Positions 1 through 64,000 are shown, numbered from the stretch's first letter. The stretch: DNA of 64,000 bases from Vicinamibacterales bacterium (GCA_965197385.1 CBDANA010000008.1:31717-95716), one strand, 5' to 3'. The notes: generated by a model from the sequence alone, not told the origin. Program-made: numbers and translations.

Positions 1-49
1 CATTCACTTAGCAAATCACGTGGTTCGGGTTCGACTCCCGCCGCTTCCA
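1..49 (+). ncRNA. 3' terminal part of a tRNA-like RNA (T-arm plus acceptor 3' strand), cut by the window edge; tmRNA (ssrA) or a tRNA
   Basis: Positions 25-41 fold as a T-arm (TCGGG / TTCGACT / CCCGC). Positions 42-48 (CGCTTCC) are the acceptor 3' strand and A49 is the discriminator. The implied 5' partner GGGAGCG would give a G3:U70 pair as in tRNA-Ala/tmRNA. No anticodon arm can be drawn in 1-24, which favours tmRNA. Only 49 nt are visible. Confidence 0.35.
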
Positions 50-350
50 AGGTCGCGTGCGGCTCAGCGCCGGCCACCGAGCAGGCCCGCACTGCAGAGG
101 ACGTACAGGCACGTCCTGCGCGGCGGTTCGGCTCTCTTGTGCCGCTGTCCGCCGGCCACGCGTACGCGTCGCTGGCCGACGCGCGATCGTCGTTCGGTGA
201 CAACGGCTGGGGTGACGATGGTGCCCCGCGGCGCTGATCAGCGCGTGGTCGTCTCGGCGGTCCACGATCTCAAGTCGTCCACAGAGGGTCTTCACCGCCC
301 TCGGACATCTGATTGCGAACGAGGGATACGATGAGGGGAAGAGCTTACAG

Positions 351-1806
351 CTACAGCTGTAAGCTATTGCTATAGAATGAGTTACATTGTCTCCATGGCA
401 GGCCGTCGTGCCACATGCCGTGCACCAGGAACGGCCAGCGCGCGGCCTTGTCGTCCAGCTCATACGGAAATTGCAAGCGCGTGGGATAGGTCGCGCGAAA
501 GGCATCGACCTGGGCGGTGGCGTCCTGGCGCATGGTGGCGATCCGCGCCTCGGCGTCCTGCTGAGGCCAAGGAGTCAAAGTCCCAATACAACTCAGCGGA
601 TCGAACATCGAGCATGGCGGGAACACTAGTGAGATTCTCGCCAAATGCCTTCGCAAGTTCAGACGCGGCGGAGGCGGCCATGTCTTCGATCCGGAGCGAT
701 GCCAACATATCTCGGACGAGAGCCAGCGCCGCGTCGCCGGACTCCCATCTCTCTGACGGTCGCATGACCATCTCTCCCGTGGCAGGATCGCGTTCAAACA
801 CCGGCGTCGCCTCAGTGAGCGCTGGGTGCAACCAGGCCAACAGCGCGATACCGTTTGACACTTGGACAGCGATGTCGGGTTCGGCAATGCCGGCGTCTTG
901 GATAGCGGCAGCCTGCGATTCCGCCATGAGCGAGAATACTGACTTGCCAAGGAACCGCTCGCGAGCGGCACCAATGAGCTGATGCAGGTATGGCACTTCC
1001 GCCGCCGGCCAGCTTACCTCTTCCATCACCATGCAGTCGTTGTCAGCGTTGTACCAACCGGCCCAGTCCGCTTCTGCCACTGACAGGTTGCGCGGAAACA
1101 CACATGCCGGCGACTGCGGGACGACCCAGTCGCGCTCGTTATGGACAACACCATCTGGCGAAACGACGAATGACCGACCGCTCTCGCCGTGGACAAGCAG
1201 GCGGTCTCCATCCTCTGTCTCGGTCGGTTCGGCAGGCTGCAGCGGCACCAGTGATGGACGGCCGAGTCTGATCGTGTGTGTGGCTCCCCGCGGCACATTT
1301 GCAGCGATGGCATCGACAATTCGGGTCAGTGACGGTGACAACCCCCTGAAGTCTAGGGTCCCGGTGATTAGTGCTTCTTTACACAAGACGGTTTCGCCGC
1401 CAGACTCGCTAGAATCGACGATTCGAGGGGGGCGGTATGGTGCAAACACGCCCCTCGACGTACTGACGTTCTGGAAATTCACGCTATATTCCGGAGTTGC
1501 GAACGGAGAAGTATCCACATGGATAGGCCTGTCGTCCACAGCACGGCGAACGATGAACGGAACGGCAACCGAGACCGCACGACGCTGAACCGAGTCCCCG
1601 TGGAGCCAGAGCTCAGTCAGGAGTGGGCTCGACAAGACATGGTCAACCAGTTGAAGCCCGTCCCAGAACTCCAGCTCAAACCCAGGAAAGTCATTCAGGT
1701 ACTCTCGTTTGCTTTGGGGAGAGAGCCGCGCCGTGGTCACGAATAAACCACTCTTACAGCCGAACTTCAGTAGGGCGTTGTTGCATGAATCGGAGCTAGC
1801 CCGCAC
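351..1806 (-). pseudogene. Disrupted gene: Mrr-type (PD-(D/E)XK) restriction-endonuclease-like domain fused to a ~380 aa domain of unknown family; 5' end cut by an IS, with a frameshift near 555-570
   Basis: ORF 460..1806 begins ..FGCKSGLFVTTARLSPQSKREY..FELEFWDGLQLVDHVL, which matches the C-terminal signature of Mrr-like nuclease domains. I do not recognise the rest. The coding-like frame switches near 555-570 into the frame of ORF 351..974 (..PWPQQDAEARIATMRQDATAQVDAF..). The upstream end abuts the IS5-family element. Confidence 0.5.
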
Positions 1807-2860
1807 CGATCCCGATCCACAGTTCCTTCACCGACCGATGCGGTACGACAATGGCCTGCCAAGCCCAGTCATCTGATTCAGGATGTTGCACGCGAGGACG
1901 ACCTCAGTCCCCCGCCCTGCGGGGCTGCACGCTCGAAGGCTGTCTCCGATGATCGACTTGTATCGGAAGAACGCGTTCTCCACGCGGGCCTGCCCATGAT
2001 AGCCCGACGTCTTCTTCCAGCGTCGCCGTCCTCTCTCCTTGACCGCCAGGATCGTGCGATCACGAGCGCTCGACCGCGGTCCGTATCGAGACACGTTGGC
2101 CGTCCTCGTCGGCGGAACCACGACGGTCGCGCCACGCGCACCGGCGGCCTCGTAAAAGCCGATCGTATCGTAGGCGGCATCCGCCGTCACCCGTCCGAGG
2201 GCGCCGTCGGTCGCCTCGATCAGCGCGATGCCAGTCGTCGCGTCGTCAACGCTCGCCTCCGTCAGGGCCCGGGCGACGATCACACCCGATCGGTCGACAC
2301 CAAGATGCAGCTTCTTCCAGCCTCGCCTCCCCCGTCCTCCATGTTTCGCCGCGGCCCATTCACCCTCGCCCACGATCGAGAGGCTCGTGCTGTCGACAAT
2401 GAGATGCAGGCCGGCACCGGCGGGGGCGCGACGCAGCGGGAGGTCGAGATGCTGGCCACGCCGGGAGAGCGTGGTGTGATCGGGCGCGGACAGGTCGAGA
2501 CCCAGCATCCCGAAGATCGACGTCAAGAAGCCTTCAGTCTGCCGCAAAGGCAGGTGGAAGATGAGCCGGAGCGTCAGCGCGGTTTCGATGGCGAGATCGG
2601 AATACTGCCGCTGCCCGCCACGTTTGCCGACGCCCACGGCCTCCCAAGTGGCGATCGCATCCGGGGCCAACCACACGGTGATATCGCCGCGCTGGACCAG
2701 CGCTCGGTCGTATGCCGGCCAATTCCCGACGTGGTATTTTGTCTTGTACTTTGGGTGCACGCTCGACTTCATGTCGAGATCATGCACCTGCTGTCGCCAC
2801 GATGGCCAGGAGGTCGATCGTGGCGCACCGAGGGCGCGGGATCCGTGCACCAACGCCGCC
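1800..2860 (-). mobile_element. IS5-family (IS903-group-like) insertion sequence, about 1.05 kb; ends approximate
   Basis: Contains the transposase below. An imperfect terminal match is seen between CGGGATCGGTGCGGG (reverse complement of ~1800-1815) and CGGGATCCGTGCACC (~2836-2850). I could not identify a target-site duplication. Confidence 0.6.
1828..2772 (-). CDS. IS5-family DDE transposase (IS903 group)
   Basis: ORF 1828..2892. The homologous part starts at MKSSVHPKYKTKYHVGNWPAYDRALVQRGDITVWL.. and continues through typical DDE_Tnp_1 blocks (..LHLIVDSTSL.., ..KLHLGVD.., ..ADAAYD.., ..RVENAFFRYK..). Confidence 0.9.
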   Translation of the reverse strand: MKSSVHPKYKTKYHVGNWPAYDRALVQRGDITVWLAPDAIATWEAVGVGKRGGQRQYSDLAIETALTLRLIFHLPLRQTEGFLTSIFGMLGLDLSAPDHTTLSRRGQHLDLPLRRAPAGAGLHLIVDSTSLSIVGEGEWAAAKHGGRGRRGWKKLHLGVDRSGVIVARALTEASVDDATTGIALIEATDGALGRVTADAAYDTIGFYEAAGARGATVVVPPTRTANVSRYGPRSSARDRTILAVKERGRRRWKKTSGYHGQARVENAFFRYKSIIGDSLRACSPAGRGTEVVLACNILNQMTGLGRPLSYRIGR

Positions 2861-3139
2861 CTGGGGGCGGTGCTGCTTGCCTGGCCGGACAACCGCGTGA
2901 CGCGGGATATCGACGTGCAGGTGTCGCCGGAGCGGGTCGCGGTTCGGCGGCGGTTCGGCTGGTAGTTCGTGGTGCGCGCTCTTCTCGAGTATCACGAGCC
3001 CCCACTGTTTGTCGCCGTTGGCCCGCAGGCGTTTCAGGTAGCGGTCAAATCGGCTGCATCGGTCCTCGAAGGCGATCTCCATCGGGTCTCGATTCGGAAA
3101 CGAGGGCTTGTGGACGACGCCGGGTGCTTCCGCCATCAA
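2861..3139 (-). pseudogene. Possible N-terminal fragment of the gene interrupted by the IS5-family element
   Basis: ORF 2780..3139 lies on the same strand and runs into the IS. The segment ..EIAFEDRCSRFDRYLKRL.. is loosely like the FE..l motif at the start of Mrr-type nuclease domains. The link to 351..1806 is inferred, not shown. Confidence 0.3.
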
Positions 3140-3215
3140 CTGTTGCTACCCCGCCCTTATCTCGTTCTAACCAAACCGCTTAGACTAGATATTCAGTGCC
3201 AGAGAGGTGCCAGCG

Positions 3216-3473
3216 TCAACATCGGCTGGAAGTATCTGGATGATTAGGGCTTAAGCTCTCTTCACCAACACTTGATGACGGAAGCACCGGACCGTCGCGC
3301 TGGACCCAGCGCCAGATGGTCGTGTGGTCCGCTTCCAGGCCGCGCTCGCGGAGCAGCTCTTCGACATCGCGGAACGAGAGCGAGTACCGAAGGTACCAGC
3401 GCACAGCACAAAGAATCAGCTCGGGCTCGGTTTGTCACCACTTGAAGATCGCCGGTCGGATTGCCTGCTTCAT
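3216..3473 (-). pseudogene. IS6-family transposase remnant (N-terminal ~65 codons, in-frame TGA, 3' truncated)
   Basis: The minus strand reads MKQAIRPAIFKW*QTEPELILCAVRWYLRYSLSFRDVEELLRERGLEADHTTIWRWVQR. This is the IS26-like N-terminus (..AVRWY..Y..SYR..EE...ERG..VDH.TI.RWVQR). A TGA lies at 3435-3437 and homology is lost below ~3285. Confidence 0.8.
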
Positions 3474-3515
3474 GATCTCTTCAGGCTACCAGCCGCCGCT
3501 GGCCAACGTTGCAAC

Positions 3516-4306
3516 GGCACAGTCAAGTTAACGAGTCCGGGACATACGAGGGCAGGCTAATCAGAGATCAGGCTGCCGTCACCGCGGTCCACACTGTGAA
3601 CGCTCGTGCCCGCAACATTCGATGCTGAACCGATCTCAGCCGGTGCCGACCCACGCGAAACAGATTGTGAATGATGCCGTGAACGTGCAAGAAACACTGC
3701 GCGTGGGCGGATGACGTGAAGCCGCGCATCTGACGCTCCCGTTGTCGCGTGGGTTGGTGCGACACTTCGGCCCGATTGTTCGCGTATCGCGTCGTGTCAT
3801 GGGTGACCAAAGGCATGACGTCCCGATGGGCGACACGGTAGCTGCCCAACGTGTCGGTCACGAGCCGCACGGGTTCCTGTCGCTGACTGTTCAACAGTCG
3901 GCGGAAGAATCTCCGCGCTGCCCGCGCGTCCCGACGGGGTTGTACGAGGATGTCGATCAGATCACCGTCTTGATCCACCGCGCGCCAGAGATACTGGCGC
4001 TCACCGTTGATCGTCACGAAGACTTCATCCAGGAACCACGTATCGCCGAGTCGACCCTGTCGGCGCTTCAACTGCCGAGCGTAGTCGGGGCCGAATGTCC
4101 CGCACCACTGCCGAATGGTTTCGTACGACACGATGATTCCTCGTTCGGCCAGCAGATCCTCAACATCCCGGAAGCTCATGCAGTATCTGTGGTAGAGCCA
4201 GACGGCATGGCTGATGATGTCGGGCGGAAAGCGATGCCGAAGGTAGCGGGGCCGGCGAGTGTTCATCCCGGCATTGTGCTGGGCGGAGAGTTAACTTGAC
4301 AATACC
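3516..4306 (-). mobile_element. IS6-family insertion sequence, copy 1 (~790 bp)
   Basis: Terminal inverted repeats are GGCACAGTCAAGTTAAC (3516-3532) and GGTATTGTCAAGTTAAC (reverse complement of 4290-4306). The flanking 8-mers differ, so there is no target-site duplication. Confidence 0.85.
3568..4266 (-). CDS. IS6-family transposase
   Basis: 232 aa, RFPPDIISHAVWLYHRYCMSFRDVEDLLAERGIIVSYETIRQW..LDEVFVTING..YLWRAVDQDG..TD.L.SY..NNRAEVSHQPTR.RER.MR.F. These blocks are IS26/IS6-like throughout. Confidence 0.92.
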   Translation of the reverse strand: MNTRRPRYLRHRFPPDIISHAVWLYHRYCMSFRDVEDLLAERGIIVSYETIRQWCGTFGPDYARQLKRRQGRLGDTWFLDEVFVTINGERQYLWRAVDQDGDLIDILVQPRRDARAARRFFRRLLNSQRQEPVRLVTDTLGSYRVAHRDVMPLVTHDTTRYANNRAEVSHQPTRQRERQMRGFTSSAHAQCFLHVHGIIHNLFRVGRHRLRSVQHRMLRARAFTVWTAVTAA

Positions 4307-4423
4307 CGCGACGTCGTGGTAGATGTTGACGGCGTCGACGCCCGCGGCCTGCAGCGCATCGCGCGGTAGGTCCAGCGACTAGGAGCCGTCCGCCTTGGAG
4401 ACGCGGGCGTAGCCGATCCGCCT
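4307..4423 (-). pseudogene. Serine recombinase (resolvase/invertase) N-terminal stub, truncated by IS6 copy 1
   Basis: The minus strand reads (AGG)RIGYARVSKADGS*SLDLPRDALQAAGVDAVNIYHDVAG and then runs into the IS6 inverted repeat. This matches the catalytic N-terminus MRIGYARVS..DQ.LD.Q...L..AG.....y.D. of serine recombinases. The start codon is AGG and a TAG lies at 4379-4381. Confidence 0.75.
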
Positions 4424-4462
4424 GTGTCGTAAACGGTCGTTTGCGATACACGGGCGATGGCC
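4403..4462. repeat. Imperfect ~60-bp palindrome (empty-site copy) upstream of and overlapping the recombinase stub start
   Basis: GCGGGCGTAGCCGATCCGCCTGTGTCGTAAACGG-T-CGTTTGCGATACACGGGCGATGGCC. The arms are about 75 percent self-complementary. The same sequence, split by the IS1182-family element, occurs at 9104-9137 and 10861-10884. Confidence 0.7.
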
Positions 4463-4573
4463 GAGGCGGTGCAGGTACCTACCGGCGCGCGGTGAAGCGG
4501 GCGACGAGGGCGTGATCCGCGCGGTTGAGGTCACGGTCCAGAGCGCGGCCGATGGTCGTCGGTCTGGGCGCCA

Positions 4574-4602
4574 TTGACTTAGGCGCCACTGACGTCTACG
4601 CT
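4574..4602 (+). promoter_or_regulatory. Possible sigma70-type promoter of the toxin-antitoxin operon
   Basis: TTGACT (4574-4579), a 17-nt spacer, then TACGCT (4597-4602), about 10 nt before the GTG at 4612. This is a pattern match only. Confidence 0.3.
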
Positions 4603-4611
4603 GTTTCTGAC

Positions 4612-4953
4612 GTGGGCCGCCTGCAAACCGTTGTGGAGACACCGGCCTACCTCAAGGCGGCCCGTGGCGTGCTATCTGACGCCCTCCGCGCGACAGTCGT
4701 CAATAGGGTGGCCGAGAATCCAGAGCTAGGCGTCCCGCTCGGTGGCGGTGTCCGAAAGGGCCGGGTCGCTCGTCTGGGACACGGGAAGAGCGTCGGGGCG
4801 CGCGTGGTGTTTCTGTTTGCCGGCGAGGACATTCCCGTGTTCCTGCTCACCGTCTTCGCCGAGAACGAGAAGGCGGATCTCAGTAACAGGGACCTGACGG
4901 CGTTGATCGCCACTGCGAAGGAGCTAGCCGCAGACTACAGGAGAGACCCATGA
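4612..4953 (+). CDS. RelE/HigB-like type II toxin (GKSGG-type addiction module killer)
   Basis: Lies within ORF 4525..4953. The blocks ..VVETPAYLKAA..NPELGVPLGGGVRKGRVARLGHGKSVGARVVFLFAGEDIPVFLLTVFAENEKADLS.. match the RK.R....GKSGG.RvIY....i.lL..y.KnE..dL pattern. The GTG start at 4612 was chosen for length. The stop overlaps the next gene (ATGA). Confidence 0.8.
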   Translation: MGRLQTVVETPAYLKAARGVLSDALRATVVNRVAENPELGVPLGGGVRKGRVARLGHGKSVGARVVFLFAGEDIPVFLLTVFAENEKADLSNRDLTALIATAKELAADYRRDP

Positions 4954-5267
4954 CCAAGGCAGTCGATAAGATCAGGGCCGGGCTCGACGATGCGCGCGCC
5001 TACCTGCATGGTGATCACGCCGGGTTCGCCGTGCATGAAATCGAGGTGTCTTGTCCAGATGTTGTTGCGATCCGAAGCAAGACGGGGCTATCGCAACCGG
5101 CCTTTGCGAGGAGCATCGGCATTCCGCTCGGCACGCTCAAGAACTGGGAGCAGGGCCGCCGCCGGCCGGAGGGACCGGCGCGCGTGCTACTCGCGCTGAT
5201 TGATAAACGGCCGGCGATTGTCCAAGAAGAGTTGGGCGCTGACTCGGAAACGGACGTGGGACCATAA
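4950..5267 (+). CDS. HTH (XRE-family) antitoxin, HigA/NadS-like
   Basis: 105 aa, ..IRSKTGLSQPAFARSIGIPLGTLKNWEQGRRRPEGPARVLL.. This is the typical SQ..FA..lG....Tl..WEQGrr.P pattern. It overlaps the toxin by 4 bp. Confidence 0.85.
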   Translation: MTKAVDKIRAGLDDARAYLHGDHAGFAVHEIEVSCPDVVAIRSKTGLSQPAFARSIGIPLGTLKNWEQGRRRPEGPARVLLALIDKRPAIVQEELGADSETDVGP

Positions 5268-5309
5268 CAAGTTGGGTTGGAGTAAGTGACCATTGAAAAT
5301 GGGAGAAAA

Positions 5310-5468
5310 ATGGAAAAATCAAAAGAACCGCTACCACGTTTGTCCGTGAAGTTGACGACGCCGCAGTCACAGCAGGTCTCCGAAGCTGCGAAGAAGGTTG
5401 ACGAGACGGCTGAACGATTCGTGAAGAGAGCGGTCTCCGAAAGACTGAAGCGCCTGAAGAAAGCGTAA
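5310..5468 (+). CDS. Small ribbon-helix-helix (CopG-like) protein, possible orphan antitoxin or regulator
   Basis: MEKSKEPLPRLSVKLTTPQSQQVSEAAKKVDETAERFVKRAVSERLKRLKKA shows a beta-strand then helix-helix pattern. GGGAGA lies 4 nt upstream of the ATG at 5310. The segment has lower GC than its surroundings. Confidence 0.45.
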   Translation: MEKSKEPLPRLSVKLTTPQSQQVSEAAKKVDETAERFVKRAVSERLKRLKKA

Positions 5469-5506
5469 GTTTCGTACGCGCAGGTGCGCGTGAGGGTTGC
5501 CAGGCG

Positions 5507-5686
5507 ATGCGGGTGACCAGCTGGAACTGCTTTCGCGGCGCCGACGTGTTACACGGCCTGTCGTTGCTGTCGCCGCTTCGCTCCGACCTGATTACGCTGC
5601 AGGAGTGCCGCCGGCCTGCCAGTGACAGCGCCTCGGTCATCTGGCGCGGTACCGATCCGCGTCAGGGGGTGGATGTGCATCACTGA
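5507..5686 (+). pseudogene. Endonuclease/exonuclease/phosphatase (EEP) family gene, N-terminal 59 codons only
   Basis: My own translation gives MRVTSWNCFRGADVLHGLSLLSPLRSDLITLQECRRPASDSASVIWRGTDPRQGVDVHH*. The motifs M.v.SWN and D...LQEC are the EEP N-terminal blocks. The rest of the domain is absent. Confidence 0.6.
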
Positions 5687-5752
5687 GGCATGCGCATCGG
5701 CGCAAGGCTCGTAGAATCAGACGGAGCCGCCGGCGCGTTGCGCGTCCGCATC

Positions 5753-6760
5753 ATGCCCACTGTTCGAGTCGTGTCCCTGCTGAGTCTGGCGCTGCTCTAC
5801 GGCTCCGCCGCGTCCGGACAGGCCCGGCCCACGGTTGTGGAGCGCGGCCCGGCGCCGATCTTCACCTCGGGCGTCGACATCGTGACGATCAACGTTTCCG
5901 TGCGCGACGGCCGGGGACGCGTCGTCCGCGGCCTCGACGCATCGCAGTTCCGGCTCATCGACAGCGGCTTCGGACGCCCCATCGACAGCGTCTTCCCGAG
6001 CGACGCGGCGTTGCGCATCGCCGTCCTAGTCGACGTGAGCGGGAGTATGGCCATCGACCGCAACATCGACCGGGCCTGGAGAGCGGTCGACCACATCGTC
6101 GACGCTCTGCAACCGGGTCGCGACGAGCTCGCGCTCTTCACCTTCGACACCGTCCTGCGCGAGGTGGTGCCGTTCACCACCGAGTTCGATCGGTTCGACG
6201 ACATGACCGAGAAGGGCACGGAGAAGCCCTACGGCAAGACCTCGCTCTACGACGCGGTTGCCGACACCGCTACCCTCGTCGGCCAGTTCGGCAGCATCCA
6301 CCACGCGCTGCTGGTGGTGACCGACGGCGTGGACACCGGCAGCCGGCGCACGGCGGAGGAGGTCTCGCGCGTGGCCAGCGAGGTCTCCGTGCCGGTTCAC
6401 CTACTCACCGTGGGCGGTCCGCTCGACGTGCGCGACGGCGCCGGCGGAGCGGGCGGCACCGACAGCGCCGCGCTGACCGCAACCCTCGCCGATCTCGATC
6501 TCGCGCGCTGGACGGGCGGCAGCGTGCGGGCGACGAGCACGGGTGATGACGTGCGCGAGGCGCTCGCGCACGTGCTGGAGGGGCTGCGCTATCAGTACGT
6601 CGTGACGTTCAAGCCCGGTTTCCGGCGAGGCTGGCATCCGATCCGGATTCGAATGTCGGATAATGACTGGGCTGTGCAGGTCCGCAACGGCTACGTGGCG
6701 GGAAGGGCGCGACTGACTCGAAGAGGACACACGTTACTCAAGGAGGAACCATGCGGATGA
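5753..6760 (+). CDS. Secreted vWA-domain protein (acidobacterial VWFA-related, TIGR03436-like)
   Basis: ORF 5690..6760. It has a signal peptide, MPTVRVVSLLSLALLYGSAASGQ, followed by ..DIVTINVSVRDGRGRVVRGLDASQFRLIDSG.. and a MIDAS-like block, VLVDVSGSM..LFTFD..KTSLYDAV..LLVVTDGVDTGS. Confidence 0.8.
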   Translation: MPTVRVVSLLSLALLYGSAASGQARPTVVERGPAPIFTSGVDIVTINVSVRDGRGRVVRGLDASQFRLIDSGFGRPIDSVFPSDAALRIAVLVDVSGSMAIDRNIDRAWRAVDHIVDALQPGRDELALFTFDTVLREVVPFTTEFDRFDDMTEKGTEKPYGKTSLYDAVADTATLVGQFGSIHHALLVVTDGVDTGSRRTAEEVSRVASEVSVPVHLLTVGGPLDVRDGAGGAGGTDSAALTATLADLDLARWTGGSVRATSTGDDVREALAHVLEGLRYQYVVTFKPGFRRGWHPIRIRMSDNDWAVQVRNGYVAGRARLTRRGHTLLKEEPCG

Positions 6761-7416
6761 TGCTGAAGCAGGTCGCGTTGGTGGGAGTGGTCGCGCTGGT
6801 CGCGTCGGCGTGCGCGACTCGGGGCTTTGTACGCCAGGAAGCCGCGGCGGTCGACGCCAAGGTCGACACCCTGGCGGCCACGGGCGAGGAGACACAGGAG
6901 CGCACGCTTCAGAACGAGGAACAGATTGGCGTGGTCGACCAGCGCGCCCAAGCGGCCGGACAGGCGGCGGAGATGGGTCAGCAGGCGGCGGACGCTGCCG
7001 TCCAGGCCGCCGAGGCGGTCGGCATGCGCGTGGATGGGGTCGAGGAAGAGGCGCGGCGCTTCATGTTCGAGGTCACGCTCAACGAGCCGCAGGGCAGCTT
7101 CGAGCTCGGCCGGGCCGACTTGCCGGATGCCGCGCGCGCCCGGATCGATCAGCTGGTGGGCCAGATCCAGGCCGACCCCCAGAACGTGTATTTCGAGATC
7201 GAGGGGCACACGGACTCGACCGGTTCGGAGCGCCGCAACATGCAGCTCGGCATGCAGCGCGCCGAGATGGTGAAGATATACCTGTACGACCAGCACAACG
7301 TGCCGCTGCACAGAATCAGCGTGCTGAGCTTCGGCGAAGATCGCCCGGCGGCACCGAACGACACCGCGGAAGGGCGGGCGCAGAACCGCCGCGTCGTGAT
7401 CCGGGTCCGGTCGTAG
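6751..7416 (+). CDS. OmpA-family lipoprotein (Pal-like) with an N-terminal coiled-coil
   Basis: Lipobox LVASAC. The C-terminus is ..YFEIEGHTDSTGSERRNMQLGMQRAEMVKIYL..FGEDRPAAPNDTAEGRAQNRRVVIRV. Confidence 0.88.
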   Translation: MRMMLKQVALVGVVALVASACATRGFVRQEAAAVDAKVDTLAATGEETQERTLQNEEQIGVVDQRAQAAGQAAEMGQQAADAAVQAAEAVGMRVDGVEEEARRFMFEVTLNEPQGSFELGRADLPDAARARIDQLVGQIQADPQNVYFEIEGHTDSTGSERRNMQLGMQRAEMVKIYLYDQHNVPLHRISVLSFGEDRPAAPNDTAEGRAQNRRVVIRVRS

Positions 7417-7708
7417 CATCGAGAGGTGGGGGCGGGCCGCGTCAGCGCCCCGACCCCACCCGATCACCGGCCGGCGGACTTTCCTTCCGCCATCGGGCGC
7501 ACCCGCGCCCGATGGTCCAGAGTACGGCCAGCAGCGAGCCCGTAGACCACCTCGAGCTGTGCTGGGAAGCGGAGCACATGCTCCCGAGTCGAGCGCGAAT
7601 GTCCGATGTGTGTCTGGCAGGTGTCTCCCGTCTAAAACGGACTCGGTGTGAGTGCCGTTGTCAGCCGCTAGTCCGCGGCGGCCGTCATGCCACCTTTCGG
7701 GAAGGTCG

Positions 7709-9007
7709 TTACAGCCAAGCGAACTTCACGGCGAAGAGAAATGCCACCGCGATCAATGTCGGCGAACACTCACCTCGGCGTCCCGCCATCCCCTTGATCA
7801 AGACGTAGGTGAGGAAGCCGAGGCCGAGGCCGTCGGCAATGGAGAACGTCAACGGGATGGCGATCCCGGTCATGACGGCGGGGGCGGCCTCGGTGACGTC
7901 GCGCCAGTCCACCTCTGCCAGTGGTCGCACCATAAGACATGCGACATACAGGAGGGCGGCCGCCGTCGCCTGGGGTGGTATGGACTCGGCCAGCGGCGCG
8001 AGAAAAAGGCAGGAGAGAAACAGCCCGGCGACCACAACTGCGGTCAGACCCGTACGCCCACCTGCGCTGACACCCGTTGCGCTCTCGATGTAGCTCGTCA
8101 CCGGGGAGGTGCCGAGCAGGGTGCCGCCTATCGTGCCCGTCGAATCGGCGATCAGCGCTCTTTGCATGCCCGGTAGACGTCCGCCCTCGTCCAGAAGCTG
8201 CGCCTGGTGTGCGACACCGATGAGTGTCCCGGTCGTGTCGAACAGGTCGACCATGAGGAACGCGAGGATGACCGTAATCATGCTCGCCTGCAGCGCACCC
8301 GCGATGTCCAGGGCCAGCAGCGTCGGCGTCGGATCAGGTGGTAGCGACACGATGCCCTGCCACTCAGAGACACCGAGAGCGAGGCCGGCACCGGCGACAC
8401 CCAGCATCCCGATGATCGCCGCGCCGGGCACACGGCGCGCCGACAGCGCCACGATGGTGCAGAAACCGAGCAGGGACAACACCGGCCCAGGCGTCATCAA
8501 CTCACCGGCGGTGACCAGCGTCGCTTCGCTGGCTTGGATGATGCCGGCGTTCCGCAACGCGATGACCCCAAGCAAGAGGCCAATCCCGGCCACGATGGCC
8601 AGTTGCAGTCCTTGGGGGATCGCTTCGAGGATCCAGCGTCGCACCGGCAGTATGCTGAGAATCAGGAACAGCACACCCGAGACGAAGACCGCGCCGAGCG
8701 CGACCTCCCACGTGTGGCCCAGACCGAGGACGACACCGTAAGCGAAGAACGCGTTGAGTCCCATGCCCGGCGCCAGCGCGATCGGGTAGTTGGCATACAG
8801 CCCCATCACCAGAGTGCTGAACGCAGCGGACAGACAAGTGGCAACGAACACCGCGTCGAACGGCATGCCAGCCTCGGAGAGGATCTGGGGGTTGACAAAG
8901 GCGATATAGGCCATCGTCAGGAATGTCGTCACACCCGCCCTCACCTCTGTCCGCACGTCAGTGCCGCGCTGTGCCAAACTGAAGAAGCTTTCAAGCGTCG
9001 CGGCCAT
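7709..9007 (-). CDS. NCS2-family nucleobase permease (AzgA/adenine-guanine-hypoxanthine type)
   Basis: 432 aa, ..FSLAQRGTDVRTEVRAGVTTFLTMAYIAFVNPQILSEAGMP..LAPGMGLNAFFAYGVV.., and multi-pass hydrophobic throughout. Confidence 0.88.
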   Translation of the reverse strand: MAATLESFFSLAQRGTDVRTEVRAGVTTFLTMAYIAFVNPQILSEAGMPFDAVFVATCLSAAFSTLVMGLYANYPIALAPGMGLNAFFAYGVVLGLGHTWEVALGAVFVSGVLFLILSILPVRRWILEAIPQGLQLAIVAGIGLLLGVIALRNAGIIQASEATLVTAGELMTPGPVLSLLGFCTIVALSARRVPGAAIIGMLGVAGAGLALGVSEWQGIVSLPPDPTPTLLALDIAGALQASMITVILAFLMVDLFDTTGTLIGVAHQAQLLDEGGRLPGMQRALIADSTGTIGGTLLGTSPVTSYIESATGVSAGGRTGLTAVVVAGLFLSCLFLAPLAESIPPQATAAALLYVACLMVRPLAEVDWRDVTEAAPAVMTGIAIPLTFSIADGLGLGFLTYVLIKGMAGRRGECSPTLIAVAFLFAVKFAWL

Positions 9008-9137
9008 GGGTTCCTCTAGTCGATTCTCGCTGGCTTCGCCGCATTAGGCGCATCCGCCGCCCTGTCCATTCCTGGCGTCTGTCTCGGTGCCGTGCTTGAT
9101 TTTGCGGGCGTAGCCGATCCGCATGTGTCATAAACGG

Positions 9138-10860
9138 CCCAGACCGTGTGAAAAGTCCAAGTCGTGGGTCGCTGATCCGGCAGCATCGAGGCTTGAGCAC
9201 GGTGGCGGGCTCGCGACCGCGGCGCCGATCAGTCGGGGCGTCAGTCGTGTCGGTCGCGTGAGGGACTGCTGCGATCGCCTGACGGCCAGATTCGGGCTGA
9301 TTGTCGCCCTGGAAGCGGGCGAAATAGGGGTTCAGCCGGCTGCCGCGGCGATCATCGCGGGAAGTCCCGCGAGATTGATCGCGCGTCGCATGTTGTAGGC
9401 CAAGGCGGTGAGGCTGAACTCCCCGCGGACGTTGTCGAGTCGACGCGTCAGGAACGCGCCCTGGCCCATCCACTGCTTGATCGACCCGAAGGGATGTTCG
9501 ACGGACTCCCGACGACGGTCCATCACCTCGGGCCGAGCCGCGAGGCGAGCCGCCATCCGATCCATCGTGGCTTCGTTCTCGTAGCGGACGAGCCGTCGGT
9601 GGGTGCCTTTGGTGCATCGGTCGCGTCGATCGCAGGACCGGCAGGCTGCGCGATTACCGTAGCTGATCACCCAGATCCCGTCGCGGGTCTTGCCGGCCCT
9701 GCCCCGATACAAGGGCACCAGACGCTGGCCAGCCGGACAACGGTAGGTGTCGGTTGCGGCGTCGTACTGGAACTCGGACTTGGTAACGTGGCCGCTGCTC
9801 CTGGCTGGGCTTCTATCGGGCTTCGGCACGAAGGGCGTGATCCCCCCAGCTTCGCAGTCCTCCATGTCCTCGATCTTGTAGTAGCCGCCGTCCGCGACCG
9901 CATCGAGCTCGTCGACAGCGAGGTTCTGCCGCGCCGCGGTGGCCGTCTCCGCCAGCAGGCCGAGGTCCGAGACCTTGCTGTGGACCTGCTGCTCGGCGAT
10001 CAGGTTGTGCTTGCTGTCGACCGCGATCTGGACGTTGTAGCCCACGCCGACCCGTGTCCCGGAGTGCATCGACCGGGAGTCCGGATCCGTAAGCGACAGC
10101 TGTGCCTCCCCGGTCTCGTCCAGCTTCTGCCGATGGCCCTCCAAGGTCTCCTTGCGTTTGCGGATCGACGCGATCTTGTCCTGAAGGTCCGCTACGGAGT
10201 TCCCTCCACCGCTGGCTGCGTTCGCATCGGCCTCGTTCATCTGTTCGAGGTAGCGTTCCAGCTGGTCGTCGATGCGCTGCAGGTCCCTCTTCAACGTGGC
10301 TCGCGTGAAGTTGCGGTCACGGTTGTTCACCGCCTTGATGCGCGTGCCGTCCACCGCGATCAACTCGCGCCCGTACAGGTCAAGTTCTCGGCATAGCCGC
10401 ACGAACTCCCGAAAGACCTGCCGGAAGGCGCTCCGGTTGTCGCGGCGGAAGTCGGCGATCGTCTTGAAGTCGGGGCGAAGCTGGCGCAGCAGCCAGATCA
10501 CCTCCAGGTTGCGGTGCGTCTCGACCTCCAGGCGCCGGCTGGACCGAACACGGTTGAGATACCCGTAGATGTAGAGCTTCAGCAGATCCGCAGGATCGTA
10601 GCCCGGGCGGCCCTTGTCGTTGGGCCGAACGCGCTGGAACCCCGTCTCCTCGAGATCGAGGCTATCGACGAAGGCATCAATGAAACGGACCGGGTTGTCC
10701 GGCCCCACATAATCGTCCACAGCGTCGGGGAGAAGCAGAAGCTGGGAACGGTCTTCACCGGATATGTGTCCCATGCCGCATTTTACCGAACGCCGTGGTG
10801 ACTCGCCGCTGGCTGATCGACCCTAAGCACTCCTGTCGACGACTTTTCACACGGTCTGGG
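9138..10860 (-). mobile_element. IS1182-family insertion sequence (1723 bp) with perfect 20-bp terminal inverted repeats, inserted at the centre of a palindrome
   Basis: CCCAGACCGTGTGAAAAGTC at 9138-9157 is the exact reverse complement of 10841-10860. The flanks 9104-9137 and 10861-10884 reconstitute the palindrome seen intact at 4403-4462. Confidence 0.88.
9332..10774 (-). CDS. IS1182-family transposase
   Basis: 480 aa, MGHISGEDRSQLLLLPDAVDDYVGPDNPVRFIDAFVDSLDL..GRPGYDPADLLKLYIYGYLNRVRSSRRLE..NLEVIWLL..L.PDFKTIADFRRDN.. Confidence 0.92.
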   Translation of the reverse strand: MGHISGEDRSQLLLLPDAVDDYVGPDNPVRFIDAFVDSLDLEETGFQRVRPNDKGRPGYDPADLLKLYIYGYLNRVRSSRRLEVETHRNLEVIWLLRQLRPDFKTIADFRRDNRSAFRQVFREFVRLCRELDLYGRELIAVDGTRIKAVNNRDRNFTRATLKRDLQRIDDQLERYLEQMNEADANAASGGGNSVADLQDKIASIRKRKETLEGHRQKLDETGEAQLSLTDPDSRSMHSGTRVGVGYNVQIAVDSKHNLIAEQQVHSKVSDLGLLAETATAARQNLAVDELDAVADGGYYKIEDMEDCEAGGITPFVPKPDRSPARSSGHVTKSEFQYDAATDTYRCPAGQRLVPLYRGRAGKTRDGIWVISYGNRAACRSCDRRDRCTKGTHRRLVRYENEATMDRMAARLAARPEVMDRRRESVEHPFGSIKQWMGQGAFLTRRLDNVRGEFSLTALAYNMRRAINLAGLPAMIAAAAG

Positions 10861-11016
10861 CCGTTTGCAACACACGGGCAAAGGCGCCTTCCGACGCCCA
10901 CCACCGTGTGTCGTATCCCGTGTCGGATTCTATGTCTTGCAGACGTCACGCGAAACAGCAGGGCTCGGAGACCTACCTTGGCCGTCGGCCAGGTCACGAT
11001 CTTCGTGGTGCCAAGA

Positions 11017-11862
11017 CTACCGCTGCGCCCTCTCCAAAACACAATACCGATACAGCTTGAGCGACTCGCGCCAGTCTTCCGGATAGGCCGCCACCACCTC
11101 ACCCAATCCGTACTCCTCGGCAAGCCCGAAAAAAGACCCCGCTTCGGCGACCCTGAACGGCGCCTGCTCCTCGAAGACGGTCAGGTCGGGGAACCCGGTG
11201 GGGAACGAGGCGCCCATCGCCCGCTCCATGCCTTCGAGCCACCTGCGATCCTCGGGGTCCGCAGACTCGCGATTCTGCAGGTCCAGCGCGAAGTAGTCGA
11301 AGGCCATGCGGAACGAAGACATCGCGTCAGCCAGCCGGTTGAGGAACGGCATGATGCTCTCTGGAGGCAGGTACATGGTGTTGCCTTCCCATATGATCAG
11401 CGTCGGTGCGTGCGGGTCGAAGCCGAACTCGGCGAGGCCGCCGGGGACGTCAACCTCGAGGTAGTTGGCGAGGAGCGAGGGTGGCTGCGCGAGCGCGCTC
11501 CGCTCCAGGACCACGCGTTTGAATTCGAGAACGGCCTTCTGGTCGACCTCGAAGAACGCGACGTCCGGAACGCCGTACCTGTGGGCGCGCATGTCGAAGC
11601 CGCCGCCGAGCAGCACGACCTGGCGGGCCCCGTCCGCGATCCCGCGCTCGACGAAGCGGTTGAAGTAGCGGGTGCGGAAGCGGACCATGGTCGTCGAATG
11701 GGGAAAGGCGACGTCCAGTTGCCGCGCCGCTCCTCGAGCGCGCTCGTTGGAGAACCATTCGGCGTACGGGTCGCTGAACAGAGGCTCCGGTCTTTCATTC
11801 TCCACTGCGCGAATGGATGCGATGACGAACGCGGTCGCCCCGATTTCGTTAATGTCGATCAT
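11017..11862 (-). CDS. SAM-dependent O-methyltransferase (LCM / TIGR00027-like family)
   Basis: ORF 11017..11955. The likely start is MIDINEIGATAFVIASIRAVE..DPYAEWF.. (ATG at 11862), followed by ..VVLLGGGFDMRAHR..FFEVDQ..IWEGNTMYLP. The upstream extension runs into the IS6 end. Confidence 0.75.
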   Translation of the reverse strand: MIDINEIGATAFVIASIRAVENERPEPLFSDPYAEWFSNERARGAARQLDVAFPHSTTMVRFRTRYFNRFVERGIADGARQVVLLGGGFDMRAHRYGVPDVAFFEVDQKAVLEFKRVVLERSALAQPPSLLANYLEVDVPGGLAEFGFDPHAPTLIIWEGNTMYLPPESIMPFLNRLADAMSSFRMAFDYFALDLQNRESADPEDRRWLEGMERAMGASFPTGFPDLTVFEEQAPFRVAEAGSFFGLAEEYGLGEVVAAYPEDWRESLKLYRYCVLERAQR

Positions 11863-11901
11863 CTCTCTCCTCCTCAAGCAATGCTCGCCTACAATCCAGG
11901 G

Positions 11902-12706
11902 GGTACTGTCAAGTTCAGTGGGAGCGTGGCAGACTTGGCCGATGAAACACGACACGCTGAGCTACCATGGATATCGATTTCCCCCCGAGATCATCAGCCA
12001 CGCCGTCTGGCTGTATCACCGCTTCGGTGTGAGCTTTCGCGATGTCGAAGATCTCCTGGCCCAACGCGGCATCACGGTGTCCTACGAAGCGATCCGGCTG
12101 TGGTGCCTCACGTTTGGTTCAGTATACGCTCGCCGGCTCAAGCGTCGACAGGGCCGGCTGGGCGACATCTGGCACCTGGACGAGGTCTTCGTCACCATCC
12201 AGGGACAGCGGCGCTATCTCTGGCGTGCCGTCGATCAAGATGGTGACGTCATCGATATCCTCGTCCAGTCGCGTCGCGACTGTCGGGCGGCTACACGCTT
12301 TTTCCGCAAGCTGTTGAAGGGTCAGGAGCGTACGCCTGGGCGGTTGGTCACCGACAAGCTGAGCAGCTACAGGGCTGCGCACCGAGCGGCCATGCCGTCC
12401 GTCGCCCATCGCACGGACCGATACGAGAACAATCGTGCCGAAGTCTCCCACCAGCCCACACGGCAACGCGAGCGACACATGCGCCGGTTCAAATCTCCCG
12501 GGCAGGCACAACGATTCTTGTCCGTGCATGGACTCGTCCGCAACCTCTTCCGCGTTGGCCGTCACCTGGTGCGAGCGGTGCATCATCGGGAGCTACGAGG
12601 ACGCTCTTTTCTCATTTGGGATGCAGTCACGCTCGCCGCCTGACTCGAACTGAGATCACGACCCCGAGTACCGGCTCGCTCGACGAACGCTAACTTGACT
12701 GTGAGC
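11902..12706 (+). mobile_element. IS6-family insertion sequence, copy 2 (~805 bp), inverted relative to copy 1
   Basis: The ends are GGTACTGTCAAGTT (11902-) and ..AACTTGACTGTGAGC (12692-12706), sharing the ACWGTCAAGTT core with copy 1. Confidence 0.85.
11942..12643 (+). CDS. IS6-family transposase
   Basis: 233 aa starting at MKHDTLSYHGYRFPPEIISHAVWLYHRFGVSFRDVEDLLAQRG... By eye it is about 70 percent identical to the copy-1 protein. Confidence 0.92.
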   Translation: MKHDTLSYHGYRFPPEIISHAVWLYHRFGVSFRDVEDLLAQRGITVSYEAIRLWCLTFGSVYARRLKRRQGRLGDIWHLDEVFVTIQGQRRYLWRAVDQDGDVIDILVQSRRDCRAATRFFRKLLKGQERTPGRLVTDKLSSYRAAHRAAMPSVAHRTDRYENNRAEVSHQPTRQRERHMRRFKSPGQAQRFLSVHGLVRNLFRVGRHLVRAVHHRELRGRSFLIWDAVTLAA

Positions 12707-12953
12707 ATGATTCCCCTGCCTGTCGGGGTTGCTCAGTGACACCGGTGGGTGCCGGTGGGCGCTGGCCTGACCCACAAGTTGACTGACCTACGGTCCTGGC
12801 TACTGAACTGTCGGTCATCGTCCGTCGGCGATTGACACGGCAACCCGTCTGACCGGATGGGCAGTGACCCAATAGGGGCCTGCTGCAACGTCGACCCATC
12901 ACAGTCCTGTCCGCCCATCCGGCCGACGCACCAGCACCCGAGGAGGCCACCCG
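12707..12953 (+). ncRNA. Structured non-coding left end of the IS110-family element; candidate bridge/seek RNA
   Basis: No credible ORF is present. Local hairpin CACCGG-TGGGTG-CCGGTG (~12742-12759). Long-range pairing of CCGGATGGGC (12853-12862) with GCCCATCCGG (12912-12921). Its position upstream of the recombinase matches the IS110 subgroup. Confidence 0.3.
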
Positions 12954-14039
12954 GTGACGAACCACAGGACTATCCAGCCTGACGCGCGGAAGGTGATCGT
13001 CGGCGTGGACACCCACAAGCACGTCCACGTGGCCGTGGCGATCGACACGAGGGGGGTCCGCCTCGACGATCGATCGTGTGCCGCCGACTCAGACGGCTAC
13101 CAACAGCTGATCACCTGGGCCGAGCGTCACGGCCGCATCGCCGCGTTCGGCATCGAGGGCACCGGCAGCTACGGGGCGGGACTCACTCGCGCGGTCCGGC
13201 GAGCCGGGCACCAGGTGCTCGAAGTGAACCGAGGCGACCGGCGCACACGTCGAATCGCCGGGAAGTCCGACCCCGTGGATGCCGAGACCGCCGCGCGGTC
13301 GGTTCTGGCGGGCCAATCGACCGCCATCCCGAAGACCGCGGACGGAGCGGTCGAGATGATGCGCCACCTCAAAGTCGCGCGCCGGACGGCGGTCAAAGCC
13401 CGCACCTCGGCGATGATCACGCTGAAGCAGATCGTCGTCACCGCGCCGCCCGCGCTGCGAGAGACCCTCAACCCGCTCGCCGACCAGGCGCTCCTCAAAC
13501 GCTGCCGCGGATGGCGCTGCGGCACGATCGATACGCCGACCGCCTCGGCGAAACATACCCTCCGGGCGCTCGCCCGTCGCTGGTTCGCTCTCTCCGTCGA
13601 AATCGTGGACCACGACCGTCACGTGAGTCGACTCACCACCCAGACCTCACCGACGCTGCGTGAGGGCTTCGGCATCGGTGCCGACACCGCCGCCGAACTG
13701 CTGATCATCTTTGGCGACACCCCCGATCGGATTCATTCTGAAGCCGCCTTCGCCAAGCTTTGCGGGGCCTGCCCCATCCCGGCTTCGTCCGGGATGACGA
13801 CGGGGCGCCACCGCCTCTACCGCGGCGGTCATCGCCAGGCCAACGCCGCGCTCCACCGGGCCGTCATCGTGCGGATGCGGTTCCACACACCAACCCTCAA
13901 CTACGTCGAACGACGCACCGCTGAAGGGCGGCCCAAACGGGAGATCATCCGCTGTCTTAAACGCTTTCTCGCCCGCGAGATCTTTCAGCGCGTGATGGCA
14001 GACTACCGAGCGCGCCAAGCCGCAGACTTGGCGGCCTGA
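12954..14039 (+). CDS. IS110-family transposase/recombinase
   Basis: 361 aa, ..VIVGVDTHKHVHVAVAID..FGIEGTGSYGAGL..AGH.VLEVN..KSDPVDAE.AAR.. (DEDD N-domain) and a C-terminal ..PIPASSG....HRL.RGG.RQANAALH... block. GTG start. Confidence 0.92.
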   Translation: MTNHRTIQPDARKVIVGVDTHKHVHVAVAIDTRGVRLDDRSCAADSDGYQQLITWAERHGRIAAFGIEGTGSYGAGLTRAVRRAGHQVLEVNRGDRRTRRIAGKSDPVDAETAARSVLAGQSTAIPKTADGAVEMMRHLKVARRTAVKARTSAMITLKQIVVTAPPALRETLNPLADQALLKRCRGWRCGTIDTPTASAKHTLRALARRWFALSVEIVDHDRHVSRLTTQTSPTLREGFGIGADTAAELLIIFGDTPDRIHSEAAFAKLCGACPIPASSGMTTGRHRLYRGGHRQANAALHRAVIVRMRFHTPTLNYVERRTAEGRPKREIIRCLKRFLAREIFQRVMADYRARQAADLAA

Positions 14040-14070
14040 ACGACCGTCTTGACATATAGGGGCGTCAGTA

Positions 14071-14125
14071 CCTGGCGGGATGCATCGGCGGTCGAATGCA
14101 GCGGGACTTTCACCACGGGTTGCTA
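14071..14125. repeat. Half copy (~53 bp plus TA) of the MITE found intact at 17446-17639
   Basis: TGGCGGGATGCATCGGCGGTCGAATGCAGCGGGACTTTCACCACGGGTTGC-TA is the reverse complement of 17448-17500 with 3 mismatches over the 53 bp. It is cut on its inner side by the IS110-family element. Confidence 0.8.
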
Positions 14126-14194
14126 AGGCTGCCCGGGCCAGGGACGTGTTTGCCCGACACGAGGGTACAATCTCGACCTAAGGCCTCTCCACCC

Positions 14195-15699
14195 ATGGCT
14201 AAACCAGTGGCTGAACCAGGCCGCTTGCGCGTGTCCCGCCTCGTCCCGGCCGTCTGGCTGTGCTTGCTGCTCGCTGGCGGCACTGCCCAGGCGCAGGTGC
14301 CGGACCAGGAGCATGACCTCGGCGCCGGCGACAGCGTCATCCAGATCCTGGGCGGTCTCCTGTTCGACTCGGTGGGCGACAGCGTCCGGCCCAACCCGGG
14401 TCTCCTCATCCGAAACGGCGTCATCCTGGCGGTCGATGCGGAGCTGGGCGACGCCCCACGCGCCGGGGCGACCGTCATCACGCTTCGGGACGACGAGACG
14501 ATCCTCCCGGGACTCTTCGACCTGCACGCCCACTACGCCGTGGACCTGTTCGGCGAGGGCCGGGTCGACGAGTACGACGTCAACCCGCTGGTCTTCCTGG
14601 CGAACGGCGTCACCTCGACGTTTCCTGCCGGTGAGGTCGATCCGGAGGGCATGCGCGCCGCGCGGCTGCGTCTCGACGCCGTGGAGCAGATCGGGCCGCG
14701 TCTTTACAATTCGGGACCCTATTTCGGGACGGCTCGGCCCGGTTGGCAGGCCGGCGACGTCACCGCGGCAGACATTCACCGCGACGTGGACGCCTGGGCG
14801 GCCAAGGGCGCACGGGGGTTCAAGGCGAAGGGAATCCGTCCGGAGCATCTCGAGATCCTCATCGCGCGCGCACACCTCCACGGCCTGCCGGTCACCGGAC
14901 ATCTCGGATCCGGATACCGGCGTTCGGTCAATCCGCGCGATGCCATCGCGATGGGCATCGATCGCATCGAGCACTTTCTCGGCGGCGACGCCCTCACCTC
15001 CGATCGATCGGCCTACGCGTCGCTCGAGGTGCTGGACACCGCGCGCCCAGAGGTCGCGGCGATCATCCAGCAGTATCTCCGCCACCGGGTGTTCTTCGAC
15101 CCCACGCTGACCGCCTACGGATACTTCGGGCAGCGTGAGCCGACGGTGTACGAGTACTGGGCCGACGAGATGGCGCTGCTCACGCCATACGCGCGACGCG
15201 TCGTCGAATCGCGTCTCCCTCGCCGCGTCAGCGCCCAGTTCGAGAGAATCTACTGGATCAAGCGGCGGACCCTGAAGGCGTTCTACGACGCGGGCGGCGC
15301 CGACCTGATCACGCTCGGCACGGACCATCCCAGCTGGGGGGAGTTCTTCTCCGGCTTCGGATCGCACCGGGAGCTGCACGCGATGGTCCTGGCCGGCATT
15401 CCCGAGGCGGCGGCGCTCAAGATCGGCACGATCAACGGCGCCGGGCGCTCGGCGTGAGCGACCGGCTGGGGACGATCGAGCCGGGCAAGCTTGCCGACCT
15501 GATTGTCGTCGCCGGTGATCCGCTGCAGGACATCCGCATGACCCGGCGGGTACGCCTCGTCGTGAAGGCGGGTATCGCCTACGATCCGGCCGAGTTGCTC
15601 GAGTCGGCCCGCGGACGCTTGGGGCCGGCCAGCCAGGACGACGCCGACTGGTGGAAAGGCCGCCTCCGGTTCGCGTCGGCGCGCGAGGAGCAGCCGTGA
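14195..15699 (+). pseudogene. Secreted amidohydrolase-family protein, split by a 1-nt frameshift near 15440-15445
   Basis: ORF 14096..15457 (..ILPGLFDLHAHYAVD..GHLGSGY..IDRIEH..) ends ..KIGTINGAGRSA*. ORF 15454..15699 continues SDRLGTIEPGKLADLIVVAGDPLQDI..VVKAGIAY, the canonical amidohydrolase C-terminus. Adding one C in GCCGGG would restore ..TINGARALGVSDRLGTIEPGK... Confidence 0.85.
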
Positions 15700-16871
15700 C
15701 GACCGTCCGATCCGACACCCGCCGGATCCAAGCGATCCGCCCGCCGGTCGTCGCTGTCATCCAGCGGCTGATCGCATCGACGCCAGGCACCATCTCCCTC
15801 GGCCAGGGCATGGTTCGATTCGGGCCACCGGCGGCGGCGGCCGAAGCGCTGGCACGTGCCGGCGGGTCGCCGGACCTGCATCGCTACGGTCCAGTGGACG
15901 GCTTGCGCCCGCTCGTCGAGGGGTTGGCGGACAAGCTCGAGCAGGACAACGGCATCACCGTCTACCCCGCGAGCCGCGTCGTCGTCACGGCGGGCAGTAA
16001 CATGGGCTTCGTCAACGCGGTCCTGGCCATCGCCGACCCCGGCGACGAAATCGTGCTGCCCGTCCCGTTCTACTTCAATCATGAGATGGCGGTCGTCATG
16101 GCCGGCTGCCGGCCAGTGCCGGTCCCCACTGACGAGCACTACCAGCTCGACCTCGACGCCCTCGAGGAGGCAATCACGCCGCGGACCCGCGCCGTCGTGA
16201 CGGTCTCCCCGAACAATCCGGCCGGCGTGATCTATCCGGAAGCGGCGCTGCGGACCGTCAACACGCTGTGCCGCGATCGCGGCCTGTTCCACATCTCGGA
16301 CGAGCCGTACGAGTACTTCCTCTTCGACGGCGCCACCCACTTCTCACCCGGCAGCCTCCCCGACGCCGGGGCGCACACCATCTCGCTGTATTCCTTTTCC
16401 AAGGCGTTCGGGTTTGCCGGCTGGCGGATTGGCTACATGGTAATCCCGGAGGCGTTGGTCAGCGCGGTCGACAAGATTCAAGACACCATCCTGGTCTGTC
16501 CGCCGGCCGCCAGCCAGTATGCCGCGGCGGGCGCGCTGTCAGTCGGTGTGGCCTACTGTCGCGAACGTTTGCCCGAGCTGGCCGAAGTGCGGCGCATCGT
16601 CCGCGACACGCTGGCCGACGTCTCCGACCTGTGCACGCTGCCGGACGCCGACGGCGCGATGTACTACCTGGCCCGCATCCAGGCGCCGATCGGCTCGCTC
16701 GACCTCGCCACACGCCTGATTCATGAGCACCGAGTGGCGGTCATTCCAGGGACCGCGTTCGGGCTCGCTGACGGATGCTATCTGCGCATCTCCTATGGCG
16801 CCGTGGACGCGCGGGAGGCGGCCGAGGGCACGTCGCGGCTGGCGCGGGGACTGCGTGCGATCGTCGGGTGA
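15696..16871 (+). CDS. Class I/II PLP-dependent aminotransferase
   Basis: ..ISLGQGMVRFGPP..VVVTAGSNMGF..GDEIVLPVPFYFNHEM..VSPNNPAGV..ISDEPYEYF..SFSKAFGFAGWRIGY.. The GTG at 15696 overlaps the upstream stop (GTGA). Confidence 0.88.
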   Translation: MTTVRSDTRRIQAIRPPVVAVIQRLIASTPGTISLGQGMVRFGPPAAAAEALARAGGSPDLHRYGPVDGLRPLVEGLADKLEQDNGITVYPASRVVVTAGSNMGFVNAVLAIADPGDEIVLPVPFYFNHEMAVVMAGCRPVPVPTDEHYQLDLDALEEAITPRTRAVVTVSPNNPAGVIYPEAALRTVNTLCRDRGLFHISDEPYEYFLFDGATHFSPGSLPDAGAHTISLYSFSKAFGFAGWRIGYMVIPEALVSAVDKIQDTILVCPPAASQYAAAGALSVGVAYCRERLPELAEVRRIVRDTLADVSDLCTLPDADGAMYYLARIQAPIGSLDLATRLIHEHRVAVIPGTAFGLADGCYLRISYGAVDAREAAEGTSRLARGLRAIVG

Positions 16872-16905
16872 GGCTGCCGCCATGACTGCATGACTGCGTG
16901 ACCGC

Positions 16906-17448
16906 ATGACCGAGCACCTCCCTTACACGGCCACGACCCTGTCGGCAGCCTACGAAGGCATCGACCGTCTCCCGGTGTCGTTGCTCCTCGACAACGTCCG
17001 CAGCCTGTACAACGTCGGAGCCTTCTTCAGGAGCGCCGACGCCGCCGGGCTCGACCACCTCTACCTGTGTGGCTACACGGGTCACCCGCCGAGCCGCGAG
17101 ATCGCGAAGACCGCGCTCGGCGCGGAAACGGCGGTCGCGTGGAGCCGATGCGCCGATCCGCGGGCGCTGCTGGAACGGCTCGCGACGGACGGCGTCGAGC
17201 TCGCGGCGATCGAAACGAGCGTGCGGGCCGTCGATCTGTTCGACTGGGAACCGAGGTTTCCCATCTGTGTCCTGTTCGGGAACGAGGTCGAGGGACTGCG
17301 CGCGGAGTTGCTGGAGCGATGCGACACGCACGTGAGGCTGCCCATGCTGGGTGTGAAGCGCTCGCTCAACGTCGCGACCGCCGGCGGCGTCGTCGCCTAT
17401 GAGCTGCTGCGCAAGTACCGACACCGCCTCGAGCTGGCGCCGCGCTAG
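16906..17448 (+). CDS. SpoU/TrmH-family RNA 2'-O-methyltransferase
   Basis: 180 aa, ..LLLDNVRSLYNVGAFFRSADAAG..LFGNEVEGL..LPMLGVKRSLNVATAGGVVAYEL.. Its TAG stop (17446-17448) is built from the MITE junction. Confidence 0.85.
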   Translation: MTEHLPYTATTLSAAYEGIDRLPVSLLLDNVRSLYNVGAFFRSADAAGLDHLYLCGYTGHPPSREIAKTALGAETAVAWSRCADPRALLERLATDGVELAAIETSVRAVDLFDWEPRFPICVLFGNEVEGLRAELLERCDTHVRLPMLGVKRSLNVATAGGVVAYELLRKYRHRLELAPR

Positions 17449-17639
17449 CAGCCCGTGGTGAAAGTCTCACTGCATTCGACCGCCGATGCATCCCGCCATG
17501 GGCGGCGCTGGGCGTTGTCCACGATGGGTCAAATACTCCCGGTATGCTCCCGCCTCGCGCCTGGCGGGGCCGACCGCTGCCTCGGGCTTGACCTTAGCGG
17601 GGTCTCGGTGCCGCGCTGGACTTTCACCACGGGCTGCTA
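17446..17639. mobile_element. MITE (190 bp) with 19-bp perfect terminal inverted repeats and flanking TA duplication
   Basis: TA-GCAGCCCGTGGTGAAAGTC (17446-17466) ... GACTTTCACCACGGGCTGC-TA (17619-17639). There is no ORF inside. The TA flanks fit IS630/Tc1-mariner-type transposition. Confidence 0.75.
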
Positions 17640-18809
17640 AGCGATCGACCGGGTGAGCATCGCCTCGGCGATCGCCCGGTAGCCCGCCGCCGCGCCGGTC
17701 AGCTGGCTGACCTCAAGATACTCGTCGCAGACGTGCGCGTGGTGCTCCGACGACGGGCCAAAGCCGATCGTCGGGACCCCCGCAGCACCGGCACTGTAGG
17801 CCGCATTCGTGCAGAACTGATAACTCCGCATCGAAGAATCGAGCCGGGCGGCGCGCAGCCCGCCGAGCGCCTGCTGCACGAGCACGTGCGACTCGTCGGT
17901 CTGCCAGGGTGCGTACCACTTCGGCTCGTCCCAGCGTATCCCGGTGTAGCTCTGATAGTCGGTCGTCGCCAGGTGCAGGGTTGTGTCCGCCGCCCCCGCC
18001 CGCGTGCACGCCTCGCGCATCTCGCCGAACAGCATCGCCTGCGTCTCGCCCGGCAGCAGCCGCCGCTCGTAGGTCGCGCGGCAGCCGCTCGGCACGACCG
18101 AGTGCGCCGGGTACGGCACGGAGATCACGTCGGTCAAGCACATCACCCCCCCTCCGACGAACGGATCGGTCGGCATCGGCAGTGCCTCGATCTCGGCGAT
18201 CACGTCCCGCATCACGTGCACGGCATTCAGGCCGCGGTCCGGCGTCGATGCGTGCGACGGCCGGCCGTGTGTCTCGACGACCACTTCCGCCCGGCCGCGA
18301 CCGGCGCGCACGAGGTGCAGCTCGGAGGCTTCCCCGATGACCACGAAATCAGGGTGAATCGACTGCATGACGTGACGGAGCGCCGCACCCTCGATCAGCT
18401 CCTCACCCACGGAAGCCGAGACGACGGCGCGTCCGGCCGTCGCCTCTCGATCCAGCCCGGCCACGGCGTGGACCATCGCCGCCAGCGCGCCCTTCATGTC
18501 CGAGCTGCCACGCCCGTAGATGCGATCATTCTCGAGCGCCGCGCCGAACGGGTCGTGCGTCCAACCCTCACGCGGCACGACGTCGACCGTGTCCATGTGC
18601 GCGTCGAACAGGAGCACGGGGCCGTCTGTGCGCCCCTCGACGACGCCGACCACGTTGCCCGCCTCGTCGGTCGTCACGCGGTCGAAGCCCAGCCGCTCCA
18701 TTTCCTCCCGGACGCGCACAGCCATCGCCTGCTCGTGGCCGAGCACACTCGGCGTCCGCACCAGGGCGCGGGTGAACTCGACCAGCGCCGCCTCGCCTTG
18801 GCCGGTCAT
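17637..18809 (-). CDS. M20-family metallopeptidase/deacylase (ArgE/DapE/YgeY-like)
   Basis: 390 aa, ..LVRTPSVLGHEQ..LLFDAHMDTV..GRGSSDMKGALAAM.. Confidence 0.85.
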   Translation of the reverse strand: MTGQGEAALVEFTRALVRTPSVLGHEQAMAVRVREEMERLGFDRVTTDEAGNVVGVVEGRTDGPVLLFDAHMDTVDVVPREGWTHDPFGAALENDRIYGRGSSDMKGALAAMVHAVAGLDREATAGRAVVSASVGEELIEGAALRHVMQSIHPDFVVIGEASELHLVRAGRGRAEVVVETHGRPSHASTPDRGLNAVHVMRDVIAEIEALPMPTDPFVGGGVMCLTDVISVPYPAHSVVPSGCRATYERRLLPGETQAMLFGEMREACTRAGAADTTLHLATTDYQSYTGIRWDEPKWYAPWQTDESHVLVQQALGGLRAARLDSSMRSYQFCTNAAYSAGAAGVPTIGFGPSSEHHAHVCDEYLEVSQLTGAAAGYRAIAEAMLTRSIA

Positions 18810-18819
18810 CCTCGCTTTC

Positions 18820-20025
18820 TCAACCGGCCGTCCGTTCCATGACCTCGACGCCGTCGACGACGGTATCGCTCGGATGCACGACGACTCGGTCGCCAGCCGA
18901 GAGCCCGGACAGTACCTCGGCCTCGAGGCCGTTCCGCCGCCCGATGTCGATCACCTGCCGCACGGCCCGGCCCTCGGCGACGCGGTACACCGCCCAGGCC
19001 TCGCCGGCGCGGAACAAGCTGCTGGTCGGCACCTTCAGCACGTCCTCCCGCTCCCAGACAATCACGCGCACTTCGACCCGGTAGCCGTCACCGAGGGCCT
19101 GCCAGGCGTCGCGGACATCCACGAAGTCGACGATGACATTCACCCGTTGCTCCTCCACGCCGAGCGCGGAAACCTTCATGAAGCCCGACGGCTCGACCAG
19201 CCGCACCCGCCCGCGCAGCTCGGTGCCGCCGCCCCACTGGTCGATCAGTACGTCATCACCCGCCCTGATCTGCACGGCATCGACCGACAGCATGTCCGAG
19301 ACGATCTCGAGATTCACCGGATCGGCGACTTCTAGGATCGGTTCTCCGGCCGGCACGACCGATTCGCTCTCGCGAAGCCGGCGCAGGACGACGCCGTCGA
19401 TCGGCGAGCGCAGGACGATGGCCCCGTCCCCGCCGCCACCCTGGACCTGGACCAGGCTGGCGCGCGCCACCTCGAGCTGGTACTCGGCGGTCCGGAACGC
19501 GAACTCGGCTGCGCGCTGCGCCTGCTCCCGGCTGCGCGCCTGATGCTCGGCGGCGTCCAGCCGCTCCTCCGACACGATGCCGTCGTCGGCCAGCTCCCCG
19601 GCTCGCGCCACCTCGTTCCGCGCAAACTCGGCCTCGACGATCGCCCGCTCCCGGTCGGCCCGCGCACGGCCCAGCGCCGACTCGGCCGCCCGGACGCGAG
19701 CCTCGGTCTCCGCGCGTGTGCGCGCGTCGAGCAGAATCGGATCGTTCGGCTGGAAGGTCGCCAGCACGCTCTCGCCCGCCGTCACCGGGTCGCCCGGTTC
19801 GAGCTCAATGCGCAGCGCCCTGCCAGCCAGTGGCGCCGAGACGACGAAGCGATCGTGGACGCGCGTTTCGCCTTCCTCGTCCAGCGTCACGCGCAGCCCG
19901 CCGCGCTCGACGGCCCCCAGGTCGACCGGCACCGGCGCCGGACGCAGCGCCAGCCCGAGCGCCACGAGCACGCCCACCACGACGACCCACGTCACGATGC
20001 GACTGGTGCGAATGGCCATCCTCAT
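18820..20025 (-). CDS. HlyD/MacA-family periplasmic adaptor subunit
   Basis: 401 aa with an N-terminal TM segment, a coiled-coil hairpin (..AEAEFARNEVARAGELADDGIVSEERLDAAEH..) and a beta-barrel C-terminus. The start overlaps the permease stop. Confidence 0.85.
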   Translation of the reverse strand: MRMAIRTSRIVTWVVVVGVLVALGLALRPAPVPVDLGAVERGGLRVTLDEEGETRVHDRFVVSAPLAGRALRIELEPGDPVTAGESVLATFQPNDPILLDARTRAETEARVRAAESALGRARADRERAIVEAEFARNEVARAGELADDGIVSEERLDAAEHQARSREQAQRAAEFAFRTAEYQLEVARASLVQVQGGGGDGAIVLRSPIDGVVLRRLRESESVVPAGEPILEVADPVNLEIVSDMLSVDAVQIRAGDDVLIDQWGGGTELRGRVRLVEPSGFMKVSALGVEEQRVNVIVDFVDVRDAWQALGDGYRVEVRVIVWEREDVLKVPTSSLFRAGEAWAVYRVAEGRAVRQVIDIGRRNGLEAEVLSGLSAGDRVVVHPSDTVVDGVEVMERTAG

Positions 20026-22385
20026 TCTCGCGTCTTCAGCACCGCGACCAGATCCAGCTGGTCGAGCTTCCGGCGCACCGACAGTCCCGACAGCGTCGCC
20101 GCCGCCAGGATCACGAGGGCTGCCAGCGCGAACGTCCGGGCCGTCACGACCAGCGGAAACCGGTAGAGCTCGGTGTCGAGTGCCGTGACGGTCAGCGCGG
20201 CGAGGCCGTACCCGAGCAGCAGCCCGACCGGAATGGCGATCAGGGTCACCACCCCGAGCTCACCGAGCAGGATGGCAGAGATCTCGGCCCGCGTGAAACC
20301 GAGCACCCTTAAACTGGCCAGCTCCCAACTGCGCTCCGAGAGGGAGATGCTCGCCGCATTGTAGACCACGCCGAACGCGATGATGCTCGAAAACAAGATG
20401 TTGAAGAAGATCATCACGTTGAAGTTCCGCCGAAGCGTCTCGTCGAAGTTCTCGATCGCAGTCCATTTCAGGGCCACCCCCGCCACCGCCGGCGTCTCCT
20501 TGAGCCGCGCGTACAGTTGCTCGAGCTCGAGACGGTCGACCGCCATCGACGTTCCCGACAACGTGCCCCCTTCACGCATGACGCGGCGCAGCGCGTCGAT
20601 CTCCATGTAGGCCGACATGCCCATGTACTCTTCGACCAGACGATTGACGACGACCGGCCGCACCGGCCGAGCCCCTTCCAGCACTTCCATGTACACGGTA
20701 TCGCCTGGACCGACTGCCAGCAACTCGCCGAGCTTCGCCGACAGGACGAGCCCGTCCGGGGGTAGCTCGATCGGCCGAAGCGAGCGATCGACCACGCGGT
20801 GCAGGCTGGGCCGCGCGGGCAACCCGGTCACCGCCAGCTGGCGCACGCGATGGCCGGACCGCAGCCGGGCCGGGACGACGCGCATCGGCTCGGCCGAGAT
20901 CACGCCGGGCAAGTGGGCGACTTCGTGGAACGCCCGTGCGGAGGCCGGCTCGACGAAGCTCACGGTCACGTCCTGCCGCTGCGCCACCTGGAACTGCACC
21001 TCCATCAGTTCGTCCATTGCGTCGATGAAGAAGGTGCCCACGATCAAGATGGCGGCACCGAACGCAATGCCGACGATCGACGTCACCGTCCGGAACGGCT
21101 GCCGTTGGAGGTTCCGTGCGACCATCCGCGCCGGCGGCGATAGCAGCCCCCGCAGGCCGACGCGCTCGATCCAGCTCTCGCGATAGTCCTTTGGCGGCTC
21201 CGGGCGCATCGCTTCGGCCAGCGGCAGGCGCACCGCCTGACGGACGGCGCCCAGGGCACCGAGCACCGCCGCGGCGGCGCTCACCGCGACACCGGTCACC
21301 ACGGTGACCGGCATCAGGCGATAGATGAGGACAGGAAACCGAAAGTAGTCGCTGTACAGAGAGACGAGGCCCGAGCCGAACCAGCGGCCGGCCGCGATGC
21401 CAATCACCGTGCCCACGGCAGCGATCACCACGCCCCACTGCACGTAGTGCAGGCCGACCTCGCGGTTGGCGTAGCCGAGCGCCTTTAGCATCGCGATCTG
21501 CTCCCGCTGCACCGCGACGATCCGCGTGAGGACGACATTCAGCAGGAACGCCGCCACGCCGAGAAAGAGCAACGGAATCGCCACGCCGAAGCTCTGGAGC
21601 TGCGTCAGCTCGCTGTCGAGATACCAGTGCGAAAACTGCAGCGAGCGGGGAATCGCTCCGAGTCCGCCGTACGGCTCGAGCAAGCGGTCGAGCCGCGCGA
21701 TGACTTCCGCCTCCGACGCGCCGCGGCCGAGCCGGATTGCCACGTCATTGAACCCGCCTTCCATGTCGAACGCGGTGGCGAGCGCCCGGCGCTCCATCCA
21801 GAAGATGCCGAAGCGCGCATCGTCCGGGATGATCTCGCCGGGACGGATGCTGTAGACATACTCGGGCGACAAGGTAATTCCGACGATCTCGAGCTTCTGC
21901 CGTCGGCCGTTGATGACCGCGGTGACCGTGTCGCCCGGCTCCAGGTCGTGCGCGAGGGCGAACGACTCGCTCACGAGGACTTCGCCGGCGCGACTGGCGT
22001 CGACGTAGCGTCCGACCCGGAAGAACAGGTCGTTCAGCATCGCCCGGCGTCGGGACGGCACCGAGATCAGTCGCCCGGTCGCCGGCTCCGCCAGGCCCGG
22101 CACATCGAGCGCGACGTCCACGACGACCCGGGTCTCGAGCTGCGCCACGCCGGGAATCTGGACGATCCGGTCTCGAAGCCGAGAGGGTGCCCGCTTGAGA
22201 CTGGCAAACACGTCGGCGAACCGGTAGCGCTCGTAGTAGGCGCGCTGCGTGGCGCGCAGCGAATCGAACGCACTCAAATACATCACGTACATCGTGACGC
22301 CGGCCGCGATGACCATCGCGATCGCGAACGCCTGTCCCTTGATCGCCCAGAGATCGCGCAGCAGTTTCCGGGTCAGCGCACGCAC
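20022..22385 (-). CDS. ABC transporter permease with two FtsX-type domains (MacB/DevC-like)
   Basis: ORF 20022..22502. The probable GTG start at 22385 (VRALTRKLLRDLWAIKG..) is typical of FtsX-family permeases. The duplicated 4-TM modules are separated by large periplasmic domains. Confidence 0.85.
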   Translation of the reverse strand: MRALTRKLLRDLWAIKGQAFAIAMVIAAGVTMYVMYLSAFDSLRATQRAYYERYRFADVFASLKRAPSRLRDRIVQIPGVAQLETRVVVDVALDVPGLAEPATGRLISVPSRRRAMLNDLFFRVGRYVDASRAGEVLVSESFALAHDLEPGDTVTAVINGRRQKLEIVGITLSPEYVYSIRPGEIIPDDARFGIFWMERRALATAFDMEGGFNDVAIRLGRGASEAEVIARLDRLLEPYGGLGAIPRSLQFSHWYLDSELTQLQSFGVAIPLLFLGVAAFLLNVVLTRIVAVQREQIAMLKALGYANREVGLHYVQWGVVIAAVGTVIGIAAGRWFGSGLVSLYSDYFRFPVLIYRLMPVTVVTGVAVSAAAAVLGALGAVRQAVRLPLAEAMRPEPPKDYRESWIERVGLRGLLSPPARMVARNLQRQPFRTVTSIVGIAFGAAILIVGTFFIDAMDELMEVQFQVAQRQDVTVSFVEPASARAFHEVAHLPGVISAEPMRVVPARLRSGHRVRQLAVTGLPARPSLHRVVDRSLRPIELPPDGLVLSAKLGELLAVGPGDTVYMEVLEGARPVRPVVVNRLVEEYMGMSAYMEIDALRRVMREGGTLSGTSMAVDRLELEQLYARLKETPAVAGVALKWTAIENFDETLRRNFNVMIFFNILFSSIIAFGVVYNAASISLSERSWELASLRVLGFTRAEISAILLGELGVVTLIAIPVGLLLGYGLAALTVTALDTELYRFPLVVTARTFALAALVILAAATLSGLSVRRKLDQLDLVAVLKTRE

Positions 22386-22392
22386 ATCGACC

Positions 22393-23130
<738 letters not shown>

Positions 23131-23133
23131 ATC

Positions 23134-24300
23134 TTATGGCTTCCCCATCGTCGGTCCGCCGGTCTCGAACTGGCGCGGGATTCTGTCGGCAACCGCCGGC
23201 AGCTCGGGAAACGCGCCGTGGGGCTCCGTCTGGTACCAGTAAGCGACCGTGTAGAAGTTGTCGGCGCGGTGGTTCCCGTGGCCGTGTTCGATCGTCACCT
23301 TGATCGAGTCCTGGAACACGACCGGCGATTCGGTGTGCAGCCGGTACACCATCCACTTGGCGCCGCGGTCGTCGCCCCCGTTCACCGGATTCCCGTAGCG
23401 CTGGAACGCGAAGGTCGGTCGCGCGTTGCCGAACGGGCTAATCCCGCACCCGCCGTAGCACCAGGCGCCGAGGTAGTAGTCCTCCGAGCCGGTACCGATG
23501 ATCCGCGGCGTTGTGTCGCCGTCGATCACGATCATCTCGTCGCCTTCACCCCACCAGTCACCCTGGTTCTGCAGGATGCTATGGATCACGGCGACGTAGT
23601 GGCCCCGGCCGGTGGCGTCGAGCAGCACGTAGTTGTCAGCACCCTCCAGGTTGCGGTGCTCGTTGACCAGGTTGTCGCCGTTCAGCGCCCAGTCGGTCGT
23701 CCAGCCCGGGGTGGGCGTTCCTTGGCGATACTGCGCGTGAAAGTAGCCAATGTCGTCCGGCAACCGCTCGTGCTGCTCATAGTCGATGTTGTAGTAGAAG
23801 GCGCTGACCGTCTCGTCCCCTTCGTTCGTCACGGTGAGTCGAGCCGAGCGGCGGAACGGCATCGGAAAGAACGTGTTCAGCGCCCGCTGCGAGCCGACCG
23901 ACAGCACGGCGGATTCGTAGAGAAAATACTCGCCGAACCCCAACCCGAAGAAGTCGCCGATCGGCGCCTCGACGCTCGGCGTCGCTTCGCCGTCCCAGAA
24001 CATCCGCAGCACGATCTTCTTCAGGTGGTAACTCTCGGGCGTGGGGATCGTGATCCAGATGTGGCTGATGATCGCCGGGCCGTCGATCTCGGCGATCGTC
24101 CGCGTCTCACCGGCGCGGATCGGATTCTGCCAGTTGCCATCGTCGTTCGCGCCAGTCCGGTCGTGGCTCGACACGCGATGGTTCGAGTAGGTCCGCAGCA
24201 CCGGCAGCGTGCTCAACTCCGACGACACGGACTGGGCGGTCGCGGGTGACGCGAGCCCGATCAGCGTCAGCGCAAGGGTCAGGTGGCTGAGCATCCTCAT
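23134..24300 (-). CDS. Secreted DUF2961 / GH172-family protein
   Basis: MRMLSHLTLALTLIGLASPATAQ signal peptide; ..SSHDRTGANDD..HIWIT..LRMFWDGE..PIGDFFG..FPMPF...A...V.NE..YY.IDY..GDWWGEGDE..IDGD...I.GTGSEDYY.. GGAGGTG lies 5 nt upstream of the ATG at 24300. Confidence 0.75.
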   Translation of the reverse strand: MRMLSHLTLALTLIGLASPATAQSVSSELSTLPVLRTYSNHRVSSHDRTGANDDGNWQNPIRAGETRTIAEIDGPAIISHIWITIPTPESYHLKKIVLRMFWDGEATPSVEAPIGDFFGLGFGEYFLYESAVLSVGSQRALNTFFPMPFRRSARLTVTNEGDETVSAFYYNIDYEQHERLPDDIGYFHAQYRQGTPTPGWTTDWALNGDNLVNEHRNLEGADNYVLLDATGRGHYVAVIHSILQNQGDWWGEGDEMIVIDGDTTPRIIGTGSEDYYLGAWCYGGCGISPFGNARPTFAFQRYGNPVNGGDDRGAKWMVYRLHTESPVVFQDSIKVTIEHGHGNHRADNFYTVAYWYQTEPHGAFPELPAVADRIPRQFETGGPTMGKP

Positions 24301-24316
24301 GATTCCACCTCCAAGG

Positions 24317-24344
24317 TCATCGATCATCCATCATCGATCATCCG
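24317..24344. repeat. 14-bp tandem direct repeat (2 copies) in the 5' leader of the DUF2961 gene
   Basis: TCATCGATCATCCA / TCATCGATCATCCG, followed by GTCAT-rich sequence to 24360. On the coding strand it reads as GATGA-type repeats. Confidence 0.6.
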
Positions 24345-24358
24345 TCATTTGTCATCTG

Positions 24359-25627
24359 TCATCGCCCGGCCGCCCGCAGCCGGACAGGGTCGTAGACACG
24401 GCCGTCCTTGACGACACGCCAGATCCGCGCCGTCGCCTCGATCGCGTCGCTGGGGTCGCCCTCCACGACCACGACGTCGGCGTACTGCCCCACGTCGATC
24501 GCCCCCAGCGTGTCGGCGCGGCCGAGCGCCCGCGCCGCCGTCGCCGTCGCACCGCGCAACGCGGCGCATGGGCTCAGCCCGCAGCGCACGAGCAGCACCA
24601 GCTCTTCGTGCAAGTCGCCCAGATCCTCCGTGTCGGTACCGGCGCCAATCGTCACCCCTCGACGGGCGGCCTCGCCCACCATACGGCACGCCGCGTCGAA
24701 TCCACGCAGCGCCCGTGCGCGGTCCTCGGCGCTCCAGCCGCGCGTCAGCGGCACCTGTCCACTCGCCAGGCGATGGCCGAGCACGAGCGTCGGCGTCCAG
24801 ACCGTGCCCGTCTCCGCGAGCCGCTGCAAGAGCCGCCCCGCGCGCGCGGACGATGGATCCAGGTGATTCGCCCAGCGTGTGTAAATCTGGAAAAATGCGT
24901 CGGCCGTCGTGACCGGCGCCGGCCCAGACCACTCTGGCAGCAACTCGCGAAAGATGTACAGGTGTTCGACGCCGTCCACGCCAAAGTCGAGAGCCAGGGA
25001 CAGCGGGACGCTGAGATGCCACGTGACCGGGAGCCCGCGGGCGTGGGCCTCCTGGATGGCGACCTGCGCGTGGGCCGCCGGCGTGCGCATGTAGAGCTTG
25101 ACGAGATCGATCCCGGCGGCTGCCGCCGCAGCAACGTCACGCCGGACCGACCCGCGCGTCTGCCCCGCCAACAGGTCGAGCAGCAGCCCGACGAACAGTC
25201 GAGGCCCAGCCATCCGGCCCGCCTCGATCGCCGCGCGGGTACGGCACGCACGCTCGAGGTCGGCGCCCGGAGCGCGCACGGTGGTCACGCCGTGGGAGAG
25301 CCACCGTGCAGGAGCCGCGGACACGCTGGCCGCGTGCTGATGCAGATCGATGAGCCCCGGGATGACCACACGGCCGCCAACGTCGAGCGTCGCTGCGTCC
25401 AGGGGCAGGCGCAGATCGGCGTCGGCGCCGACCCACCCAACGACGGTGCCCTCGACGACCACGGCGCGGTCCACACCGGGAAACGGCGTGGTGCCGGCTA
25501 GCAGCGTGGCGTGCCGGATGACAAGAAACGGCGCGGACCCGGTCGAGCCGGCCTGCGCGGCCGCGCCGCCGGTCAGGCCGGCTAGGCACGCCGCCGCGAG
25601 CAGCCCGAGGCGAAAATCCCGCTGCAT
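24359..25627 (-). CDS. Secreted amidohydrolase-family protein
   Basis: 422 aa with a signal peptide; ..VVIPGLIDLHQHAA..VDGVEHLY..GAGTD..CGLSP..ALRGATATAARALGR.DTLGAIDVGQYADVVVVEGDP.. Confidence 0.85.
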   Translation of the reverse strand: MQRDFRLGLLAAACLAGLTGGAAAQAGSTGSAPFLVIRHATLLAGTTPFPGVDRAVVVEGTVVGWVGADADLRLPLDAATLDVGGRVVIPGLIDLHQHAASVSAAPARWLSHGVTTVRAPGADLERACRTRAAIEAGRMAGPRLFVGLLLDLLAGQTRGSVRRDVAAAAAAGIDLVKLYMRTPAAHAQVAIQEAHARGLPVTWHLSVPLSLALDFGVDGVEHLYIFRELLPEWSGPAPVTTADAFFQIYTRWANHLDPSSARAGRLLQRLAETGTVWTPTLVLGHRLASGQVPLTRGWSAEDRARALRGFDAACRMVGEAARRGVTIGAGTDTEDLGDLHEELVLLVRCGLSPCAALRGATATAARALGRADTLGAIDVGQYADVVVVEGDPSDAIEATARIWRVVKDGRVYDPVRLRAAGR

Positions 25628-25657
25628 TCGGTTCCTGACCGTAATTCGATGTGACGC

Positions 25658-26179
25658 TCAGAAGGCGAGGCGCCGCGGTTCCGCGTCGAGCGCCACGCCC
25701 TCGTGCTCGAGCAGCCAGCGCTTCCGCTCGAGGCCGCCGCCGTACCCCCTTAGCGATCCGTCCGCACCCAACACGCGATGGCACGGCACGATGATGCTCG
25801 CAGGATTTCGGCCGACCGCCAGACCGACGGCACGGGCGCCGTTCGGGCGCCGCAGCTCCCGCGCCAGCGCGCCGTAGGAATCCGTCCGGCCAAACGGGAT
25901 ATCGAGCAGCGCCTGCCAGACGGACAGCTCGAAGGAGGTCCCGCGCAGATCCAGGCTGATGTCGGACGCCCGGGGCCACGCGCCGGCGAAGTACCGATCG
26001 AGCCAGTCGCCGATCGGCGCAGGTGGGTCCGGTGCGGCCTCCACGATCTCGGCATCCGGAAACCACCGGCGCCGTGTGGGGCGCGGGCACTCGAGCGCGC
26101 AGACCCCGCGCGCGGACGTCACGGCGAGGACCTCACCCAGCGGCGTGCGCAACATCGTCATCGCGATCGTCTGAGGCAT
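25658..26179 (-). CDS. ogt: Methylated-DNA--protein-cysteine methyltransferase
   Basis: ..TSFELSVWQALLDIPFGRTDSYGALA..ARAVGLAVGRNPASIIVPCHRVLGADGSLRGYGGGLERKRWLLEHE, with the PCHRV active site. Confidence 0.92.
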   Translation of the reverse strand: MPQTIAMTMLRTPLGEVLAVTSARGVCALECPRPTRRRWFPDAEIVEAAPDPPAPIGDWLDRYFAGAWPRASDISLDLRGTSFELSVWQALLDIPFGRTDSYGALARELRRPNGARAVGLAVGRNPASIIVPCHRVLGADGSLRGYGGGLERKRWLLEHEGVALDAEPRRLAF

Positions 26180-26274
26180 CGGTGGGTCACCGCGGACGCT
26201 GGACGGCCGCTATCATCGCTCGTCCGCGGGCGCTTCGGCAAGTGAGCTGGGGGGACAAAGGGGGCGCCCAACGC

Positions 26275-27180
26275 CTACTGGTTAGACGCGCCGCCGTCAG
26301 CCAGGACGGCTATCAGCGACAGCGGATCGACACGCGCGGTGTTCAAACGCACGGTCCAGTGCAGATGCGGTCCGGTCACGCGCCCGGTCGCCCCGACGTG
26401 GCCGACCAGATCGCCGGCCGCGACGCGGTCGCCTTCCGCGACGGTGATGCGCGACAGGTGCGCGAAGAAGGAATACAGCCCCAGGCCGTGATCGAGGATG
26501 ACGCAGTTGCCGGAAAAATACAGGTCGCCCGCCAGCACGACCGTGCCCACGTTGGGGGCCTGCACGGGCGTCCCCGCGCCCGCCCGAAAATCGGCGCCGC
26601 TATGCGGGCTCCGTGCCTCGCCGTTGAAGACGCTTCGGCGTCCGAAAGCGCTGGTCGCTTCGCCCGGCACGGGGCGCAGGAACGGACCGGACCACTGGGG
26701 CTCCGGCGTCTGCGTCTTGAAGAGCTGCGTGGTCCGCGCCGCTTCCCGCTGGATGCGCTCGAGGACGTCGTCTGGCGGCGTCACGTATTCGGGCGCGACC
26801 ATCAGACGGCGAGTCGCGAACGCCTTGGAGACCACCGCCAGCGGATATCGCGTCTGCACCGTGGCGCCGTCCGGCGCCGTGCCGGCGATCGCCAGCAGAT
26901 GCTCCCGGATGGCCACGTCCAGATCGATCCCAACCAGGCCTTCCCAGATTCGGCGGTCGCCCGTCGGCTGAAACAGCACGGCCCGGTCGAACACCCGGGC
27001 GCGCACGGCGCGCACCGGCCGGGAGAAGGTCGCCGTGACCCGGACGGCCTCGCCCGGTTGAATCGACCTGGCACGGTGTGACACCTCGAGCCTCAGCGCT
27101 GTGTCCTGGGCCATCGCCAGCCACGCATCGGACCCGAGAAGCGCCGTGACGCAGATCAGAATCGCTGGAAGCGGTCGCAT
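26275..27180 (-). CDS. M23-family metallopeptidase
   Basis: ORF 26275..27366. The probable start is MRPLPAILICVTALLG (27180). The C-terminus reads ..HSGADFRAGAGTPV.AP..G.VV..G...FSGNCVILDHGLGLYS.FAHLS...V..GD.V..G..VG.VG.TGRVTGPHLHW. Confidence 0.88.
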   Translation of the reverse strand: MRPLPAILICVTALLGSDAWLAMAQDTALRLEVSHRARSIQPGEAVRVTATFSRPVRAVRARVFDRAVLFQPTGDRRIWEGLVGIDLDVAIREHLLAIAGTAPDGATVQTRYPLAVVSKAFATRRLMVAPEYVTPPDDVLERIQREAARTTQLFKTQTPEPQWSGPFLRPVPGEATSAFGRRSVFNGEARSPHSGADFRAGAGTPVQAPNVGTVVLAGDLYFSGNCVILDHGLGLYSFFAHLSRITVAEGDRVAAGDLVGHVGATGRVTGPHLHWTVRLNTARVDPLSLIAVLADGGASNQ

Positions 27181-27257
27181 ACGACGACTATCGGCGGCCG
27201 ATACGCCGACCTCCAGCCGCCCCGCGCGCGTCCCGCGAACGCGCCCGGAGCCGCAGA

Positions 27258-27767
27258 CTACTGGGTGCGGGCGGTCGAGGGCAGCACGATGCACTTGAGC
27301 CGTATGTAGGTCACGAGGTTGCCGTAGTGCTCGTTGTTGTGGGCGACGTTGAACATGAGGCCCCACACCCGCGTCCGCTCACCGACGAGCTCACCGACCT
27401 TGGCATCGGTCATCGGGGCATAGACACCGTCGCAATACTCGAACGAGGTCCTGAGCCCCTCCACCAGTGCGGCCTTCGCCGTCACGTCCTGTTCGTAACT
27501 CGTCGAGCTCGGGTTGCTGTCGCCGGCCGCCGAGGAGCAGAAGAAGAACTGCGTGCCGGCGACATGGCCGATGAACTCGCCGATGCTACGGACCTCCGGC
27601 GTCGGCCGGAAGCTATACTCGGCCTCCGGGACCAGCTCGGCCGTCTCGATCAAGTTCAGCCGGATGCTTTTGTAGAACTGGATCAAATGCTCCGTCACCG
27701 GATTGTCACTGTCCTGGGCCATTGCCGGCACGCTCGTCACGAGCACGGCAGCCACGAGCCACGTCAA
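27258..27767 (-). CDS. DinB-family (DinB_2-like) protein with a signal peptide
   Basis: 169 aa; ..EAEYSFRPTPEVRSIGEFIGHVAGTQ.. and ..MFNVAHNNEHYGNLVTYIRL.. give the His triad pattern of the DinB superfamily. Confidence 0.7.
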   Translation of the reverse strand: MTWLVAAVLVTSVPAMAQDSDNPVTEHLIQFYKSIRLNLIETAELVPEAEYSFRPTPEVRSIGEFIGHVAGTQFFFCSSAAGDSNPSSTSYEQDVTAKAALVEGLRTSFEYCDGVYAPMTDAKVGELVGERTRVWGLMFNVAHNNEHYGNLVTYIRLKCIVLPSTARTQ

Positions 27768-27963
27768 CTTCTTCCTCGATGAGTACTCCCTGATTGCGGC
27801 CGGGCACGCCCGGCGCGACTCCTTGCGCCGCGTCCTGCCAGCCGAGTGACTTCTCTAGCCTGACCTTACCCGATTCTGTCACAACTGTACGCTTGGCGGG
27901 CGGGTGTAACGTGTATTCGACACTGGCCTACGTGCTGTCCCCGAGCGGCCTCGTCGTCGAGGA

Positions 27964-28968
27964 TTAGCGTCTCGACGCCGAAACCCTGCCGGCGGTCTCG
28001 AGCATCGCGTCGGTGGCCGCGCGACTCACCTCGACGAGGCGCGCCGCCACCCCGTCCCGGGATCGGGTGCCGGGGGTCGGCTGCTCGGCCATCACGACGT
28101 AGACAATCACGCCCTCCGGTCCATCCCAGAATCCCGATCGAATCCGGGTCATCGGGTCGCTGCCGAGCGATCCGCTCTTGAAGTAATGCATCCCCAGCGA
28201 GCCGTCATCCTCCGGCACTCGCAGGATCTTCCAGAGCGCGGTCACCGTGTCGCTCGAGAGCCCGGGCAGGTCGCGTGCGGCCACTCGCTGCAGCACCGCA
28301 GCCAGCGCCGCGGCCGTGGCCTCGTTGTCGCCGGTGACGTCGCGGGCTGCGAGCATGTAGCGCCGCACCACGAGCCCGCCGAACGCCGGATCCCGATCGT
28401 GGATGAGGCCGGTCAGCGCCTCCGGGCCGCCCAGCAGCGCGGTCGTGACGTTCGCCGCGGCGTTGTAGACCGCGTTCGACACGTCGGTGCCGCGGATCAT
28501 CATCTACCCGATCCGCCGGATCGTCGCATCGGCGATCTCGGCCCGTATGTCGGCCCGGTCGTCTACCGTGAAGTGCGCGATGGCCGGGTGGGCGTCGTCG
28601 TTGACGATCGCATCGGCGCCAGACGCCGGCGCGTCGAGCGCGTCGGCATAGGCGGCGAACAGCTCGATCAGATAGGCGGTCCTGATGGCGCTGGCCGACG
28701 CCCGGATCGTCGAGGCCTCGCGCGCGAACCAGGCCTCGCCGGTCGGTCCGCCGACCCACACGCTCAGCGCCAATCCGTCGCCGCGGCCTGGCGTGACGAG
28801 CGCGTCGAGACGCCGGTCGAGTGCCTCGACGTCGACCGTTGGCGTCGGCACCTGCGCCGGATTGGCCGATTGCGGCTCGACGGGCGGCGCGCCGTAGCCG
28901 GCCACCCACAGCCCAGCCACCAGGGCTAGCAGCTGACTCGGCCGGCTAGTCGTCCATCCAGCGCTCAT
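27964..28968 (-). pseudogene. Class-A beta-lactamase-fold serine hydrolase interrupted by an in-frame TAG (28504-28506)
   Basis: ORFs 28504..28968 and 27964..28503 are contiguous in one frame: ..ATIRRIG*MMIRGTDVSNAVYN.. The SxxK position reads SAIR (..RASASAIRTAYLIELF..) and a KSG motif is present (..HYFKSGSLG..). Confidence 0.65.
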
Positions 28969-29009
28969 GCGATCCTCCTCGTGCGCGGCCGCCGAGGCCG
29001 TTCATCAAT

Positions 29010-30635
29010 TCATGGCACCGACGGCGGCGCCGTGTGCTCACGATATTCGGCTGGATCGATCGGCACGTCGATCACGACCGGATCGCCCGTCCGCCGGCCC
29101 TCCCGCACCGCCGCCTCGAGCCCGTCCAGCGTCGTCACCCGGCGGCTCCACGCGCCCAGCGCGGCCGCCGCGGCAGCGAAGTCCGCCTCACCGTACCGGA
29201 CGCCGCGTTCGGTGAGACCGCGGCGCGATTGCGCCTCCTGAATCAGGCTGAGCGACGCGTCGTTGAACACGACGACCACGATCGGCAGCTGGAGTCGCAC
29301 GCAGGTCTCGACGTCGGCCAGCGTCATGCCGAATCCGCCGTCGCCGATCGTGCACAGCACCGGACGCCCGGGATGGACCAGCGTCGCCGCCATGGCCGCC
29401 GGCAAGCCGTAGCTCATCGAGGACAGCCCGTTCGATTCGAAGAAGGTCATCGGCTCATAGGTCGTCCACACCTGCGACGTCACGAACTTCACGGACCCGA
29501 CGTCGGTCGTCGCAATCGTCTCGCGCGGCAGAATGTCCCGCAGACGACGGACGACCGCGCTGGGGGACAACCCGGCCTCCCCGGATGCGGCCGGCTCCAA
29601 GATCGACGCCAGCCGCCGTCGAAACGTCGTCAGCTTGTCGTCGGTCCACTCGACGCCGCCCAGGTCGGCATCGCTCAGGGCCGCCAGCGACTCCCCGACC
29701 GCCCCCGCGAGCTCGAGCGCCGGGCGGAACCGGCCCGCCGCGATCGACAGTGGGCCGATGTTGACCAGCGGCGTCGTCTGGTGCCAGAGCTTGTCCGATT
29801 CGACCGGCTCGAATCCCACACCGACGAGCAGGTCGGCCGACGTCAGAAAGTCCACGATGGCGCCGTCGCCCGACACCCCGGCGCACACGCCGAAGAACTG
29901 CGGGTGATCTTCGGACAGCATGCCCTTGGCCTTCGGCGTCACGAACACCGGCGCGCCCAGGTGCTCGACGAACCGGCGGACGGCGTTGGCGTCATCGGCC
30001 ACGAGGTCGAGGCCGAGCAGGACGACGGGACGACTGGCCTCGCGCAGCCGTGCGATCATCTGCCCGATCGCCTCGGCTGAGGGGGATGGCACGGGCGCGG
30101 GCTCGAGCGGCTCGTCGGCCGGATCGGAGATCTGCCAATCAGCCACCTGGGCAACGTCACTCGGCAGGGCGATGTGTACTGGACCCATGCGCGGCTCCAG
30201 CGCCGTACGGAACGCCCGGCGGACTTTGCGGGCCGTATCCTCCCCGTCGAGCGTCAGCGCCGCCTTCGTGAATGGCCGGTAGACGGCGTTCAGATCGAGC
30301 TGTTGATGCGTCACGTACGGCCGGACGGCCGTGGACGTCGCGGCAGTGATCGCCAGGAGCGGCGAGCGATCGAGAAACGCGTTGGCGACCCTGAGCGTCA
30401 TATTCACGGCGCCTGGACCGAGCGTGGCGACGCAGACACCGGGTCGCCGGAGCATCTGGCCGGTCGTATCCGCCATGAACGACGCGGTCGCCTCGTGCCG
30501 CGTCAGCACGAAGTCGATGTCGACCCGGCGGGCCGCCTCGACGAAGTCGAGGATCTCGCCGCCCGGCAACCCGAAGACCGTCGTGACGCCGCCTGCCTTG
30601 AGCGTTCGGGCCAGCACCTCGGCGCAGGTCGGCAT
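29010..30635 (-). CDS. Thiamine-pyrophosphate-dependent enzyme (acetolactate-synthase-large-subunit-like)
   Basis: 541 aa; ..VTTVFGLPGGEILDF..THEATA.FMAD..G.....GVC.ATLGPGAVN.. and a C-terminal ..IGDGGF.M...E..T.VR..LP...VVFND.. Confidence 0.85.
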   Translation of the reverse strand: MPTCAEVLARTLKAGGVTTVFGLPGGEILDFVEAARRVDIDFVLTRHEATASFMADTTGQMLRRPGVCVATLGPGAVNMTLRVANAFLDRSPLLAITAATSTAVRPYVTHQQLDLNAVYRPFTKAALTLDGEDTARKVRRAFRTALEPRMGPVHIALPSDVAQVADWQISDPADEPLEPAPVPSPSAEAIGQMIARLREASRPVVLLGLDLVADDANAVRRFVEHLGAPVFVTPKAKGMLSEDHPQFFGVCAGVSGDGAIVDFLTSADLLVGVGFEPVESDKLWHQTTPLVNIGPLSIAAGRFRPALELAGAVGESLAALSDADLGGVEWTDDKLTTFRRRLASILEPAASGEAGLSPSAVVRRLRDILPRETIATTDVGSVKFVTSQVWTTYEPMTFFESNGLSSMSYGLPAAMAATLVHPGRPVLCTIGDGGFGMTLADVETCVRLQLPIVVVVFNDASLSLIQEAQSRRGLTERGVRYGEADFAAAAAALGAWSRRVTTLDGLEAAVREGRRTGDPVVIDVPIDPAEYREHTAPPSVP

Positions 30636-30665
30636 CTCTCACCAGTAGCGCGGGATGTTAGTCCG

Positions 30666-31445
30666 TTAGTACCCGCTGCCGCCGCCCCGGGCCGAGTCCG
30701 GCACCGACGCCTGATAGATCACCCGGCCGACGAAGAACGGGCCCATCGCCTGGATGAACTCGGAGGTCTGGCGAGTGAATCGCATGTCTTTGATCAGCTT
30801 GGACAACGGATACAGGTCCGGCCCGAGAATGCCGAGCACGAATTCATTGTCGTCCCGATCCAGGCCGTGGCACTCCAGCCGAATGTCGACGGCATGGCCG
30901 GCCTCGCCGTAGCCGCGCCCGATCATCGCGTGCTCGCCCATGATCTTCGCCTGCTCGCCCCGCGGAAGCCGGTTGAACGCACCGAAGCGCCTGAGTGGAT
31001 ACCACACGGCCCACTCGAGCTCTGGGTTGAGCGCGTGCCGCCGCGCCTTGCGCAGCAGGAAGTCTTCCACGTCTGGCTCCCGGCCGCCCGCATACGTCCG
31101 ACCGAGCATCGTGAAATCTGGAAGGGGCATCAGCGCGGTGAACTCCGGCGTGAGGAACAACTCGCGCGCCACGGTGGCGAAGTGGCGCGGATCCTCCGTC
31201 AGCACCAGCACACCGATACCGCGCGGATCGTTCACGTTGGCGTAGACCACGGCTTCCAGCCCACTCCGCCGAACCGCCTCGACCGCCGGCGCTGTGTCCA
31301 GCACACCGGTAAACACCTGCAACTGCACGAACAGCCGCCGATCGAGCGTCTGCGGCGCGCCGCGCCGCGGCCCGCCATGCTCCAGCAGGTCTGGAACGAA
31401 GCGGTCGAACGGCGCTCCCCCAACTGATGCGTGTCGGTCACCCAT
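30666..31445 (-). CDS. Chlorite-dismutase-family protein (Cld/HemQ-like)
   Basis: ..WAVWYPLRR...FN.LP..EQ..IM.EH...GR.Y......D.RL.CHGLD..DNEFV.G..G.DL.PLS.L...MR.T.QTS.. The start is the ATG at 31445 (a GTG lies at 31448), directly abutting the hexanucleotide array. Confidence 0.7.
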   Translation of the reverse strand: MGDRHASVGGAPFDRFVPDLLEHGGPRRGAPQTLDRRLFVQLQVFTGVLDTAPAVEAVRRSGLEAVVYANVNDPRGIGVLVLTEDPRHFATVARELFLTPEFTALMPLPDFTMLGRTYAGGREPDVEDFLLRKARRHALNPELEWAVWYPLRRFGAFNRLPRGEQAKIMGEHAMIGRGYGEAGHAVDIRLECHGLDRDDNEFVLGILGPDLYPLSKLIKDMRFTRQTSEFIQAMGPFFVGRVIYQASVPDSARGGGSGY

Positions 31446-31446
31446 C

Positions 31447-31562
31447 ACTCATACTCATACTCATACTCATACTCATACTCATACTCATACTCATACTCAT
31501 ACTCATACTCATACTCATACTCATACTCATACTCATACTCATACTCATACTCATACTCATAC
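31447..31562. repeat. Perfect hexanucleotide microsatellite, (ACTCAT)x19 plus AC
   Basis: Counted directly: 114 nt of uninterrupted ACTCAT units from 31447 to 31560, followed by AC. It is AT-rich in a GC-rich context and reads (ATGAGT)n on the minus strand. Confidence 0.98.
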
Positions 31563-31653
31563 GCTGATGCCTCGCCCCGGGCACCCTCGGCGGCGCCCGA
31601 ACGCACGGATCTTACCTCGGGAACGGCATGGCGGTCGCGCCCGGCGGCACGGC

Positions 31654-32603
31654 TTACGCGCCGTCGAGAACTGCTCGCACCTTTCGGGTGAGGGTCTCCT
31701 CCGTCAACGGTTTCGGCAGGAACGCGAGCCCAGGCTCCAGGACCCCGTGGCGCACGATCAACTGATCGGCGAACCCGGACATGTAGAGCACTTTCAGCGT
31801 CGGACAGAGCTCGGAGGCGGCCATGGCCAGCTCCCGACCGTTCATACCCCGCATGACGACGTCGGTCAGCAGCAAATCGACCCGGCCGGCATGGGCGCGG
31901 CATTCACGTAGCGCGGCCGCGCCGCCCGACGCCTCGATGACGGTGTAGCCGCTCTTCTGGAGGACCTGACGGGCCAGCTGGCGCACGGACTGCTCGTCGT
32001 CGACGAGCAAAATCGTCTCGGTGCCGCGGGGATTCGCGCTCGACGCCTCGGGCGCGGTCGCCGAGTTGGCTGGCCCCTCGACTTCCGGCAGATAAATTCG
32101 GAAGGTCGTCCCCTGCCCCGGCTCGGACTCGGCCGTGATCGTCCCGCCACTCTGGGTGACGATGCCGTAGGCGGTCGACAATCCGAGCCCGGCCCCCTTG
32201 CCGCGAGGCTTCGTCGTGAAGAACGGCTCGAAGACATGCGCACGCGTCTCCTCTCGCCGACCAGGGCACGCAGGCGCGGCGCGCAGCGACTGACGAACGA
32301 TCCGAGATCGACGATCTGCGGCTGGAGAATCTGCCGCTGACTGAACGCCAGCAACTGGTTCGTCAGCTCGGCCGCGCGCTGCCCGGCGCCCAGAATTTTC
32401 TTGACGTCGTCGACCCTCGCGTCGTCGCCCGGCAACGCTTCCAGCACGATCTGGGCAAAGCCATTGATGGTCGTCAGCAGGTTGTTGAAGTCGTGGGCGA
32501 CACCGGCCGCCAGACGACCGATCGCCTGCAGTTGCCGTGTCTCCTGGCGCTGGTCTTCGATCGTCAGAGTCTTGGTGACATCCTCACGTAGCCGCTTGGT
32601 CAT
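31654..32603 (-). pseudogene. Remnant of a hybrid sensor histidine kinase/response regulator (no sensor domain, internal deletion of most of the ATPase domain, frame change)
   Basis: ORF 31866..32603 has the H-box ..[20 protein letters not shown].. then ..[24 protein letters not shown], after which the frame is lost. A third frame reads ..[33 protein letters not shown].. and continues into ORF 31654..32181, which has an intact REC domain (..[22 protein letters not shown]..). The N and G1 boxes are missing. Confidence 0.8.
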
Positions 32604-32757
32604 TGAGTCATAGGGTCATCGAATCACTGGTCGCCGGCGTACAGCTGCGCGGCGGCGTCTGCTCGGCGCTGCACGAAGCACAGCCTATCAGCCCGTCGAG
32701 TATGCTACACGCTGGCAGGGTCGTCCATCGACACGAGATGCACAGCCTTGAAGGTCA

Positions 32758-34443
32758 ATGAATGACGTTGCCATGACAGAAAGACGTCCGATCCTCATCG
32801 TCGCTAGCGGCGATTCCAGGCGCAGCGCCAACCGCCGCTGCTGGCCGACCCAGCAGGCGCTCGAGGCGGCCGTCGGGGCCGCGATGACGGAGCTGGGCCG
32901 GGAGACGCGTCGGGCCCACGCGCCCGACCCGGACGCCGGCCATGGCTTCATCGACGGCCAGGCTCGAGGTCTCGAAGTGTTTCGCCGCGTCGACCCCCAG
33001 GCCCCGCTCGTCGTCGCCACCGCCGTCTGGCAGTACACCAGCCACGTGCTGGCCGGGCTCACCCGTCATCGGGGGCCAATCCTGACGCTCGCGAACTGGA
33101 GCGGCGAGTGGCCGGGTCTCGTCGGCCTGCTCAACCTGAACGGCTCGCTCACCAAGGCCGGCATTTCGTACAGCAGCATTTGGAGCGAAGAGTTCAGAGA
33201 CGAGTTCGCCACCCGCGCGCTACGCGAGTGGCTGGACCACGGCCGGATCACGCACGACCTGTCCCACGTCAACCCGTTCGACGAACGCCCCTGGTCAGAC
33301 CGGTTCAACGCACACCATGAGCCGGAGACCCGCGGCCGGGCCCTGGGCGTGAGCCTGCGCGCCGACCAAGCGATTCTCGGTGTGTTCGACGAGGGGTGCA
33401 TGGGCATGTTCAACGCCATCGTGCCCGACCACCTGCTCCACTCCCTCGGCCTGTTCAAGGAACGGCTCAGCCAGTCCGCGCTCTACGCCGCCATGCTCGA
33501 GGTGAAGGACACGACGGCCCGGGCGCATCTGGCCTGGCTCCGAGAGCGAGGGATGCAGTTCGTCCTGGGCCCGGACCCCGAGCAGGATCTGACCGAGGAG
33601 CAAGTGCTTGAGGGGCTGAAGATGTACGACGCGGCGGCCCGTCTGGCCGACCGGTTCGGTTGCGCCGCCATCGGCATCCAGTATCAGCAAGGCTTGAAGG
33701 ACCTCTGCGTCGCCTCGGATCTGGCCGAAGGCTTGCTCAATAATCCGGACCGCCCGCCGGTGGCCGGCGATGACGGCCGGCCCGCCTTCGACGGCCTGGC
33801 CATTCCCCATTTCAACGAGGTGGACGAGTGCGCCGGCGTCGACGCACTGCTGACCCACCGGGTGTGGACGGCGCTGGGCCTTGACCCGTCCACGACGCTG
33901 CATGACGTGCGCTGGGGCGAGGCCGTTCGTGCGCATGGGGTGGATGAATTCGTCTGGGTCTTCGAAATCTCGGGCGCGGCGCCCGCCAGCCATTTCATCG
34001 ACGGCTATGCGGGTGCCGTCGGCGAGCGCCAGCCGGCGATGTACTTCCCGGGCGGTGGCTCGACGCTGAAGGGCATCAGCAAGCCGGGTGAGATTGTCTG
34101 GAGCCGCATCTACGTCGAGCGGGACGCGCTCCACATGGACATCGGGCGCGGCGGCGTCGTCCGGCTGCCCCGCGACGAAACCGAGCGGCGGTGGCGCCTG
34201 ACCACGCCGCAGTGGCCAATCATGCACGCCGTGCTGTACGGCGTCGGCCGCGACCAGCTGATGGCGAAGCACAAGGCGAACCACATCCAGGTGGCCTACG
34301 CGCGGGATGACGCGTCGGCGCTCGACGCGCTCGTGATGAAAGCGGCCATGGCCGACGAGCTGGGCCTGCAGGTGAATCTGTGCGGCCAGATCGTCGACTC
34401 GCTGGACCGGCATCAGGCGCCGGAGCACCGACACCGACGATGA
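32758..34443 (+). CDS. Putative sugar isomerase of the L-fucose/L-arabinose isomerase superfamily
   Basis: 561 aa. The assignment rests on a general resemblance (..[32 protein letters not shown]..) and on translational coupling (ATGA) to ribulokinase. It is tentative. Confidence 0.45.
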
Positions 34444-36146
34444 CCGCCGCGCCGCCAGCCTGCTCGATCGGCATCGATTTCGGCACGGCGTCGTGTCGCG
34501 CTGTGGTCGTCGCAATGGCAACCGGCCGCCAGCTGGCGACGGCCGTGGCGGACTTCCCGCACGGCGTCATCGACCGCCAGCTCCCGCAGGGCCGGGTGGC
34601 GCTGGGCGCCGACTGGGCGCTGCAGCATCCCGGAGACTACCTCTCGTCGATGTCGGCCGCCGTCACGGCGGCGCGCGCCGCAGCCGGTGTGCCGCCCGAG
34701 GCCATCGCCGGACTCGGCATCGACTTTACCGCCTCGACCGTCCTGCCGATTGACGCCAAGCACCAGGCCCTGTGTCTTGGCGACGACTTCGCCGACCGGC
34801 CCCATGCCTGGGTCAAGCTGTGGAAGCATCATGCCGCGCAGCAGCAGGCCGACCGGATCAACGCCGTGGCGCGGGAGCGGCGCGAGCCGTTTCTGGCGGA
34901 CTACGGCGGCCGGACGTCATCGGAGTGGCTCGTCGCCAAGACACTGCAGATTCTCGACGAGGACCCGGAGATTTACGAGGCCGCCGCCGGCATCGTCGAA
35001 GCGGCGGACTGGGTCGCGGCGCAACTGACCGGCACGCTAGTCCGGAACGCCTGCGGCGCTGGCTACAAGGGGTTTTGGAGCCGGGCGCACGGATTCCCCT
35101 CTGAGGAGTTCTTCGCCGCACTCGATCCGCGGCTGCGTCACGTCGTGCGCGACAAGCTCCCCGGCGAGATCCTACCGCCCGGCAAGCGGGTGGGCGGCCT
35201 GACGGCGGACTGGAGCGATCGGCTGCAGCTGCCGGCCTGCCTGCCAGTCGCGGTGCCGATCATCGATGCGCACGCCGCCGTGCTCGGCGCCACCGTTGTC
35301 TCGCCCGGCCGGATGGTGGCCGTGCTCGGCACGTCCGCCTGTCACATGCTGCTCGCGGAGCATCATGCGCCCGTCGAAGGCGTCGCCGGTATCGTGCGGG
35401 ACGGCATCGTCGAGGGGCTCTACGGCTACGAAGCCGGTCAGGCAGCGGTGGGCGACATCTTCGACTGGCTGGTCGGGCTGACCCTGCAGACGACCGCCGG
35501 CCGGGACGACCGTGCCCAGACCTTCGCCAGGCTCGAACAGGAGGCGGCACTCGCCCCGCCAGGCGGGAACGGCCTCATCGCGCTGGACTGGTGGAACGGC
35601 AACCGGTCCGTCCTCGCCAACGCCGATCTCTCCGGCCTGCTCGTCGGCCTGACCCTGCAGACGACTGCCGGCGAGCTGTATCGCGCCTTGATCGAGGCGA
35701 CCGGGTTCGGCACGTGCCGGGTGCTGGAGGCATTCGAGGCGGAGCAGATTCCGGTGGCCGAGCTCATCGCGACGGGCGGGCTCGCCGAGCGTAGCCCACT
35801 CCTGCTGCGTATCTACGCCGACATCACGCAGCGGCCGATCCGGCTGGTGACTTCACCGAACGCGTCGGCACTCGGCGCGGCGATTCTCGGGGCGGTGGCG
35901 ACTGGACCGAAACGGGGCGGCTACGACTCGCTCGAGGCCGCCGTCGAGCAGATGGCTGGCCTGGGTGAGAAGACCATCCAACCGGACGTCGCCGCCGGGC
36001 AGATCTACGACGACCTCTATCGGGAGTACCTGGAGCTGCACGATCACTTCGGACGCGGCGGCACCGGTCTCATGTCACGGCTACGAAGGCACCGGGAGCC
36101 ACCACACGTGGGCGGTTCCCCCAAATACCGGCGCAGCGCCCCGTAG
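34440..36146 (+). CDS. araB: Ribulokinase (FGGY family)
   Basis: ORF 34380..36146 with the ATG at 34440 overlapping the upstream stop. ..[78 protein letters not shown].. About 568 aa. Confidence 0.85.
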
Positions 36147-36321
36147 ATCGCTTTCTTCCGCTATTTCGGGATGAAGACCACGTGACACTGACAGGCCCAT
36201 TTCGTGCGGTTTAGACTACGGTAGTTCGTCATGGGGACTCCCTTTCGTGATGCTTTGGCGGCTCACGTGGGGCAGTTCCTCATTTCATTCCCGGCCGCAC
36301 GAGGTCGGACATGTCGCTCGT

Positions 36322-37611
36322 CTACCGGACGTAGCCGAGCGAACGGAGGGTTTCCATGCCTTCCTCGCTCAGTCCCGGCACCTCACCGGCCGACACCGCC
36401 GTTCGCGGTTCGCGCAGCGCCTGTCCCAGTAGGGCGGCAAGGCATAGCGATGTGTCGAGCTCTACGGAAACGAGGTTCGTCGTTTCGCCGGGATCGGCGG
36501 TGAGGTTGTACACTTCCGGTCGGGCCAGGTCGTCGCCTCGTACAATGACCTTCCACCCGAGCGTGCGGTACGCATAGGCGGGCCGCTCGCCGACGGATCG
36601 CGCGACCACCGATCGCCTGACCTCGTACGTCGCTGGGGCCAGAAGGTCCGATCCCGTTAGAGGTCGATCGGGCTCGAGTCCTACGTAGCCGAGCACCGTC
36701 GGTAGGACGTCGGCGAGCGTCACCAACGCCTCGGTGTCCACCGATTCCGGAACGACACCGCCGGGCAGGCGCTGGATGAACGGAATCCCGAGCATCTCGT
36801 CGTAGACGGTCGTGTTGTGGCCCATGCGGCCATGTTCCTCGAACGCTTCACCATGATCGGACAGCACGATCACCATCGTCTGATCCCACCGGTCGCGCCG
36901 CCGTAAGGTCTCCAACACTTGACCCACCGCATCGTCACCCATGCGCAGGTTACCGTCGTAGAGCGACACAATGTGGTTCAGATCGGCCGCGCCCGGCTGC
37001 AGCTCGCCCTGATTGATCGCGCGTACCGTCCGCAACAGGCCGGTGTACGGTCCAGCGTAGTCGGCGTCGGTGAAGATGTCGAACTCCTCCGTGGGTTCAT
37101 ACGGCAAATGGGGAGGGACATAGTGCAGCATCAGGAGCAGCGGCTGATCGGAGTCCTAGAGGAGGTGTTCGTTGGCCAGCGCCGACAGCCGGTGCGGGTT
37201 GTTCCATTCCTCGTGCTGCCGTCCATCCGGCCCGCGCCACAGTTCGTGAAACTCGTCGCAGCCTTGATCAGTGCCGGAGGCGACCGAGTGGTTCGCGTTC
37301 GCTGTGTAGCAGACCGTTCGGTATCCGACGTCTTGGAGGTACTCGGCCAAGGTGCGGGCATCGTCGCCCAGGACCCGATCCTGGGAGATCACCTCGTGCT
37401 CGTCGAACGACAATCCCGTGATCATCGTGGGCACCGATGAGCGGGTGTACGGCGTCGATGCGAACGCGTGGCGGAAGACGAGGCTCTCGGTGGCCAGATC
37501 GTCGATGTACGGCGTCGTATCACGTCCGTAGCCATACACGCCGACGTGATCGGCTCGGGCAGCGTCCAGCAAGATCACGACGATATCGGGCAGCGCTTCG
37601 GTCCCTGACAC
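36322..37611 (-). pseudogene. Sulfatase-family hydrolase interrupted by an in-frame TAG (37156-37158)
   Basis: ORF 37156..37611 (..IVVILLDAARADH..FASTPYTRSSVPTMITG..) ends ..ANEHLL*. The same frame continues DSDQPLLLMLHYVPPHLPY... into ORF 36322..37131 (..VLSDHGEAFEEHG..GHNTTVYDE..). Confidence 0.8.
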
Positions 37612-37643
37612 GGACCGCGCGACTGATTCGCGGGCGGCAGCAT

Positions 37644-37925
37644 CCGAGCCGGTGGAGCAAGGAGTTTCTCGAGGCCGGCAAGAAGCGTCTTGTCGGCGAT
37701 ACGAGCCGTGAAGCGACGGCCCCCGAGGTCACCGATCTGCGCAAGGAGAATAGCCGCCTGAAGCAGCTCGTGGCCGAGGTCGTCCTCGAAAACCGCCTGC
37801 TCAAAAAAAACGTGACGGGCTCCGACTCGGGAGACGACACGTGCGACTGACGGCGGCCGAGAAGGCCGAAGTCATTCGCTTGGTCGAAGGCTCAGACCCA
37901 GCAGTCTCGGGTCGAAGGAATTCTA
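37644..37925 (+). pseudogene. IS3-family-like transposase remnants (end of OrfA plus first ~25 codons of OrfB)
   Basis: ..HPSRWSKEFLEAGKKRLVGD......VTDLRKENSRLKQLVAEVVLENRLLKK.. is a leucine-zipper OrfA tail. It is followed by the overlapping VRLTAAEKAEVIRLVEGSD.. and is then degenerate. Confidence 0.6.
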
Positions 37926-38059
37926 TCTGGCCGATGGCGGGGAGGAAAAGTTCCGAAGGAGCTCGCCAGGACCTGCGACATCGTAACGGATGGCGGGCCT
38001 GACGCTTAATCCCAAACTCCACCGTTCATCGGTCGAGTGTGTTGCGCGCGCTGCGGCGG

Positions 38060-38320
38060 ACGGGATATGTGTTTTAAAAAAACGTCCGCGGCCTGCCTGG
38101 GCCGCACCCAACTGATCATCGTCAAGTTGTCTCCGCGGGTCGACCACCACGGTCCCCCGCGGGACCCACGCGTGCGACCGGCCCATCGCCAGATTCGCGC
38201 CCGGTTTATCCACAAATACGAGCCGCGCGGGATCTACCTGCACGACCCACTGGCAGAACGGGTGACGCGGCTTCTGCCAGGCATGCCCCGGCGAGTGCCC
38301 ACCGGGGTGCACCTTTCGTT
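38060..38320 (-). pseudogene. IS630-family transposase remnant (frameshifted fragment around the first catalytic Asp)
   Basis: ..DPARLVFVDKPGANLAMGRSHAWVPRGTVVV.. matches the ..lvF.DEsG.n..m.r.ygWa.rG.. block. It continues in another frame as ..GDNLTMISWV... Confidence 0.55.
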
Positions 38321-38358
38321 TGCCGGACTTCCAGGCGTCCGGTAGCATTGCGGCGGGC

Positions 38359-38934
38359 ATGGCTGCTACATCCTCGCTCTCGCTCGACGACCGCGCGTTC
38401 ATCACCCAGTTGGACGGGGCCGTTCAATGCCCGACCGTCCCCGATACCGTCCGGAACGTCAAATCCCTGCTCGAAGAGACGTTCCACCGGAGCCTGCGGC
38501 TCGCCGACCGCTATCGGCAGCCGCACCCTGAGCGCTACGCGCGCCGCCTCCTGCACCGAAATCCCGACCTGGGCTATACGGCCGTCGTCATGACCTGGGG
38601 CCCAGGCCAGCGCACCGGTTTGCACGACCACGCCGGCATCTGGTGCGTCGAGGTCGTGGCCGAGGGCCGGATGCAGGTGATCCGTTACGACCTGGAGCGT
38701 GAGGTGGCCGGCGTCTACGCATTCGCAAAGCAGGACGAGATCGACGCGCGCGTCGGCGATGCCGGATCGCTGATCCCGCCGTTCGAATATCACGTCCTCG
38801 CCAACGCGCAGCCGGACGCCACGTCGATCACCTTGCACGTCTACGGCGGCCAGATGGACCGGTGCAACCTCTATGTGCCGCGAGGCGACGGCACGTACGA
38901 GCGGCAAGACCGCGCCTTGTCCTACGACGACTGA
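38359..38934 (+). CDS. Cysteine-dioxygenase-type-I-like cupin
   Basis: ORF 38320..38934, probable start MAATSS (38359). ..YARRLLHRNPDLGYTAVVMTWGPGQRTGLHDHAGIWCVE.V..G.....Y......HVL.N.....S.TLHVYGG.. shows the cupin His motifs of CDO-like proteins. Confidence 0.6.
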   Translation: MAATSSLSLDDRAFITQLDGAVQCPTVPDTVRNVKSLLEETFHRSLRLADRYRQPHPERYARRLLHRNPDLGYTAVVMTWGPGQRTGLHDHAGIWCVEVVAEGRMQVIRYDLEREVAGVYAFAKQDEIDARVGDAGSLIPPFEYHVLANAQPDATSITLHVYGGQMDRCNLYVPRGDGTYERQDRALSYDD

Positions 38935-38939
38935 CACCC

Positions 38940-39191
38940 TCACCCCTTTTCGACCCACCGCTCGCTCGGCAACGACATGAGCGCGTAGCGGCGGCGCAGC
39001 TGGAACACCCTCCCGGCGTAGTCCTGTTTCGGAAAACTGCCGCGGACCATGGCGGCGCGCAGCGATCGCAGCTCGTAGAGGTAGAGCGCCGTCACCTGAT
39101 CCTTAACCAGCGCCGCCGGCGTGGACGACGCCGGCCGCAGCCCATGCACCGCGAGCGCGGCGAGAACGTTTGGGCGGTAGGAGGGTGACAT
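38940..39191 (-). CDS. Hypothetical small protein (83 aa)
   Basis: The composition is coding-like, but I recognise no motif. Its start abuts the terminator hairpin, so expression is uncertain. Confidence 0.3.
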   Translation of the reverse strand: MSPSYRPNVLAALAVHGLRPASSTPAALVKDQVTALYLYELRSLRAAMVRGSFPKQDYAGRVFQLRRRYALMSLPSERWVEKG

Positions 39192-39215
39192 AAAAAAAGG
39201 GGTCAGACCCCTTTT
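39192..39215 (-). terminator. Rho-independent terminator downstream of the aldolase gene
   Basis: The minus-strand RNA GAAAAGGGGUCUGACCCCUUUUUUUAU has the stem AAAAGGGG/CCCCUUUU, the loop UCUGA and a trailing U-run, 33 nt after the stop at 39249. Confidence 0.65.
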
Positions 39216-39248
39216 CTAGGAACGCGCCCGCCGGCCGCGAGGCTGCGG

Positions 39249-40259
39249 TCAGGCGAGCGCGTCGGCCGACGCCGCGCCGTAGGCAGCAAACCAGGGACTT
39301 GCCGCCCTGAGCCGGTCGTTCACGTTGCCGATGTTCTTCACGCCCTCATCTTCGAGCCAGCTCCGGAACGCCGCCACCCCCTGCTTTGCGTAGACCGGAA
39401 TCCCTTCCTTCCAGGTCGCCCGGCCGCACAGGACACCGGAGAACTTCACGCCCGACTCGGCCGCCAGCTCCAGCGCCTCGGTGAACTCGGCGTTGCTCAC
39501 GCCGGCCGACAGGTAGATGAACGGCTTCGTCGCAACCGCGGCGGCGGCACGGAAATGGTCGAGCGCGTCGTCGCGCGAGTAGGCCTTCGTGCCGGCAAAC
39601 GCCTTGGCGCCCTCGACGCACTTCATGTTGACCGGCACCTCGACCTTCATGACGTCCACGCCGTAGCGGTCCTTGGTGAACTCGACCATGCTCCGCGTCA
39701 CGACGTCCGGCTTGATCTTGGCGTAGTCCGGTCCTTTCTCATCACCGCCCGCCGGATCGTAGCCGACCGGCTCGAGGAAGAACGGGATGTCGCAGGCGCG
39801 GCACTCGTCGCCGATCCGCTCGATGAACGCCAGCTTCTGCTCGTTCACGTCGGCGGCCTCGAACGGCGTGTAGTACAGCAGGATCTTGATGCAGTTCGCC
39901 CCCTGCTCCTTCAGCCGGCGCACCGACCAGCCGGGCAGCAGGCTGGGCAGCCGCCCCGGCTGGGTGTTGTCGTAGCCGCTCGCCTCGTAGGCCAGCAGCA
40001 GCCCCGCGTCCTTGGCGCGCTGCTTCGACGCTTCGAGCCCCCACTGCGGATCGAGCAGAATCGCGCTGGCGTGGCCGGTCAGCACCTCGGTCACCGTCGC
40101 CTTGAACTCGCGCATCATCGCGTCGCTGACGTCGCTGCCTTTTTCCTTGGCCAGCGTCTTCTGCAGCGAGCCGCGCTGATCCATGGCGGCCGCCGCGATG
40201 ACCCCCCGCCGGTCCGAGACCGCCTTCATGCCAGCCAGCTTTCCCGGTGTCATCTTCAC
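39249..40259 (-). CDS. Class I tagatose-1,6-bisphosphate aldolase (LacD family)
   Basis: 336 aa; ..GVIAAAAMDQRGSL..ILLDPQWG..LLLAYE.SGYD..KILLYY..FFLE.V.YD..VDV.KVEVP.. is the LacD-family pattern. Confidence 0.75.
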   Translation of the reverse strand: MKMTPGKLAGMKAVSDRRGVIAAAAMDQRGSLQKTLAKEKGSDVSDAMMREFKATVTEVLTGHASAILLDPQWGLEASKQRAKDAGLLLAYEASGYDNTQPGRLPSLLPGWSVRRLKEQGANCIKILLYYTPFEAADVNEQKLAFIERIGDECRACDIPFFLEPVGYDPAGGDEKGPDYAKIKPDVVTRSMVEFTKDRYGVDVMKVEVPVNMKCVEGAKAFAGTKAYSRDDALDHFRAAAAVATKPFIYLSAGVSNAEFTEALELAAESGVKFSGVLCGRATWKEGIPVYAKQGVAAFRSWLEDEGVKNIGNVNDRLRAASPWFAAYGAASADALA

Positions 40260-40372
40260 CTGACGTCTCCTGTCTCGCTGTGCCGCGCCCGATCGGCTAG
40301 AGCGTTTGTCCGCCGGCTTTCGGCGCGGCTGTCTGCCCGAGCCGCTATTGTAGTCGCTCGGCGGCTGGCCGA

Positions 40373-43300
40373 CTACCGCCGCGCGTCCGCATCCTGACGG
40401 AGAATGATGGCCGGCACGCCCTTGCTCCGCACCAACTCGTTGAAACGGGGCAGCTCCGTGGCCAGCGTCACCTCGGCCTGCTCGAGCAGTTCCGCAAGAC
40501 CGGGCTGAATGTCCGCGAACCGCTCCCGGGTCCCGGCGGAGGGACGCCGGTCGGCCCCGGCCACGTTGTTGTACAGCGCGACGAACTGATTATCCAGGCG
40601 CCCCGGAAAATTGAGGGCGTCCTGACCCTCTTCACCCTCCAGCTGGGTCAACTCGCCCTCGATCGCCGTGAGCCGCTCACTCAACGCCGCGGCGGCGGCG
40701 GCCACGTCATCGCCGTGGCCGGCCCGCTCCAGGCGCTCGCCGATGTCGGTCGCCTGCGATTTGACCTCCCGCAGTCGGCGCAGCTCCGCGTAGAGATCGG
40801 CGATACGAAGCCCCACCGCCCTGGCCAACTCCAGCTGCTCTCGGTACTCCGCCTGCGTCGTCTCCAGGCGCGGATCGCCCCACACCTCGAACGACTGCGT
40901 GTCGCTCCAGTCACCCATCGTCGCCCGCACCTGGTACCGGCCCGGCACGACGCGCGGCGCGCCCTGGGATCGGTCCCACATGACGATCCCCTCTGAAATC
41001 TTGAACAGCGACGCATAGCGAGCGTTCCACGACACCTTGTTCAAGCCGTCGCTCAGCGTCACGGCGTCGGGATCGTCGTCGGCCGCCTCCCCGCCTTCAT
41101 CCTCGTCTTCTGCGCGGCCCGTGTAGCTGCGCACCACTTGGCCGGCCTCGTCGAGGATGTCGATCGTCACCTCAACCTCACTGTCCGTCGCTTCGTCCAG
41201 ATACAGGAAGATGGACGCAGGGCCGGCGCCGCTGCGGTACACGTCGGCCGGCGCGAACAGGCGCGGGCCGTCGACCGCGACGCCCGGCTCGAGCTGCCGG
41301 ACCACGGCGAGATCGTCGAGCACCCAGAAGGCGCGTCCCTGTGTCGCGACGATGAGGTTGCTCTGGTGCACCGCCAGGTCGGTCACCGGCGTCACCAGCA
41401 GGTTCAGCTGCAGCGGCTGCCAGTGCGCGCCGTCGTCGAAGGAGACGTACAGCCCGAACTCGGTACCGGCGTAGAGCAGGCCGCGTCGCCCTGGATCCTC
41501 CCGTACGACGCGCACGAACTGATCGGCCGGAAGGCCGTTGTCGCCGTCGGTGAGACGCGCCCAGGTGGGGCCGTAGTCGTTCGTCTGAAAGATGTAAGGT
41601 GCAAAGTCGTCCTGCCGGTACCGATAGACGGCCACGTGCGCCCGTCCCGCATCGTGGCGCCGACAGATCGACCACGTTGACGACGCCAAACTCGGGCATC
41701 CCCGGTGGCGTGATCTCGGTCCACGCGCCACCGCCATCCCGCGAAAGATGAATGCGCCCGTCGTCGGAGCCAGCCCACAGCAATCCAGCCGCGTGGGGTG
41801 ACTCCTCGAACGCGAAGATCGTGCCGTAGACCTCGACGCCGGTGTTGTCGCGCGTGATGCCACGACCGCCTGAATAGTCCTGCTTCGTGCCATCGTCGCG
41901 GGTCAGGTCTGGGCTGATGACCTCCCAGCGGTGTCCGCCGTCGCGCGTCCGGTGCACGACCTGCGAGGTGTGGTAGACGACATCCGGATCGTGCGGGGAA
42001 ATCCGGATCGGCGCGTTCCACTGGAACCGGTAGGTCATGTCGACCGCGCGCTGGCCGGTCTGCAAGTCCGGATAGGCGCGGATGTTTTCGAGAATCCGCG
42101 TGCGGACGTTCATCCGGGTGATGGTGCCGCCGTAGCTCCCAGCGAAGACGATGTCCGGATCTCTCGGATCCACCGCCATGTGCCCGCTCTCTCCGCCGCC
42201 CACCGAATAGAAGTTGCCGGGGCCCCAGCTCGCAACCAACACAGTGCTGTTGTCCTGCTGGGCGCCGTAGACGCGGTACGGGAACTGGTTGTCCGCCGTG
42301 ACGCGGTAGATCTCGGCGGTCGGCTGATTCACCTGCGTCGACCAGGCCTGCCCCCGGTGAGCGACACGTTCGCGCCGCCGTCGTTCGCATTGACCATCAC
42401 CGCCGGATCGTCGGGATTGATCCACAAGTCATGGTTGTCCCCATGTGGCACGGCGATCTGGTCGTAGGTACGGCCTCGATCCGTGGACTTGTAGAGCGCG
42501 GTATTGAGTGCGTAGACCGTATCCGGATCGTTCGGATCGGCGTAGATGTGGATGTAATACCAGGCGCGCTGCAACAACTTCCGCTCGCCATTGACGCGCT
42601 CCCAGGTGTCACCGGCGTCGTCCGACCGATACATGCCGCCCCGGTCGTCGGCCGCCTCGATGAGCGCCCAGACCCGCTCCGGATTCGCTGGGGACACCGC
42701 CACCGCCGTTTTCCCCACCATGACGTCGGTCGGCAGCCCGCCCTCGAGCCGCGTCCACGTGTCGCCGCCGTCGGTTGTCCTGTAGATCCCGCCGTCCATG
42801 CTGCCGCTGTCTATCGACCAGGGGGTGCGCCGCGCCGCCCACATGCCGGCGTAGAGCACTCGAGGATTCGACGGATCCATCGACAGATCGACGGCGTCGG
42901 TCTGGTCGCTCACCGCCAGGACGTGCTCCCAGGACTCCCCGCCGTCCTTCGACCGGAAGACGCCGCGCGGCGCGCTCGGACCGAAGAGGTTGCCGAGCAC
43001 GGCGACGTACACCAGATCGTGGTTCGTCGGATGGACCCGGATCTTTCCGATTTGGCCGGCCTCGGGCAGGCCGGCATGCCGCCAGGTCTTGCCGGCGTCG
43101 GTCGAGCGGTACATTCCGACGCCGGGCGATACATTGCCGCGGGGGCAGGCCGACCCGGTCCCGACGTAGATGACGTTCACATCGGAGTCCGCGACGGCGA
43201 TCGCCCCGATCGACCCGGCCTCGAACGCCTCGTCGGAGACCGGGATCCACGACTGGCCGGCATCGACCGTCTTCCACACGCCACCACCGGTCAAACCGAA

Positions 43301-43552
43301 GTAGTAGACCAGGGGCTGCCCCCGGACGCCGGTGACTGCCGTCGACCGTCCACCACGCGAAAAATCGAGCTGACGATACTCGAGCGTGTCGAACAACGCC
43401 GGATCGACCGTGATGTGACGCGCCGCCTCGGGTGCGCGCGGCCGAGCGCCGAGTGGGACGGGCGCAGCGATCGCACTCCCCACCAGGACGAGGACTGCCA
43501 GCAGGATCCCGCTGAACGTTCCGACCGCGGATGATGACGATGACCAGGACAT
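40373..43552 (-). pseudogene. Large secreted sortilin/BNR-repeat (VPS10-like) protein broken into three ORFs by two frameshifts
   Basis: ORFs 42329..43615, 41178..42425 and 40373..41893 each carry one consecutive third of a single ~1060 aa protein (..GGGVWKTVDAGQSW.., ..YRSTDAGKTW.., ..TTDGGDTW.. / ..QPTAEIYRVTADNQFPYRVYGAQQDNSTV.. / ..YRYRQDDFAPYIFQTNDYGPTW..). The shifts are at the C5 run 42351-42355 and near 41655-41662. Confidence 0.85.
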
Positions 43553-43662
43553 ACCCACACTCCCTGCGAAATGGTCGGCCCGCGCGAGAGGCCGACTATA
43601 CCCGCAGCCCCGCACGGCCGCCGCTGCGTGTCATCGCGGCTCGCCATGGTACTCTGTCCGAG

Positions 43663-45891
43663 ATGCGACCCACGGCACTCCGTCTCGCGGCGATGCTGGG
43701 AACGTGCCTGTGGATGGGATCGGCGGCAGGTCAAGACGCTGGCGAGTTACGACTTCCCTCTCCCATCTTTCCTGAGGCGATCGTCTTGTGGCGCGACGGC
43801 CGCGTGCACGAGGCGCTTACCCGGCTCACAGACGCCCGCGTCGTCGTCGATGGCACAGCGATCGAGCCCAGGGTTCTTCGCGCGCGGCTGCTCGAAGCGG
43901 CCGAGCGATCGGTCGAGAGCGAAGCAATCTGGCGCGGGATCGCCGATGACGAACCGGCGCTCCGCGCCTTCGCCCTCGACCGGCTAGTCGGCCTCGCGGC
44001 GGCCCGGGGCGCGGCCACCGACGCGGATGCCTACCTGACGGCACTCACGGACGGTCGTCCGACGCGGGTTCACCTGGCCCGACTCCTGGCCGTCGCCAAG
44101 GCGCTCCGGGCGGCGAACGACCTGAATCGGGCCGAGCGCCGGTATCGCGAGTTGCTGCGGCTCGCGCGCTCCAATGCAACCGCCGACAGGGGCCGAATGG
44201 GTCTGGCCGCCATTCACGAGGCCAACGGCGACGTCGCGCGCGCGATCGCGCGCTACCGCGAGACACAACTGGAATTTCGCTCGGCCGCGGCGTTCGTGGA
44301 GGCCCGTGCCGCGGAGCGACGCCTGGCGCGCACCGCCGGACGCCCGCTCGACCCGCTGACGGCCGATCAGTATCGGGGCCTCGTGCGACGTCTCCGGAAC
44401 ACCGCCCGGTACGGCACGGCGCTCGAGCTCATCGAAGAGTGGTCGGAGGCGAATGCCGGTGGAGCAGAGGCCGAGATCATCGATCTCGAGCGAATCGAAA
44501 CGCTCTACGCCCAGCGCGCGAACGACGCGGCGATCGCCCGCTGCGCCAACTTCACGGTCCGCTACCCGTCGAACCGGCAGCTGCCCCGAGTGCGGCTCAT
44601 CCGCTTTCGTCTCGCGGTGCGCCTCGGCCGCACCGACGAGGTCACGGCGCTCGGCGGCGAATTATGGAACGACCCGAGCATCCCCGCAGGCATCCGGCGC
44701 GACACCGGTACCTTGCTCGGCGCTTATCTGGTCGCCGTGGGCGACGTCGAGACCGGGCTCGACGTCTACCGTGAGCTCTTCCGGATCACCCGAAGGGCGG
44801 ACGACCAGCGGGCGATTCTGTGGCGGGCCGGCGTCGCCGCGCTGCGCGCCGGACAGCTGGAGCGCGCCGCAACGAACCTTCGCGGACTCGTCAGACGCCG
44901 CCCGTCAGGCAACCTGGCGCCGGCAGCGCTCTACTGGCAGGGCATCGCCGAGCAGCGGCTCGGGCGAACGCAGGCCGCCCTCACGGCGTTTCGCAGCCTG
45001 ACGGCACGCTACCCGTATCATTACTACGGCGTGCGTGCCTCAGAGCGGCTAAGAGAAGACCGCCTCCTCGAAGACCCGCTCGTCGAGGCGGCAGGTGCGC
45101 GGCGGCAGGTGCCGCTCGCATTCCCGGCGCTGACGTTATCGCGCGGTACGCGGGCGGCCGCCGAGCTGCGTGCCGCGACGCTCCTGGCGCGGGCTGGACT
45201 ACCCGAGGATGCTGCCGCGTCGCTCCTGCGTCTGCTGGATCGACAGTCGCGGGATCGCGGCCTGGCGCTCCTGACCGCGCGGGCGCTGGCCGACGCCGGT
45301 GAGTTCGGCCGGGTCTCGCGCGTGATCACCAACCACTTCGGAGAGTTTCTGCACCGCCCGGCCGACGACCTGCCACCCGACTTCTGGCAGCTTGTCTACC
45401 CCAGACCGTTCTGGGACGCCGTGCGGCCGGCGGCTGAGGCCAACGGCCTCGATCCGCTCATGCTGTATGCCGTGATGCGTCAGGAGTCGCGCTTCGATCC
45501 GCAGGCGCGCTCCGCGGTCGGCGCGATCGGACTGTTCCAGATCATGCCGTACACGGCTGCCGAGCTCGGCCCGCGCGTCGGGGTCGGCGACATCAGCGAC
45601 GACGAGGCAGCGATGATGCGGCCGGGCGTCAATGCGGCGATCGGCGCCCGGCTCACCAGCAGCCTCCTCGACATGTTCGACGGCCACCTCGCCCCGGTGG
45701 CCGCGTCGTACAACGCCGGCGAGGACCTGGCGCGCATCTGGTGGACGGCCACCGAGGGCTGGCGCGAAGACTACTTCGTCGATGCGATTCCCTACAGCGA
45801 GACCCGCCGGTTCGTACGGGAGGTCCTGACGAACTACGCCACGTATCGGCGGCTCTACGGCGACGGCGCGGCGTCGCCACGGCGGCCTTGA
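43663..45891 (+). CDS. Soluble lytic murein transglycosylase (Slt70-like)
   Basis: ORF 43531..45891, probable start MRPTALRLAAMLG (43663). It has long TPR/superhelical repeats and a C-terminal SLT domain, ..LMLYAVMRQESRFDPQARSAVGAIGLFQIMP..ASYNAGE... Confidence 0.85.
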   Translation: MRPTALRLAAMLGTCLWMGSAAGQDAGELRLPSPIFPEAIVLWRDGRVHEALTRLTDARVVVDGTAIEPRVLRARLLEAAERSVESEAIWRGIADDEPALRAFALDRLVGLAAARGAATDADAYLTALTDGRPTRVHLARLLAVAKALRAANDLNRAERRYRELLRLARSNATADRGRMGLAAIHEANGDVARAIARYRETQLEFRSAAAFVEARAAERRLARTAGRPLDPLTADQYRGLVRRLRNTARYGTALELIEEWSEANAGGAEAEIIDLERIETLYAQRANDAAIARCANFTVRYPSNRQLPRVRLIRFRLAVRLGRTDEVTALGGELWNDPSIPAGIRRDTGTLLGAYLVAVGDVETGLDVYRELFRITRRADDQRAILWRAGVAALRAGQLERAATNLRGLVRRRPSGNLAPAALYWQGIAEQRLGRTQAALTAFRSLTARYPYHYYGVRASERLREDRLLEDPLVEAAGARRQVPLAFPALTLSRGTRAAAELRAATLLARAGLPEDAAASLLRLLDRQSRDRGLALLTARALADAGEFGRVSRVITNHFGEFLHRPADDLPPDFWQLVYPRPFWDAVRPAAEANGLDPLMLYAVMRQESRFDPQARSAVGAIGLFQIMPYTAAELGPRVGVGDISDDEAAMMRPGVNAAIGARLTSSLLDMFDGHLAPVAASYNAGEDLARIWWTATEGWREDYFVDAIPYSETRRFVREVLTNYATYRRLYGDGAASPRRP

Positions 45892-46000
45892 CTCCGGCCG
45901 CGGCCCGCTTCTCCGTCGCGGGCCACAGCGGGTATCCTAGCCAAGCCCGTATGAGGTCAACGGCGAATCACTGGAACAGGACCCGAGGACGACGTCCAAC

Positions 46001-46789
46001 GTGGAACTGGGATTGAAGGGAAAACGTGCGCTCGTCTGCGCCTCCAGCCGAGGGCTGGGATATGCCTGCGCGCTCGGACTGGCCAGGGAGGGCTGCAACC
46101 TCGTGATGTCGAGCCGAGATCAGGGCCGCATCGACGCGGCGGCCGCCCGGATTCGGAAGTTGACCGACGCCCAGGTGCACGCCGTCGCCGCCGACATCAG
46201 CCAGCCGGAGGCGATCACACAGCTCGTAGGGACCTGCGTCGCCAAGCTCGGCGGACTGGAAATCGTGATTCACAACGCCGGTGGTCCGCCACCCGGCGGC
46301 TTCTCGGACGTGGACGAGGCCGAATGGGCGCTGGCCTTCGAGCTGAGCCTGATGAGCTTCGTGCGAGTCGCCCGTGCCGCCGTCCCGCACATGAAGCAGG
46401 CGGGCTACGGCCGGGTGATCGCCATCGCATCCTCGTCGATTCGCCAGCCCATTCCGAACCTGGTGTTGTCGAACGCCATGCGCATGGGGATCCTCGGGAC
46501 GGCCAAGACGCTGTCGAAGGAGCTCGCCAAGGACAACATCCTGGTCAACGTCATTGCGCCAGGACGCATCTACACCGAGCGGATCGACGAGCTGGATCGG
46601 GCGGACGCTGCGCGCGAAGGCACGACGGTCGAGGCGATCCGAAAAGCGTCGGTGGCGACCATCCCGATCGGCCGGCTAGGCCGGCCGGAAGAGCTGGCGA
46701 ATCTGGTGGTCTTTCTGGCATCCGAGGCGGCCAGCTACATCGCCGGCGCTGCCATTCAGGTGGATGGCGGCATGTTGAGCGCGTATTGA
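46001..46789 (+). CDS. SDR-family oxidoreductase
   Basis: ..KRALVCASSRGLGYA.. (TGxxxGxG-like), ..NAGGPPPG.., ..IASSS...P......SNA.R......K.L..E... GTG start. Confidence 0.85.
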   Translation: MELGLKGKRALVCASSRGLGYACALGLAREGCNLVMSSRDQGRIDAAAARIRKLTDAQVHAVAADISQPEAITQLVGTCVAKLGGLEIVIHNAGGPPPGGFSDVDEAEWALAFELSLMSFVRVARAAVPHMKQAGYGRVIAIASSSIRQPIPNLVLSNAMRMGILGTAKTLSKELAKDNILVNVIAPGRIYTERIDELDRADAAREGTTVEAIRKASVATIPIGRLGRPEELANLVVFLASEAASYIAGAAIQVDGGMLSAY

Positions 46790-46851
46790 GGCGCGCACAG
46801 CGCGCCTCGCGCGGGTCGGCGTGGGGCACTCGGGGTCCCCGCAGAGACCCG

Positions 46852-46860
46852 CGGGGGGGG
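46852..46860. repeat. G9 homopolymer in the convergent intergenic region between the SDR and ggt genes
   Basis: Counted directly. It is part of CCCCGC-AGAGACCC-GCGGGG hairpin-capable sequence. Confidence 0.9.
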
Positions 46861-46883
46861 TCGGGGGCGAAGCCCACGTCTCA

Positions 46884-48575
46884 TTAGCGATCCGTCCCGA
46901 CCGCACCGCCGTCCGCGCTCCGCCGATCCAGGGCACCTGCCAGCAGGTTCTTTTCGACGTCGAAGAGGATCGCCTCGGCCGCGCCCTGGCCGCTGACCTC
47001 GCGCAGCGCATGGCCGCGCAGCTCGAGCAGGCTGATCGTGTCGGGCGACAGTCCGTGCCGCTCGTAGTTGATGCGATCCGGCAGCCACTGGTGGTGGAAC
47101 CGCGGCGCGTCAATCGCCTCCTGCACATTCATGCCGAAATCGACGACGTTCAGGATGGTGTGCAAGACCGTGTTGATGATCGTCCGGCCGCCCGGGCTGC
47201 CGGTGACCATGAACAGCCGGCCATCCTTGGCGACGATCGTCGGCGTCATGCTCGACAGCATGCGCTTCCTCGGCTGGGCCAGGTTCGGCTCGGTGCCGAT
47301 GAGGCCGTCGGCGTTCGTCGTGTCGGGTCCGGCGTTGAAATCCCCCATCTCGTTGTTCAGCAGGAAGCCGGCGCCTGGCACCACGATTCCTGAGCCATAG
47401 CCGAATTCCAGCGTATAGGTGAGCGAGACCGCGTTCCGCTCGCGATCCACAATGGAGAAATGGGTCGTCTCGGGGCTCCCCGCAGGCCAGGTGAAGCTGG
47501 TCGGGCTAGACACGGACGCCGCGTCCTCGTCGATCGAGGCGCGCTGTTCGACAGCGTACGCCTTGGACGTCAGCCGGTCGATCGGCATGTCCGGATTGAA
47601 GTCCGGATCGCCTAGGTGCAGCGCACGGTCCGCGTAGGCGCGGCGCATCGCCTCGGCGATCAAGTGGACAGTCTGTGCCGAGCGAAAGCCGAGCGTCGCC
47701 AGGTCGTACTCCTCGAGCACGTTAAGCATCTGCACCAGCACGGTGCCGCCAGAGCTCGGCGGTGGCATCGAGATGATTTCGTAGCCACGATAGGTGCCGC
47801 GGATCGGCTCCCGCTTCTTGGCCTCGTAGCTCGCCAGGTCCTCCTCGGTAATCAGCCCGCCGTTCTTCCGCATCTCGTCGGCAATGAGCTTGGCAGTCTC
47901 CCCCGCGTAGAAGCCGGCCGGCCCCTGGTCGGCGATCCGCTCCAGCGTGTCCGCCAGGTCGGGCTGCGCGAACGTCTCACCCGCCGCGTAGGGCACGCCG
48001 TGCTTGGAGAAGTGCGCGACCGATGGCGGATACTGGCTCATGCGCTCCAGCACGCGCGCGAGCGAGGCGGACAGCGCATGCGTCACGTTAAATCCGTCGC
48101 GCGCCAGTGCGATCGACGGCTCCACGAGGCGCCGCCAGGGCAACCGGCCGTGGTTCTGCCAGGCCAGATGCAGGCCGGCTACCGTTCCCGGTACCCCCAC
48201 CGACAGGTGACTCAGGTGGTGTCGATCAGACGAGTACTCATCGTTCTCGAACCACATGGTCGACGACGCACTGGCCGGCGCGGCCTCCCGGAAGTCGTAG
48301 GCGATCGCCTCGCCCGACGCCGCGCGGTGCACCAGAAAACCACCGCCGCCGATGTTGCCCGCGGTCGGGTGGGTGACGGCGAGCGCGAACGCCGTCGCGA
48401 CCGCCGCGTCCACCGCGGTGCCGCCGTCCTCCAGCGCCTCGACTCCGACGCGCGAGGCAATTTCGTTCTGTGACACGACCATGCCAGTGCGGGCCATGAT
48501 CGGCTGGCTCCCGGCGTGCACCAGCGCAATCGCGGTGCCTGCGATCAGTGCGACGACGATACTGAAACGCTTCAT
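46884..48575 (-). CDS. ggt: Gamma-glutamyltransferase
   Basis: ORF 46884..48602, start MKRFSIVVALIAG (48575, preceded by GAGGTGAGGGG). ..NIGGGGFLV..TTHFSIVD..GSGIVVPGAGFLLNNEMGDF..SSMTPTIV..GSPGG..I.... Confidence 0.92.
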   Translation of the reverse strand: MKRFSIVVALIAGTAIALVHAGSQPIMARTGMVVSQNEIASRVGVEALEDGGTAVDAAVATAFALAVTHPTAGNIGGGGFLVHRAASGEAIAYDFREAAPASASSTMWFENDEYSSDRHHLSHLSVGVPGTVAGLHLAWQNHGRLPWRRLVEPSIALARDGFNVTHALSASLARVLERMSQYPPSVAHFSKHGVPYAAGETFAQPDLADTLERIADQGPAGFYAGETAKLIADEMRKNGGLITEEDLASYEAKKREPIRGTYRGYEIISMPPPSSGGTVLVQMLNVLEEYDLATLGFRSAQTVHLIAEAMRRAYADRALHLGDPDFNPDMPIDRLTSKAYAVEQRASIDEDAASVSSPTSFTWPAGSPETTHFSIVDRERNAVSLTYTLEFGYGSGIVVPGAGFLLNNEMGDFNAGPDTTNADGLIGTEPNLAQPRKRMLSSMTPTIVAKDGRLFMVTGSPGGRTIINTVLHTILNVVDFGMNVQEAIDAPRFHHQWLPDRINYERHGLSPDTISLLELRGHALREVSGQGAAEAILFDVEKNLLAGALDRRSADGGAVGTDR

Positions 48576-48601
48576 GTCGATTCCCCTCACCTCTTGCCCC
48601 A

Positions 48602-51043
48602 TCAGCGGCTCAGCGGCTCAGCGGGCACCAGCCGTTCGGTGCGCTCAGCGACCGACTCGATCGTTGCGCGCGAATAGAATACTGGAAAATACTTCCCCTC
48701 CGCCCACAGGTCGAAGAGATCGCGGTAATGCGGGTCGTCGGGATCGCCCGACTGCCCCGGCGCGTTGGTCCCAACCGAATGGTCCCAGTTCTCGGTGTCG
48801 GCAATGATCCGGAACGAGGCGCCCGACGTTTGGTTGTCGCCGTTGCCGGTGTTGTTGAGGGTACGGCCGTAGCCGCCGCGGGCCACGGGGCCCACGTCGA
48901 GCCTGGCTCGTGTCGCGTCGTCGACCGCCGAGCTCATCGGGTGGCGGATCAAGGCGTGCTTGTACGCCGGCTGGCCGTACCGCCACGCGCGCATGTCCGG
49001 CCCCAATCGTGATTCGAGATCATCGATCGCCTGCTGTAAGCTGTCGGCGAGCAGCCGATCGCGGCCGGCGATCGGGTCGTCACCGAAGCGCCCGTCGGGT
49101 GCCGCCAGCCAGTTGAGGAGCTTCTTCATATTGAGCCCACCGAGCAGATCGCGGATCGACTCCGGCACCAGGAGATCCCGGGCATTGCTCGCGAGACGCC
49201 GTTCCCACGCCACGTAGATCGCCGCGGCAATCGACTCACGGTCGAGCACGGCGTCCCACTCCAGCAGCCGACGGCGCGCCTCACGGGCCGTGTCTCCGTC
49301 GATGCTGACACCCTCCAGAAACGGCACGAGGTTGCGCGCCAGCACCGACAGCTCGTCGTGCTGCAAGCGCATCATGTCGATGATGGTGTGCCGCCGCCCG
49401 GACCGGAGCACCTCGTTCAGCCGGACGGCACGCAATTCGTCGCCCCACGTGTAGTGCAGCGCATCGAGGTGAGGGTAACCGTTGGGCACCATGAAGTTGT
49501 TCGCCGTGCCGAAATATCCCTCGGGCGGGTTGACGACGTGCGGCAGCGCCTGGATCGGCAGGTAGCCGTCCCACTCGTATCGACCGTCGCCCGGCATCGG
49601 AACGAGGCCGCTCCAGTTCGGTCGGATGGGTGACACGCCGACGGCCTGATAGCCGATCGTCTTCTCTCGATCGGCCCACACCATGTTCTCCGCCGGAATG
49701 CGGCTGTAGCTGCACGCCTCCCGGAACGCCTCCCAGGTGGTGGCCTGGTCCATTCTGAGGCTCGCCAGGTACGGGGCCGACCCGATGTCGAGCCACGCCG
49801 CCCGCAACGCATAGGCCGTGTGATGCTCGAGATCCTCGTGCAGCACCGGGCCGTGACGCGTGTACTTGAGCGCCACCGTGACGGGCGACTCTCCCTTGAC
49901 GGTAATCTCCTCCTCGATGACCCGCATGCGCTCCCAGCCGCCGAGGTACCGGTACTCCAGCGGGTCATCCGGATTCGTGTCGTAAACGTACAGGTCCTCG
50001 CTGTCTTGACCGAAGACAGTCAAGCCCCAGGCGCCGTACTCGTTGTGGCCGATGGAGACGCCAGGCAGAACCGGCTCACCACCGCCGATGACGTTCCACC
50101 CAGGTCCGACGAGGTGCACCCAGTAACGGAGCGATGGCGCCTGCTGGACGCGATGCGGATCGTTCGCCATGAACGGGAAGCCGCTCAGCGTCCGTCCGTC
50201 GCCGATCACCCAGTTGTTGCTGCCGATCGCTTCATGCTCGTCGGCCAGGTCCGCTTCGGCCGGGATCGCCGCCGCGCGCCCCTCGAAGGACGCCCGGTCG
50301 GCCCGGAACGCCGGGACGATGTCTTCGGGAACGAAGCGGATCGGCCGCTTGAAGGCTCGATAGACGGTCAGGATCTCGTCGGTCAGGAGCGTTCCGTCGA
50401 TGGCCGGGTCGAGAGCAAGGTCGGGCTCTCCCGGCCTGAACCAGGACAGCTCGCGCACCTGCTCGGCCCCGACGCGCTCGACCGCCTGCCCGTACGCGAC
50501 CTCGCTGGTCAGATTGGCGAGGAGCCCCTGATGCCGAGAGATCACGACTTCGGCGGTCCAATGGCCCGGCGTGATCCCGAGCAGCGCGAACTCGATCGGG
50601 AGCAACTCGGGCTGCTGCTCGCTGAGATTGATGTAGGCGTTGATCCCGCGAACGAACGCCTGGATGATGGCCTCACCGTGCGGGTGATAGTGGTTGAGCT
50701 CCTGCTGAAGATTGCCGCGAACTCGAAGAAGGCGAGTGCCGATGTCGTCTTCCAGCATCCGCCGGCCGAGGATCTCCGCAGTCGTTCCAGTCGCCTTGCG
50801 ACGCCACAGCTCGAACTGAAACAGCCGGTCGCGCGCCGCGTTGAATCCCTGGGCGAAGAACAGATCGGCTTCGGTCTCGGTGTAGATATGGGCGATGCCC
50901 CACCGGTCCTTGATGATCTCCACCGGCTCGGTGAGCCCGGCCAGTTGCAGGGTTTCCGCCTGCGCCTGTGCGCGGCCGGTCGTACCGACCAGCCCAGCAA
51001 AGACGAACACGAGACCGATGGTCACGAGACGAATGATCTTCAT
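48602..51043 (-). CDS. Penicillin acylase family protein (peptidase S45, Ntn hydrolase)
   Basis: ORF 48602..51193, start MKIIRLVTIGLVFVFAG (51043). ..IKDRWGIAHIY.....DLFFAQGF..A.DRLFQ.E..RR...G..AE..G.. and the nucleophile region ..IGSNNWVI. Confidence 0.88.
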   Translation of the reverse strand: MKIIRLVTIGLVFVFAGLVGTTGRAQAQAETLQLAGLTEPVEIIKDRWGIAHIYTETEADLFFAQGFNAARDRLFQFELWRRKATGTTAEILGRRMLEDDIGTRLLRVRGNLQQELNHYHPHGEAIIQAFVRGINAYINLSEQQPELLPIEFALLGITPGHWTAEVVISRHQGLLANLTSEVAYGQAVERVGAEQVRELSWFRPGEPDLALDPAIDGTLLTDEILTVYRAFKRPIRFVPEDIVPAFRADRASFEGRAAAIPAEADLADEHEAIGSNNWVIGDGRTLSGFPFMANDPHRVQQAPSLRYWVHLVGPGWNVIGGGEPVLPGVSIGHNEYGAWGLTVFGQDSEDLYVYDTNPDDPLEYRYLGGWERMRVIEEEITVKGESPVTVALKYTRHGPVLHEDLEHHTAYALRAAWLDIGSAPYLASLRMDQATTWEAFREACSYSRIPAENMVWADREKTIGYQAVGVSPIRPNWSGLVPMPGDGRYEWDGYLPIQALPHVVNPPEGYFGTANNFMVPNGYPHLDALHYTWGDELRAVRLNEVLRSGRRHTIIDMMRLQHDELSVLARNLVPFLEGVSIDGDTAREARRRLLEWDAVLDRESIAAAIYVAWERRLASNARDLLVPESIRDLLGGLNMKKLLNWLAAPDGRFGDDPIAGRDRLLADSLQQAIDDLESRLGPDMRAWRYGQPAYKHALIRHPMSSAVDDATRARLDVGPVARGGYGRTLNNTGNGDNQTSGASFRIIADTENWDHSVGTNAPGQSGDPDDPHYRDLFDLWAEGKYFPVFYSRATIESVAERTERLVPAEPLSR

Positions 51044-51329
51044 ACGTCGCTCCAGTCGACAGGTGCCGCCAGCGGCATTATACGGGGCAGCGTGCGAAGG
51101 CCGGCCCAGGAAGGATCGCTCTCGGAGTGCGTCTAGGCAGAACTTCACAACGCGATTGGCCGCCGCGGGCGCGCCACATCGTCGAGCCGGCATTCGACCC
51201 GCCCGAATCCCCGGCGGCGGAAGCGATCGCTGGACCGGCGAGCCTACCCGGCCAGGCGGACGCCAGCTCGTAGGCCGCGCTGTCGAGCGTTCTTCGTATT
51301 CGCTCTAGCGGCCCTGGACTCACCCCCCC

Positions 51330-51870
51330 ATCCGCCACAGGGTCCGCGCTAGCAGCCCGCGGCCTCCAGAGGACGTCAATCGCCCAGACCTCATCCAGGC
51401 GTTGCGCTAGTCGCTCGAATGCGGCTGGTTCGAGCTTCTTGGTGAGAATGTGGTGCAGCCTCTCACGCCACTCAGCGTCGTCGTTAGACGGATCGTCGGT
51501 CGTACTGCTCTTGGCCTACGGCTTCGTCTTTGGTCCCTCCGTCTTGTCGAGGGCCCTGACGAACTTCACAACTTCGCCCGAATCGATTTCTTCGGTAGCT
51601 TTCGCTTTCGGAGTCAGTGCCCAGACGCCACGGCTTGAGTTCTCCAGCAGTCCAAATTTCCGTAGATAGGTCCGCGCCCAGGCAAGGCGATACGCCACTT
51701 CTGACACATTGCTCTTCTCGGGGTCGTGAAGCTGTCCAAGCACCTCTTCCGGGATGCTCTCCAGTTCAGCAACCTTGTCGTAGATTCCGTCGATCGAGCC
51801 TGACCCCCCCCAAGGCGCAAAGGGCCCGAAGCAACGGGTTCATCAGACTGTCGTATGTTGGCAGCTTCAC
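51330..51870 (-). pseudogene. Mrr-like restriction endonuclease remnant: N-terminal winged-helix (Mrr_N) domain with a +1 frameshift in a C8/G8 tract, an in-frame TAG, and loss of the catalytic domain
   Basis: VKLPTYDSLMNPLLRALCALGG (ORF 51766..52023) continues, after removing one G of the G8 run (51804-51811), as SGSIDGIYDKVAELESIPEEVLGQLHDPEKSNVSEVAYRLAWARTYLRKFGLLENSSRGVWALTPKA.. (ORF 51516..51743). A TAG lies at 51516-51518. The frame then reads ..AEWRERLHHILTKKLEPAAFERLAQRL.. and homology fades. The segment has lower GC. Confidence 0.75.
51804..51811. repeat. C8 (G8 on the coding strand) homopolymer inside the Mrr-like gene
   Basis: Counted directly. It is the site of the +1 frameshift. 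Confidence 0.95.
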
Positions 51871-52185
51871 GATTGTATTTTCCTGACGTCTGACGTCAAA
51901 CAAATGTCGGCCGAACTCGATAACCCAGTATCTGAGCGACGGCTGCGGTGTAGCGCGCCGGTCGGCCGGATTCAATTTGCCAGGAAGTGCTACTACCATC
52001 GTTGCTTGTCGTTGTATCAGCAAGGGCAGCAGGCGGGATACGCAGAACTCGACAACACGGAGGCGGGCCGCAGGTCGCGCCTGAATACCGGTGAGTACTC
52101 AGGCCAATTTCTGACAGATTGCGACTATGATCGCCCCAGGGGCGCGGGCTGATCCGCGCTCCTCCGACCGACTCGAGGGCTCCCC

Positions 52186-52755
52186 ATGGCGTGGATCAAG
52201 ACGATCGGCTACGAACACTCCGCCGGCCTGCTGCGCCTGGAATACGACAAGGCGATCAAGCGCGCCGGCAAGATCTACAACATCGTCGGCATCATGGGCC
52301 TGCGGCCGATGCAGATGAAGGCGAGCATGGATCTCTACGGCGCCATCATGCACGGCCGCGCCGCGCTCAGTCGCGCGCAGCGGGAAATGCTGGCGGTCGT
52401 CGTCTCGCAGATCAACCAGTGTCATTATTGAGTGGAAGCGCACGCCGACGACCTCCGGGCCGAGGTCGCCGAGATCGAGGACGACGCGTTCGTGGACCGC
52501 TTCAAAGTGGACTGGCGCAGCGCCGACCTGACGTCGCTGGACGGTGCGCTCATGGCGTACGCGGAGAAGCTGACCCGCACGCCGTGGGACGTCAGACCCG
52601 AGGACCTGGACCAGCTGCGCGGGGCCGGCGCGACCGACGACCAGATCAGCGACGCGGCCCAGGTGATCGCCTACTTCAATTACATCAATCGGGTCGCCGA
52701 CGGCCTGGGCGTGGACCTCGAGCCGTCGATGCCCCCCGATCCGCGGGGCGGCTAA
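52186..52755 (+). CDS. AhpD/carboxymuconolactone-decarboxylase-family 'peroxidase-related' protein with an in-frame TGA at 52429-52431 (candidate selenocysteine; otherwise a pseudogene)
   Basis: ORFs 52186..52431 and 52432..52755 are contiguous in one frame. The junction reads ..LAVVVSQINQCHY[TGA]VEAHADDLR.., matching C-x-x-[C]-x-x-x-H of the family. The C-terminal half (..ALMAYAEKLT......L..L...G..D..I.DAAQVIAYFNYINR.A..LG) is typical of the family. Confidence 0.6.
52447..52470 (+). promoter_or_regulatory. Hairpin 15 nt downstream of the in-frame TGA; candidate bacterial SECIS element
   Basis: GACGACCUC-CGGGCC-GAGGUCGCC gives 8 Watson-Crick pairs with one A/C mismatch and a 6-nt loop containing G. 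The apical loop is ~27 nt from the U of UGA. Confidence 0.4.
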
Positions 52756-52770
52756 CGGCCCGCAGACGCC

Positions 52771-53763
52771 TCACTCGGTCGCGTCATCACCGCCGTTAGC
52801 GTCGTCAGTGTCGTCCGGGCCGCCGCCGCCCGCCGCCGGCTCACCGCGCGCCACGACGACCGGCGTCGGCCGCTCGTTGACCTCCAGGCGAAAGATGTCG
52901 GGCCGCGAGTAGTGCCCGACGACATCGAAGTCGTACTTGCCCCGCGTCAGGTCGCCCGCGTCCAGGTCAGCGGTCAGCAGGCACGGCCCCTCGTACTGCG
53001 GACCGGCCAGGAGCTGCCCGAACGGATTGATGATGCAGCTGCCGCCACGCGACACGATGGTCTGCGGGTCGTCGCCCTGGACCGTCGCGTAGTCGTCTGG
53101 AAAGTCCTTGCGCGTGGTGTACTGGTTCGCCGAGAGCACGAAACAGCGTCCTTCCATCGCGATGTGCCGCATGGACGCCAACCAGGTGTCGCGCTCGTCC
53201 GCCGTCGGGGCGCAGTAGATCTGGATTCCCTTGGAATACATGTGCAGCCGCATCGCCGGCATGTAGTTCTCCCAGCAGATCACCGCCCCGAGGCGGCCGA
53301 GCGGCGTGTCGAACACCGGCATGGTCGACCCGTCGCCGAATCCCCAGACCAGCCGCTCCGCCGCCGTCGGCATCAGCTTCCGGTGTTTCCCCATCAGCTG
53401 GCCGTCGGCACCGAAGAACAACACGGTGCAGTACAGCGTGCCTCCGTCCCGCTCGATGACGCCGATCACGAGATGGATACGATGCCGCTTCGCGACGGTG
53501 CCGATCCGATCCACGGCAGGACCTGGCACGTCCACGGCGCTGTTCCAGTACCGCAGAAAGTCATTCCGCCCGGCGGGCGTCCGCAGCCCGACCCGCGCGC
53601 CAAAGTCGAGCCCCTTCGGATAGCCGGAGACGAACGCTTCGGGAAACAGGACGAGCGTGGCGTCTGCGTCGGCGGCGCGAGCGGTCCAGTCGGCGACGAC
53701 CTCCAGCGTCCGATCGCGATCGAAGACGATGGGGGCGGCTTGCACGACGGCGACACGGGGCAT
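52771..53763 (-). CDS. Nitrilase (carbon-nitrogen hydrolase superfamily)
   Basis: ORF 52771..53877, start MPRVAVVQAAP (53763). ..LVLFPEAFVSGYP..GKHRKLMPT..ERL.WG.GDGS..VICWENYMP..R..MY..G..IY.APT.D.. shows the Glu-Lys-Cys triad context. It has an acidic low-complexity C-terminal tail. Confidence 0.9.
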   Translation of the reverse strand: MPRVAVVQAAPIVFDRDRTLEVVADWTARAADADATLVLFPEAFVSGYPKGLDFGARVGLRTPAGRNDFLRYWNSAVDVPGPAVDRIGTVAKRHRIHLVIGVIERDGGTLYCTVLFFGADGQLMGKHRKLMPTAAERLVWGFGDGSTMPVFDTPLGRLGAVICWENYMPAMRLHMYSKGIQIYCAPTADERDTWLASMRHIAMEGRCFVLSANQYTTRKDFPDDYATVQGDDPQTIVSRGGSCIINPFGQLLAGPQYEGPCLLTADLDAGDLTRGKYDFDVVGHYSRPDIFRLEVNERPTPVVVARGEPAAGGGGPDDTDDANGGDDATE

Positions 53764-53894
53764 GGCGAACACCTTTCTCCGAATGACCGAATGACCGGAC
53801 GCCCGGCGACGGCTGTATCGTAGTGACCGACCACCCAGAATTGCCCATGGTAAACTCGTCTTGGTTCGGCGGAGCATTCACACGGAGGACCGCC

Positions 53895-56063
53895 ATGCGC
53901 CGTATGTTGATCGGCATCTCCATCTGCCTGTGGGCGGTCGCCGCGTGGCCGCACGACGCCCAGGCTCAGCGCCGCGGCTTGCAGCCCGAGGATTACTACC
54001 GGGAAATCGGCGTCAGCCAGACCGCCATCTCGCCGGCCGGTGACCTCACCGCGTTCACGGTCATGACCATCGACGAGGACGAGAGCACGCGGCACCGTGA
54101 GATCTGGCTGCAGCCGTTGCGGGGCGCCGGGCCAGACGGCGAGCCGTTCCGCTTCACGGATCCAACGCAGGAATCGTCGGCACCCCGGTGGTCGCCGGAC
54201 GGCCGGATACTGTCGTTCCAGTCCAGCCGCGGCGACGACCCGAACACGACCTGGTTCGCCCGGGTGACGGCGCCGGGCGGCGAAGCGTATCACATCGACG
54301 GTGTTGACGGCGAGCCCGTTTGGTCACCCGACGGCGCCTGGATCGCATACGCGCCGGAGGCGGAGGCGGACGACACCGACGAGCGGCGCGGATGGATCGC
54401 GCCTGATGCGATCAGCCGAACGCTCGACGCCGAGCGGTTCGACGGACGGGTGATCACGTCGATGCGCTACAAGCGTGACGGCCGCTTGGTGATGCAGCCG
54501 CACCCGTCGATCGCCGAGAAAGCGCAGCTCTACGTCGTCGCCGCCGCTGGCGGCGAGCCGCAGCAATTGACGACCCTCGCATTCGACGTCGAGGGCATCG
54601 TCTGGTCGCCCGACTCGTCAAGGCTGTACTTCACCGGCGACGAGCTCGAGGACGACGAGCACAGCCCGGATCTGACGACCGACATCTACCTGATCGACCG
54701 GGAAGGCGGCGAGCCGCGCCGGCTCACGTCGAACCCCGGCGCTGAGCGTTCGGTCGCCCTCTCCGCCGACGGCACCTTTCTGGCCTACCTGGCGACGGCG
54801 GCGCGGGGTAAGGAGACCGAGATTAAGATCGTCCGGCTCAACACCCGCGGTCGCTTCAGCGGTGCCGCACGGACGCTGACGAACGACTGGCACCTGACGC
54901 CCGGCGCCCCGACCTGGACGCCCGAGGGGATGGTTCGGTTTCAGGCGGGGATCGGCGGCAGCGTGCACCTCTTCGAGGTGACGATCCAGGGCGGCCTGGT
55001 CCGGCAGGTTACCAGCGGCGCCCGCCGCGTCCAGAACCTCACGACCTCCGACGATGGCCAGGTGATGGCCTACACCGTCACCAACGCCGTGAGCCCAGCC
55101 GAGGCGTTCGTCGCGCGCAACGACGGCTCCGGCGAGCGGCGCCTCACGTCCTTCAACGACGCGTGGCTCGCCGACGTCGAGCTGATGCCGGCCGAACGCC
55201 TGTCCTGGTTCGTCGAGGACGGCAGCGAGATCGAAGGCTGGGTCATCAAACCGGTGGGCTATCAGCCCGGCACCCCGTATCCCATGGTGCTGAAGATCCA
55301 CGGCGGGCCCCACAGCGCCTACGGCGACACCTTCTTCCGGACGTTCCACGTGCTGTCCAGCGCCGGGTTCTTCGTGCTGTATCCGAATCCGCGCGGCTCG
55401 ACCGGCTACGGTCACACATTCACCTACGCCACACGCGGCCAGTGGGGCGAGCTCGATTCAGAGGACTACCTGGGCGGGTTAGACGCGGCGCTGGCCAAGT
55501 ATCCCGACATTGACCCGGAGCGGATCGGCGTGTCGGGCGGCAGCTACGGCGGCTTCATGACTAACTGGCTGACGGCGACGACCGATCGATTCGCGGCGGC
55601 CGTCACGAGCCGGTCGATCGCCAACTGGGAAAGCTGGTACGGCGCGTCCGACGCGCAGGGCCTCACGGAGTACGAGTTTCTCGGCGCGCCGTGGGAGCAG
55701 CGAGAACGCTACCGCCGGCTGTCGCCGATCTCCTACGTCGAGCAGGTGACCGCGCCGACACTCATCATCCACTCCGAGAACGACTACCGCACGCCGATCG
55801 CCGACGGCGAGCAGTGGTTCATGGCGCTCATGAAGCGTCAGGTGCCGGTCGAGCTGGTCCGCTACCCAAGATCGTCCCACGGACTCTCGAGAACCGGCGA
55901 GCCGTGGCTGCTCGTGGACCGGCTCGAGCGGATCAGGTCGTGGTTCGCCCACTGGTTGATCGACGAGCCTGCCGCGGCGCGCACGGATCAGTTCGGTGAC
56001 GACCGGCTCTTCGACCTCGAAAAACAGGTCACACAGGACTTCTTTAGCATGGAGCCGGTCTGA
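53895..56063 (+). CDS. S9-family serine peptidase (acylaminoacyl-peptidase/prolyl-oligopeptidase type) with an N-terminal beta-propeller
   Basis: ORF 53823..56063, start MRRMLIGISICLWAVAA (53895). PD40-like repeats (..WSPDGR..,..WSPDGA..,..WSPDSS..). The catalytic region reads ..GVSGGSYGGFM.. ..IIHSENDYR.P.. ..SSHG... Confidence 0.9.
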   Translation: MRRMLIGISICLWAVAAWPHDAQAQRRGLQPEDYYREIGVSQTAISPAGDLTAFTVMTIDEDESTRHREIWLQPLRGAGPDGEPFRFTDPTQESSAPRWSPDGRILSFQSSRGDDPNTTWFARVTAPGGEAYHIDGVDGEPVWSPDGAWIAYAPEAEADDTDERRGWIAPDAISRTLDAERFDGRVITSMRYKRDGRLVMQPHPSIAEKAQLYVVAAAGGEPQQLTTLAFDVEGIVWSPDSSRLYFTGDELEDDEHSPDLTTDIYLIDREGGEPRRLTSNPGAERSVALSADGTFLAYLATAARGKETEIKIVRLNTRGRFSGAARTLTNDWHLTPGAPTWTPEGMVRFQAGIGGSVHLFEVTIQGGLVRQVTSGARRVQNLTTSDDGQVMAYTVTNAVSPAEAFVARNDGSGERRLTSFNDAWLADVELMPAERLSWFVEDGSEIEGWVIKPVGYQPGTPYPMVLKIHGGPHSAYGDTFFRTFHVLSSAGFFVLYPNPRGSTGYGHTFTYATRGQWGELDSEDYLGGLDAALAKYPDIDPERIGVSGGSYGGFMTNWLTATTDRFAAAVTSRSIANWESWYGASDAQGLTEYEFLGAPWEQRERYRRLSPISYVEQVTAPTLIIHSENDYRTPIADGEQWFMALMKRQVPVELVRYPRSSHGLSRTGEPWLLVDRLERIRSWFAHWLIDEPAAARTDQFGDDRLFDLEKQVTQDFFSMEPV

Positions 56064-56097
56064 GGCCTTCGGTTTGGGCCGCACCGAGAGCCCAGAG

Positions 56098-57452
56098 TCA
56101 GGCCCGCACGATGCCGAGCGGCGGAGAGGTCCGCCACCGGCCGCGCGTGAAGTCTGGGAACGCCTGCGGACGGCTGCCGTCGGCCACGGATCGCTCGGAC
56201 AGCTCCGACACCGCGCTCAAGGCCGCCGCATCGTACACGTTCATGTCGGTCGGCAGCCCTTCGCGCAAGCACTTGATCAGTCGGTAGTCCTCCAGGAAAT
56301 CCATCCCCCGTGGGCCGCGCCGCGGGAGCGCCCGCCGATCTCTTGCCAGAGCGGGTGCTCGTACTCGTCGTAGTACGTCTCGGCCGCATCCCACTGGTGC
56401 TCGGCGCTCCGCCCTTCGACGTAGACGCGGTCGGGATAGCCCTGGAAGATCCCCTTGGTCCCCTGCACGAGGTTGATCCGACTGTAGGGCCGCGGCAAAT
56501 TCGTGTCGTGACTGAGGAAGATGGTGCGACCGGTGACAGTCCGGATCAGGCTGACGTTTACGTCCCCGAACGAATACGGCTCGCGGCGCTGCGGCGCGTC
56601 CGGCGGAAAGTGTGCCTCCGCGTAATCTCTGAGCCCGCGGGCGTTGCTGCTCATCGACGCCAGAAAGTCGAACCGATCGTCGCGATTGATGTCCATGCAA
56701 TTGGCGACCGGCCCCAGTCCATGCGTAGGATACAGGTTCCCGTTGCGCGCGATCGAATGCGCACGGCGCAGAGCCCCTCGTTCGCGTTTTCGAACTTCAC
56801 CTCCCGCAGATCGTGCAGGTAGCCGCATTCGCCGTGCAGGATTTCTCCGAACACACCCTGGCGCACCATGTTGAACACCATCATCCATCTCGGCGCGCCC
56901 GTAGTTCACGTTCTCCATCATCACGCAGTGTTTCTGCGTGCGCTCCGCGGTCTCGACGAGCTGCCAGCAGTCGTCGACCGTCACGGCGGCCGGGACCTCG
57001 GTGGCGGCATGCTTGCCGTTCGTCATCGCAACCACGCAGACGGGAACGTGCCATCGCCACGGCGTTGCCGTGAACACGAGATCGAGATCTTCCTCCTGGC
57101 ACATCCGCTCGAAGTCGTGCTCGCCGCGGACGTAGCCGCGCGGTCTGGGCTGCCCCGCGTCCTCGGCCCAGCCCTGCACCCGCGTTACCTTCTCCTCAAC
57201 GATATCGCACACGGCGGCGAGGCGCACGCCCTCGATCCGGAGGAGGTTCCGGCAATGCGAGGAGCCCTGGAGGCCCACGCCGACAAACCCGATTCGCACG
57301 AGGTCGATCGGTGGCGCGGCGAACGGCCGCTCCGGCGCTGGCGCCAGTCGCCGTTGCTGGCCGGCGGCGGCCGCCCGCGGATTAACGATCGCGGCGCCGA
57401 GGCCCGCTGCACCCAGGCCGATGAACGCTCGACGATCAAACCGTGTCACCAT
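56098..57452 (-). pseudogene. Tat-signal Gfo/Idh/MocA-family oxidoreductase (glycoside-hydrolase-109-like) broken by three frameshifts
   Basis: MVTRFDRRAFIGLGAAGLGAA.. ..RIGFVGVGLQGSSH.. ..[13 protein letters not shown] | [38 protein letters not shown] | [37 protein letters not shown]...YEHPLW...AHGG | MDFLEDYRLIKCLREGLPTDMNVYDAAALSAVSELSE..FPDFTRGRW. The consecutive pieces lie in three different frames (ORFs 56277..57452, 56651..56884, 56098..56700). Confidence 0.85.
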
Positions 57453-57476
57453 GACGTCTCCTTCTCAGTCACTTAC

Positions 57477-59897
57477 TCACTGACGGCTCGGCGTCGTTCC
57501 GGTCTCTGTCCGCGTCGCCTTCAGCACCCGATCGAACAGCTTGACGCGGCGTCGCATCACATCGAGCCGATCGTACTCTTCCCCGCGCAGGCTGTGCGCC
57601 TCGATCGGATAAATCATGATCTCCCAGTTCTCTTTCTTCAGCTCGAGCAAGCGCTGCGCCAGCCGCACCGAATCCTGGAAGTGCACGTTGTCGTCCTGCA
57701 CGCCATGCTGGATCAACAGGTGATCCTGCAGCCCGTCGGCGAAGTAGATCGGCGAGCTCCGCTCGTAGGCCATCGTGTCGTTGTACGGGCTGTTCAGGAT
57801 GCGGGTCGTGTACCCATGGTTGTAGTGCGCCCAGTCGGTGACCGGAGCCCTGACCGCGCCGGCGGCGAACACGCCAGGGTGCTTGAACATCGCCATCAAG
57901 GTATAGAAGCCGCCATAGCTGCCGCCAAACAGGCCGATCCGCGACCGGTCGACGTTTAGCTCGCGCACCAGATACTCGACCGCGGCCAAGCCACTCTTGA
58001 TCTCCGTTTCGCCCATGTGGCGGTAGATGCCCGTGCGGAAGTCTCGTCCGTACCCGCGACTCCCGCGATAGTCGACGCTCATCACGATGTAGCCTTCCTG
58101 CACGAGGTAATGCAGGAAGGGCCGCATACCCGACCACCGCCGGGAGACGCCCTGCGCCCAGCCGGCACCGTGCACGTAGATCACGGCGGGGCGCGCGGGA
58201 TGCACGCGGTCCGGCACGAACAGGTCGGCATAAATCGTGTGTCCCTCACCGTCGTCGAACGTCACGATCTCGTTGGCTTGCCACGCGTGGCGGCGAAACT
58301 CCTCCTTGATCGAATCGGTGAGCTGCGTCGGTTCGGCGCTCACCTCAAAGTTAGACTGGCTCGCCATGACGAACAGATCCCCAGGCGAGGTCTGGTTCGA
58401 GTACGTCAACGCCACATGCCGCTCATCCGGTGACAGCACGTAGGTGTACCAGCCGGAGTTCTGCGTCAGCCGGGTGCGCGCACCGCCTTCCAAAGGCATC
58501 GAGTACAGCTGATGCTCGCCTGGATGCACCTCGTTCGAGATGAAGTGCCAGCGTGTCCGGTCCGCTGACATCCTGAGATCGGTCAGTTCGAACGCACCGC
58601 GTGTGAGCTGCGTGGTCGCGCCGCCATCCACGTCAGTCACATACAGGTGGTAGTCGCCGTCCCGCTCCGACAAGAAGTAGACACGTTCGCTGTCGGGCAT
58701 CCATCCGTACGCGATGCCGTCGCCCCGGGACAACCGGCCGGCACGGAAGCCCCGCACCCAGGCGTCGTCCCGTTCGTGCACGATCGTCCGAGACGCGCCG
58801 GTCGTGAGGTCGAGCAGCAGCAGCCACGCGTCCTTGTGATCGACGGCGCCCGCCCAGACCACGGCGCGCCGGCCGTCGGGCGACCAGACTGGCGCGTTAA
58901 CGTTGACCGCCCGTTCACCCTGCCCCTGGTCGATCCAGGTCACGGTCCCGTCGGTCAGGTCGACGGCACCCAGCCGGTAGTGCATCACCGGCTCGCCGGC
59001 CTTCACGCGCCCGGCGCCCGTCTCGCGGCTCAGGGTCTGCATTTCCACGAAGCCGCTCTCGGTCACGTACTTCGGCATCTCGACGACCTGGCCATCCCGA
59101 GCGTCGGACCGATCGGCGAGGATGAACGTGACCCAGCGCCCATCCGGCGACAACTCGAGCTCGGAGACGCGCTCGCCCTCCTGCAGATACACGGGATCCG
59201 GCCGGGCTCCACGTTCCGCCTTCTCGCGCGTCTTGCGCTCCGCCTCCAGCCGCTCAGTCTTGCGCACGTAGTCGAAGAGATCGCGCTGCTGCTGCTCGAG
59301 GTACTCCTGCAGCGGTGTGCCTTCCGGATCCGCGTCAGGGTCCGGACCGGCCTGAAAGTTCGTGACCTGGCGCACCCGACCGCCCTCGAGCGCCGCCTCA
59401 AACAGGTTCTGCCCGCGCTCGAACGTCATGGCCTGCCCGTCGAACGTGAACCGCGGGTTGCGTTCCGTCGCCTCCGTGTCGGTCATCTGCCGGGAGGTCC
59501 CATCTGCCCCGGCGACGAAAATGTCCCCGCCGGCCACGTACACCTTGCGCGTGCCGGCACGATCGCGCTCGCCGGCGACGGCCGGCACGAACCGCCGACG
59601 GTCGGGCGGGACCTTCGTGGGCGTCCCGCCGCCCCGCGGGACGACATACAGCTCGGGCAGGTCGGCTGCCTCCGGATTCCACATGAAGTAGATCGACTCG
59701 CTATCTTCTGACCACCGCACCTGCGTGGGCGGCGCGCCGATCCAGGCCGCCTGGTCCTGCGCAATACCTTCCAGCGTCAGTCGCGCAGCCGACCCGCGCT
59801 CCTGCGCGGTGGACAGCCCAACCCCGACAGTGACGACCAACCCGCACACCACGTACCGACGAAGCAGCGCCGTCCCCATGAGTAGCTCCTTTGTCAC
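57477..59897 (-). CDS. S9-family serine peptidase (DPP-IV-like) with an N-terminal beta-propeller
   Basis: 806 aa with a signal peptide; ..GLFGGSYGGFYTLMA.. (GxSxG) and ..LLIQHGVQDDNVHFQDS.. ..IEAHSL... Confidence 0.9.
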   Translation of the reverse strand: MTKELLMGTALLRRYVVCGLVVTVGVGLSTAQERGSAARLTLEGIAQDQAAWIGAPPTQVRWSEDSESIYFMWNPEAADLPELYVVPRGGGTPTKVPPDRRRFVPAVAGERDRAGTRKVYVAGGDIFVAGADGTSRQMTDTEATERNPRFTFDGQAMTFERGQNLFEAALEGGRVRQVTNFQAGPDPDADPEGTPLQEYLEQQQRDLFDYVRKTERLEAERKTREKAERGARPDPVYLQEGERVSELELSPDGRWVTFILADRSDARDGQVVEMPKYVTESGFVEMQTLSRETGAGRVKAGEPVMHYRLGAVDLTDGTVTWIDQGQGERAVNVNAPVWSPDGRRAVVWAGAVDHKDAWLLLLDLTTGASRTIVHERDDAWVRGFRAGRLSRGDGIAYGWMPDSERVYFLSERDGDYHLYVTDVDGGATTQLTRGAFELTDLRMSADRTRWHFISNEVHPGEHQLYSMPLEGGARTRLTQNSGWYTYVLSPDERHVALTYSNQTSPGDLFVMASQSNFEVSAEPTQLTDSIKEEFRRHAWQANEIVTFDDGEGHTIYADLFVPDRVHPARPAVIYVHGAGWAQGVSRRWSGMRPFLHYLVQEGYIVMSVDYRGSRGYGRDFRTGIYRHMGETEIKSGLAAVEYLVRELNVDRSRIGLFGGSYGGFYTLMAMFKHPGVFAAGAVRAPVTDWAHYNHGYTTRILNSPYNDTMAYERSSPIYFADGLQDHLLIQHGVQDDNVHFQDSVRLAQRLLELKKENWEIMIYPIEAHSLRGEEYDRLDVMRRRVKLFDRVLKATRTETGTTPSRQ

Positions 59898-59921
59898 ATC
59901 ACCGCGGAACGCGTGACCCGG

Positions 59922-61505
59922 CTACGGGGCCGAGACGGCCGTCCCCATCTCCTGCATGATCTGGAGCGCCGACACGCCCACCCAGCAATGCCCTTCGCCG
60001 GGTCCGTAGACAATCCGGCCCGCGTACGGCGGGTCGGCGCTGGCGAGGAACTCGTCGAGCAGGTGCACCGCGTTGTTCAGGAAATAGTTGTCCGCGTCCC
60101 CGATCCAGATGTTGATCTTACCCCGCAGCTTCGGTCCGAGTTCGCTCCAGTCCCGTTCGAGCACGCGGCGCACGTCGTAGCGCTCCCAGTGAACGAGCAC
60201 GTCCCGGTCGATCGTTCCAGTTGTGGGATCCCAGAGCGGCACGGGCCGTCCGTCGTCTCCCCGGGGGCCGTACGTCGCGTTCCAGGCGCCCCATTGACGG
60301 CCAGACATCGTCCAGCTGTCCCCCGACCCGATGAGATTCTCCAGACGCGCCTCGTGGCGCATCGTGAACCGCACGTCGCCATCGACGTCGCGCGCGCTCG
60401 GGCGCTCGAACCCTCGATCGTTGACGTAGGCGTTGTCGTCCGCGTAGATGTCGATCAACTGAAAGGCGCGGAAGTCCACGCCATCCGGACAGTACGACCA
60501 GGCGCCGTTGAAAAAGTCGGGGTAGAACACCTGCAGCGCCAGCGATACCCAGCCGCCCGTCGATCCCCCGTCGAGCACCCGCGCGTGCGGGCGTCCGATG
60601 GCACGAAACTCGCGCTCGACATGTGGAATGAGCTCCTGCGTGATCGCGCTCCCATACGGACCGTGGTTCGCCGAGTTCACCTGGTAGGGGTCACCGAACG
60701 GCCCGTCGCCATCCAGATGCAGCAGGATCATCCGTGGCGCGGCGTCCGACAGCCACGCCTCGCGAAACTCGGGGTCGTCGGTCATCATTCGCTGCACCCG
60801 CGTGTATCGCGACCCGTACCCCCCGATCCGCACCCGCAGCGGGTAGCGCCGCTCGGGCTCCTGTTCGTAATCGCGGGGCAGGATGACGCCGGCCCGCAGG
60901 TAGATCGGGCGACCGTGGAATTCGCTGAGCAGCGACGAATGCAGCTTGACGAACCGAAGATACTCGGTCGGCTCCGGCAGGACCTCGTCCGGCACGCGGT
61001 GCGTGAGCTCCAGCTCGACCGACGCCCCCGCCAATGGATCGACTGATGGATCGACGCGGACGTCCCACACGTCGCTATAAAGATTGCCCGGCGCGTTCGG
61101 CGACTTCAGATCGATGTTGGAATCGAACAGCGCCTGCACCCGATAGTCGCCGGCCTCCAACGCGTCGAGGCTGACCACCGGAAATCCGTACGCCGTCGCA
61201 TCGACGACGTGTCGGCTGCCGGGCCGGACATCAGCGACGTCCACGGCGAAGATCGGCGCCGAATCCACTCCGGTCCGTCCGATGAGCTGTCGGGGTTCGG
61301 CCGCCCCTGGAGGACCGAGCACGACGAACAGCCGCCCCTCGTTCCGGCTCGGCCGCTGACCGGCACCGACCGTGATCTCGAACCGAACGCCGGCCGCCGC
61401 GTCGCCCTGAGCCTGAGCCTGACCCGACACCGCACGCTCCGCCGTGAGGACAAACACGAGCGGCAGCGCTATCAGCAGACTGGTGACACGAGGGAAACGG
61501 TGCAT
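59922..61505 (-). CDS. Secreted alpha/beta-hydrolase of the 'putative esterase' (enterochelin-esterase-like) type
   Basis: 527 aa with a signal peptide; ..RVLDGGSTGGWVSLALQVFYPDFFNGAWSY.. is the nucleophile-elbow context. AAGGAG lies 6 nt upstream of the ATG at 61505. Confidence 0.65.
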   Translation of the reverse strand: MHRFPRVTSLLIALPLVFVLTAERAVSGQAQAQGDAAAGVRFEITVGAGQRPSRNEGRLFVVLGPPGAAEPRQLIGRTGVDSAPIFAVDVADVRPGSRHVVDATAYGFPVVSLDALEAGDYRVQALFDSNIDLKSPNAPGNLYSDVWDVRVDPSVDPLAGASVELELTHRVPDEVLPEPTEYLRFVKLHSSLLSEFHGRPIYLRAGVILPRDYEQEPERRYPLRVRIGGYGSRYTRVQRMMTDDPEFREAWLSDAAPRMILLHLDGDGPFGDPYQVNSANHGPYGSAITQELIPHVEREFRAIGRPHARVLDGGSTGGWVSLALQVFYPDFFNGAWSYCPDGVDFRAFQLIDIYADDNAYVNDRGFERPSARDVDGDVRFTMRHEARLENLIGSGDSWTMSGRQWGAWNATYGPRGDDGRPVPLWDPTTGTIDRDVLVHWERYDVRRVLERDWSELGPKLRGKINIWIGDADNYFLNNAVHLLDEFLASADPPYAGRIVYGPGEGHCWVGVSALQIMQEMGTAVSAP

Positions 61506-61517
61506 GCAGGCTCCTTC

Positions 61518-61527
61518 GGGGGGGGGG
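61518..61527. repeat. G10 (C10 on the esterase strand) homopolymer in the divergent promoter/leader region
   Basis: Counted directly. It sits 13-22 nt upstream of the esterase ATG and ~95 nt upstream of the TAXI gene start. Confidence 0.95.
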
Positions 61528-61622
61528 CGTCTCGAGCGTCAACTCATGCTACCGCAGGCCTGAAGCGAACGGTAGAACGGCCTGCAGTCCGTGGTGCGAG
61601 CCAGCTACCGACAGCGTGTAGA

Positions 61623-62660
61623 ATGAGGATCCTCATGAGCGAACTGCTGGGGCGGACCCGCAGGCGAGCCGCGGCCGCACTGATCGTCGCGCTCGCGGCG
61701 CTGGCCATCGGCGCCTGCAACCCGCAGGAACTGGCCCAGCAGGCCAGCCCGACGCGGTGGCTCTCGGTGGCGACGGGCGGCACGGGCGGCGTGTACTACC
61801 CGTTTGGCGGCGGCATCGCCAAGGTCCTCAGCGACCATCTCGAGAACATCGAGGCCACGGCGGAGGTGACCGCCGGCACGGTCGACAACTTGAAGTTCCT
61901 CAGCGAGCGCAGTGCGGACATTGCGTTCGCCCTGGCCGATTCGCTGCGCGACGCGGTGGCGGGCGAAGGGGTCTTCGCCGAATTCGGCGCCGTCCCGGCG
62001 CGGTCGCTCGCCGTGCTCTACACGAACTACACGCACATCGTCACGCTGGAGGGGACCGGCATCGAACGCATCGCCGGCCTGCACGGTCGCGTCGTGTCCA
62101 CCGGGGCGCCCGGAAGTGGTACGGAGATCATCGCGTTCCGCGTCCTCGAAGCCGCCGGCCTCGATTCAGACACCGACGTCAGCCGGCAGAGCCTAGGCGC
62201 CTCGCAGTCGGTCGGCGCCCTCAAGGACGGCAAGATCGACGCGTTCTTCTGGAGCGGCGGTCTGCCGACCGGCGCGATCCTCGATCTGGCGACGACGCCC
62301 GGCATGACGCTCCGGCTCGTGCCGAGCGACGACGTCCTGCCGATCCTGCAAGCGCGCTACGGCGACACCGTCTATCACGAGATCGTCGTACCACAATCCG
62401 CCTATCCCGACCTCGAGGCGGACGTCCGCGTCGTCGGCGTCTCGAACATTCTCGCCGTCCACGAGTCGATGCCGGACGATCTGGCGTACGACATCACGCG
62501 GATCCTGTTCGAGCGCCAGGCAGAGCTGGCAGCCATTCACGTGGAAGCGGAGCACCTGGTGATCGACACCGCGGTGGTTGGGTCGCCCACGGCATTCCAC
62601 GCCGGCGCCATCCGGTACTACCAGGAGCAGAACGTCTGGTCCGGCGCCGACGAGTTCTAA
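61623..62660 (+). CDS. TAXI-family TRAP transporter solute-binding lipoprotein
   Basis: Lies within ORF 61209..62660. Start MRILMSELLGRTRRRAAAALIVALAALAIGAC (lipobox). ..SVATGGTGGVYYPFGGGIAKV..TAGTVDNL.....ADIAFALAD..TGAPGSGTE..DAFFWSGGLPT.. Confidence 0.88.
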   Translation: MRILMSELLGRTRRRAAAALIVALAALAIGACNPQELAQQASPTRWLSVATGGTGGVYYPFGGGIAKVLSDHLENIEATAEVTAGTVDNLKFLSERSADIAFALADSLRDAVAGEGVFAEFGAVPARSLAVLYTNYTHIVTLEGTGIERIAGLHGRVVSTGAPGSGTEIIAFRVLEAAGLDSDTDVSRQSLGASQSVGALKDGKIDAFFWSGGLPTGAILDLATTPGMTLRLVPSDDVLPILQARYGDTVYHEIVVPQSAYPDLEADVRVVGVSNILAVHESMPDDLAYDITRILFERQAELAAIHVEAEHLVIDTAVVGSPTAFHAGAIRYYQEQNVWSGADEF

Positions 62661-62739
62661 CAGCCCGTCCCGGGACCTCATCCTGGAACCAACAGCGCGC
62701 GATCCCGTCGTCGACGCTCCGGACGATCCTGAATCCGAA

Positions 62740-64000
62740 GTGCCCACCCGCTCGTTGCACGGGGTGACCGGTCGCCTCGCCTCCGTGCTGGCGATCGGCG
62801 TGTCGGCCTACGCGCTCTACTGGGTCATCGGCATCATCCAGCCGCAGATCTATCGCGTCACGTTCCTGATGATGACGCTGACGCTGTCCTTCCTCCTGTT
62901 TCCTGGTTCGCGCGCGTCGCGAGCCCGCGTCAGCGTCGTCGACTGGCTGCTGCTGGGCACCACCGTGGTCGCGCTGGCCTGGCCGATCGTCGACTTCTGG
63001 GAGTTCGTCTACCGCGCCGCCACGCCGATCGGACTCGATATCACCCTCGGGGTCGTCACGATCGGCCTCGTGCTCGAAGCGACGCGCCGCACCGTCGGTT
63101 GGATTCTGCCGGCGACGGCCCTCGGATTCCTGGCCTATGGGTACCTCGGGCCGCTCCTCGGCCTCGTCGGTCTGGGCCTGATCGCGCATCGCGGCTACTC
63201 GGTCGCCCGGCTCGTCGGCACGCTCTACATGACGCTGGAGGGAATCTTCGGCGTCCCCCTGGACGTCGCTGCAACCTACATCGTGTTGTTCACAATCTAC
63301 GGCGCCATCCTGCAGCACTCGGGCGCCGGTCAGTTCTTCATCAACTGGGCGATGGCCGCCATGGGCCGATCGGGCGGCGGCAGCGGACCCGGACGCGCGA
63401 TCGCGCTGTCTGGCTTCCTGCTCGGCACGGTCTCGGGGAGCGGCGTTGCGACAACCGTCACCCTCGGCGCCGTCGGCTGGCCACTCCTCCGGCGCGCGGG
63501 CTATCCGGCCGACGTCGGCGCGGGCATCCTGTCGGCCGCCGGAATCGGCGCCATCATGGCGCCGCCCACCTTGGGCGCCGCTGCCTTCCTCATCGCCGAG
63601 TTCCTGAAGATCTCGTATCTGCAGGTCATCACGATGGCCGCCATCCCGGCGGTGCTCTACTACTTTTCGATTCTGCTGATGATCGAAGCCGACTCGCGGC
63701 GGATGGGCACCCGAGCGGTCGACGTCGATCTGCCGACACTCGGCACCCTCACCCGGCGCTCGGGGTACCACTTCGCGTCGCTCGTCGTCATCGTCGTGCT
63801 GCTCGTCACGGGGACGACGCCGTTCCGCGCGGTGTTCCTGGCGATGGTGGTCGCCGTCGCGCTCAGCTTCCTGCGTTCCGAGCATGCGTTGTGGCCCACC
63901 CGGCTGCTCGCCGCCCTGGAGGCGGGCGGCCGCGGCGTGCTCACGGTCGCCGCCACGACCGCGACGGCCGGCATCATCGTTGGCGTCGTGACGCTGACCG
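62740..64000 (+). CDS. TRAP transporter fused permease (TAXI-associated, DctQM-like), 3' end beyond the window
   Basis: It is absent from the ORF track because it has no stop in the window. My translation reads ..VPTRSLHGVTGRLASVLAIGVSAYALYWVIG..LEATRRTVGWILPA..GIFGVPLDVAATYIVLFTIYGAIL..SGSGVATTVTLG..AAGIGAIMAPPTLGAAAFLIAEFL.. The start (GTG 62740) is uncertain. Confidence 0.8.
   Translation, partial: MPTRSLHGVTGRLASVLAIGVSAYALYWVIGIIQPQIYRVTFLMMTLTLSFLLFPGSRASRARVSVVDWLLLGTTVVALAWPIVDFWEFVYRAATPIGLDITLGVVTIGLVLEATRRTVGWILPATALGFLAYGYLGPLLGLVGLGLIAHRGYSVARLVGTLYMTLEGIFGVPLDVAATYIVLFTIYGAILQHSGAGQFFINWAMAAMGRSGGGSGPGRAIALSGFLLGTVSGSGVATTVTLGAVGWPLLRRAGYPADVGAGILSAAGIGAIMAPPTLGAAAFLIAEFLKISYLQVITMAAIPAVLYYFSILLMIEADSRRMGTRAVDVDLPTLGTLTRRSGYHFASLVVIVVLLVTGTTPFRAVFLAMVVAVALSFLRSEHALWPTRLLAALEAGGRGVLTVAATTATAGIIVGVVTLT

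Follow-up and report, generated by a model that had tools for sequence, protein, structure and literature searches.

The AhpD-like gene at positions 52186-52755 of the Vicinamibacterales DNA analyzed here (a single stretch of 64,000 nucleotides, GCA_965197385.1 CBDANA010000008.1:31717-95716, referred to below as the window) most probably carries a genuine selenocysteine (Sec) codon and a SECIS element and is an ordinary member of the catalogued AhpD-like (CxxU) selenoprotein family. The probability of this reading is put at about 0.93. Its basis is an uninterrupted frame on either side of a conserved in-frame TGA, selection on both halves of the gene, a hairpin that is conserved and covaries, and membership in the family. 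The actual insertion of Sec, the binding of SelB and the redox chemistry of the product are predicted from these data.

Reading frame, product and family assignment

The frame extends from ATG 52186 to TAA 52753-52755 and its sole interruption is TGA 52429-52431, located at the second cysteine of a C-x-x-C-x-x-x-H motif. The peptide across the junction reads QINQCHY*VEAHADDL. The original prediction, made from the sequence of the window alone, had described two contiguous ORFs in the same frame parted only by this TGA, and that description is correct. In the public gene calls of same-species contigs the gene is accordingly split into ORFs of 81 and 107 amino acids. The proposed assignment to the AhpD/CMD 'peroxidase-related' family also holds. 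When Sec is treated as Cys, the protein of 189 residues is recognized by Pfam CMD (3e-14) and reaches 134.4 bits with TIGR01926 'peroxidase-related enzyme', the cut-off of which is 81.8, with residues 25-178 of the protein aligned to model positions 24-175 of 178. Cys-containing homologs (CHYC or CFYC in P0037 and P0042) and the solved structures place the second cysteine of CxxC at the TGA, as had been anticipated in the claim that the stop replaces the second redox cysteine. The features discussed in this and the following sections are listed in Table 1.

Table 1. Coordinates of the features in the 64-kb window
Feature	Position	Strand	Remarks
AhpD-like CDS	52186-52755	+	single frame, ATG 52186 to TAA 52753-52755, 189 residues (TIGR01926)
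Shine-Dalgarno-like GAGGG	52175-52179	+	6 nt upstream of ATG 52186; putative, from reading of the sequence
Glu67 codon GAA	52384-52386	+	predicted proton-relay glutamate, 12 residues ahead of Cys79; invariant in alignment A3
Cys79 codon TGT	52420-52422	+	first residue of the CxxU redox motif; presumed resolving cysteine
UGA codon, predicted to be read as Sec	52429-52431	+	residue 82, motif C79-H-Y-U82; aligns with the second Cys of CxxC
His86 codon CAC	52441-52443	+	predicted proton-relay histidine of C-x-x-U-x-x-x-H; nearly invariant in alignment A3
SECIS-like hairpin	52449-52468	+	stem 52449-52455 CGACCUC / 52462-52468 GAGGUCG; loop 52456-52461 CGGGCC
Transposases (DDE_Tnp_1_5 / IS240-type / DUF772-DDE_Tnp_1_6 / IS110)	1828-2892, 3568-4266, 9332-10774, 12954-14039	-, -, -, +	four types in 64 kb, at least four genes in total
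Truncated sulfatase stub	37156-37611	-	
Mrr_N ORF	51519-51743	-	Pfam Mrr_N, 3e-11
ORF adjacent to Mrr_N	51769-52023	-	other frame, no Pfam match; by eye resembles the start of the Mrr_N domain

Conservation of the TGA codon and selection on the downstream half

Across 161 distinct homologous genes, drawn from at least eight phyla plus metagenomes, the TGA column shows no variation. All 80 species-representative genomes returned by a GTDB scan have TGA at the Sec column; these carriers include Acidobacteriota, Chloroflexota, Planctomycetota, Marinimicrobia, Latescibacterota, Acidimicrobiia, Verrucomicrobiota and Calditrichota. The codon is likewise kept in 78 metagenome loci. Within the clade of the window, nine distinct sequences (alignment A2) share the TGA, and around this fixed triplet the neighboring codons for Cys, His and Tyr show synonymous variation (TGT/TGC, CAT/CAC, TAT/TAC). 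A comparison of the orthologs for Cys versus TGA at this column, which had been suggested as a check, yielded TGA in all close relatives and TGC or TGT in none.

Both halves of the gene are coding and under purifying selection, as had been supposed from their appearance. The dN/dS ratio ranges from 0.10 to 0.62 in the half before the TGA and from 0.09 to 0.33 in the half after it, at dS values of up to 1.2-1.4, and the only indels past the TGA in the clade alignment, of 9 nt and 3 nt, preserve the frame. The low dN/dS together with the in-frame indels indicates that the C-terminal half has long been maintained in frame by selection. These observations bear directly on the caveat raised with the original prediction, that a TGC- or TGT-to-TGA nonsense mutation might simply have inactivated an AhpD-like gene of a genome in which lesions accumulate. 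The transposases and fragmented genes of the window lend that idea some plausibility, as does the variable splitting of neighboring genes in relatives. However, a pseudogene would not be expected to retain one and the same TGA in 161 distinct genes of at least eight phyla, nor a downstream half that is still under purifying selection at dS > 1 with nothing but in-frame indels; moreover, the lesions of the neighboring genes differ between strains but the TGA of the AhpD-like gene never does. Inactivation by a nonsense mutation is thus very improbable.

A one-base sequencing or assembly error at the TGA, the other trivial source of an in-frame stop, has a negligible probability. The window shares this codon with three same-species contigs, each from a different ENA sample, and with nine or more other clade assemblies, which makes at least 13 independent clade assemblies in all. 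The exact C-terminal ORF of the window occurs on eight contigs, and the three same-species loci differ from the window by 0-2 bases in the gene.

Gene callers have rendered the closest database proteins (70-92% identical) as C-terminal halves of 104-107 amino acids, and in the contigs from which they derive an 81-aa ORF abuts each one, with the break at the same TGA. Among the best 120 protein matches, the Sec column is occupied by W in 95 and by G in one; four have CxxC, eight TxxC and three CxxR, and six further matches are called as C-terminal halves only. Among the closest relatives listed, the ratio of Sec to Cys forms is roughly 8 to 1. The 95 W-bearing proteins and the single G might be taken to mean that UGA is decoded without selenium, either under a variant code in which UGA specifies Trp or Gly or by SECIS-independent read-through by a near-cognate tRNA. 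Arguing against this possibility is the DNA of the W-bearing proteins, which has TGA in both of the cases examined (2 of 95); in these, W looks like a gene-calling artefact that arose when TGA was translated under a code with TGA = Trp. In addition, 68 of 159 family genes terminate with TGA, among them seven of the eight other clade sequences in alignment A2, which implies that TGA is a normal stop codon in these organisms. With Trp or Gly in place of the catalytic residue the motif would be inactive, and the downstream hairpin conforms to the rules for SECIS elements (see below). Decoding of the UGA as an amino acid other than Sec is therefore regarded as highly unlikely.

Equally hard to credit is a split gene, in which translation would stop at the UGA and restart at the adjacent GUG 52432 to yield two polypeptides that assemble into an enzyme. 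The codon after the TGA is indeed GTG in the clade of the window, and gene callers start the 107-aa ORF there. Across the family, however, ATG, GTG or TTG follows the TGA in only 23 of 161 genes, the codon at this position being mostly ACG, ATT, ATC or ATA, and no Shine-Dalgarno-like motif lies ahead of 52432. The break would also remove the catalytic residue itself, and the constraint that acts on the hairpin at the RNA level would be left unexplained.

A few homologs depart from the common pattern at the Sec column. In P0027 the codon is AGA (Arg), one base from TGA. This form was found in two independent assemblies (L179:3001-3582 and L180:638-1219) and its SECIS-like hairpin is intact, with six of six core pairs; the AGA may mark a recent change from Sec to Arg or be a relic. 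Sample ERZ25766727, the source of the closed same-species genome described below, also contains a Cys-form (CFYC) homolog (L094:2001-2555), which lies on a separate 621-kb contig and adjoins a rhodanese gene and transposases.

The hairpin downstream of the UGA

The original prediction placed a hairpin at 52447-52470, 15 nt after the UGA. The hairpin is real and its 7-bp core, 52449-52468, is conserved; the two outer positions, namely the pair 52447/52470 and the A.C mismatch 52448/52469, are not, so that the family-wide stem consists of 7 bp. Its energy is -10.5 kcal/mol and the distance from the UGA to the apical loop is 24 nt. The published model of the bacterial SECIS (bSECIS) comprises an apical loop of 3-9 nt and an upper stem of 4-16 bp (PMC13188914, Fig. 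2), a G within the first two loop positions that is usually followed by G or U (PMC13188914), a UGA-to-loop distance of 16-37 nt and a minimum free energy of -7.5 kcal/mol or lower (PMC13188914). With a 6-nt loop, a 7-bp stem, G-G at loop positions 2-3 and the above values of distance and energy, the hairpin of the window fits every one of these constraints; both the distance that had been thought suitable for a bacterial SECIS and the bSECIS rules themselves thus speak for it. In 160 of 160 family sequences, loop position 2 is a G and position 3 a G or U. The loop reads C-G-(G/U)-G because its Arg codon is always CGG or CGT.

Taken alone, the hairpin is unconvincing, because in DNA of 67% GC its folding energy is no better than that of shuffled sequences (single-sequence folding, z from -1.2 to +1.0, not significant). 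An Rfam search at gathering thresholds gave no match within the 64-kb window. It is the comparative tests, all made on sequences, that lift the hairpin above chance. The RNA alignment comprised 81 distinct sequences and covered, free of gaps, 48 nt from the TGA onward. From these 81 sequences RNAalifold predicts exactly the 7-bp stem. The cells of the stem are paired in 95.9% of cases, as opposed to 21-46% after the 3' partner has been shifted by 1-3 columns. Double compensatory changes occur in three of the seven pairs (31 cells), a level reached by none of 500 shuffles; they convert C-G to U-A at two core pairs and exchange C-G, U-A and G-C at the closing pair. The remainder of the stem is mostly invariant and covariation is confined to these three pairs. 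The hairpin is thus conserved with compensatory changes in the TGA-containing orthologs, a comparison that had been suggested as a check.

The stem overlaps the codons of a conserved peptide, D-L-R-x-E-V, which means that conservation of its nucleotides is partly driven by the protein, and for this reason synonymous sites were tested directly. The Leu codon in the stem is CTC in 73 of 74 sequences, compared with 38% CTY elsewhere in those genes (p=5e-28); the Val codon in the stem is GTC or GTT in 69 of 71, compared with 57% elsewhere (p=3e-14); and the Arg codon in the loop is CGG or CGT in 160 of 160, compared with 39% elsewhere (p=5e-62). CGC, the commonest Arg codon elsewhere in the family genes, is absent from the loop.

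A covariance model was built from distant relatives, with the clade of the window left out. In the 64-kb window it matches at 52429-52476 only, with 59.9 bits and an E-value of about 3e-20; the runner-up scores 7.8 bits. Two Cys-form homologs score 22 and 18 bits with this model and have kept D-L-x-x-E but lost the stem (4 of 6 core pairs), a comparison of n=2. A scan of metagenomes with Cys forms as seeds recovered 78 loci, every one a TGA form, and no new Cys form. The SECIS of this subfamily might be an unusually rigid, family-wide element embedded in the D-L-R-x-E-V codons and nearly unchanged over at least eight phyla, a proposal that we consider possible but rather doubtful.

Eight metagenome loci (L102, L111, L113, L125, L141, L151, L161 and L168) have kept the TGA and lack the standard stem, only 1-3 of its 6 pairs being formed. 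Most of them read H-G-E-D-L-R-Q/K-(E/I/L)-T and L111 reads H-A-E-D-L-R-M-V-T. By eye, these loci may instead contain a shifted hairpin closer to the UGA (e.g. CGGGG/AGGAU/CUCCG). Such natural variants, namely the AGA form with its intact hairpin and the subclade with the shifted hairpin, could be used to probe how much of the SECIS is needed by SelB.

Selenocysteine machinery and genomic support

The 64-kb window and the 20-kb flanks of close relatives turned out to contain no selA, selB, selD or tRNA-Sec gene. ARAGORN reported zero tRNAs in the window and zero tRNA-Sec in the flanks of close relatives, and tblastn with approximate E. coli SelD and SelB queries gave no match in loci L001-L175 and the window, which together represent only small parts of the genomes. 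A tRNA-SeC gene (626-722, minus strand, anticodon TCA) is present in L058, a chromosome of Phototrophicaceae (Chloroflexota), 9.3 kb from the AhpD-like gene. Acidobacteria were already known to contain selenoproteins (PMC1794560). That the TGA, the hairpin and the C-terminal half have been under purifying selection for so long would be hard to explain if Sec were not decoded. The presence of the gene also predicts the use of selenium by the uncultured source organism.

A closed circular contig of 4,378,642 bp (ctg362382_19x_c, ENA ERZ25766727) represents the genome of the same species and is 99.5% identical to the window over 20 kb. The best match in the genome scan was a Vicinamibacterales MAG in which the AhpD-like gene is 63% identical and the adjacent penicillin amidase 65% identical over 772 amino acids. 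Judged by this shared synteny, the source organism is probably Acidobacteriota-like.

Predicted mechanism and chemistry of the product

In the proposed mechanism, UGA 52429-52431 would be recoded co-translationally as selenocysteine. The mRNA hairpin 52449-52468, 18 nt downstream of the UGA, would act as a bacterial SECIS element and recruit the SelB.GTP.Sec-tRNA(Sec) complex to the ribosome while the UGA occupies the A site. The predicted product is a thiol/selenol oxidoreductase of 189 residues in which C79-H-Y-U82-x-x-x-H86 together with E67 would constitute an AhpD-type proton-relay set.

This assignment draws on characterized AhpD proteins. The proton relay of AhpD consists of Glu118, Cys130, His132, Cys133 and His137 in the M. 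tuberculosis protein and of Glu36, Cys48, Tyr50, Cys51 and His55 in PA0269 (PMC3141380). The residues E67, C79, Y81, U82 and H86 of the window protein show the same spacing, E-(11)-C-x-x-C-x-x-x-H, with Y81 as in PA0269. The distance from Glu67 to Cys79 equals that from Glu118 to Cys130 in M. tuberculosis AhpD and from Glu36 to Cys48 in PA0269, and His86 is the equivalent of His137 and His55, respectively. In M. tuberculosis AhpD it is the exposed Cys133 that enters into a mixed disulfide with AhpC, and Cys130 is partly buried (PMC6626918, citing Bryk 2002 and Koshkin 2004). Since the second cysteine is the attacking residue in that protein, Sec82, by analogy, would take the place of the exposed attacking cysteine, and Cys79 would be the likely resolving partner that forms a selenenylsulfide with Sec82. 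The likely activity, again by analogy, would be the reduction of an oxidized partner of the peroxiredoxin type or of peroxide directly. A search of the annotated ORFs of the 64-kb window for a member of the AhpC/peroxiredoxin family found none.

Genomic context of the window

The window had been described as rich in nonsense and frameshift lesions. This is accurate with respect to the transposases, the sulfatase stub, a split BNR/sortilin-type protein and the Mrr_N remnant. It does not extend to stops of the kind seen in the AhpD-like gene: a crude scan of the window revealed no other in-frame TGA with a strong coding signal on both sides inside a recognized domain. The scan returned one other TGA, at 25658-25660 (-), which was taken as a gene boundary. 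An in-frame TAG at 28504-28506 (-) separates the strongly coding ORFs 27964-28503 and 28507-28968, both without a Pfam match; the TAG may represent a nonsense lesion or simply the border between two adjacent genes.

An unannotated gap of 992 bp (51194-52185) upstream of the AhpD-like gene contains the remnant of the N-terminal domain of an Mrr-type restriction enzyme (Table 1). The same spot is occupied by an IS transposase (DUF772 + DDE_Tnp_1) in L003 and L004, and in L001 the gap measures only about 140 bp. A segment of 2.85 kb (40658-43504) is absent from the same-species contigs L176-L178, which are 99.5% identical to the window on both sides of it. Within it lie pieces of a BNR/sortilin-type protein, the intact form of which (1070 aa) is encoded in L003 and L004. 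The genes that flank the AhpD-like gene, for penicillin amidase, gamma-glutamyltranspeptidase, CN-hydrolase, peptidase S9 and GH109, are split or shortened in some of the relatives L001-L004 and L176-L178 and not in others, which suggests either that genes are still eroding or that the long-read assemblies contain indel errors.

Significance

For biology the finding matters little, as it adds one more ortholog to a selenoprotein family that has been catalogued since 2005. It matters more for annotation, in which the gene appears as an 81-aa and a 107-aa ORF on same-species contigs and 95 of the best 120 database proteins bear Trp at the catalytic position, with TGA as the codon in both cases examined. 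The main practical value thus lies in a corrected annotation and in the predicted use of selenium by an uncultured organism.

Comparison with known systems

The surmise that AhpD-like proteins are a family in which Sec and Cys replace each other is well founded in the literature. An AhpD-like selenoprotein family was first reported in 2005, when 27 sequences (COG2128, CXXU) with a predicted SECIS were described from the Sargasso Sea (PMC1088965). The GOS study of 2008 counted 299 Sec forms and 902 Cys homologs of 'AhpD-like 1' (CxxU), the fourth most abundant of its prokaryotic selenoprotein families (PMC2398784). A review of 2026 contains the entry 'AhpD-like protein, TIGR01926, CxxU' (PMC13188914), and the BSepDB paper uses the AhpD-like family as its browse example (PMC13326102). 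The cited family literature describes the selenoprotein status of the family as computationally predicted, and evidence from selenium labelling was not found in it. The gene of the window shares with this family (COG2128/TIGR01926) an HMM score above the cut-off, CxxU with Sec as the second residue, the existence of Cys-containing homologs and a downstream SECIS hairpin with a small apical loop that contains G. There is no substantive difference; the copy in the window comes from an uncultured organism and is split into two ORFs in public gene calls.

AhpD_rel_CFYUT (NF041238), like other CMD-type CxxU selenoproteins, has a related fold and the CxxU motif in common with the window protein. It is a different family: the score is 74.1 bits against a cut-off of 175 and involves only the C-terminal part of the 357-position model. 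Likewise, the window protein is not an orthologue of canonical AhpD (TIGR00777), for which it scores 22.7 bits against a cut-off of 191.95. With M. tuberculosis AhpD and PA0269 it nevertheless shares the CMD/AhpD helical core, the relay Glu, Cys-x-(His/Tyr)-Cys and the His at identical spacing; it differs in the attacking position, where those proteins have Cys and the window protein has a predicted Sec.

The closest solved relatives are 2oyo, 2pfx, 2prr, 3c1l and 6k40, with E-values of 1e-27 to 1e-18 over about 160 residues, of which 2oyo and 6k40 reach about 1e-27 over residues 20-179. The first four are 'uncharacterized peroxidase-related proteins' and 6k40 is named 'Alkyl hydroperoxide reductase AhpD'. 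All five are Cys forms, and their N-x-C-x-Y-C-x-x-x-H aligns with N-Q-C-H-Y-U-V-E-A-H of the window protein. Judged by these alignments, the fold and the aligned motif are already fixed by solved homologs at E about 1e-27. We take 6k40 to be the structure of Deinococcus radiodurans DR_1765 that is presented in PMC8945050. A D. radiodurans mutant that lacks the AhpD-like protein is sensitive to H2O2 and is poorly complemented by CxxC mutants (PMC8945050). The gene of the window almost certainly belongs to this long-known AhpD-like family of selenoproteins rather than being a broken gene or a system of a novel type.
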